Shown: piece after piece, positions 1 to 64,000 of the stretch | Numbering within the stretch: the stretch's first letter is position 1 | How the letters are laid out: each line of letters opens with the position of its first letter | Source of the DNA: Oculina patagonica | Taxonomy: Eukaryota | Assembly: GCF_052425735.1 (NCBI RefSeq) | Contig: NC_135770.1 | Span: 18,972,001 to 19,036,000 of the forward strand | Direction of reading: 5' to 3' | DNA: 64,000 nucleotides | Notes under the pieces: model-generated | Seen by the model: only the letters and a program-made list of their open reading frames with translations | Databases searched by the model: none | Told to the model about the DNA's origin: nothing | Made by a program: the position numbers and the translations under genes

Positions 1-3000
1 GTTTTATGTTCAAAAAGGGATGCAGAGTTGGTTTCGAAATCACTTAGTAGCGTAAACGAGCCAAACTGAAACAATCTGAAGAATATGTCTTTGTAGGCCA
101 AGACTTAAGGCCAAGACTTAAAACCAAAACAGAACAAATCAAAACGAAACAAAAACGAAAACAACTAGAAGCAAAACCAAGAAAACAGAAATAAGATAAG
201 AAAGCATATATTAAATGGGAGTTACTTGAAGTAATAATTAGATTCAAACAAAACATTCCTTCGGCTAAGCAATATAACACAATTCATGTAAAATCATTGA
301 CCTTGGAGCATCCTCTGACGGAAGACAGAATCGATACTCAATTGTTACACATTAAAAATTAAGGAACGTGTTCATGACCATATTTTAATCTCTTGCCTTC
401 ATGTAATTACACTTCACTTCTTAAATATTAAGACTTGTTAGAAGCTGATGGGTGAAAATTGAAGAATTGGGTGTTACGTTGTCAATGGTAATAATATTGT
501 CTTCACGAAGGAACAGGTGTGCACTAATGGATGGAACTGATGGCAGATGAACGCCATTGGTTAAAACTAACAAGCAATGAAAACAAACTAACACTAACTG
601 AGGTTAATTTCCAGCAGACAGTTTTGCAAATCAAAATCACGGTAGGGTATTTCACGGATAGAAGTTTTGAATTTCGGGAGATTGATTGTATAAGATCGGT
701 CATGTCTTCCATTTTATTATTCTGTGCCTTTTTTTTGTTTTTGTCTCTTATACCAGAGGACGGCTGTTCTACAGGTACGTTTCTCCTATTTTCTTCTTTT
801 TTCTCTCTTTTTGTAAGGAAACCGTTAATATTTGAGCCATAAGAGTGACTAAACTGCCTAACAAATATCATATTTGGAATAGTGCTTATTGAAATTATTG
901 ATATATTTGTTATATTTGATTATTTGGTTTAACCCTAAGCAACGGTAAGGTGAATGGCAGAAGTGGTATATTATTTAAAATAAAGATCTTGTGAAGCATA
1001 CAAAATGAGGGTGATAGCGAAAGGAAATTTAGGAGGCTCAAAATTTGATTTCAGACTTTTGGCCACTGAACACATAATACTTTTAAAGACCAGTTTAAAA
1101 GGGTATCTTTTCCTGAGCCGAATTACATCTTCAAATAATATTAGACTATTGTCTTCTCACAACCCAAAGCTAAGGAAATGCCGCTGCTAAAAATAAAAAG
1201 CGCTATTATTGCCAATTTCAAAGGTTCCATAACGTTTTGTCATACGTCTACTTAAATGTACTCGTTGTTTACCTCCTAAATATCATTCAGGTTATACCTA
1301 AACACCAATTACCCGATTTAGAATTTTTCAATTAATATATTATATTTCTTAATTCTTCAAGAGCGTTTTGTTAAGTTACATCTAATGTTGCTCAGCGAAA
1401 ATTTTCAGTTGGACAACGGAACGTGACTGTAAGTTTCGAAACAGGTGATTTTCCTTGATGCATTCGTGTTTGTTTCTGCGGGAAGCAAAATTAATTGAAA
1501 TTTTGCCTGGTAACTCCTTTCTACTGTTTTCTTAACACTTTTTCATATTTGCTAAACTTAACTTTTTCTAACTATTTAGAGGAGCGCAGCTTTTGAGAAA
1601 ACATGGCTAACGTACCGATGCAAAACACTGTATGGCTTTCCTATGACGGAACTGACGAAAATGCTCCAAAATTAATTACTGTATGCAAAAACAACGCGCG
1701 GGTGGCAATTGTTTAGAAAATTAAAAAAAAAAAACACTAATAAAACTGTCCAGGGGGCGCTGACAGTCTCTCAGTTGAAATTTTGCAAACGCACAAAAAC
1801 TGTTTTATCGGTTAAGCACACCAAAATTGCATGGTTAAGTATATCAATTTGTAGCAAAATGAGACGGAAGGGTTTGAATAGTATTTAGTAGACCTATTTG
1901 GTAAGCGTTTGAGTACGTAAAATTAAGTGCTAGTGGGAACATGCCTAGACAATAGATTGAGCAAGTATTCCGGGGCACTACTAAACAACAAAAGGGTCAC
2001 CTTATTTGTTATGTCATGTTATGCCACGCCATGCTATACCACACCAAAGCCGCACAACACCGCGCTATGCCATGTCATGGGATGCCGTACCATGCCATTC
2101 CATGGCTTGCCATCAATGGCTTTCCAAGACAAACTATGCCATTATATGTCATTCCATGCAATTTTATGCCATCCTAGGCACTGTACTGTAAATGTCATTT
2201 TTAAAAGCAGGCATCTTGAGGGTCTTGCTATCACGCTAATAACATTTAAAATGAAATCATAAAGATACAGTGAATGACTTTTAAAATGAGTTAAACATGA
2301 CTGGCTCACTTACACAGAAATTCCTGAGAAGCTGCTTCGATAAAGCTGTTGGGGTTACCAATCGTAGTATCATTCCTGATGATCAGATAACAGCATCCTC
2401 TCAATATGACGATGGCTACCAGGCCTTTTACGGTCGCCTTAACGGAGACCGAGGCGATGGCTGGTGTGCAAAAGAAGCTAACAGAAATGACGACTGGCTT
2501 CAGATTGATCTTGGAAAAACGATTGAAGTGTGCGCTGTTGCTACGCAGGGAGACAGAAATGGGAATGAATGGGCTACACACTTCACGATTTCATACTCAA
2601 GCCATGGAATCAGCTGGACACAATATAAAGGACCAAATGGCGCGGTTGTGGTAAGCCTCCATTTACATTCTAAAATCAAGTACTCAGCTACATGTACGAT
2701 TTTTTTTTAGCTTTTGGAATGTATAAGACGCTCCAGTTGACAACGAATAACCCTGGCTTTTACCTTGAAGGGAATTTGGGCTTTGCGTATCCAGAATGAT
2801 CACAATTTTGGTCGTTGCGATATGAAAATAAAAAAATTGTAAATATTTCAAAGGTATTTCTTCGTCAAAATGTAAAAATTCGCTATGTTAGGTAACACAC
2901 AAATTTAATGAAACAAATTAATTCTTAATGATTGTAAACTTACAATGAAGTGAATGAATGAATGACAAGGAAGCAAACAATTTACGCGAGTATTTAAAAT

Positions 3001-3074
3001 GAAACTGACAAAATTTATTTCAAACAGTGAAAACTAGCTATGGCTAATAAAGCTTCAACCTTAGACACACCTCT

Positions 3075-3235
3075 AGTTGGATTTTTACTGACGCGTAAAT
3101 TTTCACGTGCTTAAAAAAAATTGTATGAACTACTTGCGTAAACGTGTACGCAAGTCGTTCATACATTGTCTTTAATTTTTTTTTTCACGCACGTAAACGC
3201 ACATAAAAAATAACGCGTCAGTGAAAATCCACCCT
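3075..3235. mobile_element. Small MITE, PIF/Harbinger-like
   Basis: tggatttttactgacgcgt / acgcgtcagtgaaaatcca inverted ends; absent from copy C. Confidence 0.6.
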
Positions 3236-5341
3236 TACTCAGTGAAGCGTATTACCTCTTTACACAGGAATTTCACAGGCAGGGTGATAGCAACACAATT
3301 GACCAACACAAGTTCCCAGTGCTAGTACCTGCAAGATATATTCGCTTTCATCCAACTAAGCAACATCAGTGGAATTGTCTCAGGGTCGAGGTATATGGAA
3401 TGGATGGTGAGCTTTCATGTTTCCATATGCTGTCCCAGCCTGCGAGCAGGTTCTCTTGTTTAGGATATAGCTATTCCAATTACGTTGTCGGATCAAAGCT
3501 AAGTTTTGCAAGACAAGATCGAAAGGTTCGATGGGTAGAAGAAAGCTACTGCACTCGTTGAATGCTATTGGTACTTAACGACCTGATGGCAAACATGATT
3601 TTCTACGTTTGCGTTCTCTTTAGACATGTGTAAACAAGGTACATTTAGCATACCGAATTTAAGAATAATTTTCCAAACTCAAAGCCATGTGGCAGTGAAC
3701 ATGAAGCTGCAGAGAAAGGCTTTCTGAGAAGTAAAACAAATACTTTACGTGCAAAAATACAAAATTACGCATTTCCTCTAGGTCAATAGGCAAATTTTCA
3801 ATAATACCCAGACCACCAATCGATCCTGTTTCGAAGGCTTAAACACTACATCGGACAATGCATGTTAATTGAGATAGCTGTATCTCACAATTACAAAGCT
3901 ACAAGTACCGTAACTTACAAGTCAAAAAAGGTTAACCTTAAACAGGAAACTGTGCTTGCAGGCTAGTGCTGTCCCAACCTCAGGAGAGAAGGCTGTCTGA
4001 TAAGCAATTTCTGCATAAAGTAACAATTAAAAATGTTGTCAGGTCTAAGCAGCCAAAGACGGAGGCTCGGATAACATTTTGATTCTTCTGGAAATTACAA
4101 AAACGGAACGTAGCTGTTGATTTATTATACATTGCTGTTAAGGAAATGAAGATAATCAATTTTGTCTGTGTCTTCCGTTCGTGAGTTTCTTCCGCTGGTT
4201 TTCTTCGGCTGCTTCCGCGGATTTTTTCGTATTTTTTCGCATCTTTATAACATTTGAAACTGCTATACTTTCAAATAAAACGCTCTTGTCACGTGCCGGC
4301 GCTCTATCCTTGACAAGAAAACCCAAGTACCTATGCGGCCGTATTCTGTTGAATTATTTCTTTACCACTTTTTAAAAATAGATCTATTTAGCTTTCCTGA
4401 CGATATTGCAAATTGTCAGGGTAACTTTACATGATGTCGGGGAAAGGTGGTGGGGGAACCTTGAAAAGGTGTGAAATTGTGACAAGAGATTACAACAAAG
4501 AGATGCACTGTTATTGCCTGATTTAAGGCTGATTAGACAATTTTTCACTTGCGGATTTCTGTTTATCTGGTTGCGTTCGAAGTATATTCATTTGGCAAAG
4601 TGTAATAAAGTGAAGTCATGACAGTGCCGGTTTCTTCTTTTCCAGGCCAATGTCGTCACTTGCAGTTTACAGCGGCCCGAGTGTTCAAAGAAAAACGTCT
4701 GGTAAACCACGTGATTCATACTGCTGACGTAATGGATGAGGGCCTCTGTAGGGTACTATGTTTTTCAGATTACAACTGTGTCAGTTATAATTTTATGACG
4801 GGAAGTGAAACTGGAAAACACAAATGTGAACTTAATAATGCTACCCATGAAGAGCATAAAGAAGACCTGGAGGAAAACCTACATTTTGTGCACCGAGGAG
4901 CTTCGGTAAGAATGAAAGTCAAATCTTCGCAATTTGATCCAAATGAATTCAGTGCCGCAATGCTGAGTTATCAGTACCAACAAAATTCCTCCCAATCTCC
5001 CAATCTCACACTCTCTTATTATAATAAGGCTTCTCGTACTAATGCTTTACGTGTACAATTCACCGTTGTTACGTTATTCGATTAAGAAATGAGGGAGGCA
5101 AATCTTCAACGGACAGCAGTATAAAACTTTGAACGGTCATTCACAAGAAATGAGGTAAAAAGACAAAAAAACAAACAAAACACGTTTCAATTATAACTCA
5201 AATTATTTTTTTTTAAAAGAACCTGCTTGAGCGACCTTTTTTATTACAACTACATAAGCTTTAAAAATACAATGTAATATTTTATCTTAATTTTTATAAA
5301 CATGTTTTTTTTTTTAAAGATTGAAGCGCAGCCAGGATGAG

Positions 5342-5950
5342 ACATAATAAAATCAATAAAAACGTTCACTGGCTAAAAATATTAAAATTAATGAGCTTTC
5401 GGCTGTCGCTCTACAGCCTTCCCCTGAATTTAGACCACCAATTGAACAACAACCGAACGTAGTTTACAAAATTCCTTGCGCTGATTGTGACTGGTGCACT
5501 GTGGGTGAAACCGGCCGATGTTTTGAAACCCGCAAAAAAGAACATATCAGGAATGTAAAAACCTGTGCGAATGGCTCAAACATTGCGAAACATGCGTGGT
5601 CATCCGACCATCGCATAGACTTTGAGAACTCTAGTGTCAATGACAGAGGCTCTTTTCGCATTAGAAAAACTTTGGAGGCTTGGCACACCTCTGCTACTAA
5701 GCATGCTGACATTAATTCAAAGCCCATTCCAAGCCAATACTGTATTCTTTTTAAAAAAATAGCCTCTTAATTTGCACTTTTTTACTTCGCTTTTGTTTTT
5801 CATTATCTTCTTTTTATCTCACCTTTCTTGTATATATTTTATTCATTTTGTACTCAATTTTTAATCCGTCGAAGGCTGTAGAGCGACAGCCGAAAGCTCA
5901 TTATTTTTAATATTTTTAGCCAGTGAACGTTTTTACTGATTTTATTATGT
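5342..5950 (+). mobile_element. 5'-truncated Penelope-like element with inverted partial pLTR
   Basis: GIY-YIG fragment VVYKIPCADCDWCTVGETGR..RKKEH. 5342-5420 is the reverse complement of 5871-5950. Absent from the copy C intron. Confidence 0.85.
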
Positions 5951-6229
5951 TTTTTATTTTATTCTTATAATTTGTTATATAATTAGTTATATAATTACAT
6001 AACTAGTTATAACTAATTAGTTAATTAGTTATATTTCTTATTATCTTATAGAAGCGTCATTATTTTAAAGCATTAAGCATATACAATGGCAATAATTGTG
6101 AATATATTTTTTTTAAATTAAGCTTTCTGGGAGGACTACTTGTTCATAAGCTCTGCTGCTACTTGTTCCCACTTTGAAATAAATTCGTCATTATAAATAA
6201 AATAAAAATTATTTTATTTATTATATATA

Positions 6230-6511
6230 TGACTGGATTTATGAAAACCAGGTTAGTGAAATTGTCACCGTTGTTAGCGCAAATCGACGTAAACGCGTTT
6301 TTTTCTCGCCGCGAAAGTAGACGATATAAAAACTAAAGTGAATGTCAGTCTTTTTTTCTCTCCTCCTCTCTCTTTTCTACCTTTCAGCGCTGTAGTTCAT
6401 TTTTTTTTCCTTTCTCGGCATGTTTTTAGGCCACATCGCAGTGTAATGTACTTGGTCAAAAACACTCAGGTCACCGGCTTTTCTTTGACCACGTTTTCAT
6501 AAATCCAGTTA
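6230..6511. mobile_element. MITE inserted in a (TA)n tract
   Basis: actggatttatgaaaac / gttttcataaatccagt flanked by TA repeats; absent from copy C. Confidence 0.7.
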
Positions 6512-7220
6512 TATATATATATATTTTTTTTTATTTTTTATTATAATTTTATCATTTAAAAATAAAAGCGTGTGTTCCTAGGCGCCCTCGTCAAACAAGT
6601 TAACAACCAGTTTGGAAGTGACAGTTCAAACTATACTATACTCACGTTTTGTGTGATGCCCTTTTTTATTGTAGACCGCGAGCAGTCGGTTTTTGTTCCT
6701 GAAATGCTACGTGAGACCGGAAGAGTTCAAATTGCGCCCGAGCGTCTCGCGGCTCGCGGCTCTCAGCACCGCCGCTCGCAACTCGTTCGCATTCGTGTTT
6801 TTGTGATGCACGTTAAGAAAAGAAATAGTCCGCTCGAAGTCTATCTTTATCGCAAAAAAAAAGTAATAATAATCGAATATTGTACTCGGTAAAGAATGTT
6901 AGCTGCATTTTTTATGTTTTAGAACGCGTGTATGAACAACCTTTGTAAGAACAACGCAACCTGTCAAAGCGGTTTTACAGACAGAGGATATCGCTGTCTC
7001 TGTTTCCCTGGATTTACTGGTCAGGATTGTGAAAGTGGTGAGGAAAACATACTTGCTGCTTTTCTATCCTGGTTATTACAGATCAATTTATGTAGATTTA
7101 TTTCTTTACACAGCAAGACCTTGTAACGGACAGCTGGTACAAAGCAGTTTGATCCTGGCAACTGGTCACAAACACCATTAAGACCGCACCAATCATTGAC
7201 CTTATAACAGCTATTATAAA

Positions 7221-7236
7221 AACAACAACAAAGTAA

Positions 7237-7269
<33 letters not shown>

Positions 7270-7270
7270 C
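7221..7270. repeat. (CAA)n microsatellite
   Basis: aacaacaaca... tract. Confidence 0.9.
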
Positions 7271-7800
7271 CATCAACATCTCTTCTCAAAATGTTGCTAT
7301 TAAGTTGGTTTTGTACCCTGATCACATGGCAGCAATCCCCGATTTTTTTTTTTTTTAATTTGTCACGTTACCCTTTATCGGTCGATTAAAAAGTACCAAT
7401 TTAGCAGCTTTAGGTGGACCATTACCCAATTACTTGCAAAGCGATAACTGTATGACGATATGAGACGTTTACAGCACGAATGTGCTGGAGGAACACACAC
7501 CTGCAGTGCGGATGCTGTGTGCAATAACACCAAACGGTCATATAACTGCACTTGTAAACCTGGATACGAAGGAGACGGACGGGATTGCGAAGGTTAAATG
7601 ATTTATTAATTTTCGAGTGTCGTTTAAGCAGCTATTATTGGTTGAGAAATTGGTCACAGTACATTGTTGTATTAAAATACGAAAAAAAAAATAGAAAGGA
7701 TCCATTAAACCATCTCAATGCAATGGTCACGCGACACATCTCCACGTTCTGGCCAGGTCCTGTACACATGCGCATAGCCTATTACCCGTGGAGTGGGGCA

Positions 7801-7845
7801 GCCATAGACAGCTGTTTCGTTCTTGTTAGGGCTCATCAGCACGGC
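7801..7845 (-). ncRNA. Type I hammerhead ribozyme (antisense copy)
   Basis: Reverse complement reads gccgug-CUGAUGA-gcccuaacaagaac-GAAAC-agcu-GUC-uauggc; stem II is weakened by mismatches. Confidence 0.8.
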
Positions 7846-7875
7846 ATATGATCTTGTGTAAGACCCTTACGCCTG

Positions 7876-7920
7876 GCTATGCTGATGAGTCTTAACAAGG
7901 ACGAAACAGCTGTCCATGGC
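7876..7920 (+). ncRNA. Type I hammerhead ribozyme
   Basis: gcuaug-CUGAUGA-gucuuaacaaggac-GAAAC-agcu-GUC-cauggc: intact core, stems I and II, palindromic minimal stem III. Confidence 0.88.
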
Positions 7921-10900
7921 TGCCACCTGCACGGGTAATAGGCTGTGCGCATGCGTAAAGGTCCTGGCCAGATCGTCCGTAAAGATGTGTCGTAGGACCA
8001 TTGCATTCAGATGGTTTATTTTGAAAGGATCCAGTTGGGACCTGGCTGTTGTCCCTACATGAATTGTTTTCGTTACAAGCCACTTCACTCTCTTATTGCC
8101 TCTCTCCTTTTTTTTAAGATATCGACGAGTGCGCCACAGAAAGACATGACTGCGGTGCTCTTGAACGGTGTCATAACACCAAGGGATCTTATGACTGTCC
8201 ATGTGAGTGAAATTCGCCTCCTTTCCCATTTAGATCTTTTCCCACTCAATTACATTTTTTGGGATCGATGGAACGACATTGTTAAAATTCGCATCAAAGT
8301 AATCCAACACAATTTTTCTCAACAGCTGCGCAAGATTGATAACCAATCATAAGAATCGACCTCTGTTGTCCATTTTATTCGTCAAAATCCTCAGAAACCA
8401 ATAAAGAATGCCGTCCAATTTTTAAAACATTTGCTGTAAAATTACGGCCGCGCACTTTTATTTAAACGCCGGAAGGGTTTACATAACTAATAGTCTGCTA
8501 TTTATTTTTTAATCTCTCCCTGTTGATGCAGCTTTGACATGCAAGGACATTTACGACAGAAATTTGTAAGTGAGCGGCAGTTATTTTGCTGCTGTTGTTG
8601 TAGTTAGTGTACAGCGTATAACTACAAGCACATAACAGCACCTCAAAGCAAACAGGTGAAGGGATAAACAGCAATAATAAGAACAAAAGTACCCCACTTA
8701 TGAACATTACTTTATAGGGAACAGGAAAAGAGAAGCAAGTCAAATAAGACCGACAAATCCCCCAAGATGGACACCGTTTGGTTTCACCGCAATACGTGTC
8801 AAGTTTTACATCTGAATAATCGAACTACAAAAATGAGAATTTTGCGAGTTTTAATATAAAATATTGCCCCACCAAATCTTATTTGCTGACATATTTAAAT
8901 TTCATAACGTTCTCTGAATTTCTGCTTATCGAAACAAAAAAAAACCTTTCAAGCGTCACTTGACTGTTTCCATTAAAATATATGTTCATTGTCCTTTTTA
9001 ACCCATGGAATAGCATGTTGTCACAATTATGAACTCGAGTACAGACATGCTGTAGGTGGCTAAACGGGCTCATGATTAAGATCGCTCCTGCGAGTGCCAC
9101 TTGCTAGCAGCTTTTGCTTACCTTTGAAGGGTCATGCCAAATGGTGAAAAACTTTGGTTGATTTTCTTGCACATTTGCTCTCAATCAGAATCAACGGAAG
9201 TCATCATGCACGTAGCCTGCAAGGCAGACGTCAAAAAGGGAAGGGGCCAGGGAGGGAGACAAAGACAGTGGGAAAAAAGAAGAGGCAGACTGTTATGCAC
9301 GTCATTACAAGTGCATGGAAGCGGTGTCCAAGCGGAGTTGCTAGAAGAGCACGTTTCTTACTCAGGTCTTTTTTTTCCCTTAAGTGCTCTAGAGAGGTGT
9401 CCGTCTTAGGCGTATCAAAAATTGCCTAATGTTGTGGTTATGAAATTTATCTATTGAATGTTTGAAAGGAATAACTTTGTTTTTCAAATAGAATAGATAA
9501 GAAAGAGAGCCGGCAAAGAAATGATTTTGTTTGCGTCAATTCTTTGCAAATCATCTCCATATATATTCATTTTAAGAAAATAATTATCTCGTTCCAAACC
9601 GAAGATGACTATTCAGACAAAACGTTTAATTTTAAACATGGCAATCAAGAATACCAATCAGTAATGAACGTTACAGGTCCAATGTAGACAAAGCGTACCA
9701 GATGAAAGTAGGATCTGAAATCATCCTCGTTTACTGTCATCTAAACAAAAATGGACTTGGCGCATGTGGTGTAGGCGGCTGGACGCTGGTCATGAAGATT
9801 GACGGTACAAAGGTATTTAGTTACTTGCGTTTTTGCCGTTTGTAACCAACCAACGAACCAACTTACAGAAAAGCAGTTCTTCAGCTCATATCTCAAATTC
9901 GACAAGGAAAAATAGATGGAGTGACGGGAGAGCATAAAAATTAAGGAATAAAAACGAGATGATGGGAAAAATAGAGCTCTGGGCTATAAGTTTTAAAAAA
10001 GCTTACATTTCAACCTTCCGTTGTTGTGTACATTCTTATACTGTCAAGTATTTCTGTTCGCTGCTTTCTTGTTTTTGTTGGTGTTTGTTTGTTTGTTTAT
10101 TTGTTTTATATTCTGTCAATATATAGCTTGTTATATTTGTTTTTGTAGAACACCTTCCACTATGATTCCAGCTTTTGGTCGAACAAAGAAACATTCAACC
10201 TTGCTGGAGGGGAGACTGGGTTAGACACAGAAAAGACCAAGTTGCCGACCTACTGGAGCACACCGTTCTCCAAAATATGTCTTGGTATGAATATTTACGG
10301 CGAAGAAACCACAAATTTTGTCGTCATACACAAGGCCGCTGACTAGCTATACTCACTGATCGCTGACGGGCAATTCCGCAACACATCACTGGGCCGTGAC
10401 ACATGGAAAACATTGCTGGGCTCTCAAGGCTCGCTGCAGCTTAACTGTAACAGAGAAGGGTTCAATGCAGCTAGTGATTACGTGTGGCTGTCCAAAGCCA
10501 GAATCGGTATCCTTGGTAACAACGAAAATGAGTGTGCGACCTGTGATTCACGAATAGGTTTTGGTACAGGAGGAGCACACGATAACTCCAACACGTGTGG
10601 AAACGAAGCACTAGCTGCACCAGATAATGGTGATAAGCACATCAAAACCATGGGATACATATTGATTCAGTGACACCCGCATTCAACACGTTCTTTTTTA
10701 TTGGTAAAGGGAAATGATATGACAAAGACTCCTTTTTTAACTGTGCCGTTTCCTTACTTATAAAGTGATAAATGAGAGATTTCAATCCAGTAATACACCA
10801 GAGCCGTACGTCGGATTTTTTTATCTGTGGAGGCAAACTCCGCTTAACTTCTCTGCGGGGCAAACTCCATTCTAGCTACAAGAAATAGTCCAGCAAAAAC

Positions 10901-11524
10901 ACTATGTTAGAATTTTAGTTCGCCTGGCAGAACAACTCCACCCCCCCCCCCCCCCCCCCGCTAGATATGGTCCTGTACACTTCAAAGGCACGAATGGTGA
11001 AAGGTTTTTTATCTCAAGACTTTGAATTTTTTACTTCCCTATATGTAACACAAATAAATTAAGTGACGAAGGGTGAACATTTTTTTCTAGGTCAAATTGT
11101 ACGTACGTAGCATTTACACATGCACCCTCCAGTTCAATCATTATTCCGAGTTTACAAGGATTGTAAGAAGCATGGATTGTAAACTATAGATCCCATGGGG
11201 TTTTGCAGTTATGCCGACTGGGATGACACTTTGTTTCATCAAGGCTATTTGTTACGAAGGCATCATTTGACATTAGAAATGGAATAAGAGTTAGGATTCA
11301 ATACAAATATAAAACAGCGGTGATATGACAAATCACATTTTTTCTTAACTTGACGTTTCGTATGCCAAGCAGCATACGTTTTCAAAACAAAAATCGTTAC
11401 AAACGTTTGACTTCTATATTGTTATAAAAGGGGGTCAGAAACTTAGACTGGGAAAATTGATCTCCAGCCGTAAAAAAATAATACAACAACCTCTCACTGC
11501 CGACGTTGGCATTTAATGAAGGTA

Positions 11525-13585
11525 ATTTGGGGCCCTTGTGTTGATTCATTATTGCACCACGCAGATTAAAATATATTATTATCAATACACGCGGCCAAAT
11601 TGAAAACCGCCCTATTGAAAACACACGCTTTGCGGGCCGCAAATGACTCCTAGCGGACCGTTAATGCATTAACGGCCCTGCAGCTGATTGGTTCTCAGTT
11701 CATCATCCGATTAACTTTAACCAATCAGCGTCGCTGACGCGGGAAAAGCATTCAGGTGCGTACGTGTACAGCAAGAGTCTCGAACAGTTTTTCGACAAGC
11801 GAATATTGTGTTCGGTAGGAAAAATCAAAGTCTATTTGTTCTACGTAGGACAATTTGTGTCGCGTAGTGTCATTTGTGGCCCGAGCGCTTCGCGCTCGGG
11901 CCACAAATGACACTACGCGGGCGCAAATAAACAATATTCCCTCAAAAAGTCATTTTATTCCCTTATTATCACTCCATGCCAGTTTCAGTAAAACCGGCCG
12001 TTTTGAGACTTGAAATGCACAGTTTGGGACTTTTTGAATTATTCGCCAATACGTGGATTCATCCTTATGTTCACTCCAGGTCCAAAAGAATCTAAAAAGG
12101 AACGTGCTACATGAGCCACTGCAAATAACGATTTTGGACCTTGGGGTTAAAATAGCACCACGTAGACTAAATTATTTTTTACTACAGATCCAGCAAACCC
12201 GGTCATCACGTGGATTAATCCTTATTTTCACTTCAGGTTCAAAAGAATCGAATTAGAATTAGAGCCACTGAAAATGACGATTCGGGTCCTTGTGTTGAAA
12301 TGCCACCAAATAGATCAAAGCTTATTATCACTCCAGATCCAGCAAAACCGATCAGATTGAGATTTGAAATGTACTATTTGAGTCTTTTTGCAAATCCACC
12401 ATCACGCGGATTTATCCTAATTTTCACTCCAGGTCCACAAAAATCGACTAAAGAAATTGCTACATGGGCCACTGAAAATGTCAATTTTTGGCCCTTGTGT
12501 TGAAATACCGTAACGTTGATTTAAGCTTATTATCATCCCAGATCTAGCAAAACCGGCCACTTTGAGATTGAAATGTACAGTTTGGTTCTCTTTGCAAATC
12601 CGCCATCACGTGAAATTATAATAATTTTCACTCCAGGTCCAAAAAGAATCGACTAAAGAAATTGCAACATAAGCCCCTGAAAAGGTGGATTTTTGGCCCT
12701 TGTGTTGAAATACCATAACGTTGATTAAAGCTTATTATCACCCCAGATCTAACAAAAGCGACCACTTTGAGACCTGAAATGTACAGTTTGGGTCTTTTTG
12801 CAAATCCGCCATCACGTGGATTTATCCTAATTTTAATTTCAATCCAAGTTCAAAAGAATCGAGTAAAGAAAGTGCTACATGAACCCTGAAAATGTCGACT
12901 TTTGGCCCCTGTGTTGAAATACAATAACGGTGATTAAAGCTTATTATCACCGCAGATCTAGCAAAACCGGCCACTTTGAGACTTGAAATTTACCGTTTGG
13001 GTCTTTTTGCAAATCCGCCATCACGTGCATTTATCCTAATTTTCACTCCAGGTCCAAAAAGAATCGACTAAAGAAATTGCTGCAGGAGCCACTGAAAATG
13101 TCGATTTTGGGCCCTTGTGTTGAAATACCTTAACGTTGATTAAAGCTTATTATCAGCCCAGATCTAGCAAAAGTTGCCACTTTGTGACCTGAAATGTACA
13201 GTTTGGGTCTTTTTACAAATCCGCCATCACGTTGATTCATCCTTATTTTCACTCCAGGTCCAAAAAGAATCGACTAAAGAAATTGCTGCATGAGCCACTG
13301 AAAATGTCGATTTTTTGGCCCTTGGGTTGAAATACCATAACGTTGATTAATGCTCATTATCATCCCAGATCTAGCAAAACCGGCCACTTTGAGACTTGAA
13401 ATGCACAGTTTGGGTCTTTTTGCAAATCGGCCATCACGTGGAGTCATCCTTATTTTCATTCCAGGTCCAAAAGAATCGACTAAAGAAATTGCTACTGACA
13501 TGAGCCACTAATAATGTCGATTTTGGGCCCTTGTGTTGAAATAGCACAGCGTGGATTAAAGCTTAATTTCACCCCAGATCTAGAA
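11525..13585. repeat. ~206-bp satellite array, left part
   Basis: Unit aaagcttattatcaccccagatctagcaaaaccggcc... recurs at about 12320, 12525, 12730, 12939, 13145, 13352 and 13561; degenerate units extend left to ~11525. Confidence 0.92.
11585..11971. mobile_element. Non-autonomous palindromic element, Crypton-like, inserted in the satellite
   Basis: Bounded by the direct repeat ttattatca (11576-11584, 11963-11971). Perfect 28-bp hairpin 11861-11888/11892-11919 with a ttc loop. Family assignment is inference. Confidence 0.55.
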
Positions 13586-14956
13586 TAACCGGTATGCAAT
13601 GCATACTAAGGCGGTGACGCTCCAGTATAGCGAGTCAGTATGTTTGAAGCCCAGACAGAGGACTGAGAATAGACATTTTGGGCTTCGTTTGTTTGTTGTT
13701 CAATTTCAGACTATGTGATGTTACCCTTGAGAATTACTTCTTTCAAAATTAATAAAAAAAAATTCACAATAATTATTCAGATAGATAAAAGGAAACTCTC
13801 TAGGGAGCATCATGTGATTTGTAATAAAGCTAGTAAGGTCTACTGTTGTGAGTGAAAATGTGATTAAAGTTGATAGTTTAGAAACTGATTCATTTGCTGT
13901 AAAAGGGGAAAACGGGTTTGTCGAGTAAATAGAATTTTGCAATAAGTTGCTTTCGGGTGGTGTTCTTTATAAAGTTGTGCATTCCAAGGTAAGAATGTTA
14001 GTTTCTAACCAAAGTGAATAAAAAAAGGCAAATATTGAGCTGCTTTGATCACAAAATTGAAATTTTAATTTGTACAATTGTAACTGAATGTCTTTTATTA
14101 CAGTGGAATGCAACATAGTATGCAACTGTACTAGAAAGCCAGGAAGCAACCACAACTTGGCAGAAAAATACTGTCTTGAAATAATGTATCTTGATTAACT
14201 CTTGTTTAAATGCAGTTGATAGTTGTGATAAGTCCAATAAGTCCAAAATCTTGTTATTTAATTTTAGAGGTAATACACACAATACAAGTGAAGTCGGTCC
14301 AGGAAGTAAGGTTGATACAGTATCTTGATTTACCCTTGTTTAAATGCGGCTGATAGTTGTCTACAGTGACTGTACAATCAGTGGTGCAAGATACAAATGT
14401 ATGTCCAATAAGTCCAAAGTATTGTTATCACTGCAACATTTGGAGGTAATACACACATACAGTACAAGTGGAGTCCAGGAAGTAAAGTTGATACACCAGT
14501 GAGCCAGTGAAGAACTCCAATTGAAGGGTCTTTTCATTGGTTAATCTGAAGATGTTTAACACAGTTTCTTTTTAAATCCGTTGTTACTGCTACATGGTTT
14601 TAACTGTGTTGTTTGAATATAGCTGTCACTCATACTGAGGATTGGGCCTTTTATAACTGTATAAGTTCTAGCCAGTTCCAATGCAATGGGCACTTTACAT
14701 AGTGTCTCTTGACAAAATGTAGATTGAAAATGTTGGAATAATCAGCACATAACATGGCAGTCAGTGGATTCTCTGAAGACTGTATCTTGTGCATTTTCTT
14801 GTTGTTTTGCATTTTTGTTCTGTAAATATAATACAAGAAAAAAATCAATAGTTAAAAATATTAATAATTTTTTTAACAATAACTAATAGAGATGTACATG
14901 TAAATATTATGAGGTAACATATTAACATATATCACAACTACATGTACATGTTGATG

Positions 14957-15141
14957 CAGGGATGTCGCTAATGGACGGCTGCCGGCTAATTTCACCGGTT
15001 GAAAGAGGACTTACGGTAAATCCAGCTGAAATTTCACATGAAAACGAAGATTTAGATAAACTTTTAGAGCTACCAAGGCCATAAAAGCCAGCTGGGTTGT
15101 TGATAATGAGCTGGCTTAATGTTCTCTAAGCAACATCCCTG
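14957..15141. mobile_element. hAT-like MITE within the Helentron 3' region
   Basis: CAGGGATGTCGCT...AGCAACATCCCTG inverted ends; no clear TSD. Confidence 0.5.
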
Positions 15142-15465
15142 CAGATGTCAAATCAATAATTATCAACATACATGTGTAATTACATGGACCAAAACAAGAA
15201 ACAACTACATTGCGTACTGTATGTATACTTACCTTAAATGTACAGTTGCAATATGGTGGGTTTGTGACCCAAAGGGTGACAAGGATGGGTTTGTCAGTGA
15301 CCCAAAGGGTCACAAGGGACTCAAAAGAACCCCACAGATATATGTGCTAAGACACCAAGACTGATTAACTACAACACTTTTATGTAACACAAGTAGATAC
15401 TGAATTCAGTTAAATTTTCTTTCTTTCTGAAACACATACTTAACATGCAAATTATGCTTGTTTAA

Positions 15466-15641
15466 CCCTTTATTAAGACCCAAGAGTTACCACAACAAAT
15501 TTCTCCTCACAATGTCAATACTAAATCAAGAGAAGACCTGTTAGGAGAATTATCTATTAACAAATTCTCCAAACAATGCTATAAGAAAATGTATGAAAAA
15601 CAGTCAAGAGAATTTGTATGTGAATGATAGGGCTTAAAAGG
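15466..15641. mobile_element. Short TTAA-flanked MITE within the Helentron 3' region
   Basis: TTAA|CCCTTT...AAAAGG|TTAA. Confidence 0.55.
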
Positions 15642-15686
15642 TTAATCATTTACCAGTCATTATAGCCTACAAAAATGTACATGTGT

Positions 15687-18600
15687 CTACTCTTTTTTGG
15701 TTGCTATCCACACAGCTTTATGGTCACTAAAGTATGTCTCGAGAACTCCAGTTTGGACTCTTGATTCATTTAGATTTGTATAAATGTGATCAATTGTAGT
15801 TCTGTTATCAGTGGTGAAACCTGAAATAAGTTGTTTGTATCCATATGTTTCAATCATTTGAGTGTGTATACTGCTTTTTTGTACACCATTATTAAAATCA
15901 ATGTTAAAATCACCAAGTATTATATGAAAACGTTCTGTTGACATAAAGGAATGAAGTTCTCTTAATGCTTGAAGCAAATTTCTCGTTGACACTTTTGGTG
16001 ATCTATAAATTACAGCAATAACAACATCTGGCAGACATTTAACTTTAATTATTGTTATTTCAACTCCATGCATATTTTGGCATTTGGGATATCCATCATT
16101 ACATTGAGCTCTGGTAAAAACTGCAGTTCCATATAATGGTCTTTGTGTATGCAACTGCCTATCAAAAAAGGCGTCATTTCTAAACAGAGAGAAGTCATTG
16201 ATATTATATTCATCATTTTGGTCAAACACCCACAACCTAGTTTCAACAAAGATATTTACATCTGCTACCTTTATGTTAAAATCATTTTTCACATCTGATA
16301 TATGCTTGTGTAGTGAACGTGCATTTAGAAAAACAATCTTGACAAAATCATCACCAATGTCTTGAAGAGAAAATACAGATGTCTGAAGATAAGCCACTGT
16401 TCGCAATCTCTGCATTTCATTCTTAACTTTGTTACTCACAGTTATCTTTTTTTCATTGAGATTCTTTATATGCAATCCATCAATTGTGGTAACTCTACTT
16501 AATGCAACATAATGAATGTGGGGAATAGCTCGTCTTGAAGTAAGATCAACTACAACCTCAGTTTCAGTGTCACCCTGAGAACGGTGAATAGTTTTCCCTG
16601 CAGATGGCCGTAAAGGAAATTGTTTTCGAACGATTTGAGCAGCTTTACTTCTCCCTACAAAAAATGTCACACAAACAGGTTTTATTGGTGTCCATCCCTG
16701 CTGGATATTGTCACTGAAAAGGTGTCTATTTTCATTTCGAGTTTTCTCTCCGACTTTAGCATGATCAAATTCAACCCAAACAATTCCATCAGGACATTCA
16801 GAACTTAGGAGACTGATAAATCTCACTAAACCTGCACTACCATTTGTAAGCCCATCATCTAATCTGATGTTTTGACAGACTTCAATCCTTTCATTTTCTG
16901 CAATTGCAAGATGAGTTGCTAATTGCATAGTTTTTCGTGGATTATCTGGAACCTGTCTTAATAACCGTGCCTTTAACTCCTCAGACTGAGCACCAATGAC
17001 ACTGTCAACTGCCTTGACAATATATTTTTTACCTGCTGCAGAATTATAAACTGACCTGTTAAACTCATCAACACTGTCATTTTGGATGAATAGGTGTGGA
17101 GCGTGTCTGGGATAGTTCATAGAAGGATCTTCAATAATTCTTGCTCTTAGTATATTCAAGTCATTCTCAGTGTGAATGCCTTCACGTAGCCGATTAAGAA
17201 TTTCTGCAAACTGATGGCTTTCTCTTTGACGCATAATTTCATGCAATTCAAACATCTGAAAATGTTTCTGCCATAGATTAGCTGCTAAAGGGGCATAATC
17301 ACTCTCCAAATCTTCAAAAACATACCCGTCAAATACTGGCTGAAGTTGAAACAAATCTCCAATTGCTATAATACTCACTCCCCCAAAATCATTAGCTGTA
17401 CCTATGATATCTTGAAGTCTTTTGTTAATCTGAATATTGAACATAGAATTTCCTACCATTGATACCTCATCAATGAAAATTATCTTCAAACCAGCAAATT
17501 TGCATCTTAAGGAGTTCAAACGACTAGCATCAAGCTTCTTATAAATTTTTAAGGACTGGTTTGCAGGCACTCTTAATGCAGTATGGATTGTATTTCCTTG
17601 AATATTGTAAGCAGCTTTACCAGTTGGAGCAACAAGGACAGCTTTAATTTGATGAAAATCATCACCGGCTCTTGTATTTAAATATTTGTAAACTGCTTGA
17701 AACATCACTTTAGTCAAGTGAGACTTTCCAACTCCAGCACCACCAGAAAGAAACAAATAGAAAGGTTCATTAGTTGTCTTTACAAGGTGTAAAACATGGT
17801 AGAAAAATTGCAATTGCTCAACATTTAGAGAACGGACAGCTTCCCTATACTCTTCATCTGGCAATTCATCAAACCAGAAATTTTGTTCACGATTCTCACT
17901 ACTGGAAGGAATCCCCAGATCTTCAGAAAGATCATAGTTCCTAACTTCTTCTGTGTTGCATAAACGTTCCCTATCAGTTTCTGCAAGGTGATGTAGTTCT
18001 ACGTGTTGAGTATTTGGAGCTATGCAATCCCACATATCATCAGTGCATTCTACAGTTTGTACATCATCTAATACCTTGTCCAGTTGCTTACTACATGGTG
18101 CATACTGAGACATCTGATCATTTATCTGTTCAGTTAATCTCTGACAACGCTCCTTGTAAGTCTCAGAGTCACCAAGCAAATCAGTGTTTTCATCTCTCCA
18201 TGCAGTAAATAACATAAGGAGCTCACGATAGTGCTTTTCAGGGTTACTTTCTTTATTAAACCAAACACTTCTAATTACCCTAGCTTTTGACCGCTTCTGG
18301 GTTTGTTTGTGGTTCACTGTTTTCAAATCACTGCTAGTATCTGTACTAACCTCATCATCTTCATTATTGTCATGATCAAATATTTCTAACGGCAATCCAT
18401 CAACATCAGTATTGTTGCAACTCTGCAAGTTTTTCAGGTTTGATTTCATATTATTGTCATACCAAGCTGCCCAGTCAGCTAATGTCACATTCTCTAGGCA
18501 AGATGGCCTTTTGGTGTACCTTTTTATTAAGCCACCTGATTCAATGTCTTCTGACTCATCTTCTAGGAGCTGAATGTCATCAATTGATTTCAGAAGATGA

Positions 18601-20579
18601 ACTCTTTCATCTGGTAAAGCTGTATTAATAAATACCACTTCACGAGAAGAACGACGCATTGGTAACTGAAGTACAATATATACTGCCTCTTGTGCGCTTA
18701 TTTCAACACTGTTCAAGAATTTGTTACCAATGTCACGCACTTGCTGTTTAATACCCAAATTTCCTTCTCGAGCTTCCTCACATGCTTTTCTTAAAAGTTC
18801 ACTCATACCTCTTTGCGCCTTTGATATGTAAGAAACAACATACATCGCACAAGAATAGATATCTAAAATGAATTGAACATCCATGTTTGCTCTCCATGCA
18901 AGCAGGCAGTGCTTGTTGTAATTATTGATTCTAAGTTCATTTGGCTTTCTTTTCAAAAATATTGTTGCCCTACTTAAGGAAGATCTAATGGCTAGAATAT
19001 AGACCTCTTCTGTGACACCAAGCTTTTTGAGAAGTTCGTCAAATGAAATATCTTCTCCTTCCCTCATTGCATTAAGTTGCTCATTGATTTCTTCCCAAGT
19101 TGCTTTGTGCTCATCCAAAAGACTAATTTGGTCACTTTCACTTAAAGGATACAATATTCGAGTGCTTTTCATTGGAGGCTGTGGAAAATGAAACCTGCAT
19201 TTTTTCTCAAACCTTTTTTTACAAGTAAATGAATGTTTATGTTCCTGACGAGAAACTAATTCATCTAACTCACAACTGTTTCCAGGTTTTGAACAAGTGA
19301 TAATTTTATCAATAAAATTGCAAATTTTTTCATCTGAATCTTCACCAAACTTTGGTGCACCTTCAATCCATAAAAGCATATGTATATGTGGTGAGCCACG
19401 CTGTTGAAATTCAACGCGATAAAACCAATCTGCTATTTTTCCGAGAGGCGCACAATCACTATGCAAAAATTTAACAATAAATTGCTGAACTTGGAAGTCA
19501 AAATGTCTTGCACATGTGATAGGATCACTTTGTATTAACCTTGACTTTTCCTCCCATGACAATGCATTTAATTCATCATCACTGTATATTTTATGATCAG
19601 TCAATTCACCTAACATCCTTAACAGATGATTCCACTTTGTTTCAGCTGCAGAAAAGCTACAGAAAAGTGTTGCAGCTCCAAGTTGCCTTATCATGGCAAA
19701 TAAATCTTTCTTAGCCTTCTCAAAGTAGGGTGGTGAACCACGAAGAGCTCTCAGAAATCGGTAGCCTTCGTCCAAATGAACTAATTTGTCTAAAGCACCT
19801 TCTTTTTTTAACTCGCCTGCTGTTAGTCTCTTTCCTTTTGTTTTATGCTTTCGTAGAGCAATCTGGCATTTGCCTAATATTATTTTCATTTGCAGCTTTT
19901 TCAGTTTAAAAAAAATATTTTCGATACACTTAGCAACCCTGCGATCAGAACGCCTTAACTCTGATTTGCAAATGTCACTATAATACACAGGCACACTTCT
20001 TTCCTTATTATCTGCTCTTACTTTGCCATAGAATATCCCAGGATATGCTAGTTCTTCGCAATATTGGTCTTTAAACACACTTATTGGATGATTGCTTTCA
20101 CCTGGTGCAAAGTTCAAAACCTTTTCACGCTCACAATCTTCTACAAAGTCTGGGGATGTTAACATTGTATCCAAAGTACCAGCACACATTTCTGATTCAT
20201 CCACCTCATTCCAAGAATCTTCTTTTTCCCCTTCAGATTGAGTAGGGCAAGAATCCTTAGAAAAATCTCTGCTAGAAAAATGCAAATCTTTTCCACTACC
20301 TGAGCATCTTGATACATCCAAAGTCACTGGTATACCAACTAATGCTTTTAGACTAATAGGGTTTGCTGATCTATACCCTTTTGAACACACTTCTACAAGA
20401 ACAACATTTTGTGGCTCAAGAATTTTATATCTGAACAGTTTGATTACAGTGGAAGTACTTACATTAACTGCTGCTTTACTGAATTCAGTAGATAAGTCAT
20501 CTTCCAGTGGCAATAGATCATGTACAATGACCATGTGCTTTCTAAAAAGTGTTTGCTCTTTTTCCCAGGCACTACACAA
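15687..20579 (-). CDS. Helentron Rep/helicase/AP-endonuclease (continuation of the upstream ORF via a -1 shift)
   Basis: Rep motifs TLFCSFSAAE, YRVEFQQRGSPHIHMLLW (HUH), YVVSYISK (Y2). PIF1 motifs GGAGVGKS, IDEVSM, GDLFQLQPV, MRQ, TIHRSQG, YVALSRV. EEP endonuclease motifs NARSL, ET, IYRSP, GDFN, IDHIY, SDH. The ORF starts on TTG within a zinc finger, so it has no independent start. Confidence 0.95.
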   Translation of the reverse strand: MCSAWEKEQTLFRKHMVIVHDLLPLEDDLSTEFSKAAVNVSTSTVIKLFRYKILEPQNVVLVEVCSKGYRSANPISLKALVGIPVTLDVSRCSGSGKDLHFSSRDFSKDSCPTQSEGEKEDSWNEVDESEMCAGTLDTMLTSPDFVEDCEREKVLNFAPGESNHPISVFKDQYCEELAYPGIFYGKVRADNKERSVPVYYSDICKSELRRSDRRVAKCIENIFFKLKKLQMKIILGKCQIALRKHKTKGKRLTAGELKKEGALDKLVHLDEGYRFLRALRGSPPYFEKAKKDLFAMIRQLGAATLFCSFSAAETKWNHLLRMLGELTDHKIYSDDELNALSWEEKSRLIQSDPITCARHFDFQVQQFIVKFLHSDCAPLGKIADWFYRVEFQQRGSPHIHMLLWIEGAPKFGEDSDEKICNFIDKIITCSKPGNSCELDELVSRQEHKHSFTCKKRFEKKCRFHFPQPPMKSTRILYPLSESDQISLLDEHKATWEEINEQLNAMREGEDISFDELLKKLGVTEEVYILAIRSSLSRATIFLKRKPNELRINNYNKHCLLAWRANMDVQFILDIYSCAMYVVSYISKAQRGMSELLRKACEEAREGNLGIKQQVRDIGNKFLNSVEISAQEAVYIVLQLPMRRSSREVVFINTALPDERVHLLKSIDDIQLLEDESEDIESGGLIKRYTKRPSCLENVTLADWAAWYDNNMKSNLKNLQSCNNTDVDGLPLEIFDHDNNEDDEVSTDTSSDLKTVNHKQTQKRSKARVIRSVWFNKESNPEKHYRELLMLFTAWRDENTDLLGDSETYKERCQRLTEQINDQMSQYAPCSKQLDKVLDDVQTVECTDDMWDCIAPNTQHVELHHLAETDRERLCNTEEVRNYDLSEDLGIPSSSENREQNFWFDELPDEEYREAVRSLNVEQLQFFYHVLHLVKTTNEPFYLFLSGGAGVGKSHLTKVMFQAVYKYLNTRAGDDFHQIKAVLVAPTGKAAYNIQGNTIHTALRVPANQSLKIYKKLDASRLNSLRCKFAGLKIIFIDEVSMVGNSMFNIQINKRLQDIIGTANDFGGVSIIAIGDLFQLQPVFDGYVFEDLESDYAPLAANLWQKHFQMFELHEIMRQRESHQFAEILNRLREGIHTENDLNILRARIIEDPSMNYPRHAPHLFIQNDSVDEFNRSVYNSAAGKKYIVKAVDSVIGAQSEELKARLLRQVPDNPRKTMQLATHLAIAENERIEVCQNIRLDDGLTNGSAGLVRFISLLSSECPDGIVWVEFDHAKVGEKTRNENRHLFSDNIQQGWTPIKPVCVTFFVGRSKAAQIVRKQFPLRPSAGKTIHRSQGDTETEVVVDLTSRRAIPHIHYVALSRVTTIDGLHIKNLNEKKITVSNKVKNEMQRLRTVAYLQTSVFSLQDIGDDFVKIVFLNARSLHKHISDVKNDFNIKVADVNIFVETRLWVFDQNDEYNINDFSLFRNDAFFDRQLHTQRPLYGTAVFTRAQCNDGYPKCQNMHGVEITIIKVKCLPDVVIAVIYRSPKVSTRNLLQALRELHSFMSTERFHIILGDFNIDFNNGVQKSSIHTQMIETYGYKQLISGFTTDNRTTIDHIYTNLNESRVQTGVLETYFSDHKAVWIATKKE

Positions 20580-23065
20580 AGAACAAAAAAAAACACCACT
20601 TCATTACTATTACAGTCATTGTGATGGAATACTGGCAGGTAGTTACTCTCTTCACAACATTCACTATCAGTTTCTACTGCATGATCATACAACATATGAC
20701 TTTTTAATTTCATCCAGTCTATTAACACTTGTTCACAGTCAAGGCAAATAAAAACTTGACCACATTGAAATGGGAACAATCCACTATTTTGTGACAAAGA
20801 TTCTACATTGTTATTCAGTGACTCATTAGAAGCTACAGGTGCATTCATGTCTGCAACGTTGCTTGAACTGCAGCAAGGTCTATCATTAATTGTGTCATTT
20901 TCCTTACACCCTGTAAACAAATCATTCCAATCTGGGTTAAGTTTGATGCCTTCTTGTTGATATAGTACACCATTTTCAGTCAGCCATTCAGCTGCTTCAA
21001 AAACTTTGGATGGTCTTATGTTTTGAGATAGGACGTAGTTTTTGTATTTTAATTTTCTCTTCAGTTGCACTTTGATAGTCTCTGTTTCAGACGAAAGTCT
21101 TGGTAAAATAGTTACAGTATTAACAACATCAGCAGGAACATTTACTATGTTGGCATGGATTTTGAACTGCTTTCCTCTAGCTGCTTCATGTATCTTTTGA
21201 AAGATCAACCGTGGTGATACAAGTCTCCATTCTAGTTCTGTCAAGTCTAAATGGTCAGGTTTAGATGGAAAATTCATTTTATTTTGGACTGCACATGGAG
21301 GAACTTTATTTTGCTTTAGGTGTTTATAACACGTATTACAAACCCATTGAGCTGTACAACAGTGCTCACTTATTTTTATGCATTTTAGCACAGCTTCATT
21401 ATCAAGTTTTAGTACAGTTTTAACTCTAACAACACTATGTTTGTACCATAACTGATCGCAACATGTGCAGACAAATGTTGGCCCTGTAGCAACCAGTTCA
21501 CGAAAAATGGTAACTAGCTCATCGCAAGACATTTGGTTTTGGTGACCTTTTCTTATTGTATAGGCTTCTCTCCTTTTTCTCAACCGTTCTTCTTTCTGTT
21601 GCTTTGTTTCAGTTTCTTTTGCTTTTCTTCGGGATTCTCTCTTTTTCTTTAGTCTCCTTTCTCGTTGTTCATTGCTTTCAGTTTGCTTGTTTTTCTTCAA
21701 CCTATTTTCTTTCTGCTGCTTGGTTTCAGTTTCTCTTTTTTTTCTGATAAGTTCCCGATGCTTCCTTAACCTATTCTCTCTCTGTTCTTTGCTCTCGGTT
21801 TCCTTTTTTTTAATTCTTTGTTGCCTACACTTTCTTAACCTATTCTCTCTCTGCTCCTTGGTTTCAGTTGCTTTTCTTTTTAAATACTTTTCCCTGTACT
21901 TTTGTGACATACTATCCCCTTTACTTTCAGTTTCAGTGCTAATTCTTTTGACTTTCTTTTCTCCAAATGTAAGTAGGCTTTCTATGTGTTCTTCTGATTT
22001 TTCTTGTTTTCTCTTCCTGCTATTAATGCCATCATTTTCTTGTGAGCTACTTTCTGTTTCCCATTCTAAATTGTGACATTGACTGCATGACTCCTTACAT
22101 CCTACGGTATTGTCTCGTACGGTAAATTGTTGACTGCAAGTACTTGTGAAACTTCTGTAATTATCAAGTGACAATTTTTTAACTTTAATACCCAAGACTT
22201 CATAAGGGATTACATTCTTTTCTTTGTAAAAGTGTTGAAGATACTGCACTGTTTCCTCTATACTGGTAAACTCCAACAGTATTGCTGTTCCATTTGCAGA
22301 AAGATTACCATAAATGTCTCGTGAATGGGAATCAAAAATTCTATAATGACCTTTGTTGTCAATAAAAATAGCAACTGTATTGATTTCAATAGTCAACAGA
22401 AACGCATCATAATCTTTTATTAAAATCATTAATGCATGTTGTAGTGGTACAAAATAGTCTCTAATATCAGACATGTGCAAATCACCTGCAAAGCTTTCAC
22501 TGAAATTAATGGAAAAGTTTTCATCATTAATGGACAATGCAGAAGGAATCTCAGATAACAACAGAAAGTCTTTTCTTGCTGAATTACTTAGATGAGAATA
22601 AAGTACATTGCCTTGAATCAATACTTCATTCAGCTGATCTCTAGACCACGATGCATTAATTTTATAATTGTAAACAACTGCAGTTAGGCACATCGCTACG
22701 CATTGGTTGCCAGCATTGCTTCCAAACAGTGCAACATCACCTTGATGATAGTCAGCCGTGACAGTTTTAGACGAATCTACAGCGAACAAAGGCCCAGGAT
22801 TCGTTTCCACATCATTGGCAAGTCGAATCAACAGGGGAATATAAAAACGATACAAACACATTTGGGTAAACCAAAGTCTTGCATAATAAGTCATTTGCCA
22901 CGAGCGGATTACTCTTTTTAGTGTAGGAAGATATATCGCTTCCATGTAAAACATAAACAACAGCATAGACCAGAATTTCCCTCTCATACGATTTGAATAT
23001 TCTTTGGCCTTTAAGTAAATGTTATGTAGCCCCACAACCGCTCTATATTGCATTAAAGACACCAT
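20459..23065 (-). CDS. Helentron polyprotein N-terminal part: 2A motif, herpes tegument-type (C76) cysteine protease, STPR-like repeats, DUF6570-like zinc domain, C2H2 finger
   Basis: LLIRLANDVETNPGP (aa 78-92); YHQG..F..NAGNQCVAMCL with FDSH; repeated ETKEQRENRLRK units; CTCCDQLWY..VCNTC..VP..LEWRLVSPR..NIVNVP; CLDC-x12-H-x4-H. Confidence 0.88.
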   Translation of the reverse strand: MVSLMQYRAVVGLHNIYLKAKEYSNRMRGKFWSMLLFMFYMEAIYLPTLKRVIRSWQMTYYARLWFTQMCLYRFYIPLLIRLANDVETNPGPLFAVDSSKTVTADYHQGDVALFGSNAGNQCVAMCLTAVVYNYKINASWSRDQLNEVLIQGNVLYSHLSNSARKDFLLLSEIPSALSINDENFSINFSESFAGDLHMSDIRDYFVPLQHALMILIKDYDAFLLTIEINTVAIFIDNKGHYRIFDSHSRDIYGNLSANGTAILLEFTSIEETVQYLQHFYKEKNVIPYEVLGIKVKKLSLDNYRSFTSTCSQQFTVRDNTVGCKESCSQCHNLEWETESSSQENDGINSRKRKQEKSEEHIESLLTFGEKKVKRISTETESKGDSMSQKYREKYLKRKATETKEQRENRLRKCRQQRIKKKETESKEQRENRLRKHRELIRKKRETETKQQKENRLKKNKQTESNEQRERRLKKKRESRRKAKETETKQQKEERLRKRREAYTIRKGHQNQMSCDELVTIFRELVATGPTFVCTCCDQLWYKHSVVRVKTVLKLDNEAVLKCIKISEHCCTAQWVCNTCYKHLKQNKVPPCAVQNKMNFPSKPDHLDLTELEWRLVSPRLIFQKIHEAARGKQFKIHANIVNVPADVVNTVTILPRLSSETETIKVQLKRKLKYKNYVLSQNIRPSKVFEAAEWLTENGVLYQQEGIKLNPDWNDLFTGCKENDTINDRPCCSSSNVADMNAPVASNESLNNNVESLSQNSGLFPFQCGQVFICLDCEQVLIDWMKLKSHMLYDHAVETDSECCEESNYLPVFHHNDCNSNEVVFFFVLCVVPGKKSKHFLESTWSLYMIYCHWKMTYLLNSVKQQLM
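22790..22843 (-). other. 2A-like ribosomal-skipping (StopGo) peptide
   Basis: YIPLLIRLANDVETNPG/P fits the D(V/I)ExNPGP consensus with a hydrophobic upstream tract. Confidence 0.85.
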
Positions 23066-23676
23066 GATCTACGATATCAATGCAAACAAAAACTTCAGAT
23101 GGCTCACCTTTCAATTGCAATCTTTGCAGTCTCAGCAGTTTTCACGAAGGAGATAAACTTCCTGTCTTTACTTCAAGCTCAAAGTCACTAAGGTCGCCAA
23201 TATTTCAGTTCACAGTTATTTCAATTCTGACAATTCTGACAATGCTCAAATTGCTCAACAGTGCTCAATCAGTTGAACTGACAGTAGCCTGTTCCAGGCT
23301 AAACTGACAGACAAGGGTCCTGCCAAAATACAGTAGCACTCACCAACACGTAAAAGCGTTTTAAAAACCAAATTTAATGTAGACCCTTGACCTGTCGCGT
23401 TTGCGAGTAAGTCGATTTTGTATGTATGCACGACAAGTTCTGAAAGAGTTTGTAAGTGAGTGCAAAAATATAACAACTACGTACAAGTCTAAGTCGAAGC
23501 TTCTCAATTTCACCAAACAGCAAAACCCCCACAATCAAGATGGCGGATGGCAAAGAAATGAAGGAAACAATAAATCACGTGACCCATTATGCTTAGTTCC
23601 CAGTGCTACTCGGTTGGAGTAATCTCTCCTCACACGGCCGTCCACCGGGCCATAGCATATAGGCGTCTCCGCCTAA

Positions 23677-24620
23677 AAACCGGCCACTTTAAGACTTAAC
23701 ATGAATAGCTTGGCTCGTTTTGCAAATCGCCTATCACGTGAATGCATCCTAATTTTAAACCCAATTCCAAAATATTCGAATAATAAAGTGCTCTATGATC
23801 TATACAGAAAAGGACGTTTTTCCGCCCTTTCTGTTAAAATACCGCCACGTAGATTAAAGCTTATTTTCACTCCGCATTTAGCAAAAACAGCCAGTTTGAG
23901 ACTTGGCATGTACAGTTTGGGTCTTTTTGCAAATCCGCCATTGCGTGGATTCATCCTAAGTTTCACTCCAGGTCCAAAAAACGACTAAAGAAATTGATAC
24001 ATGAGCCACTGAAAAAGTCGATATTTGGCCCTTGTGTTGAAATACCATAACGTTGATTAAAGCTTATCATCACCCCAGATCTAGCAAAAGCGGCCACTTT
24101 GAGACTTGAAATGTACATGTACAGTTTGGGTCTTTTTGCAAATACGCCATCAAGTTGATTCATCATTATATTTACTCCAAGTCCAAAAGAATGGAATAGG
24201 AGAGTGTTACACGAGCTACCGAAAATGACGATTTTTGGGCTCTTGTGGTGAAATACCATAACGTTGAATAAAGCTTATTATCACCCCAAATTTAGTAAAA
24301 CCGGCCACTTTGAGATTTGAAATGTAAAGTTTGGGTCTTTTTTGCAAATCCGCCATCACGTGGATTCATCATAATTTTCAATCCAGGTCCAAAAAAATCG
24401 ACTAAAGAAATTGCTGCATGAGCCACTGAAAATGACGATTTTGAGCCCTTGTGATGAAATACCTTAACGTTGATAAAAGCTTATTATCACCCCAGATCTA
24501 GCAAAAGTGGCCACTTTGAGACTTGAAATGTACAGTTTGGGTCTATTTGAAAATCCTAATTTTCCCTCCAAGTCCAAAAGAGTCGAATAAGAAATTGCTA
24601 CATGATCAATTGAAAATGAC
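23677..24620. repeat. ~206-bp satellite array, right part (about 4.5 units)
   Basis: The same unit resumes at aaaccggccacttt directly after the Helentron end. Confidence 0.92.
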
Positions 24621-25094
24621 TGATTGTTGAACGAACAAATTCTGCTATTTTTTGCGGTGGAGGTAAGTTTTACCAGACGCAATGTCAAAATGATCCTATT
24701 TGACCCCTGGTTTTGATATGATCAGCAAAAGCTGATGGATGATCGCATTTAGCAAGGGCCTTAAAATGTTCTGTTTTTCTGTCATGAACTCGTCATTTTG
24801 TTTTCCCTATATAAAAATCATTACAGTCACAGCAGCTAGCTTTGAAGATGACTTTTGATCCTTGAGAATCTGAATTTTTAAACCGCCTTAAAAGGCGGTC
24901 CTTGTACGGAAAGGCGGATTTGGTGCATCGTGTGTTCTGAAAAATGCTCTGGAAGAGAATAAGTTCAATTCACAGGTTTTTAGACGTTGAGTAATTTGGT
25001 TGCTGGGATGTCCTTAGAAGAGTAGCAGCATTAAGGTATTTTTTAGGGACTGTCGCAACAGGGACTGTGTATGGCTTGGTTCTGTGCCTTTGTC

Positions 25095-25195
25095 CGCCGA
25101 AGTTGCCCCGTCCCGTTAAGTCTACAGAAATTGTTGGAGTTCGCCACTAAGAAGAGCCATTTATTCTTTGATGGCAAGTACTTCAACCAAATAGT
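25095..25195 (+). mobile_element. Short Penelope-like RT relic
   Basis: LQKLLEFATKKSHLFFDGKYFNQI resembles the segment preceding the G.AMGSP motif of Penelope RTs. Confidence 0.45.
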
Positions 25196-25988
25196 AGTCA
25201 TCATAAACTTGTTGACTGTGTGGCCATCCCTCAACTCCCTCTCGATCTCCCAAGCCTCCTTTGTAGGGGGTGGAATCCAGCGCGAGAAAAGAGAGACCAG
25301 AGACAATTTTGTGTGGACATAAATGATCTTTTTGTCATTAGTCATCCTATAGAAATGGTTTGAGTGGGTGTTTACTAGTTCTAATTAAACCAGAAGTTGT
25401 GTTTTATACATCGTTGTCAGGAGCCCATGGGCTCTTGTCGTTGTATAAAGAACATCACTGAGCGAGTCAAGTAAAGCGCAACCGTCTGTTTCTTCTAGGC
25501 GCACACGAGCGTTGCTTTTCGACCAGTTCGTAGAACCTAACATAAACTGGGACGCTAATATTTTTTTTTTTCGTTTTACTCTTACTTGAATTTATTCAGG
25601 GTTATAGTCCGCTCTCTGAAACAGACAACAGATCAAAACTATATTTCCTCAGATGAATGTTGTCATTAAGCAGAAACTCCAGCGGAGCCATTGATAAACT
25701 TAAATTGGTCTCTGTATTTCGATTTACACTGAGAGTGGCTGTTTCATTATATTATCAGATGTGTCGTCGTCGGATTTTGCTCAATTAATTTTTCTAGTTA
25801 ACAGAGTAAAAATCAACCACAATCATTCATTATCTTAAAGGGATCTTACCTGCAGAGCTTTTTGCTTAAAGGGGTGAATAGTTTTTTTGGATCGACGGAT
25901 TTGGTCTTGAAAAGAACACGGATTGTGGGTTTTTGCGATACTCTTAGCGGATTTGTGGATTTCGAAACTACATCAGATTGCGTATTAA

Positions 25989-26571
25989 CCCTATTCAGAC
26001 CGGGCTTTTTTGGACCTTCTCAGACCGGGGGGGGGGGCTTCGGAAGCCCCCCTATGTAACTTCCAGAATACTTAAGCAATCACCATGAAACTTATAGGAT
26101 GTATTGTACTTCCGAAACTCTTTCTTTTGGTATACGTCACGTGGGATGGTGACGTCACATCACGTGACAATTACATCATGATGTCAAAACAACCGCCATC
26201 TTGGATCCGCCATCTTGGATTTCAAAATTTTTCCAAAATGCCAGAAAACCACCCAAAATCATTGCAAAGTACTCAAAATGAATAAAAATGTGCTTTAAAC
26301 CCGTAAAAATGTAAAAATAATGCCATTTAAGTTGATTTATATTAACAGAAACACGCAAAATTACAAATCTGGAAAAACATGCCTGTCAAAATTCCGTTGC
26401 CATGGTGATGTCAAGTTCCTGACACATCATCCAACCCTACCAATTTGTTGCTAGATAAAGTTTAGGAAAACTCAGAAAGTTTGGCAGCGTTTGGTTAAAT
26501 CTTAAAAAAGTTATAAAAGTTCAAAGTCAGCGCGGGCCTCAAAAGCCCCCCCCCCCCCGGTCTGAATAGGG
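25989..26571. mobile_element. piggyBac-like MITE, copy 1
   Basis: TTAA|CCCTATTCAGACCGGG...CCGGTCTGAATAGGG|TTAA. Confidence 0.88.
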
Positions 26572-28566
26572 TTAAGTGAAAATGTTGGCGTGGATTACGG
26601 ATTTTTCGAATCAGGAGGTTCGGATCGTGGATACTAAACGAAACGGATCACTTTTCTCAGTCTTCGTCGGTTTTCTACTTTGCTTTAAATTGGCATAAAA
26701 CCAACAACATTGTCCATTGCACTAAAACTATACCACACAAAGTTTTCAAGTAGTGCGGGTTTAAATCTGAATGAAAATTGTGGCGGATTGATCTACGTAC
26801 TCTGTTCACTCCCCCCCCCCCCCCCCCAACCCCTTTTGCTTTGGTAATTAGACAAGACCATAAGATAAAGATCAGTGTACAGCACAAGAGAAAGAGAACT
26901 TATACATTGGCACTACGAAGCCACAGTGGCTGAAAAGATTTCACCTTGTGCGTTATATTTGTTAATTAGTTTTAACCATGCCGTAAGAGTGTGCTTGATC
27001 AGACAGACGCCTTTAACACTACTGTTACTTAATTATTAATTAATCCCATTGTCCATTGAACCAAATTATTTTTGTTAGGAATTTGGAACACCGAAAAAAT
27101 GTACAAATTTTTACTTATATTTTTCAGCTGATCACCATATCATAGCATCACATTTGTCTTACTAAAAATTACTACTGTTTAATTCCTAAGATATGTCAAT
27201 TAAGTAGGGGAACGTATAGAAAAATATGTGATATACTTGGTTATGAACAAACACTCGACTCGTGCATCTTTTAAATTGCTGGCATTTTTATTCAGACGTG
27301 CTAAGTTATTTACACACAGTATGTTTCAACACCGCTTGACACTTTATATTCAATTCAATAACTTAATTCGTTTTAGAAAGTTTGAAGCTCTAACTGTTTA
27401 TCTGCCTTAAAAAACAATAAGAAAAAAGAGACAAATTTTCTGACTAATTCATTCTTTAGTGATAACGTGATGATGGCAAAAAAATTTTGTAAGTCGAAGA
27501 GATGTTTGAAAAAGGCGCGATAATTTAGCTTACAATGCAACAGAATGGACCCATAGGACGTTATTGTATGTTTACAGTTATGCATTATACATATATTTTC
27601 TTTAAGGAATGACGGACGTTGACATCAGATTCGATCCGTCACCGTGAAGCCGACAGAGCTACAAAAGGTTAATTGAACTGTGTACTGAACTGCACTCGTG
27701 CACATCACACCGGATTCTTTTAAATTAAATGTCAACCGACTTGAATATTTGTAGAACTTTCATCCTGAACTAAGAGTCGATCTCATTTTCGGTCAGTTAT
27801 AAGAATTCATTAAATTGTTAAAAAGTCCCCTTTTTGGATTTCAACAGAATAATTCATTGATCCGATGTCAGAACAAAATATTAACCTTTGCATTTAACTA
27901 ATTAGGAGCTGTAGAGTTTAATAAGTGGATCTGAAATAATCTCAACAGTATGTCCTTGCTTAGGGTAAGAGTTAAAAAAAGCCGGCAAAACAAAATCAAC
28001 CAAAACAAAACAAAACAAAACGACGAAAATAATAGATCACATAAAGATTTAAAAACAGTAACCTTGCATCACAAGTAGTTTCAAACAAATTTCTTCTTCT
28101 GCTAATTGATGTAACATAAATGTGTGAAAATTATTCGTCCTTAGAGCACTCTCTGAAGCCGGAACCAATACTCATTTTGTAAGTTAAAAACAAAGGATTG
28201 TGCTCATGACTCTAGGCCGTTTCTACAGTATGATGACACTTCACTTCTTTAGTTATTGTGAGAGTTCGATAATCTTAATTGAAAAAGTATGCTATTCGTT
28301 GTCGTTGAAAAGTAAACTCAAAAATAAATATTTCTCTCTAGACCAATAATCGCAAGGGACCATACAATCACCAATTGATAGAACTGAGGGAATTAAATGC
28401 CATTGGTTGATACAAACAAGCAACGGGAATTTATTAACAGCAGGAACTTATGACATATATAAATATTTTTCGGTTGTCAATGAAAGTTTTGCAAATCAAA
28501 AACACGGTAGGGTTTTTCACAGCCATAAATTCTGAATCCCTGCAAATGGATTTTTTAAGATCCACC

Positions 28567-31500
28567 ATGTCTTCCATTTTAATGTTGTGTGGTATGTTCT
28601 TTCTTTCGTCTGTGATACCACAGGCCGACGGTTCAGTAGGTAAGTTTCTACTAAAACGTTTAACGACATTTTATGTACGAATATTTCTTGTTTTATCTAA
28701 CCTTTTATGCTAGGAATTCAAACATATTTGAGTCATAACTTGTTTCTCACTAATGGCGACTAAAATGCCTAACCGAATTCCGAACTAGAATAGTGCTTGT
28801 TGACAAAAGTGGTCTTATTTCATTTGTTATACTTGATTATTTTGTTAAAACCTAACTAACAGTAGAGAAATAAGACAGAAGAATCAATATTTAAAATTAT
28901 AAATCAAACCAAATTTGGATTTCATCGGGGTTTAGCGAATGGAATATAAAAGACTCAAAATTTAAGGCAATATTTTTTTAGCAACTGAGCAGAATATACT
29001 TCAATAAAGGGGGAAACTTTCATGAGCCATATTACATCCATCTCAATATGCAACATAATAATAAAATATCTATGTCCCCACAACCCCGAAACTATGTTTA
29101 TATCATTGCTATAATGAGGAGCGTTTTTTATCGTCAATTATATTTATGTAGTCGTTGTTGAGCTCTCTAGTACCATTTAAGATAAAACTGGGTATGAAGT
29201 ACCTGAATCAGAAATTTCAATTCATGCATTGATTTTCTTTCTTAAATCGGGAAGAAAAATAGGTTTAGTTCCATCTCCCATTGCTCAGAGATAATTTTTA
29301 GCTGGGCAACAGAACGAAACTGTAAGTCTCTTAACAGGTGATTTCCGTTAAATAATATTCGTTTTTGCTTTTGCGCAAAGTAAAGTTCATTAGTATATAT
29401 ATGTTGCTTGTCAACCCCCATGCCATGCCATGCCATGCCATGCCATGAAATTCCATGAAATACTATGTCACGCCATGCCAGGCAAAGTAATTGAACCAAA
29501 TTTGAAACGGCATGTAATTGTTTAGCAAGCTTGGTGTTGCCAAGTCAATCGCGTTTCGACAGCCATGCTCTACCACATTTATTTGCATATTCCCATTTAC
29601 TTATCGAAATTATATTATCTCTGTATACATTATGGCTGCGTTTTCTTCATTTTTTTTTTTACCTTGTAAAGTAAAGCCGGACTCTTAAGATGGCAGATCC
29701 CAAGACAACAGCAGTTCAGAAATAATTTGATGATCCATGTTAGGATTGATGAAAGGCGGGAGACTAAACAGGGTGATTTCACTGAATAACAAGGATTGTG
29801 GACGAAATGTTTTTTTTTCCTTTTTTCTTTAGACCAGTGCCGTAATTTGGAGTTTAGAACAGCCCAAGTGTTCGAGGGTAAACGTTTGATCAACCACATG
29901 ATTCACAGCGCCGACGTCTTGGACAATGAATTTTGCGGTGCGCTTTGCTACATGGAACCCAACTGTTTCAGTTATAATTTGTTTGCGAAAGATGAAACTG
30001 AAAAACTCAAATGTGAATTGAATAATGCTACCCACGAAGGGCACGAGGAAGACCTGAACGAATATCCAAATTATATATACCGTGGAGCTAAGGTAAGTGA
30101 GAGTCAGAAAACAGGATTCATACAAAACTTTAACGTTCTCATAACGGGACACTTTAAGCGGATACTTTTTTCTGATTACAATGGTGTCCAGTCGCTTACG
30201 AGAGGCTCGACTGCACCGAAAGGGAGTCTTCGGCACAAGCAGAATTCCCAAATTCTCCCACTCATTTTGCTAAAGGTTTCCCACAATCTGCACTTATTGA
30301 CTGAGTGCGATCCGAGGGCCGGAAGGGAAAATATTTGGGTCAAGGTCTGGAATTACAGATCAAGTACAGCGTGGTCTGTGCGTCCTGACTAAAGGCAAAA
30401 CATTTTGTAGTACGACCTGACGCAACTCAGCCAATAAGCATTTTAACGGACTGTAGAATGATACTGATACTACTATAATATATGATCAAATGCTTTCAAT
30501 TTATTATCGTGGCAGAAGCGTGGCCGTAGGCTTTCCTAATAGAGCCGGAAGGCTTTTTCCGAACGACGTCAACACGTCCTGCCATACATACGTCAGTTAT
30601 ACGTCATTATGGTTTCATTTCTATTATGGTTACGTAAGCGGGGTCGTACGTACGTGTCTATATGGTAATGATTATGTGTGTGAGTTACAGTTGTTACATT
30701 GTCTTGCCCCATTAGAGGCACATGTTGCCAGGTGCATTCGTGTTAAAAAGTTTATAATCAGTTTTTGTGATCATAATCTCCCTCGCAGCCGTTTTAGTGT
30801 CGTCATGCAACGATCCTCCCCACAAACGGCTGCTCACATTCGAACAACATTTCGTTTCCATTTGTTTCTTATGTGACCAATCACAACACAGGAGATTGTA
30901 ATCAACATGTTTGTTCCCGCGAATTCGGTTGTTTCAGAGAAGAACATTCGATGCGTTCCCAAAACGTTTGCAGTGTTTTTCAACGGAACCAAAAAAAGTG
31001 GTGCAATTCCATTACAAAATATTTTTTTTTTAAACATTGTCAATGACAATGCGTTCGATATTCAACGAAATCACAGAGCATTTAGAATCATTCACGGGAC
31101 TGTTGTGCCAGCTTTAAAAATTCTCTTCAGCGTATTTTAAACCCACTTGCATCATTAATTTCGTTTTGAATTTGGAGCAGAAAATACACAGCGTATTCCT
31201 GTAATTTTGCGGCGTTGAATGAAATCATGCTCCCATGTACTTCGCACGCGCGCAACAAGTTCTGATGATAAATAAATTTTATTCCGCTGCCACAACTCTC
31301 TATAACTGGTGCCGATTAAACAATTCTGCGGTTAAGTTATCAAAAAGGGCTTCACTTCGCTGACCGTTGGAATAAAACAGCATAACAATAAAGGGCGCAA
31401 ACTTTTATCTTTAAGCTTATTTAGCAACGGTTCCGACATGCAGCGCTACATTGTCTGGCGTGTCTGCTATGTATAAATTTAATATTTTTCTGAAAAGATC

Positions 31501-34500
31501 TGTAAACCGTTCAATTTCATCCGGTTTACAAACGCAGAAAACTTATAACCGAAGACCATATGTCTCACAAAAAGTTTTAAATGCCTTTGCCGCGTTATAA
31601 AAGTTAAAATTTGACTATATTTAATTTGCGTTGGCTTAAACTTAGTTTATCCAACAAGTCATGCACGGCGAAGTATGCATTCGGGAGCCGCACAAATATC
31701 GAACAAATATAAATATTATTTCCGTGGTCTTGTTTCTTAGCTTTTTCCTGAAATATTGCTGTTCTGGACGTCTTTATTGGTACAGAGCGAATTTTGTTCC
31801 AGTATTTTAAAGTCTTGCTAAACATTCAGATCAAACGTTCGAACTGAAGCAGCCGACGAGAAAATTAAGAAACATATTTTATCCATTTCTAAAAGTTTTT
31901 GCAACGGATTAAATAACATTGCGAATTCACAGCAAAGACAGTGATTAAAAATGTAGTCGAGGAAAAGAGAGATGTTTTTTAACTTACCTACGGGTTTCAG
32001 AAAGTCTCTTCTGTATGAAGTCATTATCAAGTGGTATAGATCGGGAATTGTAAACATTTCGAGGCTTTCTGGGCTTTCCAACGACATGAAGCTGCCGCGG
32101 TTTCTCCGCTGTCTTTCTCGACTCTTAATTACGTTTCGTTCTTGGAATTTCTCGATCCTTAAAGATTCCCTTCATTCAGTTTGAAGGTCTTGAAGATGAT
32201 CAGAGGCCGTTATCAGAGGCTGTTGTAAGCCGTCAATAGCACGCCTTGCAAACTGACAACTCGCTGGTCGCTGAATAGCAGATCACATTCAAATTCAGAC
32301 ATGAACAGATCAGAATAATCGCCGGAAAATCGAATTGGTTATCAGCGCTTTCGTATTTAGCTCAAATTGCTAACAACATCAAATTAAAGCCTCTTCGACA
32401 TAATTTTGAACTGAGAACTCCAAGATAAAACACGCAAAGCGATTGGTTATATTACTTTGGCGGGCACGGTTCACGAGATATATATAAACCGAATGGCGAT
32501 TGGTTGAAATGGTGGAAAGGAATGTTGTTTGAATGTGAGCAGCCGTTTGTGGGGAGGATCGTTGCGTGACGACACTAAAAACGGCTGCGTGGGAGACTAC
32601 TGTGATTACTGTTGTACTCTAAAATAATTGTTTGCTAAAGTAAATAATCTAACATTCCTAATTTTTAGAATGCCTGTGTCAACAACCGTTGTAAGAACAA
32701 CGCGACTTGTCAAACTGGTTTTACAGACAGAGGTTATCGCTGTTTGTGCTTTCCTGGATTTACTGGTCAGGATTGTGAAAGTGGTAAGAGAAACACGGCT
32801 GCTGCTTTAAGGTTATGCTTGTTACTGGTTGTTTTATATTGGTTTGACTCTTTATCCCTGATCCCTTGTAAAAGACATGCAATTTGTTTCTAGCATCTGG
32901 TCACGCACACTACTAACACAACTCCTTTCATTGGCGTTATTTACTGACCTGTCAGAAACCGTGAAAAACTGCCAAGGTGTATGTGGTTTTTTCGATTACC
33001 TTGTTGATAACTTATTGGCAAAGGGTTCATGCAACAAAGTTATACTCGCCGATCTTCTGTTTGTTAAGCGCTTTGGGCCTGTTTGATCATAAAACATCAT
33101 TTATGCATTGCTTAATTGGCTACGAAGATATTTACCTTTCCTACCAAATCTACCAATAACTTGAAATTTTGTACACTGATCGCATGGCTGCAGTGGGAAT
33201 TTGTTTTCATTGTTTGTTTCAATATTTCATTCTTGAAAAAAATGTTTCAAATGTGAAACTAGGATTATTAAATATAATATACAGGTGAATGCATGTCATT
33301 GTGTGTTGTCGTTATCAAGTTAATTATATTTACTAAAATAATTTAATTACACTTCGGTAATCTCTTGACATTCTCTGTCTTTGTCATTCTTTGAACGCAA
33401 TTTAATTACATTTTTGCAGATATTGACGAGTGTGCTGTTGGAACACACACCTGCAGTGTGGATGCTGCGTGCAATAACACCAAAGGGTCATATAACTGCA
33501 CTTGTAAACCTGGATATGATGGAGACGGACGGAATTGCGAAGGTTAATTTTCGAATTTTGATTATAGGCTGTAGGTACTATCGTTGGCTTTTCAATTGGT
33601 CGTCGAACGAACTTTGTGGCATCCGAGTGTGGAGATAATTCGAATACAATCAATGGTTTGAATTCGCAGTGACCTTTCTCCAGATATAGATCAAGTTTGC
33701 GAGTAATTGGCCAGTATCCTTAAATTCTGTTCTTTGCGTGAAACATTACTCTCCTATTGTCTCTATCCGTATTCTTTTCAGATATCGATGAGTGTGCTAC
33801 AGGAAGGCATGACTGCAGTGCTCTTGAACTGTGTAATAATACCGAGGGATCATACGACTGCCCATGTGAGTGGATTTAACCTCCCGGCTTTTTTTTTTTT
33901 TTTTAGGTGGTTTTCTGTCCAATATATAATCTTTGGGGGTTGATCATTCACAGTACAGTGTTGCGAAATTCGCAGCAAGGGAATCAGAAGCAATGTTTCT
34001 TAACAGTTGTGTCTGCCGTTAATGTTTTATATATTCTTGTTGATGCAGCTTTGACGTGCAAGGATCTTTACAACAGGAATTTGTAAGTAATCGACAGTTA
34101 CTTTCTAGGTAAACAGCTTAAACTACAAACAAATAACAGCACCTCAACCAAAAGAGTAAGAGAAACATTTCAGAAAAAAATATTTAAAAAAAAAGATAAT
34201 GTGCTTAAGACCATAATTAAAATGGTAGCAGGAAAGTGTAGCAGGAAGAGGAATAAGTACTGCCAACTTTGCCAGGAGGGACACAATCGGGAGCAACGCC
34301 AAGTGTCTGATTTAAGGTATCCGTGATAAAGGGAGTTATGATAATTGACGCCAGTAATTTTGTGACAAGAAAAGTGGATTAACCCTATTCAGACCGGGGG
34401 GGGGGGGGGGGCTTTTGAGTCCCGCGCTGACTTTGAACTTTTATATTTTTTTTTTTAAGATTTACCAAAACGCTGTCAAACTTTCTGAGTTTTCGTAAAA

Positions 34501-37048
34501 TTTATCTGGCAACAATTTGGTAGGGTTGGATGATGTGTCAGGAACTTGACATCACCATGGCAACGGCATTTTGACAGGCATGTTTTTCCAAATTTGTAAT
34601 TTTGCGTGTTTCTGTTAATAAAAATCAACTTAAATGGAATTATTCTTACATTTTTGCGGGTTTAAAGCCCTTTTTTATTTGTTTTGAGTACTTTGCAGTG
34701 ATTCTGGGTGGCTTTCAGGCATTTTGGAAACATTTTGAAATCTAAGATGGTGGATCCAAAATGGCGGCTGTTTTGACATCATGATGTTATTGTCACGTGA
34801 TGTGATGTCACCATACCACGTGACGTATACCTAAAGAAAGGGCTTTGGACAGACAATACATTCTATAAGTTTCATGGTGGTTGCTTAAATATTCTGGAAG
34901 TTACATAGGGTGTCCCCCTTCCCCCCGGTCTGAGAAGGTCCAAAAAAGCCCGGTCTGAATAGGGTTAAGTGATCCATTTTTGTTTCAATATCTGGCTCAG
35001 AAAGTTTTACGTTAGCAATGTGGCGAACGGAGTGTGACTGGGCTGTACCGCAATACAGCGTGACAGGTATTCATAGTCAGTACACAAGCTACAAAAATAA
35101 TTGTTTTGCTAGTTTTGATATAAATGTTGCTTCATCAAATCGTATTTTCCTGTCACGTTCAAAATTGATATCTGATTTTTATTTTTTTATTTTTTATCAA
35201 TTATAGTCACTATCGAAGCGTCACTTGACTATTTCTAAATGCAAAATGGTTATTATTTGTTTAAAACACATCTGGAGTGGCGAGTTGTCGCAATTTTGAG
35301 CTCAATTAAGTACTTACTTGCTTTAGGTTGCCAAATGGACTAGCGCGTAGCACTTGATCTTTTTTTTTTTCAAATGGTGACATACTTGGATCGCTTTGCT
35401 GACACATCTGATCTCGTTCAGAGTCCATGAAATGATTATGCACGACATCGCAAGTGCACGGAAGTAGTGTCCAAACGGAGTTGCAAGTAGATGCACGTTT
35501 CGAGCTTGCATCCCCTTTTCTAAACGAACACCAGAAAGCCATTTTTTTCCTTCTGGAGAAGTTTCCATTTTTTAAAGAGCTGTTTATTATCCATTTTGCA
35601 ATTGAAATATGGAAAGAAGAGTATTTCTACTTCGAGAAGTAAAGAAAGAATTTTGTTTGCCCCAATTCTTCCCTTAACATTTCCTTAAGCTGCACTCTAT
35701 TCATACTTTCTTCCAAAATTCTTTTCCAGTTTTTGTTTGAGTGAGTTTTGGTAACATTATAGACAATGAATGCTAAAATTTAATATCAAGATTACCAACG
35801 AGTCATGAACGTTTCAGGTCCAACGTCGACAAAGCGTTCCAAATGAGAGTAGGATCCGAAGAAATCCTCGTTTATTGTCATCTAAACAAAAATGGACTTG
35901 GAGCATGTGGTGTAGGTGGCTGGACGCTGGTCATGAAGATTGACGGCGCACAGGTATTTAGTTACTCGCGTCAGTCAGTCAGTTAGTCAGCAAATCAATC
36001 AATCAAACAAATAGACTTTTAGTCAATCAATCAATCAGTCACTCACTCAGTCAACCAAACAATTTATCATGAATCAAACAAGAGACGAATCTATGGAATC
36101 ATTTGAGGGTGAATGGAAAAAATCAACATCTTAAAAATTGGTGACCTTACCGGAAAAGATAAAATAACGTAAAGTTTGCTGTGATATAAATACATTTTTT
36201 AGACAAATAGACATGACGAGAATAATGAAGGGTTAATAAATCCAGCACGTGGTCAAAACAACAAACTGTATAAACTGTAAAAACGATCTACAGCTACGAA
36301 TACCAACTTGATCAAAAACAACGGTGGAGTGAGGGGAGAACTGAAAGCTTAAGGAATTTTAAGATGAAGTTAGGAAACATAGAGCTTCGAGTTCAAGTTA
36401 AAAATTAAATATTATCATTTTAATTCCCCGTTGCTGGGTGAATCCTTGTTGTCAAGTATTTCTCTTTGCTGAATATGTATTTCACTTCCTCAAATATATA
36501 GCCACTGTATTTTTTTTTCGCAGAGCACCTTTCACTATGATTCCAGCTTTTGGACGAACAAGGAAACATTCAACCCTGAAGGAGGAGAGACTGGGTTTGA
36601 CACACAAGAGACCAAGCTGCCGACCTACTGGAGCACACCTTTCTCTAAAATATGTCTCGGTATGAAGATCCATGGTGAAGAAACCATTAATTTTATCGCC
36701 ATAAACAAGGTGGCTGATTCGCTCTTCTCACTGTTCGCCGACGGGCAATATCGTTCCACGTCACTTGGCCGTGACACGTGGAAAATGTTGATTGGTTCCC
36801 AAAGTTCATTACAGGTTAACTGTAACAAAGAAGGGTTCAATGTAGTTAGTAATAATCAGCAGTATGCAAAAGCGAGGGTCGGCATCGTTGGAAACAACGA
36901 AGACAGCTGCCATTCCGGTGATTCCCGAATCGGCTTTGGTACAGGAGGGTATTTCGACGACTCAAACACGTGTGGAAATGAGGCACGTCACCAAGGAGAT
37001 AACGGAAACAAGCATATCAAGACCATGGGATACATCTTGATTCTGTGA
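28567..37048 (+). CDS. Paralog B: intact secreted PAN-EGF-EGF_Ca-USOMP5-like protein, 449 aa, 8 coding exons
   Basis: Exons 28567-28639, 29833-30092, 32669-32783, 33420-33542, 33782-33865, 34049-34082, 35818-35953 and 36524-37048 sum to 1350 nt, all GT-AG and in frame. C-terminal motifs [42 protein letters not shown] and HIKTMGYIL recall Acropora uncharacterized skeletal organic matrix protein 5 (recognised from memory, not searched). Confidence 0.88.
30774..32599. mobile_element. Non-autonomous Academ-like element
   Basis: ~75-bp TIRs (taatctccctcgcagccgttttagtgtcgtc... / ...cggctgcgtgggagacta); imperfect 9-bp duplication ttgtgatca/ctgtgatta. Confidence 0.75.
34383..34964. mobile_element. 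piggyBac-like MITE, copy 2 (opposite orientation)
   Basis: Same TIRs, TTAA duplication and internal sequence as 25989-26571, reversed. Confidence 0.88.
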
Positions 37049-39162
37049 CGCTTATATTCAACTTAATTTTCTTATCCTTTTTTTCTTTTATTGATTAAGG
37101 TCAATGACATGAAATGAATGGATTTAAATGCTAAGTTGTCTTTGTAACATTGGGAGTTCTCCTTTTTAAAAATTTATAACTAAAACTATTAACCTTTGTC
37201 TGGCCTAATTGCTGGCAAAATATCCTGTGATTTTTTGGTAGTTGAACCACTATACAAAACATACATATTTATTCAGAAACATTTAAGCATTCAGCCAGTC
37301 ATTCTCCTTCAATGAGCCTTCGCAGTGTTTTCTTTGTTCATCGTTCAACTTCTAATAATTTCGTTTTCAAAAACACATCGAATTTAAGTATTTTCTTATA
37401 CAATATCATTGAAGGGAAATTTCTCGAGGAAAGAAAGACTTGAGTTGCTTAAAAAAATATCATTACCGGCGAGCATATTATCGCATTATAACTTCTGATC
37501 ACCAATTTAAAAATGATCATCCATTTTCTCAAAAGCCGAGGATTAAACTAAACGACAAAATCTAAGGATTAAAACAATACGTTTATATTTAATAATATGC
37601 ATTAATAGCGAGGAGGATACTTCTGAAGCCCTTCACAGTCACCGAGTCCGCGGCATCGTTGTTGTGGTTGCTATAATTTCCATTCCGTGGGAAAAGATGG
37701 CTTGTGGGCGGCCTGTGGCCGAACCGTCGAAGAACCGCTAACTAGAACGTGTATTGATTGCGTTGCAAGTTGAGAGAGCATCGTCATTCGGTTCCAGACC
37801 TCCTTTCTACCCCCTCACTCCTTGTTTTAAAGCCCAACATTCAAAGCAACGTAAAACACTACTCAAATATCGAGGGCAACAACAACAAAAGAAGTAATAC
37901 AGGGACCGAATTAGCCGTTTTAGTGTCGTGTTAGGTCGAGGTAGGTCGGGGTGAAATCATCCATTTTAGAAACCTCGTCATTTTTCACAATAGAATACGA
38001 ATTTGGATTTCTCTTACCTGCATATCAAACAGTGTGCTCCTTCATGGGTTATAGCGTCACCGCTAACATAATGATTACAATCGCTTTTCCCAAGGTTGCT
38101 CGTTCAATAACCACACAGATTAGTTCTCAAGATTTGTATTGTTCGAGTAAATAAAACAGGCACCATTTGTATTTGACACGCATGCAGTAATTGATATTTA
38201 AATATTTCCGAGTAATATAAAACATCGTGTGACGTCTTTGTTAGTGACGGTTTGTCAAAGAAAAGTGCCGACTTCAACCCCCCCCCCCACACCCCCCCCC
38301 CCCTCCCTCCATCATCGCCCCACCAGTTTCTGAGTTAACTTTAGCAGCAAAACGAAAGTCACATATTGTATTTCGTATTATATTTTTTTATTGAATTAAC
38401 CAACGTGGACAACAGATTATATCCGTCACCGTGAAGCCGTGAGAGCTCCTAGAGGTTTATTGAATTGGACTTTAACACATCACACGAGCCGTTTCAATTC
38501 TATATCTCTCGCGTTCGGCATATGAATTCACTGAACCAATAGGAGAACAGGATTTTGACCGTTTTATGTTCAAAAAGGGATGTAGAGTTGGCTACGAAAT
38601 CACTTAGTAGTCTAAACGAGCCAAACTGAAACGATCTGAAAAATATGTCTTTGTCGAGGACAAGACTTAAAACCAAAACTGAACAACCAGAAGCAAAACC
38701 AAAGAAACAGAACTAAGATAATAAAGCAAATATTAAAAGGGACTTTCCTGAAGTAATAAGTAGATTTAAACAAAAGATTTTTTTCGGCTAACCGATATTA
38801 CACAATTCGTGCAAAATCATTGTCCTTAGATAGAGCACCCTGTGAAGACAGATTCGATACTCATATCTACTCATACTCATATTTACGTTTTTGTATTATG
38901 CTAATCAAAAATATCTCTTGGAATACTTGAGCTGTGTTCTTCAAACTTGGCAGCATTAATGTACACCGTAAAAGACACGAAATGACACCCGAAGTGCCGT
39001 TGCCATGGCAACAGTTTTGATGCTAATACCTATTTTAATTCATACTGATATCCCCTAGTTTTTGCCCTACCAAAGATGATCCACTCCCAAGAAGCTTACG
39101 CCGTCAGTAGGGGTAATAGGGCATCATGTGTGTCCCAAGCCGGACCCTCAGTCCCACTTTAA

Positions 39163-40013
39163 GGAGGCTCGATGTAGTTTTTTTAGCCGAAGGGTGGTGG
39201 TTTTGAAAATTAAAATTTTCCAGGAAGCTAATGTTCGATTTTTGCCAAAATACACCATAATGATCAAATATGACCAAATTTTAATTTCTTACCCGTCACT
39301 TTGTCACAAAGGTTACCATAGCGACCATTGACGTTTTATTTTGTTCTCAAACAAGCTTGATTTTCTCGAAATCTAGATTGACTCTTGGTATTCATTTTTT
39401 GATATGTTCATGTACTGTAGATTTACTACCTGTGCTCAACATTTTAGGAAAATTTGTAAGAGCGTTTTAGAGTAAATCAAGAATGAAGTTTTTGGCATTT
39501 TCTTATAATTTCCTATAATATACAGTCGATATATTTTAACAGATTAAAGCAAAAAGTCTTTCTCTTTAAGTTACTGGTCCTTGATGGTGTAAGTATTTAT
39601 ATTTCAGTGAGAGAAACTGTGCTCAAATAATACGAAACAATTTTAAGGCGCCTATTTTATATTAAAACGGTGTTTTTCTGAAAAATTCATTCTTGATTAA
39701 CTTGAAAACGCTCTTACAGATTTTTTTTTTTAAAATTTCGTCAACAGTTAGTCAATCTACTAAACTTTAACATGTCAAGAAATAAACACCAAGTGTCAAT
39801 CTAGATTTCGAGAAAATCAAGCTTGTTTGAGAACAAAAGAAAACGTCAATCGTTGCTATGGTAACTGCAGTGACTAAGTGACCAGTAAAAAATTAAAATT
39901 TGGTCATATTTTATCATTATGGTGTATTTGGCAAAAATCGAACATTGGCTTCCTAGGTAATTTTAATTTTCAAAACAACCACCCTTAGGCTAAAAAAACT
40001 ACATTGAGCCTCC
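39163..40013. mobile_element. Kolobok-like MITE with long TIRs
   Basis: TTAA|GGAGGCTC...GAGCCTCC|TTAA; inverted arms of roughly 300 bp. Confidence 0.85.
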
Positions 40014-40017
40014 TTAA

Positions 40018-43000
40018 GAGAATGTCTCCTTTAGATCCACAAACTTATTTTGGCTCAGTAAATAGAATTCGCTCAAAATCCCTCCAGTAATTTCTAATTA
40101 TAAGTAAGTAACAAATATGAAATTAGACTGGAGAAAAATTGTTTTCTTTATGAAATCTGAATGAAAACTGTTTACACCTCCTGGTGGCCTCGGCGGCCAT
40201 TGGCCGGATCAGTGAAATTTGGTAAAGTCCAACCATTCGCTCTAATACAAATATTACAGCTACATCGCTAAAATAACGATACTTGTGAACAATAAGCCTT
40301 GGCCTTTTAAACTGGATGAACCGGATTGAAAAAAAACTTTAATTATCAAGGAAAAGGCTAGGATCTAAAGTTTGGCTATTTTGGACGTTAAAGGCCAGGT
40401 TAAATTTTGCTTAATTTTATGTAGTAAAATATCAAAAGTGGCTCGTACTCACAAGTTAAACTGCATATCAGCGGCAAGCTCCATCCTTCTGCTCTAAGAA
40501 TATGTAAAAATATTTGGCCGTTCTATAATCCTTCGATTGTTGACAAGGGGCGAAACAAGTGCTACTCGGCGAATTTGGCCATTTTGTCATCGTGACATGT
40601 CGAACCAACTTCAGTGCCAAAAGCAACATTATTACTTTTGTATCATGCCATGATTCAAATTATTTGTCAAAAACGTACCACAAAAGCCTTTTGAAGAAGA
40701 TTTGAAACCAAAACTGTCGAAATTAACGCTGATTTTCAGTCTTAATCTTCTGGTAATACTATTAAGCTGGAAAATCCAGAATTAAGCAGTGCCGCTGACC
40801 ACTAAATAACTGACCAAAGAAAAAACGATACTCGGATTTCGACACGGATGTAAACGAAAAAATGGCGAGCCCAACAAGCGCTAGCAAATGCTGTTTCTTT
40901 GGAGTAGGCAAAATCGAATGCGGCGAGTCTAGAGGACAGAAACAAGTTGTTTTACTCAAGGAGTACAACAGTGACATTTCAAATCATTTAAGAAGTTGTT
41001 TCTTGTCTCGGGCAAAGGTCACGGAATACGGATTGATATTGTTAGCCAGGGCTGGAATATTTGATCCACCAGAAGAAAGAATTAGTCACATGACCAATTG
41101 TCCAAAGCACCGGCACAATCTCGGAAAATATTGGCGACCGTTGAGGACATGCCAGTATCCTGGTCACGAAGGACGAAAAATCGCTCTCCATTGCAAAAAT
41201 TCAATTAACTTACAGATGGCTAAAGAAATACAGAAGTTGTTCATTTCACCTGTCCAAGTTGGGTCACGTAAGTAGGTTTTTTTATACCTTTCTCACCCCA
41301 AATCTAATCTACGTTTACTGTTTATAAATAAAAAATATTTTTTGTCTTCTTTATTTTGTGTTCAGGGTTTTAATATATAAAAATAGGCCACAATTTTTTT
41401 GCAGAATTTTGGCAAATTATATTTTTGAGCAACGGCGCGGAACTCGCACCCAAATCGAAGCAGTCGCTAACAAGACTATGAGGTTTCCAACTATGTATCT
41501 GCCCTTGTATGCACAGCTTCATTGCACTGTCATAATCTGCTACTTAAATATTAAGGTGGATTTATATACACATATACGTCCTTTTTTAATTGAAAAATGA
41601 AAACGCCATTGAATGGCATTCTTATAGGCATTTACTGATTGTATGCCTCAATGCAATATGTGATAATCGTGAGACAGTCATTCTTCTTCTTTTATAATTT
41701 TGTTATATGGCCTTTGTATCAGCGGTTAGCTATTTCAGACAAGAACAGAACTCGGGGTTGCAATTTGGGTATCGTAGATTACCGCTGAGTCGTGCAGCCG
41801 AGTCTAAGTTTAGCCCATGGTTATTTGTTTAAGGGCTATTAGGCCCCTGTATTTTTATTTCTTACGAATAAAGATGAAAGGCTCAGCTTCACGATAAAAA
41901 AAAATGGTCCCGGTGCTCCACTTGAAAAGGCAGTTTTACACAGAGTAAGACTTGACACGGTTAAGGTCGACCACTTTTTAGATTTCATTAGCAAGCCTTA
42001 TTTCCATCAAGATGTTGCCTACGGCAGACGTACTCTAAAACTGAGCAGCGGCGAAAAACTCGTCATGCCAAATGTGGTTAGGACTATTACCAGGTCGACA
42101 ATGCTTGCGCAATACTAGCAATATTACTGCGAGGACGAATTTGAGCCGTTGAGTCGGGCAACCCTTTATCGCATTTTGGAGGTACGTCTCAAACGTCTCA
42201 ACGTAAGGCATTGCAAGGATTAGATATTGTAGCACCGGATGGGGCGACAGTGTTCAATTCCATTGAAAAAATAGTTGATGAGCTTGAAAAGACTGGCGCT
42301 GACATAGAATGGTAAGTAAATGTTAAAGAGAAACTAAATGATTCGCCCTAAGTGATCCGAGCATTGAAGCATTTAAACAGGAATGTAGCCACCAGCACAA
42401 CCTTCAGTGTGACATGTGCGAGGGTCTGAAATTAGTTATGGAGGAAATTGAGAATGCTTTGCAAAATGAAAAAGGCACTTTGTGTTTCTATAGCTCAGAA
42501 CAGCAAGGTGATCTTCTCTACGACTTTCTACAAGCCAAAAAAAGATCTATTTGATTGGAAAGCCTACATCTTGCGTTCAGAAAATCAAGATCAAGCAAAC
42601 AATGATGTGTTAAGCTTACTTGGCGATACGACAGCACTGGTAACAATGGACTAGGCCATGAAGTTCCAGTGTCGAAAATTTAGAGAAAAGCAAGCGGAAT
42701 GGTTTGGCAAAAGAGGATTGAGCTGGCATGTCAGCAGTGTTATTCTAAAAAGTGAGCAGACTGAAGAGCCAGTTGTTACAACCTATGTACATCTCTTCGA
42801 TTCGTGTACACAAGACTGGTTTGCGGTTGCTTCCATTTTAGAAAACCTCTTGCCAACACTCAAGGCCCACAACCCTTCCGTTAAGTAATATGAAGCGGGA
42901 TGCTACCATAACAACCCATTGATAGCTAGTATTCACGACGTAAGCAAACGTGTTTGAATTGCTGTTGAAACCTACTACTTCTGAGAGCCACAACACGGTA

Positions 43001-44160
43001 AAGACATCTGCGATCGCATCATTTGTCCCATGAAACTATCGGTTAGAAAACATTGTGACGAGGGTCATGACATTCAATCCGTAAAAGACATGAGAGGAGC
43101 ACTTTTGGAAAGACCTGTCTAAAGGCGTCGCCGTTGCTGTTGACGAGGTGATTGAAGGTCACAAGGCAACTGATATTACAAAAATACCACACTTCAGCAT
43201 GCACCATAACTTTGAGTTTTTACAAGAAGGAATTAATGTTCAGAAAGCGTATTCTGTTGGCCCAGGGTAAATGGTGAACTATGATAATATCATCCGTACA
43301 CCACAGGGTCCTACTTCATTGGAAATCAAGGACGGGCAAGACTTTTCTAAGATTGATGTCACCAGAGGTTTGAAGAATAAACAGCCACCCAAACTTACAC
43401 TTCAGAATTGTTTCCCTGTCCTCAGGAAGGCTGCTCTCAAAGCTTTAAAAGGTTTGACGAGCTTAAACATCATCTTGATTGTGGTCAGCATAAAAATGAA
43501 ATACGCCAGGAATCACTTTACAATCAGTTGCGTCGTGACTGGGCAGCACGGTTTACTACCCTTCTCCCCGAGAATCGTCCCAGGCCCAAACCGCTTACTC
43601 CATCCGCGGCGGATACTTTCTCCTTGCCAATGGGCTGGGCCCTGATAAAGCCAAGACCTGGGGGGATAAGGTAAGCGAGGGACTATTTAAAGACAAGATT
43701 TGACGCGGGTGAACAGTCAGGCCGTAAAGCGGATACTAATCAATTTGTGCTCGACATGCGAAACGCTCGAACAGCCGAAAATGAAAGATTATTTGCGAGA
43801 GAAGGTCAAAAGGTCAAATTCAGTCATACTTCTCCAGGCTCGCAGTTCTCAAAACGAAACAAGCTAGTTAGCCTGAGACTACCGCGTCTGATCGAGCAGA
43901 AGCGCTTGACATTGAAGAGCTGGTCAAGAAGAAATTCGTTTGCAACAAGTGGAAGAGGTTTATGCGAAGATGTCAGTCCATCATGCAATTTACTACGACT
44001 CCTTTAACCTCTGTGAACTTCATCAAACCAAAAGATCAGCTCATTTAATGTTAGCATGCTGAAGTCAATTTGCAGTTATTTTGAAAGATCGTTTAAGTCA
44101 AAAGAAAGGAAATCTGAGCTTGTTGAAAACTTACAGCGATGATTTCCGGCTGTTCCTGTA
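40018..44160 (+). mobile_element. Degenerate Sola3-like DNA transposon
   Basis: Begins TTAA|GAG. Broken transposase frames include D*AMKF..REKQAEWFGKRGLSWH, EAGCYHN, EPQHGKDICDR and a C2H2 finger (CPQEGC..HLDCGQH). Many stops and frameshifts; no right TIR seen. Confidence 0.7.
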
Positions 44161-44859
44161 GTTCCAGTGGAAAACCTTAGAGCGGAAAAAGGTAGAGTTT
44201 CCAGTACAGTTTTCTTGTTCGCTGATGCCGTCCACGAGAGAGTCGGCAGACCATTTGCATTATGACGTAAATGCGCAAAGACTTTTGGTAGTTGTAGTAA
44301 AGTTCGCGGGAAAATACCATTTCTACTTAATGATTGGCTAAGGGCAATATACCAACCAGCGGTACCAAACACAGTCCGAACTTGAAGCAAATACCCATGA
44401 AAACTTGGCATTTTATAGAAAACCATTACACAAGAAAATATTGAAAGAACCTTCCCTCATATTATACAAAAGTGGTAGGTCTTTCAAAGACTATACTCGT
44501 GAGATTGAAACTATGAAAATGACTAATACACGTGCGTGAGAGTCGTACATGCCTATCTTTTTTTTTTTTTATCACTGACGTGCTGAAGTAAAGAAAATTC
44601 AGGTTATGACGTAATAATTTTCGCTGTAAGAATAGGAAAGTTAATACATAACTAAAATAAGTAGTTAACTGACAATTGGCCAAAAATAGCAGTTAGGTGA
44701 CAATTGGCCTAAAAGTAAGAAGTTAACTGACAATTGGGTACCCCCATTAGCACCCTCTTTTAATATTTGCTTTATTATCTTAGTTCTGTTTCTTTGGTTT
44801 TGCTTCTCGTTGTTCTGTTTAGGTTTTAAGTCTTGTCCTTGACAAAGACATACTCTTCA

Positions 44860-46572
44860 GATCCTAGGCGGATGTTTGTGCTTGGGCTTAGCCCGAGCAC
44901 AAACAGCCTCCTAGGATCTACGGTCAGCCTAAGATACACAAACCAAATATACCATTGAGACCTATTGTATCGTGTATAAACACCTTTGCTTATGAATTGT
45001 CGGCTCATTTAGCTGACATCCTGTCCCCACTGACAGGCAAATCAGAGTACGCAGTTACCAACTCTACTCATTTCGTGAATACCATCAACCGTGAAAGAAT
45101 TCAAGAAAAGGAAATCATGGTATCATTTGACGTAGAATCTTTATTTACGAACGTGCCAATCGAAGACGCCGCAAAGGCCGCACTTCGCAAACTAGAAAAC
45201 GATCCCGGTCTTGCCGACCTCACAAACCTAACACCTACACAAACTGCCGACCTTTTAAACTTTGTTTGACGATCCACTTATTTCCAATACAATGGATCAA
45301 TTTACGAACAAAAGGACAGAGCCGCTATGGGGAGCCCTGTCTCCGCGGTTATAGCCAACATCTTCATGGAAGACTTTGAGGAGCGTGCGATAGCAAGTGC
45401 GATCTACAAACCGAAGATCTGGAAGCGATATGTAGATGACACTTTCACTATATTAGATCGAAACCAAGTCGACGGCTTTTTACAACATCTTAATAACCAA
45501 CAGCCCACTTTTCGTTTTACCATGGAAACCTGGAAAGATAACAGCATTCCCTTTCTCGACACGTCAGTTATAAGGGACTCAAACGGTCGTCTTACTACCA
45601 GTGTGTATAGAAAGCCCACACGCACCGATCAGTACTTAGCCTATGACTCACACCATCCTCAGTCAGTGAAGCGTGGTATTGTTAAGTGTCTATATCACCG
45701 AGCCAAACACCTCATAACAAAACCATCAGTTATCTCTCAAGAAAAAAAAAAACATTTATCGTCGGTCATTGTTTCTAACGGTTATCCTTCTTCGTTCATA
45801 CGAAAACTTACTAAGACCACAAGACCAACAGCCGACAACGAACCTACGCAGGAATTTAAAACTACTGCGGTTTTACCCTATATCAAAGGTGTATCAGAGG
45901 TTCTTCGCCGCTGCCTACAAGAACAAGGCGTTCGCACCGTCTTTAAATCTGACACCACTCTTCGGCCTTACTTAGTACGACCGAAAGACGCCCTAGAACC
46001 AGGCAAACAAGATAGTGTTGTATACAAAATTCCATGTGAATGCGGCAAAGTATATATAGTGGAAACAGGGAGAACGATGCAAGACAGAATTAAAGAACAC
46101 GACAAAGACACAAGGCTTGCTCATACACAAACCCCCGCAGTTTCGGAGCACGCAAACGAAACGGGGCATATTCCTTTATGGAATCAAGTCAAGTTTATCG
46201 ATCGTGACCCTCACCGATACACACGCAGGGTCAAAGAGGCTATCCAAACAAGACTTAATTCTACTAACATCAATACAGATAGCGGAATTGAAATTTCTGA
46301 AGCATGGATACCTACGATCAGAAAGCATAACAGCTGTTCAACTACAAAGCGGACCTCTGAGGGAACATCATCTGTTAGTCGGAATAATAATAGGGATCGA
46401 AATGCACCAATCACAGCGAACCAACGTGCATAAATAACGACGCGTATACAATCGACCTCATCGCCTGATGAAGACTAGCAGTATAGCAGTCGAAACGTCG
46501 CGATCAACATCTCAAAGCAATTCTATCGTGAGACAAACGATAAAACGTTCATTACCTATCTTACACCACGGT
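44860..46572 (+). mobile_element. Penelope-like retroelement, 5'-truncated and frameshifted
   Basis: RIYGQPKIHKPNIPLRPIVS, SFDVESLFTNVP, MGSPVS, RYVDD, then GIY-YIG (VVYKIPCECGKVYI.ETGR). Frameshift near 45265. Short 5' inversion 44860-44888/44890-44918. Confidence 0.92.
46460..46504 (+). ncRNA. Minimal type I hammerhead ribozyme of the Penelope pLTR
   Basis: aucgc-CUGAUGA-agac(uagcaguauagca)guc-GAAAC-GUC-gcgau, just 3' of the ORF stop. Confidence 0.82.
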
Positions 46573-47052
46573 GAACAATATTCACATTTTTAATGACAAA
46601 AACTTGAATATGTCCTAAACGAAAGAAGATCTTTTAAAACGGTAAACGCCATTCTTCTCTATTTGTAAAAGTCTTTCAAATAAGCATTAATTAATTTTTA
46701 CTTCAATGACACTTTAGGGAAAGTGTTCATGACATTATTTTAGCCTTTACCTTCATGTTATTACACCTCACTTCTTAAAGACTTGTTAGAAGCTTATAGG
46801 TGGAAATTGAAGAAATGGGTGTTACGTTGACAATGATAATAAGAATATTGTCTCCACAGAGGAACAGGTGTGCACCAATGGATGCAACTGATGGCATATG
46901 AACGCCATTGGTTAAAACTAACAAGAAATGAAAACAAACTAACACTCACTGAGGTTAATTTTCAGCAGACAGTTTTGCAAATCAAAATCACGGTAGGTTA
47001 TTTCACGGATAAAAGTTGTGAATTTAGGGAGATTGATTGTATAAAATCGGTC

Positions 47053-50000
47053 ATGTCTTCCATTTTATTACTCTGTGCCTTGTTTTTGTTTTTATCCCTT
47101 ATACCAGAGGACGGCTGTTCTACAGGTACGTTTCTCCTATTTTCTTTTTTTACCCGTTAATATTTGAGTCATAAGAGTGACTAAACTACCTAACGAAAAT
47201 CACATTTGGAATAGTGCTAATTGACATTATTGATATATTTGTTGTATCTGATTATTTGGTTTAACCTTAAGATACGGGGAAGAAGCATGGCAGAAGTGGT
47301 ATATTATTTAAGATAAATATCTTGTAAAACATACAAAATGAGGGGGATAGCGAAAGGAAATTGATGAGGCTCAATATTTGATTTAAGACTATTGGCCACT
47401 GAGCAGATAATACTCTCAAGACCGCTTAAAGGGAAATATTTTCGTGAGTTGAATTACATCTGAAAACAATATTATAATATGTATCTTCCCACCAGCCAAA
47501 GATTTGTATATGCCGCTGCCAAAAATAACAAGCGCATTGTAAATTTTAAAGGTTCCATAACGTTTTGTTTTACCACTACGTAAATGCACTCGTTGTTTAT
47601 CTCCGCGATATCATTTAGGTTATACCTAAACATCAAGTACCCGAATTAGAAATGTTAAATATATAGATTGTATTTCTTAAATCTACAAGAACGTTTTATT
47701 AAGTTCCATCTGATGTCGTTCAGCGATAATTTTCAGTTGGACAACGGAACGTGACTGTAAGTTTCAAAACGGGTGATTTTCCTTGATGCATTCGTGTTTG
47801 TTTCTGCGTGAAGCAAAACTAATTAAAATGTTGACTGAAAACTAAACTTTACTATTTTCTAACTATTTGAAGGAGCTCTGCTTTTGAAAAAACATGGCCA
47901 ACATGCCAATGCAGAACACTAGCTATATGGCTTTTCCATGAAGGAACTGACCAAAATGCTCCAAAATGTAATTACTGTATGCAAAAACAACGCACGTGGT
48001 GGCAATTGTTTAGAAAATTAAAGAAAAAACACTAATAAAACTATCCACGGGGCGCTGACAGTCTCTCAGTGGAAATTTTGCTCACGCACAAAATTGTTTT
48101 ATCGTTAAGCACGCCGAAATTGCATGGTTAACTATGTAAATTTGAGTAACCGTTTACTGTTAATAGACACCTCTAAACAATAGAAGGGGTACTTTATTTC
48201 TTTGTTATTTTTTAAGCTATGCCATGTTATGCCACGCCATGCTATACCACACCAACCCTGCACAACGCCGCGCCATGCCATGTCATGTCACACCGTACCA
48301 TTAATAATAAAAAACATTTTTATAGCGCCTATCCAGGCCTACTCTAGGCGCTTTACAAATCTATAAAAAAATCGTTAAAATTAGCTGAATAAATCTTAAA
48401 AATTGAAAAATGTACATTAAAAGTACTAAAAAGTAAGTTTTTTTAAAAAGATAAGTTTTGAGTTTTGATTTAAAAGAACTTAAATTGTCACATGAGCGGA
48501 TAAAAAGAGGTAGACTGTTCCAGAGTTCAGGCGACGAAACAGCAAAAGCTCGAGACCCATACGACTTAAACCATGCCATTCCATGGTTTGCCATCAATGG
48601 CATTTCAAGACAAACTATGCCATTGTAAGTAATCCCATGCAATTTTATGCCATGCAAAGCACTGTACTTTAAACGCCACTTTTAAAAGCAGACAACCCGA
48701 AGTTTTTGGAGTTTGTTCGTAGCACGAATCAAGTTCGAGTCCGAGTCAAATTCGAGGCACGAGTCAAGTTCGAGTCAAATGTTTTTTCTCACCTTTTTTT
48801 AACCCTATTCAGACTAGGGGGGGGGGGGGGGGGGCTTTTTAGGCCCGCGGTGACTTTGAACTCTTATAACGTTTTTAAGATTCAACCAAACGCTGCCAAA
48901 CTTTCTGACTCTTCCTCAAATTTATCTGGCAATTATTTGGTAGGGTTGCATGATGTGTGAGGAACTTGACATTTCCATGGCAACGGCATTTTGACAGTCA
49001 TGTTTTCCCAAATTTGTAATTTTAAGTGTTTCTGTGAATAAAAATTAACTTCAATGGAATTATTTTTACATTTTACGGTTTTAAACCACATTTTTATTGA
49101 TTTTGAGTACTCTGCAGTAATTTTGGGTGGTTTTCTGCCATTTTGGAAGAATTTTGAAATCGAAGATGGCGGCTGTTTTGACATCATGATGTAATTGTCA
49201 CGTGATGTGACGTCACCATCCCACGTGACGTATACCAAAAGGAAGATTTTTGGACATAGAATACTTCCTATATGTTTCATTGTGATTGCTTTAATATTCT
49301 GGAAGTTACATAGGGGGGGAGGGGGGGGGGGGGGGCTTGGTCTGAGAAGGTCAAAAAAAGCCCGGTCTGAATAGGGTTAACAAGATCTTTTGGCTAGAAT
49401 AATTTATGTCAAAAAATGTCTCAAAGGTGAATTACGACCTCATCACCGCTAGAAGTTAGGTTTTCACACGACAGTTTTCCAATGCAGATGCGATCGCGAA
49501 GACCTATTTGTATTTTGAAACGAGATAAAGCTTTACAGTCAAAACACCTCAAGCATCCCTGTCAAGGGTGGATTAATGATTCCATTATTGCAAATTTGAT
49601 GTCATTCTTTGCTTCAATATTCCATTCTTGAATTGAATATTGCAATGTCCAAACGGCGACTCAATACAAAACTTGAATGTTGATTGGATTGCTTTTTGCC
49701 TTCACGTGACGGGAACGTGGGAATTCGGCCTGAATTTGCATAAACTAGTCAACCGTCAAATGTCACGCATCGTGTTTTTTCTTCATTTTCTTCTTCACGT
49801 TCTTTATTTAAACCCTGTGATAATACCAAAAGAGAGGCGAGACATTTTGGTACACTGAAAAGGCACAAAAATACTTCTGGCAGAAGAAAAAGTGGGAAAA
49901 ATGTCGTTGACCCATTTTATGCAAATTGGGGAACATTTTCTAATTATCATGTGTCTGACGCATGAATGAAATGAACATTCGAGTTTTCAATCGAGTCGCC

Positions 50001-53000
50001 GTTTGAACATTGGCATATTCATTTCAAGAGTGGAATATTGAAGCAAAAAAGAAAATCAAATTTGCAATTATGGCATCATTAATCCACCCTTGACAGGAAC
50101 GCTTGAGGTATTTTGACTGTAATCTACAGGTATTCCTTGCCCGTCATTCAATTCTATGTTTTTTTTCACTGAACTTGTTTTGTCTTGACTCCTGATGTAT
50201 TCATTTCGTGCTGAAAACGTGAAATAATCGACAGATATCCAGACATTTTCGAGTAATGCCTTTAACTGTATAGCTAGAATCAAGCAAGCTTTGAAAAAAA
50301 AAACGTGACCTTTGCCCACTTTGTCATATTTTAGACGTCACGTCACGATTGGTGTTTGTTACTTATATTTCGGCCGCCGCTTGTCCGTTCGCTTACGCAA
50401 GCAACGTTCGAATTCCCTTGATAAGTGTTCTTTAAATATATTTTTTGTGTCTTTGAAGTGGAACCTCAGTCTCAGTTGTGAGTAAAACTGTAACGATCAA
50501 TTTCACTGGGATGCAAAAGAATGTTTACTTCTTTGAAAAGCAGCTGCAAACAGATGAAGGAATCAGCTCTCTCTAAGCTCTGGCAACGGGCATTTAGAGT
50601 CAAATCTTGCTTTTCCTGCACTTCTGTTACAACAGTTTGCATGTAACACAGCAATTAAAACCAAAAGACCAAAAAATAAATTTAAAAAAAAAAATTGACT
50701 CGAACTTGACTCGTGACTCGAACTTGACTCGGGCTCGAACTTGACCGGTCGTGGTACGAACAAACTCAGGGTTGAGGGTTTCGCTATCACGCTAATAGCA
50801 TCTAAAATGAAATCATAAAGATACCGTGAATGACTTAAATAAGTTTAACAGGACTGGCTCACTTACACAGAAATTCCTGAGAGCTGCTTCGATAAAGCTG
50901 TGGGTGTCACCAATCCTAGTATCATTTATGATAATCAGATGACATCATCTTCTCAATATGACAATCGCTACGAGGCCTTTTACGGTCGCCTTAACGGAGA
51001 CCGAGGCGATGGCTGGTGTGCAAAAGAAGCTAATAGAAATGACGACTGGCTTCAGATTGATCTTGGAAAATCGATTGAAGTTTGCGCTGTTGCTACGCAG
51101 GGAGACAGAAATGGTAATGAATGGGCTACAGACTTCACGATTTCATACTCAAGCCATGGAATCAGCTGGAAACCATATAAAGGACCAAATGACGCGGTTG
51201 TGGTAAGCCTTCCTGTACAGCTACATGTACGATTATTGTATGTTTTCATTTTGGGATGTACAATACACTCCAGTTAACGACGAGTAACTCTGTTTATTGA
51301 CCTTGAAAGATTTGGGCTTTGGATATCGGAAATATTTACAATTTTGGTCATTGCGATATGAAAAGATGAAATCTTTAAATAATAAAAAAATGTATTTGTC
51401 TGTTAAAATTTGGACATTAACTCTGTAAAGCACATGTAACACAAAAACTTCATAGAACAAACTAATTCGTAAAGACTGTAATCGCACAATAAAGCGAATG
51501 AATGAATGCCGATAATAAAAAAAAATGTATTTGTCTGTTAAAATTTGGACATTAACTCTGTAAAGCACATGTAACACAAAAACTTCATAGAACAAACTAA
51601 TTCGTAAAGACTGTAATCGCACAATAAAGCGAATGAATGAATGCCGATAATAAAAAAATGTATTTGTCTGTTAAAATTTGGACATTAACTCTGTAAAGCA
51701 CATGTAACACAAAAACTTCATAGAACAAACTAATTCGTAAAGACTGTAATCGCACAATAAAGCGAATGAATGAATGCCGAAGAAGCCACGAAACTGACAA
51801 AAATCTTTCAAATAGTTAAACCTAGCTATAGCAAATAAAAGCTATAACCTTAGACGTACCCGACTCAGTGAAGCTTGTTACCTATTATTACAGGAATTTC
51901 ACAGGAAGGGGGATAGCAACACAATTGACCAACACAACTTCCCAGTGCCAGAACCTGCAAGATATATTCGCTTTCATCCAACCAAGCAACATCGGTGGAA
52001 TTGTCTCAGGGTCGAGGTGTATGGAATGGAGCGTGAGTTGGCATGTTTTTCATTTGCTGTCCCAGCCTGCGAGCAGGTTTTCTTATTTAGGATATATATA
52101 GCAATTTCAATTAACGTTGTCAGATCAAAGGCAAATTTTGCAAGACAAGACCGAAAGGTTCTAAGGGTAGAAGAAAGCTACTACACTCGTGAAATACTAA
52201 TGAGATGTAACGACCTGATGGCAAACATGGTTTTCTACGGTTTCGTTCTCTTCCAGAAATCTATACAAACAAGGTACTTGTAGCGCATTGAATTTTAGAA
52301 GAATTTTCAAAACTCAAAGCCATGTGGCAGTGAAAGTAAAGCTGCAGAGAAAGGCCGTCTGAAAGGAAAAACAAATAATTCACGTGCAAAAGTACAAACT
52401 TTAACATTTCCTCTAGGGCAATATGGAAAATTTCAGAAAAAGCTGAAAAGTACAGAAAATGGAGAATCGTGTATTACTTTACCACTTTTTTTTTAAAAAA
52501 TGGATCTATTTATCTTCCCCGACGATATTGTAAATATTTTTCTTCTTAATAGTCCGGCGGCATAGCTCAAATATTCGCCTGAATTGTGCACTTTTTGTTA
52601 CCAGCTTAAAATTTGGCACACAGCGAGAGACTATCGAAGTAAACATTTTAAGCCATAGAACCATCTCGACAGAGACGCTGTTTCCATGGAAACTACATTT
52701 AAATGAGCTACATATGGAAAGCGATTTTCTTCGTGTTTAACAGGAGATATGGATATGTCGGCGTATAGGGAAGGCCCGGAGCTGCCCTGCCGAGATGTAC
52801 AACGGCATAACACCCCATCGCCATAGAAACCGCATCTTAATTTATGCAATTTATACATTGTTTGCAAGTTCAGATCAGGAAATTGAAAAACAAATCACTC
52901 ATCATTCACACTTTAATTCCTTTCTTCTGTTAGTTAATCTGTCCATAATTATACTCTATTTTCCAGCTTGTTTTTACTAAATTATTTAAGTAAATTGTCA

Positions 53001-56000
53001 TATTTTGGTCTGTGTGTTGCTGTATTTTGTTATCTATTTAAGTCCTAAGTACCTTTAAAATTTATCTAATTAAATGCTAAGGATCGCTGCCCAATCTCCT
53101 CAGCACACAATGGTTATTTTGGGCAGCCATTCATTTAATTTATTTTTATTCTCTTTGTACAGTAAATTTAATTTAATTTAGGGTGCAAATGAAGTGTTGT
53201 GGTTGGTTGTTGTGTTGTGTATTGTGTTAAATACTTCTCTTTAGAGGAACAATGTTGAAATTAGCCATGTGTTAATATGGCAACCTGGATAACTGCTGAG
53301 CTGATATAGCTTATCACCTCTAGCGGCTCCAGTGACATACACATAGCTATAGCTATTGTGTCTTTCTAGATCAAAATGCTATCTGGAAACTATTATTTTA
53401 GACATTTTCCATGACACGCACACACACAGCGAAGTGCAAGGCAAATAAGTTCAACAGCACTCGCATATATTGCTGCTACATACAGCTGGTCTTGCACCCA
53501 CATAGAATGACTTCTTGATAGGACATTGCAGCGTCAGCACCATATCGGTCGCCATGTTTTCTTGCTGAACGTCCAGTCCCATTCTTCTGGGTGGGATACC
53601 TTGTTTCGTCTATCAGATAAAGATGTTGATTATCGAGGTTGCCTCCGTGATTCTGGCAACCAATATTGCGTTTGGAAAACAATGGACAATGTTTTTTCGG
53701 GGCGACTTGACAGCTGGTCTTGCAGCCACATAGGATGAGCTTTTGACAGGACATTTCAGCGTCAGCCAGTGTGCACCATATCGGTCGCCATGTTTTCTCG
53801 CTGAACGTCCAGTTCCATTCGTCTGGGTGGGATACCTTGTTTCCTTTGTCAGATTAAGATGTTGATTATTAAGGTTGCCTCCGTGATTCTGGCAACCAAT
53901 ATTGCGTTTGAAAAAAAACGAATGGCAATTTGTTCGGGGCGATTTGAAGTTCGGCTGTTTCTTTCCTACACCAAATTGACAGGTCTCCTCAAATGAATTG
54001 CCCAGCTCCTCTATTATTGTTGACACCAGGGGTCTGACATGATCCTTAAACTTTTTTTTACTTGCATTGAAAGTGTTCGTGATGAGCACCATGCAGGTCT
54101 TGTGTTCATCACTATTTTCAAAATTTTTAACCAACCTCGCTAGTTCAGGCCCAGATACCATCCACCTTAGCAACACACTTGGATTCGCTGTTAGGCTTTT
54201 TGTCCCGCCGTCCTCTTAGATGAACTCAAATTGTATAGGCATCGTGGTTTCTTTCTAACTTCTCCACGTGGAAATCAAATCAGCTTCTCCCTAATTTAAT
54301 TCTTCTCCGCTCTCTTCCTGCTGTAGTGATCTAACTTGTGACAGAACTTCAACCCATCCACTGCCAGCGAGCAAGGTCCCGAAAGCCTTTAGTGCCGCTT
54401 GCTCGATGTGGAGACCACCAAGCATGACTTCCAGTTTATCTTCCCATGTACGATCCTTCAGCGCCCACTGTTTTTGCTAAACCAAAGAGCGGCTGATCGT
54501 AACAAATAACCACGGATTTACGTACTCTACGGCTTTGCAAATGGCAGTTAAAGCGTGACTTATCATCGCCTCGAAATGAGTGCAATCCAAAAAAGGCAGT
54601 AGAGAGCTTTTACACTTTTTACACTTTGGGGATACTAGCTGTATGGTGTTTGCACGAACAATTTGGTTCCTCTATGTAGCTGTTTTCCCCTAAAAGAAAC
54701 AGATTTTCCAGTCGTATTATCTGGTTACAGCGATGCATTTCCTTCTCTTTGCTTTCTTTTCTACTCCAACGTTTTCAATTTGGTAGTAGTTTAATACTTT
54801 ATTATTACTTATTTTCGCAGGACTTAATTTTTGCGATTTTAAAAAAAACGCAAAATTAAAGAACGGCAAAAAAATTATTTATAAAGATTTTTATTTAAAG
54901 TGCCTATGAAGTAAAAAATAATTAATGCTCATTTGAAAGACTTTTACAAATAAAGAAGAATGGCGTTTACCGTTTTGAAATATCTTCTTTCGTTTAGGAG
55001 ATATTCACGTTTTTGTGTTATGCAAATGAGGAAAGTGATGACGTCATAAATTGTTCCACTAAAAGATAGATCACAAAATCAAGGATATCTCTATAAAGGT
55101 GATATTTCTGAAACTTGGCATCAGTATTGACCTTCCTTAAAGGTGCAAGATGGCTCATACTATGACGTAACCATGGCAACACTCTTGGTTCCAGGCTCTT
55201 TCTGACATAAACCAAATATCTCAATTTGCAACCCTTTATAGTGGAACAGAGGGTCCAGCTTGGAACACACATAATGCCCTATTACCCTAATTCTCCTCAT
55301 AAGCTTGTTGGGGGTGGATCATCTTTGATTAAGCAAAAACTGGGGATATCAGTATTAACTAAAATAGGTATTTGCAGCAAAACTGTTGCCATGGGAACGG
55401 TACGACAGGTGTCATTTTATGTCTTTTGTGGTGTACATTAATCGTGCCAAGTTTGAAGAACTCAGCTCAAATATTTCAAGAGATATTCTTGATTCAATGC
55501 TTCATCTTTTTGTGGAACAATTAATGACGTCATCACTTCGCTCATTTGCATAATATAAAAACGTAAATATCTCTAAAACGAAAAAAGATATTGCAAAAAG
55601 AAAAACGCCATTCTTCTTTACTTTGAAAAGCCTTTAAAATAAACAGCAATTACTTTTTACTTCATAGGCACTTTAACGTATTTTTTGGCCAATGTGCGAA
55701 TTATAAGTTCAGCGAATCGAATATACTCGTTCCATTTTCGCGAAATTAAGTTCCCGCAATATGGTACGTGGCACAATCTATCCCATGAGGCACTGTGCCT
55801 CAAACGCGTCTCAGCAATTCTCATTCCTAAATCTGGCTCCGCTAAGTCGATGTGAAGTTCTTTAGTCTCATAAAAACTCTGCAAATCCTTTTCAAGGGTG
55901 AAATATCCAGCAGCACAGTTGCTCCGTTTCGAGTTTGCTGGGCATTCTTTCTCCTCGCTTGTATGTTCTTAGCAAAACATACGCATTTGCTTCAGCTTTT

Positions 56001-57858
56001 TGGCCTGATCATTCCTTCATACTTTTTTATTGGAAGATTTAGCTGACCTAAAAGCTTAAATTACGGCCCAGTTATGCCAGCTGGTCACTGAAAATAAGGT
56101 TAATTAATTTCCCCTTTTGCCTGGGCTAAATTGCCTCTGCGAAAATAATATTGCCAAAACACGGGCAAGGGAGGACAATCAACAGCAAGTAACAAGTTTG
56201 CATTCAATTTTTTGAACGCATAATTATACACTTTTTTTTTGTATTTGTTTGTATGAATGGCTCATTAATGCAACAAAATTTACTTTTTTGAAGTAAATGT
56301 TTAAATTCATACGAAAGTTTCACTTTTTTGCGCAAATGATCAAATCATTCCTGAGTTACTAAAATATGACGTTTGTCTTCGCGGGGGGTCTCAGCGAGGA
56401 AAAACTTGAAAGCAATTTACAAGCAATACGGGGAAAACTGAGAGTGGTTTTGTAGCAGGAGTTAATCACAATGCATATCTCTATGTTTTGCAAAATATGA
56501 GAGTAGTAACAAAAATGACACAATTTTTCAGCTATGCTGCCGGACTATAACATTTCTTAACATTTATTAAAACAAAAGCCAATTGTCAGGGGAAAGGTGG
56601 TTGCAAAACCTTGTAATGGTGTGAAATTGTGACAAGAAGTTAAGACAAATAGATGCACGGTTATTGCTTGATTTAAGGCTGATTTGAGAATATTTATCTA
56701 TTTTTTTTTCACTTATGGGTTTCTGTTTATCTCGTTGAGTTGAAATTAGTATTCATTTGGTAAAGAGGAATAAAGTGAAGTCATTACATTTTCGATCTAT
56801 TCTTTTCCAGGCCAATGCCGTCACTTAGAGTTCACAGCGGCACGAGTGTTCAAAGGAAAACGTCTGGTAAACCACGTGATTCATACTGCTGACGTAATGG
56901 ATGAGGGCCTCTGTAGGATTCTATGTTTTTCGGATTCTAACTGCGTCAGTTATAATTTTATGAGAGGAAGTGAACCTGGAAAACACAAATGTGAACTGAA
57001 TAATGCTACCCATGAAGAGCATAAAGAAGACCTGGAGGAAAACCTACATTTTGTGCACCGAGGAGCTACGGTAAAAATGAGAGTCAAACCTCTGCAATTC
57101 GATCCAAATGAATTCTGTGCCACAATGCTGAGTTATCAGTAACAACAAAATTCCATCCCAATCTCCCAAACGCACACTCTTTTATTATAATTAGGCTTCT
57201 CGTACTAATGTTTATCGTGTACAATTCATTGTTGTTACGTTATTTGTCATACCTGGCGTGTTTCAAAACTGATTCAATTTAAGAAATGAGGGAGGCAAAT
57301 CTTCCACGGACAGCAGTACAAAACTTTGAAACGTTCATTAACAAGAAATGAAGGAAAAACAAAAACAAAAACAAAAAGTTTTAAATATTACTATCATTTT
57401 CTTTTACAAAACTTACTTTAGCGCCTTTTTTTATTACATCTATAACGATGGCAATTATTGTGAATAATATTTTAGTTAAATTAAGCTTTTTGGGAGGACT
57501 ACTTGCTATCACCTCTGCTGCTACTTGTAACCCTCTTGAAATAAAGTGGTCACTATAAATAAAATAAAAAATATATATTTTTTTTATTATTTTTTATTAT
57601 TATTTTATCATTTTAAAATAGAAGCGTTTGCATTCGTGTTTTTGTAATACACGCTAAGAAAAGGAAGTGTCTATCTTTATCGCAAAAGAATAATCGAATA
57701 TTGTACTCGATAAAGAAGGTTTGCTGCATTTTTTATGTTTTAGAATGCTTGTATGAACAACCTTTGTAAAAACAACGCCACCTGTCAAACCGGTTTTACA
57801 GACAAAGGATATCGCTGTCTATGTTTCCCTGGATTTACTGGTCAAGATTGTGAAAGTG
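47053..57858 (+). CDS. Paralog C (5' part): signal peptide-F5/8C-PAN-EGF; remaining exons not in window
   Basis: Exons 47053-47125, 50871-51202, 51894-52032, 56811-57070 and 57744-57858 join in frame with canonical splice sites. Exons and introns align with copy A (for example 59952-59985 matches 7370-7403). Confidence 0.82.
48302..48569 (-). mobile_element. 3' end of an L2/CR1-type LINE
   Basis: YGSRAFAVSSPELWNSLP..IR...LSSFKSKLKTYLF, 3' stem-loop and short-repeat tail, accat duplication. Absent in copy A. Confidence 0.8.
48803..49376. mobile_element. piggyBac-like MITE, copy 3 (nested)
   Basis: Same family, TTAA duplication. Confidence 0.88.
49536..50119. mobile_element. Tc1/mariner(pogo)-like MITE
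   Basis: TA|CAGTCAAAACACCTCAAGC...GCTTGAGGTATTTTGACTG|TA, long imperfect TIRs. Confidence 0.75.
51381..51780. repeat. ~133-bp intronic tandem triplication
   Basis: Three near-identical units differing mainly in A-run length; single diverged copy in paralog A. Confidence 0.9.
52550..56547 (-). mobile_element. Internally deleted Academ transposon
   Basis: TIRs TAGTCCGGC(G/A)GCATAGCT with TAA duplication. Minus-strand transposase remnants MLGGLHIEQAALKAFGTLLAGSGW and LLRWMVSGPELARL. Confidence 0.8.
54899..55672. mobile_element. Kolobok-like MITE nested in the Academ element
   Basis: TTAA|AGTGCCTATGAAGTAAAAA...TTTTTACTTCATAGGCACT|TTAA. Confidence 0.85.
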
Positions 57859-58105
57859 GTGAGAAAAACATAGTTGCTGTTTTTCTATCCTGGTTATTAC
57901 ATATCCTTTACACAACAAGCCCTTGACACGGGCAGTTGGTACAAAGCAGTTTGATCCTGGCAACTGGTCACACTTTATCAATCCTTGACCTCATGACAGC
58001 TATAATACAAACAACAATAACGACCATCAACATATCCTCTCAAAAGTTTGCTAATAAATTCGTGTTTTACCCTGATCACATGGCAGCATTTTCCCTTTTT
58101 TTAAT

Positions 58106-59251
58106 GAGGGTCCTGAAGGGGTAAAATGGGAACTGGGATTTGCCCATTTTGATTGGGATTTGCCTATTGTTTCACTGGGAAAATGGGATTTGGGTCGCTG
58201 GGACTGGGATACAGAAACAAAAATGGGAATAGGAAGAGTGTCAGTAAATGACTAAACATACATGTTTTAATATTCTTTAAGTCCGGCATAGAATAGTTAA
58301 AACGCTGAAAACTCTGAAACAAAACCACTGCACTGCACGAGTGTCCATCAAGTGGCGATCAATTTCCGTGTAAGTGATCAAGTTACCCAGCCGAATAGCT
58401 TTAGAGAATGGGCACAAATGGAATATTCAAAAGAAGTGATAGTAAGTTGTTGTCAGTCAGGGTAGTGGTAGGTAAGAGATAAAAAATTAATAGTTTTAGT
58501 TAAAGCTACTAAAATTTCTAATTTTCTACAAGACAAGTGAACAAATGGAACTTAAATGATGATCTCAACAGTATTTGTGATAATAACTTGCAGAAACAAA
58601 AACATGATTTTGGATAGTCCAGTCCCTTCACTATCACTTTTGCGCCTTATGAAGGGGTAAAACCCTGGAGCGAGAGGTGAGAGTTCAGGATAACTTGTAT
58701 GTGCATGCTCAAAACAAACCAATCAAAAACGACAGAGAAGTGTAGCATTTCTTTCATGTAATGTGCACTCTTGGGTAAAAATAGCTCGCTAAAATGAATT
58801 TTAACTATGCAACCAAAGTGTGAATCTGCAAGAAAAATTGTCCTAACCTTTGTCTAAAGTCATAATTAAAAGAATAGGTACTAAAGCTACAAATTGAATT
58901 AATCATTTGTACGCGTGCATGTCCAAAGGTTCTGTGGAATATAGTTTGGTTTCCCCCCTTTTAAAGGGGGGATGGGGGAGGGCGGGACGACGGATTTCTG
59001 AGCATGCGCATGCAAGTTATTTCTGGACTGGCACTCCTGCGCCTGGATTAATCCCCTATATAGGGCACCGAAGGGTAAGTTCAAGGAGTGGACTACATTT
59101 AAGACAATCAAAACAACACTGACATAATGCGCTTGAGACCAGATTTTTCACGCACTGGGAATTTAGACAAAAAATAGGCTGGGAAATGGGATTTGGGCAA
59201 AATTTAGGCTGGGGAATGGGATTCGGTCCCCCCCCCCCCTTCAGGACCCTC
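58106..59251. mobile_element. Non-autonomous TIR element (GAG termini, possibly Sola2-like)
   Basis: GAGGGTCCTGAAGGGG...CCCCTTCAGGACCCTC with TGGGA subterminal repeats; no clean TSD. Confidence 0.7.
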
Positions 59252-59375
59252 TTTATATTAATTTGTTACGTTTCAATATAATAATATAATAAAAGATTTA
59301 TATAGTGCCATATCCATGGCTCATGGCGCTTTACAGTAAAACTATTATTACAAAAAAAAAAAAAAAATTACTTGA

Positions 59376-59817
59376 GGTGATTTCCTAGAAATAGAACTGC
59401 TCATAGATTTCCAACCAAACTTTGCCAGTTGGTTGTTTACCTTAAGGGAAGTTAAATTTTGAAATAAAAAAGAGGGGTCACCGTATTCGTTTAGGAGCAG
59501 GAAGACCTTGTATTTTCCATATAATTCTTTATATTTCCTTTGCGAGTAATGCTGAAAGTGCACGTTTTCGGTGATTATGTATTATTCTGCCATAGAAATT
59601 GATTTGTATTCATTTTATAGAAAGAATTTGATCGCTACTTTCGAACTAAGAGAAAAAAATACTAGTTCACCGAACTCGTTTACGAGAAAACGACGATTTC
59701 TTTCTCTCGCGAGCCAAGCCGCATAGAAAAAAGCCGCCATTTTGTTTATGTGCGCGCGCTAATTACGCGTAAAATTCTGCGCAGTAAGGATGCGCAATGC
59801 AATACTAGGGAATCACC
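59376..59817. mobile_element. Kolobok-like MITE nested in an L2 tail
   Basis: ttga|GGTGATTTCCTAG...CTAGGGAATCACC|ttaa; L2-like 3' tail at 59276-59345. Confidence 0.6.
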
Positions 59818-59985
59818 TTAAAAAATTTACATTAGTGATAAAAGGAATTACTAACAAATAAAATAGCTGAGCTGTAAAAATGGAAATAAAACTAAGAATC
59901 GTTAAAATCCTTGAATGAATAACTAACCCATTAACTAACTAAACTAACTTAACCCTTTATCGGTCGATTAGAAAGCACCAATTTA

Positions 59986-62900
59986 AGTGCTACCGACTGG
60001 AATTTTCGAGGAAAAAATTTCAAAACTCCGATTTCGCTTTTCTTCATATTCAGTCAAAAGAAACCCTTTGGTGAACTATTTACGAAAATGACATTTAAAA
60101 TTTTCAAAGGGTTTTTATATTTGAGAAAATCGGCAAAAGGTTAAAAGGCCGTTTTCGCGTCCCCGCCGCCATAAAATTTTGTCGAATTTTTGTGGGTATT
60201 CAAAACACTCGTACGGAAAGAAGGTTGAACGTATGAAATTTATCTTTGGCAGGTATTCGGGGCATCCAATATACTACACAGAAACCTAAAAATATTGCAA
60301 AACGATGCAATTAAACAGATCTTTTTTAAAGCCCGAAAATTGGTATTTTGAGCACTTTGGTAAACACTTGAAACAAGGGTAACTTTGGTGGCAAAAATCG
60401 TGTCCTGGTACATCGAAATTTGGAATAAAATATAGATCGGCGTCAAGTACTATTATGGTACTGTAACATATAAAAAATCCAGCCCGGGTAATTGAAAAAC
60501 CACCCGTTGAGAGAAGTAAACGCATAGTGAACATTTCATGTATTGACTACAAAAATTGTCACGGTCACGCAACACTAGTAAACACATTTCGATCTGATTT
60601 ATTCAATGTGTTTTAGTTTTGCTCACTTTGGCTACAGTTTATGCTCGAAAAAGTCTACCTATCTTATGTATAATTTACTGTTTTGTATTCATATAAAAAT
60701 TAATTGTAGAGGATGGGATAACTGATCTGACCGCAAAAATACAAAGGTCAAGTTTCGTGTCATATTTACCGACTTTGCCGCTCACACTGTGTAACTCGCA
60801 CTGTGAAAGAAATAAAACAATTCAAAGCGAAATGTCTTCACAAAGTAGTCTCGAAGCGTGTCATATTTTATTCTGGTGGTTCTGTTTCATTAAATTACTA
60901 ACTATTTAACACTGGTAAAAGTTATTTTTAGTTCCGGCTGTATCGATTCTGTAAAGTTTTTCGAATACCTCAGTCTGTGTACTGTCAACAACATGAATTT
61001 TGCAAATACAGTATGTGTTCATAAACAAGATGATGATCTTATCGACAAGCGTATCTATAGGAGAACATCGCAAAATGAAGTAGCTGTGTTCAACTGCTTG
61101 TATATTTTCCTTTTAAGAGTGCGGGTCCTCGACTTGATATTATACGCCAGAACTGATACATGTACATGTTTACCAAGAACTGCAAGCACTGGAATTAGAT
61201 GTCTGTCTGAATGTCTGTTGATTTCCTGTTTAACAATAACAATAAAAAAACACTCTTGGCTATAAAGCAAAAGATACTCTACCACCAACAGCAGCTTATA
61301 ATTTACCATACATGTCCAAACATAACAAGTAACGATTCTCGGCTGGTTGAACAAATACCAAACACATTCGAAAAGGCGAACTCCACAGCCGTTGTCAGCC
61401 GTCGTCACGCTCTCCCCTTCGCTCAACTGTTCCCAAGCTGTCTGCCTTTCTCCCGTTTGCAGTTCTCTGTCTTTTTACTGCGGCATTCACAACCAATCTC
61501 GACTCCCTCTTTGTACCTCCAGACTCTTAAAATCAAATTCCATCCTTTGGATAGCGGGGAAAGGGAAGGTTTTATACGGGTGTTGGGCGGGGGGAGGGGG
61601 GGGGGTAGGGGGTCAAGGTTTATTTTGTCATTGATCTTATTGTCCCACAAAGTGACCGACCAGATTACCAGAATTGCAGAAGTAATCGTTACCTTAAGGT
61701 TGCTATTTTTAGGGGCTACTTATTTAAGCCATTTTTCTGAGCAAGATTTAGTGACTATTTAATTTAGCGATTTCAGAATTTGTTTTTTTAGGCCAGGCCC
61801 TTGTGTGGGAAATGGTCCAGGCAAACTCTCTTTCGAAGAAAAATCTGTGGCAGCTACAATTCTTTTGCAATGAACTTGGACTAGCTGTTCCTGTACCACA
61901 AGTGAGGAAAAGGGCTCTTTATGTGGTCCTGTTGCAAGAACTTGTCCAGGAATGTAGTTGCATGAATACGGGACCAAGTTAAAATGCTCTGTGTTCTGTT
62001 GCATCTGCAACTATTAAAAACAGTGGCGGATCAAGGGGAGAAGCCATTGGGCCCTGGTCCCCATTATTTTTAGGCTAAACCGAGGCCCACGGGACCAAGA
62101 AAAATCATCTTCAAGAGCTAATTTCAGGTAAGGATGATTGGGGGCCCTACCTACCTAAAGGTCTGGATCCGCCACTGTTATAATTAGTACACATAAGCTA
62201 GCTCCTAATAAATTGTCCAATACTAAGTGTCGTCGTACTAGCCGTGCATTTAAAATTACTGTTTTATACACCTCGAGTGACTTTTAGTACACGCATCTCC
62301 AAGCTACGTGAGATCCGACAAAGAATTGTGCCAAAGTCTTCCTAACGTTGTGTGGCCCTCTGCATTTAATCGTCCCACATATCCTGAAATAAGGCAAGGG
62401 GCAAACCTTCAAATACTGAGAAGTGGAGACAGGAAATGATTTCCGACCAATTTTTTTCTGCAGGGTTGGTCCTTTTCTTCTCTCTACTACAAGGTTTTTT
62501 GTCGCTGTTGTTGTTTTTTTTTTTTTTTTAAGATAAACCTCTCTTCCTGAATTCCTGTCCACCTCAGTATCTGAGGGCTGAGGGCTGAGGGCCAACCCTT
62601 AGCTAGTTCCCAGGCTGCTGTCAGTACAACATACCTCAAGGGTGCAATTTTTAACGGCTTCTAATTTTAGTGATTTAAGCGAGTAGCACGAAAATCGCTA
62701 AATTTAAAAGTACTCGCTAAAATTAGTCTTCGTCAAATTTAATACCCGTTAAATTTTAGTACCTCCCTCCCCCCTCCCCAAAGGAAAATAAATTAATCAT
62801 AGTCGACATCAAAAATTCTTTTAAGAAATGGATATCGAAACTTTGTTCGTTCTGACAATGCCGTCTAGTGATTCTGTTCTTTTACGGAACATTTATTTCC

Positions 62901-64000
62901 ATCTTAGCTATTACTTTATGAAATACTGGTTTACACTGGGTATCTTTTTTTCTAGGGCCTGCTGTTCTCAGTTTTTTAAAAAAATCTGATAATCGCTAAA
63001 TTACATTGTCGCTAAATCTTGCTAAAAAAAATCGCTCAAATTACTACCATCTTAAACCTTAAGGTAACTGATTACACCAGGTAATCTGGTCAGTCACTTT
63101 GTGGGACAATAAGATCAATGACAAAATAAACCTTGACCCCCTATCCCCACCCCCACCCAACACCCGCATAAAACCTTCCCTTTCCCCGCTATCCAAAGGA
63201 TGGAATTTGACTTTAAGAGTCTGGAGGTACAAAGAGTGAGTCGAGATTGGTTGTGAATGAGGTAAAAAGTCAGAGAACCTGTGTAAAAATTGCAAACGGG
63301 AGAAAGGCAGACAGCTTGGGAACAGTGGAGCGAAGGGGAGAGCGTGACGACGGCTTAACAACGGCTGTGGAGATCGCCTTTTCGAATGTGTTTGGTATTT
63401 GCTCAACCAGCCGAGAATCGTTACTTGTTATGTTTGGACATGTATGGTAAATTATAAGCTGCTGTTGGTGGTAGAGTATCTTTTGCTTTATAGCCAAGAG
63501 TGTTTTTTTTTTTTATTGTTATTGTTAAACAGGAAATCAACAGACATTCAGACAGACATCTAATTCCAATTCTTGCAGTTCTTGGTAAACATGTACATGT
63601 ATCAGTTCTGACGTATAATATCAAGTCGAGGACCCGCACTCTTAAAAGGAAAATATACAAGCAGTTGAACACAGCTACTTCATTTTTCGATGTTCTCCTA
63701 TAAATACGCTTGTCGATAAGATCATCATCTTGTTTATGAACACATACTGTATTTGCAAAATTCATGTTGTTGACACACAGACTGAGGTATTCGAAAAACT
63801 TTACAGAATCGATACAGCCGGAACTAAAAATAACTTTTACCAGTGTTAAATAGTTAGTAATTTAATGAAACAGAACCACCAGGATAAAAATATGACACGC
63901 TTCGAGACTACTTTGTGAAGACATTTTGCTTTGAATTGTTTTATTTCTTTCACAGTGCGAGTTACACAGTGTGAGCGGCAAAGTCGGTAAATATGACACG
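59986..64000. mobile_element. Foldback-type element with kilobase inverted arms, right end outside window
   Basis: 60756-61700 is the near-identical reverse complement of 63055-64000. Host intron homology stops at ttaa near 59985. Confidence 0.75.
62021..62177. mobile_element. hAT-like MITE
   Basis: CAGTGGCGGATC...GATCCGCCACTG. Confidence 0.6.

Follow-up and report, generated by a model that had tools for sequence, protein, structure and literature searches.

A frameshifted Helentron copy in Oculina patagonica with a 2A-like motif in front of a predicted deubiquitinase

The Helentron, its reading frames and its domains

The window analysed here, a stretch of 64,000 nucleotides of Oculina patagonica (contig NC_135770.1, positions 18,972,001 to 19,036,000), contains a whole Helentron (HLE2) of approximately 10.1 kb at 13584..23679. 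Coordinates are those of the window, and the element and all features described within it lie on the reverse strand. The preliminary description had recognised a rolling-circle Helentron at 15687..23065, and this identity is borne out by the Pfam domains, the Rep diagnostics and the termini. The extent given there corresponds to the coding part of a larger element.

According to the comparison of copies the 3' end is located at 13584, the similarity to the siblings ending at 13581-13585 in 17 of the 20 extended copies, and the 5' end at about 23679, where a T run is followed by AGGCGG. The 5' subterminal inverted repeat (10 bases, 23665..23674) reads AGGCGGAGAC in this copy and AGGCGGTGAC in most siblings, and the 3' subterminal inverted repeat (10 bases, 13609..13618) reads GTCACCGCCT. 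These short terminal repeats were revealed by the copy comparison and were not among the 25 longest inverted repeats of a general scan. A 3' palindrome 8 bases from the element end (13592..13606) is predicted to form a hairpin stem, with a z of only -1.9. The element is inserted into a tandem array of 206-bp units, the left part of which lies at 12204..13592 and the right part at 23676..24556. Put together, the flanks restore one 206-bp unit, so that target duplication is absent. Subterminal inverted repeats, a 3' palindrome, T-rich ends formed by T runs and the lack of a target duplication are the terminal features of Helentrons/HLE2. The 3' non-coding part of the element also contains an internal duplication (14229-14495), which is found in the siblings as well.

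Since the closest siblings of this copy share 97% identity with it and the members of another, very young subfamily (L032, L033, L034, L037 and L039), which are distributed over several chromosomes, are 99.8-99.9% identical to each other over the frame, the Helentron family moved recently. Run labels and named matches indicate stony corals and an octocoral.

The coding part of this copy is divided into two overlapping frames. Frame 1 (20459..23065, 868 aa including a tail that is out of frame) encodes the leader, the 2A-like motif, a deubiquitinase (DUB) of the VTD type, repeats, DUF6570 and a first C2H2 finger; frame 2 (15687..20600, 1637 aa from stop to stop) encodes a second C2H2 finger, Rep, PIF1 helicase and AP endonuclease. 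They are separated by a copy-specific +2 frameshift in a run of nine T (20585..20593), which doubles as the pyrimidine tract of a splice acceptor at 20572. The two extra T are absent from all 14 other aligned copies, and the span minus these two bases comprises 2458 codons. A single frame from leader to endonuclease (2470-2724 aa) is present in seven of 32 sibling copies fetched from the same genome; other copies break at different places. The single reading path of about 2459 aa proposed earlier thus fails for this copy, which lacks the one intact frame of an autonomous element, and holds for the family: because seven siblings keep one frame and the extra T are specific to this copy, the claimed architecture is that of the family.

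In principle both frames could be joined by programmed -1 frameshifting in the run of T, since T TTT TTT has the form of a slippery heptamer and the offset between the frames is -1. However, the missing +2 in the other aligned copies, the siblings with one frame and the breaks elsewhere in other copies contradict this explanation, which was rejected as hardly credible. The contigs resemble the siblings, which have the shorter form of the T run, rather than this copy. The frameshift is either a real mutation or an assembly error.

Domains were called by a Pfam profile scan applying the curated cut-offs. The leader (22793..23065, 91 aa), for which no Pfam family was matched, is predicted to be helical with two moderately hydrophobic stretches (maximal hydropathy 1.34) and ends, as had been described, with the 2A-like core DVETNPG/P at aa 85-92 (22790..22813), preceded by LLIRLAN. 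The herpes tegument-like VTD follows at 22181..22789, assigned by Pfam (Herpes_teg_N, E-value 2.8e-14), fold and catalytic residues. The QC..FDSH cysteine protease seen previously in the sequence was recovered with QC at aa 121-122 and DSH at aa 245-247.

STPR-like repeats of 23 aa, which differ in copy number between subfamilies, are located at 21557..21871, and a pair of CxxC...CxxC motifs together with DUF6570, a marker of HLE2, at 20933..21469 (E 1.5e-15). C2H2-like fingers with a CxxC...HxxxH pattern lie at 20681..20746 and 20520..20585. In frame 2 an HUH-Y2 Rep (FYRVEFQQRGSPHIH; YVVSYISK) at 18819..19844 (Helitron_like_N, E 2.4e-26) is fused to a PIF1-like helicase at 16494..17828 (E 1e-21), and an AP-type endonuclease (15711..16331) forms the C-terminus of the same frame, which is the arrangement of Helentrons. 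The Rep diagnostics F-Y-R and the S in RGSPHxH, characteristic of Helentrons like DUF6570, are present (WFYRVEFQQRGSPHIH). All these domains had been named in the preliminary description. Pfam confirmed DUF6570, Rep and helicase, whereas three profile matches fall below the curated cut-off: the endonuclease, in which the motifs N, E, GDFN and SDH are present (Exo_endo_phos, E 3.3e-4), the STPR-like repeats (E 0.023) and the two fingers (zf-C2H2, E 0.57, for the first). The proposed likeness to a viral polyprotein is limited, since one 2A would give two products instead of many pieces and this copy is frameshifted.

Elsewhere in the window, a frame of 387 aa at 45270-46433 (+) contains reverse transcriptase and GIY-YIG-like motifs and is presumably Penelope-like. 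Two further frames of 200 aa each were detected at 29790-30392 (+) and 53613-54215 (-).

The predicted deubiquitinase and the 2A-like motif

The best PDB match of the VTD by both sequence (E 3.7e-11) and fold (Foldseek E 2e-17, rmsd 2.1 for the predicted model) was 8ADD, identified as the VTD of a zebrafish Helentron in the available text of PMC9741609; the next match was the cytomegalovirus enzyme. The catalytic triad is intact, with C122, D245 and H247 aligning with C322, D451 and H453 of DrT1-VTD2. E173 furthermore aligns with E377 of DrT1-VTD2, the D376 of which aligns with a serine here. The fold of peptidase C76, set beforehand as a refutable part of the claim, was thus found by Herpes_teg_N and the match to 8ADD, together with the Cys plus Asp-x-His triad of VTDs. 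In the sections available, PMC9741609 describes Helentron VTDs from vertebrates, insects, cnidarians and molluscs, with a crystal structure and assays of K48/K63 cleavage; it demonstrates the cleavage of ubiquitin conjugates for the zebrafish homologues and proposes that the VTD shields from proteasomal turnover. The VTD at this locus is a predicted deubiquitinase of this known Helentron type and not a new one. As to whether the architecture is undescribed, the VTD DUB, DUF6570 and endonuclease of Helentrons are published as far as the available text of PMC9741609 and PMC11417382 goes, and the position of a 2A before the DUB is apparently unpublished.

Of 33 copies in the genome, 28 have an intact DVE(T/M/V)NPGP and three an altered one, whereas in two the motif was not found. 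Judged from the substitutions, the leader and the motif are under purifying selection, the dN/dS against sibling L025 being 0.14 over the leader and, with few sites, 0.09 over its last 22 residues. A profile search with the leader gave 351 clusters, and the strict core is present in 53 of the 88 listed matches that reach the motif. The core D(V/I)ExNPGP and a conservation far above chance are those of a 2A. The residue before the core D departs from the usual G or H, being N in 96% of the leader-profile matches, yet G or H is described in the literature as a preference and not a rule. Among 49 of the 150 listed leader matches Pfam detected a VTD or OTU in 12, STPRs alone in one, two stray domains and no retroelement domains. 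In one gene model (P0004) the leader, 2A and VTD are fused to a reverse transcriptase, which probably reflects a chimera of nested elements in the gene call.

Helentrons of the OTU type in the same genome (L103-L109), five of seven of which have one intact frame, share the leader and 2A, the DUB being swapped directly behind the motif. The identity between the VTD and the OTU family in this genome amounts to 68% for the leader and 81% for the 2A, compared with 56% for the Rep core, 46% for the helicase and 40% for the endonuclease; synonymous sites are saturated, and the likeness of leader and 2A may derive from an exchange of modules.

The relation of the motif to the DUB was surveyed in proteins found by the Rep region alone. 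Of 1090 long proteins the best 120 were taken; 45 of these carry the motif (43 in its strict form), each of them once, where shuffling expects 0.03. The motif occurs in 45 of the 56 proteins with a DUB and in none of the 64 without, a non-independent count in that the carriers represent two Rep clades and one single protein. Among the DUB-less proteins it is absent from all 24 that have long N-termini; the other 40 have short, probably truncated N-termini. In the 45 carriers the motif precedes the cysteine of the DUB, by 30-34 residues in the case of VTD and mostly by 26-46 in that of OTU, and G stands before the core in 32 of them. The cysteine motif of the DUB lies at most 61 residues from the called start in 10 of the 11 motif-less DUB proteins. 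Upstream of the motif the carriers have the 91-aa leader (nine), an unrelated basic module (34) or, once, another sequence. The basic module (e.g. P0185, P0192 and P0221) has a conserved REPSR...P.SS motif and is unrelated to the 91-aa leader by BLAST.

A search with the 2A-OTU region added 13 proteins, six with and seven without a 2A. In four of the latter (P0417, P0418, P0419 and P0422) LKGG lies upstream of the OTU cysteine at a distance of 33-37 residues; we take this sequence to resemble the C-terminus of ubiquitin and the sites of viral papain-like proteases. What these proteins have in common is a likely separation site ahead of the DUB, LKGG being an apparent substitute for the 2A in the 2A-less branch.

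Reporter data on related peptides are provided by the preprint of Snell and Matreyek (2026), in which 20-mers were screened in HEK293T cells and classified by machine (PMC13405545, supplement 3). As far as its available text shows, the classes reached 86% accuracy on the training data, and fall-off was grouped with the inactive peptides. Related rows were assigned by similarity; nine of the ten rows containing IRQA were among those listed. The 20-mer of an Acropora protein with leader, 2A and VTD (XP_044182051.1, curated there as a DNA helicase whose structure matches a VTD) is identical to the present peptide at 16 of 20 positions and was classed as fall-off. Among the rows listed, none of eight related N-type 20-mers with an intact core was classed as skipping, three as fall-off and five as non-skipping. 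One of three with a damaged core, a D-to-A variant, was classed as skipping, which indicates noise in the classes. Three G-type 20-mers identical to survey proteins at 18-20 of 20 positions were classed as skipping, fall-off and reduced protein, respectively, six other rows being left out as not clearly Helentron. Among these rows the G-type relatives scored better than the N-type ones (skipping in 1/3 versus 0/8).

The motif might act as an efficient StopGo of the viral kind, which would skip cleanly in coral cells and deliver the leader, with a job of its own, and the DUB-led transposase in a 1:1 ratio. The core fits D(V/I)ExNPGP exactly and is placed behind a Leu-rich helix, selection acts on the leader over its whole length and other peptides with N before D were classed as skipping in the rows available from PMC13405545. 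Furthermore, the 20-mers may under-report, because full activity of the FMDV 2A requires more than 30 native residues according to the part of PMC12846837 at hand. Against this, not one of the intact related 20-mers was classed as skipping, and we consider efficient StopGo rather unlikely. Of the earlier 2A reading, the conserved motif at a fixed position stands, whereas the 20-mer data of the relatives lean against clean skipping.

Even less probable, though not negligible, is that the N-type motif no longer recodes and is kept for the fold of the leader, for its function as a linker or as the target of a protease, so that the protein would remain whole with the leader as a tether. The five of eight related peptides classed as non-skipping, the N as a fixed, family-specific change and the two hydrophobic predicted helices of the leader agree with this explanation. 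However, the same core also occurs where the upstream part is an unrelated basic domain, it is followed by OTU in some proteins and by VTD in others, and the motif region is predicted to be unstructured, which does not suggest a role in folding. Because of the missing skipping among the N-type 20-mers and the mixed reporter classes, we prefer a weak, throttling recoding over clean skipping.

Splicing and the output of the transposase

Contigs point to a second transcript with two GT-AG introns. The first (20572..23107) takes out the start codon, leader, 2A, VTD and DUF6570, and is followed by a 109-nt exon within the transposase frame (20463..20571) and by a second intron of 5643 nt (14820..20462), which takes out Rep, helicase and endonuclease. 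The joint from 23107 to 20572, the short side of which covers less than 30 bases, was found in four of four runs and the joint from 20462 to 14820 in two of three; the RNA status of these runs is a guess, none being on record as RNA, and the contigs show joints, not levels. The joints listed for the DNA run include neither of the two, and one contig covers all three exons. Among the aligned copies the donor at 23107, the acceptor at 20572 and the donor at 20462 are kept in 15/15 and the acceptor at 14820 in 14/15.

The spliced form encodes at most a peptide of 49 aa or somewhat more, the end of which differs by subfamily. The possibility that the 3' region holds a protein-coding gene of its own was rejected, as the first exon contains no in-frame start codon and there is only this short, subfamily-variable peptide. 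An AG just before the start codon, kept in 15/15 copies, could close a short 5' intron of the transposase mRNA (23069-23107), for which no joint is listed in the contigs. In 7/7 of the OTU-type elements L103-L109, AAAG/GTAAG or GAG/GTAAG, similar to the donor described here, lies upstream of the start codon at a distance of 44-90 bases. The NCBI gene model P0003 ends with EQKCKTTR, corresponding to the exon after 14820 in another frame, which suggests an isoform of leader, 2A, VTD and DUF6570 without Rep and helicase. The conserved splicing is likely a second brake on the output of the transposase.

In our view the locus holds a coral Helentron of a recently active family, disrupted by a frameshift in this copy, in which the 2A-like motif probably acts on the ribosome, detaching the leader and limiting the amount of the DUB-led Rep/helicase/endonuclease. 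The data directly show the element ends, the domains and the intact siblings, that leader and motif are under selection and that the motif goes together with the DUB. The ribosome would pause at NPG, release the leader and resume only part of the time, so that the motif would serve as separator and throttle at once. By analogy with the fish homologue, the N-terminal DUB might remove K48/K63 ubiquitin and protect the transposase from turnover, and splicing from the donor 42 bases before the start codon would bypass the enzyme as a whole.

More tentatively, and with more doubt than confidence, a processing similar to that of RNA viruses may be envisaged for this widespread group of coral Helentrons. 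The DUB-led transposase would always be freed from exchangeable proteins upstream of it, by a 2A skip or, in another branch, by a cut of the element's own DUB at the ubiquitin-like LKGG; the DUB directly behind the stall signal would undo the ubiquitin response provoked by stalling, and splicing would be the off switch.

Comparison with known systems

Taken together, a known Helentron with a known DUB is described here, which has in addition a strongly conserved and apparently unpublished junction of a 2A before the DUB and a candidate splice switch. The 2A-then-DUB junction recurs with either of two DUB types, behind either of two upstream modules and in two Rep clades, LKGG being its apparent substitute. 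It offers a testable handle on the role of Helentron DUBs, which is a guess in the VTD paper as far as available (PMC9741609). The element furthermore supplies a natural N-type variant of the 2A and, in its splicing, a candidate for a switch that controls transposase output in reef corals.

In the openly accessible papers searched, 2A recoding was not found to be described for Helitrons or for any other DNA transposon, and no link between 2A and Helitrons appears in the available parts of PMC3708506, PMC12338488 and bioRxiv 10.64898/2026.09.24.754024.

The closest known systems are the zebrafish DrT1/DrT2 (Erven et al. 2022, PMC9741609), which share the VTD with Cys plus Asp-x-His, RepHel, the C-terminal AP endonuclease and the occurrence in cnidarians. 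In contrast to the element described here, neither a 2A nor a leader is mentioned in the available text of that report, in which "skipping" occurs 0 times. Subgroup b of HLE2 as defined by HELIANO (PMC11417382) has Herpes_teg_N and EN in common with it, as well as DUF6570 as the HLE2 marker; its accessible text mentions no 2A and places STPRs mostly in HLE1. The Helentrons of PMC4067079 share the subterminal inverted repeats, the 3' palindrome, the T-rich ends and the FYR and GSP diagnostics, but that report, as available, likewise mentions no 2A. The eukaryotic 2A-like screen includes a close relative of the present peptide from the Acropora protein with leader, 2A and VTD, whereas, as far as available, the tie of such peptides to Helentrons and DUBs is not drawn there and neither the main text nor the four supplements searched contain the word "Helitron" (PMC13405545).

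The 2As of APE-type non-LTR retrotransposons, the activity of which varies and for which a throttling role has been proposed in the part of PMC3708506 at hand, resemble the present motif in that one DxExNPGP is located near the N-terminus of a single long mobile-element frame. They differ from it in that the element described here is a DNA transposon, in which the motif stands before a DUB and not before an endonuclease, with N in place of G before the D.
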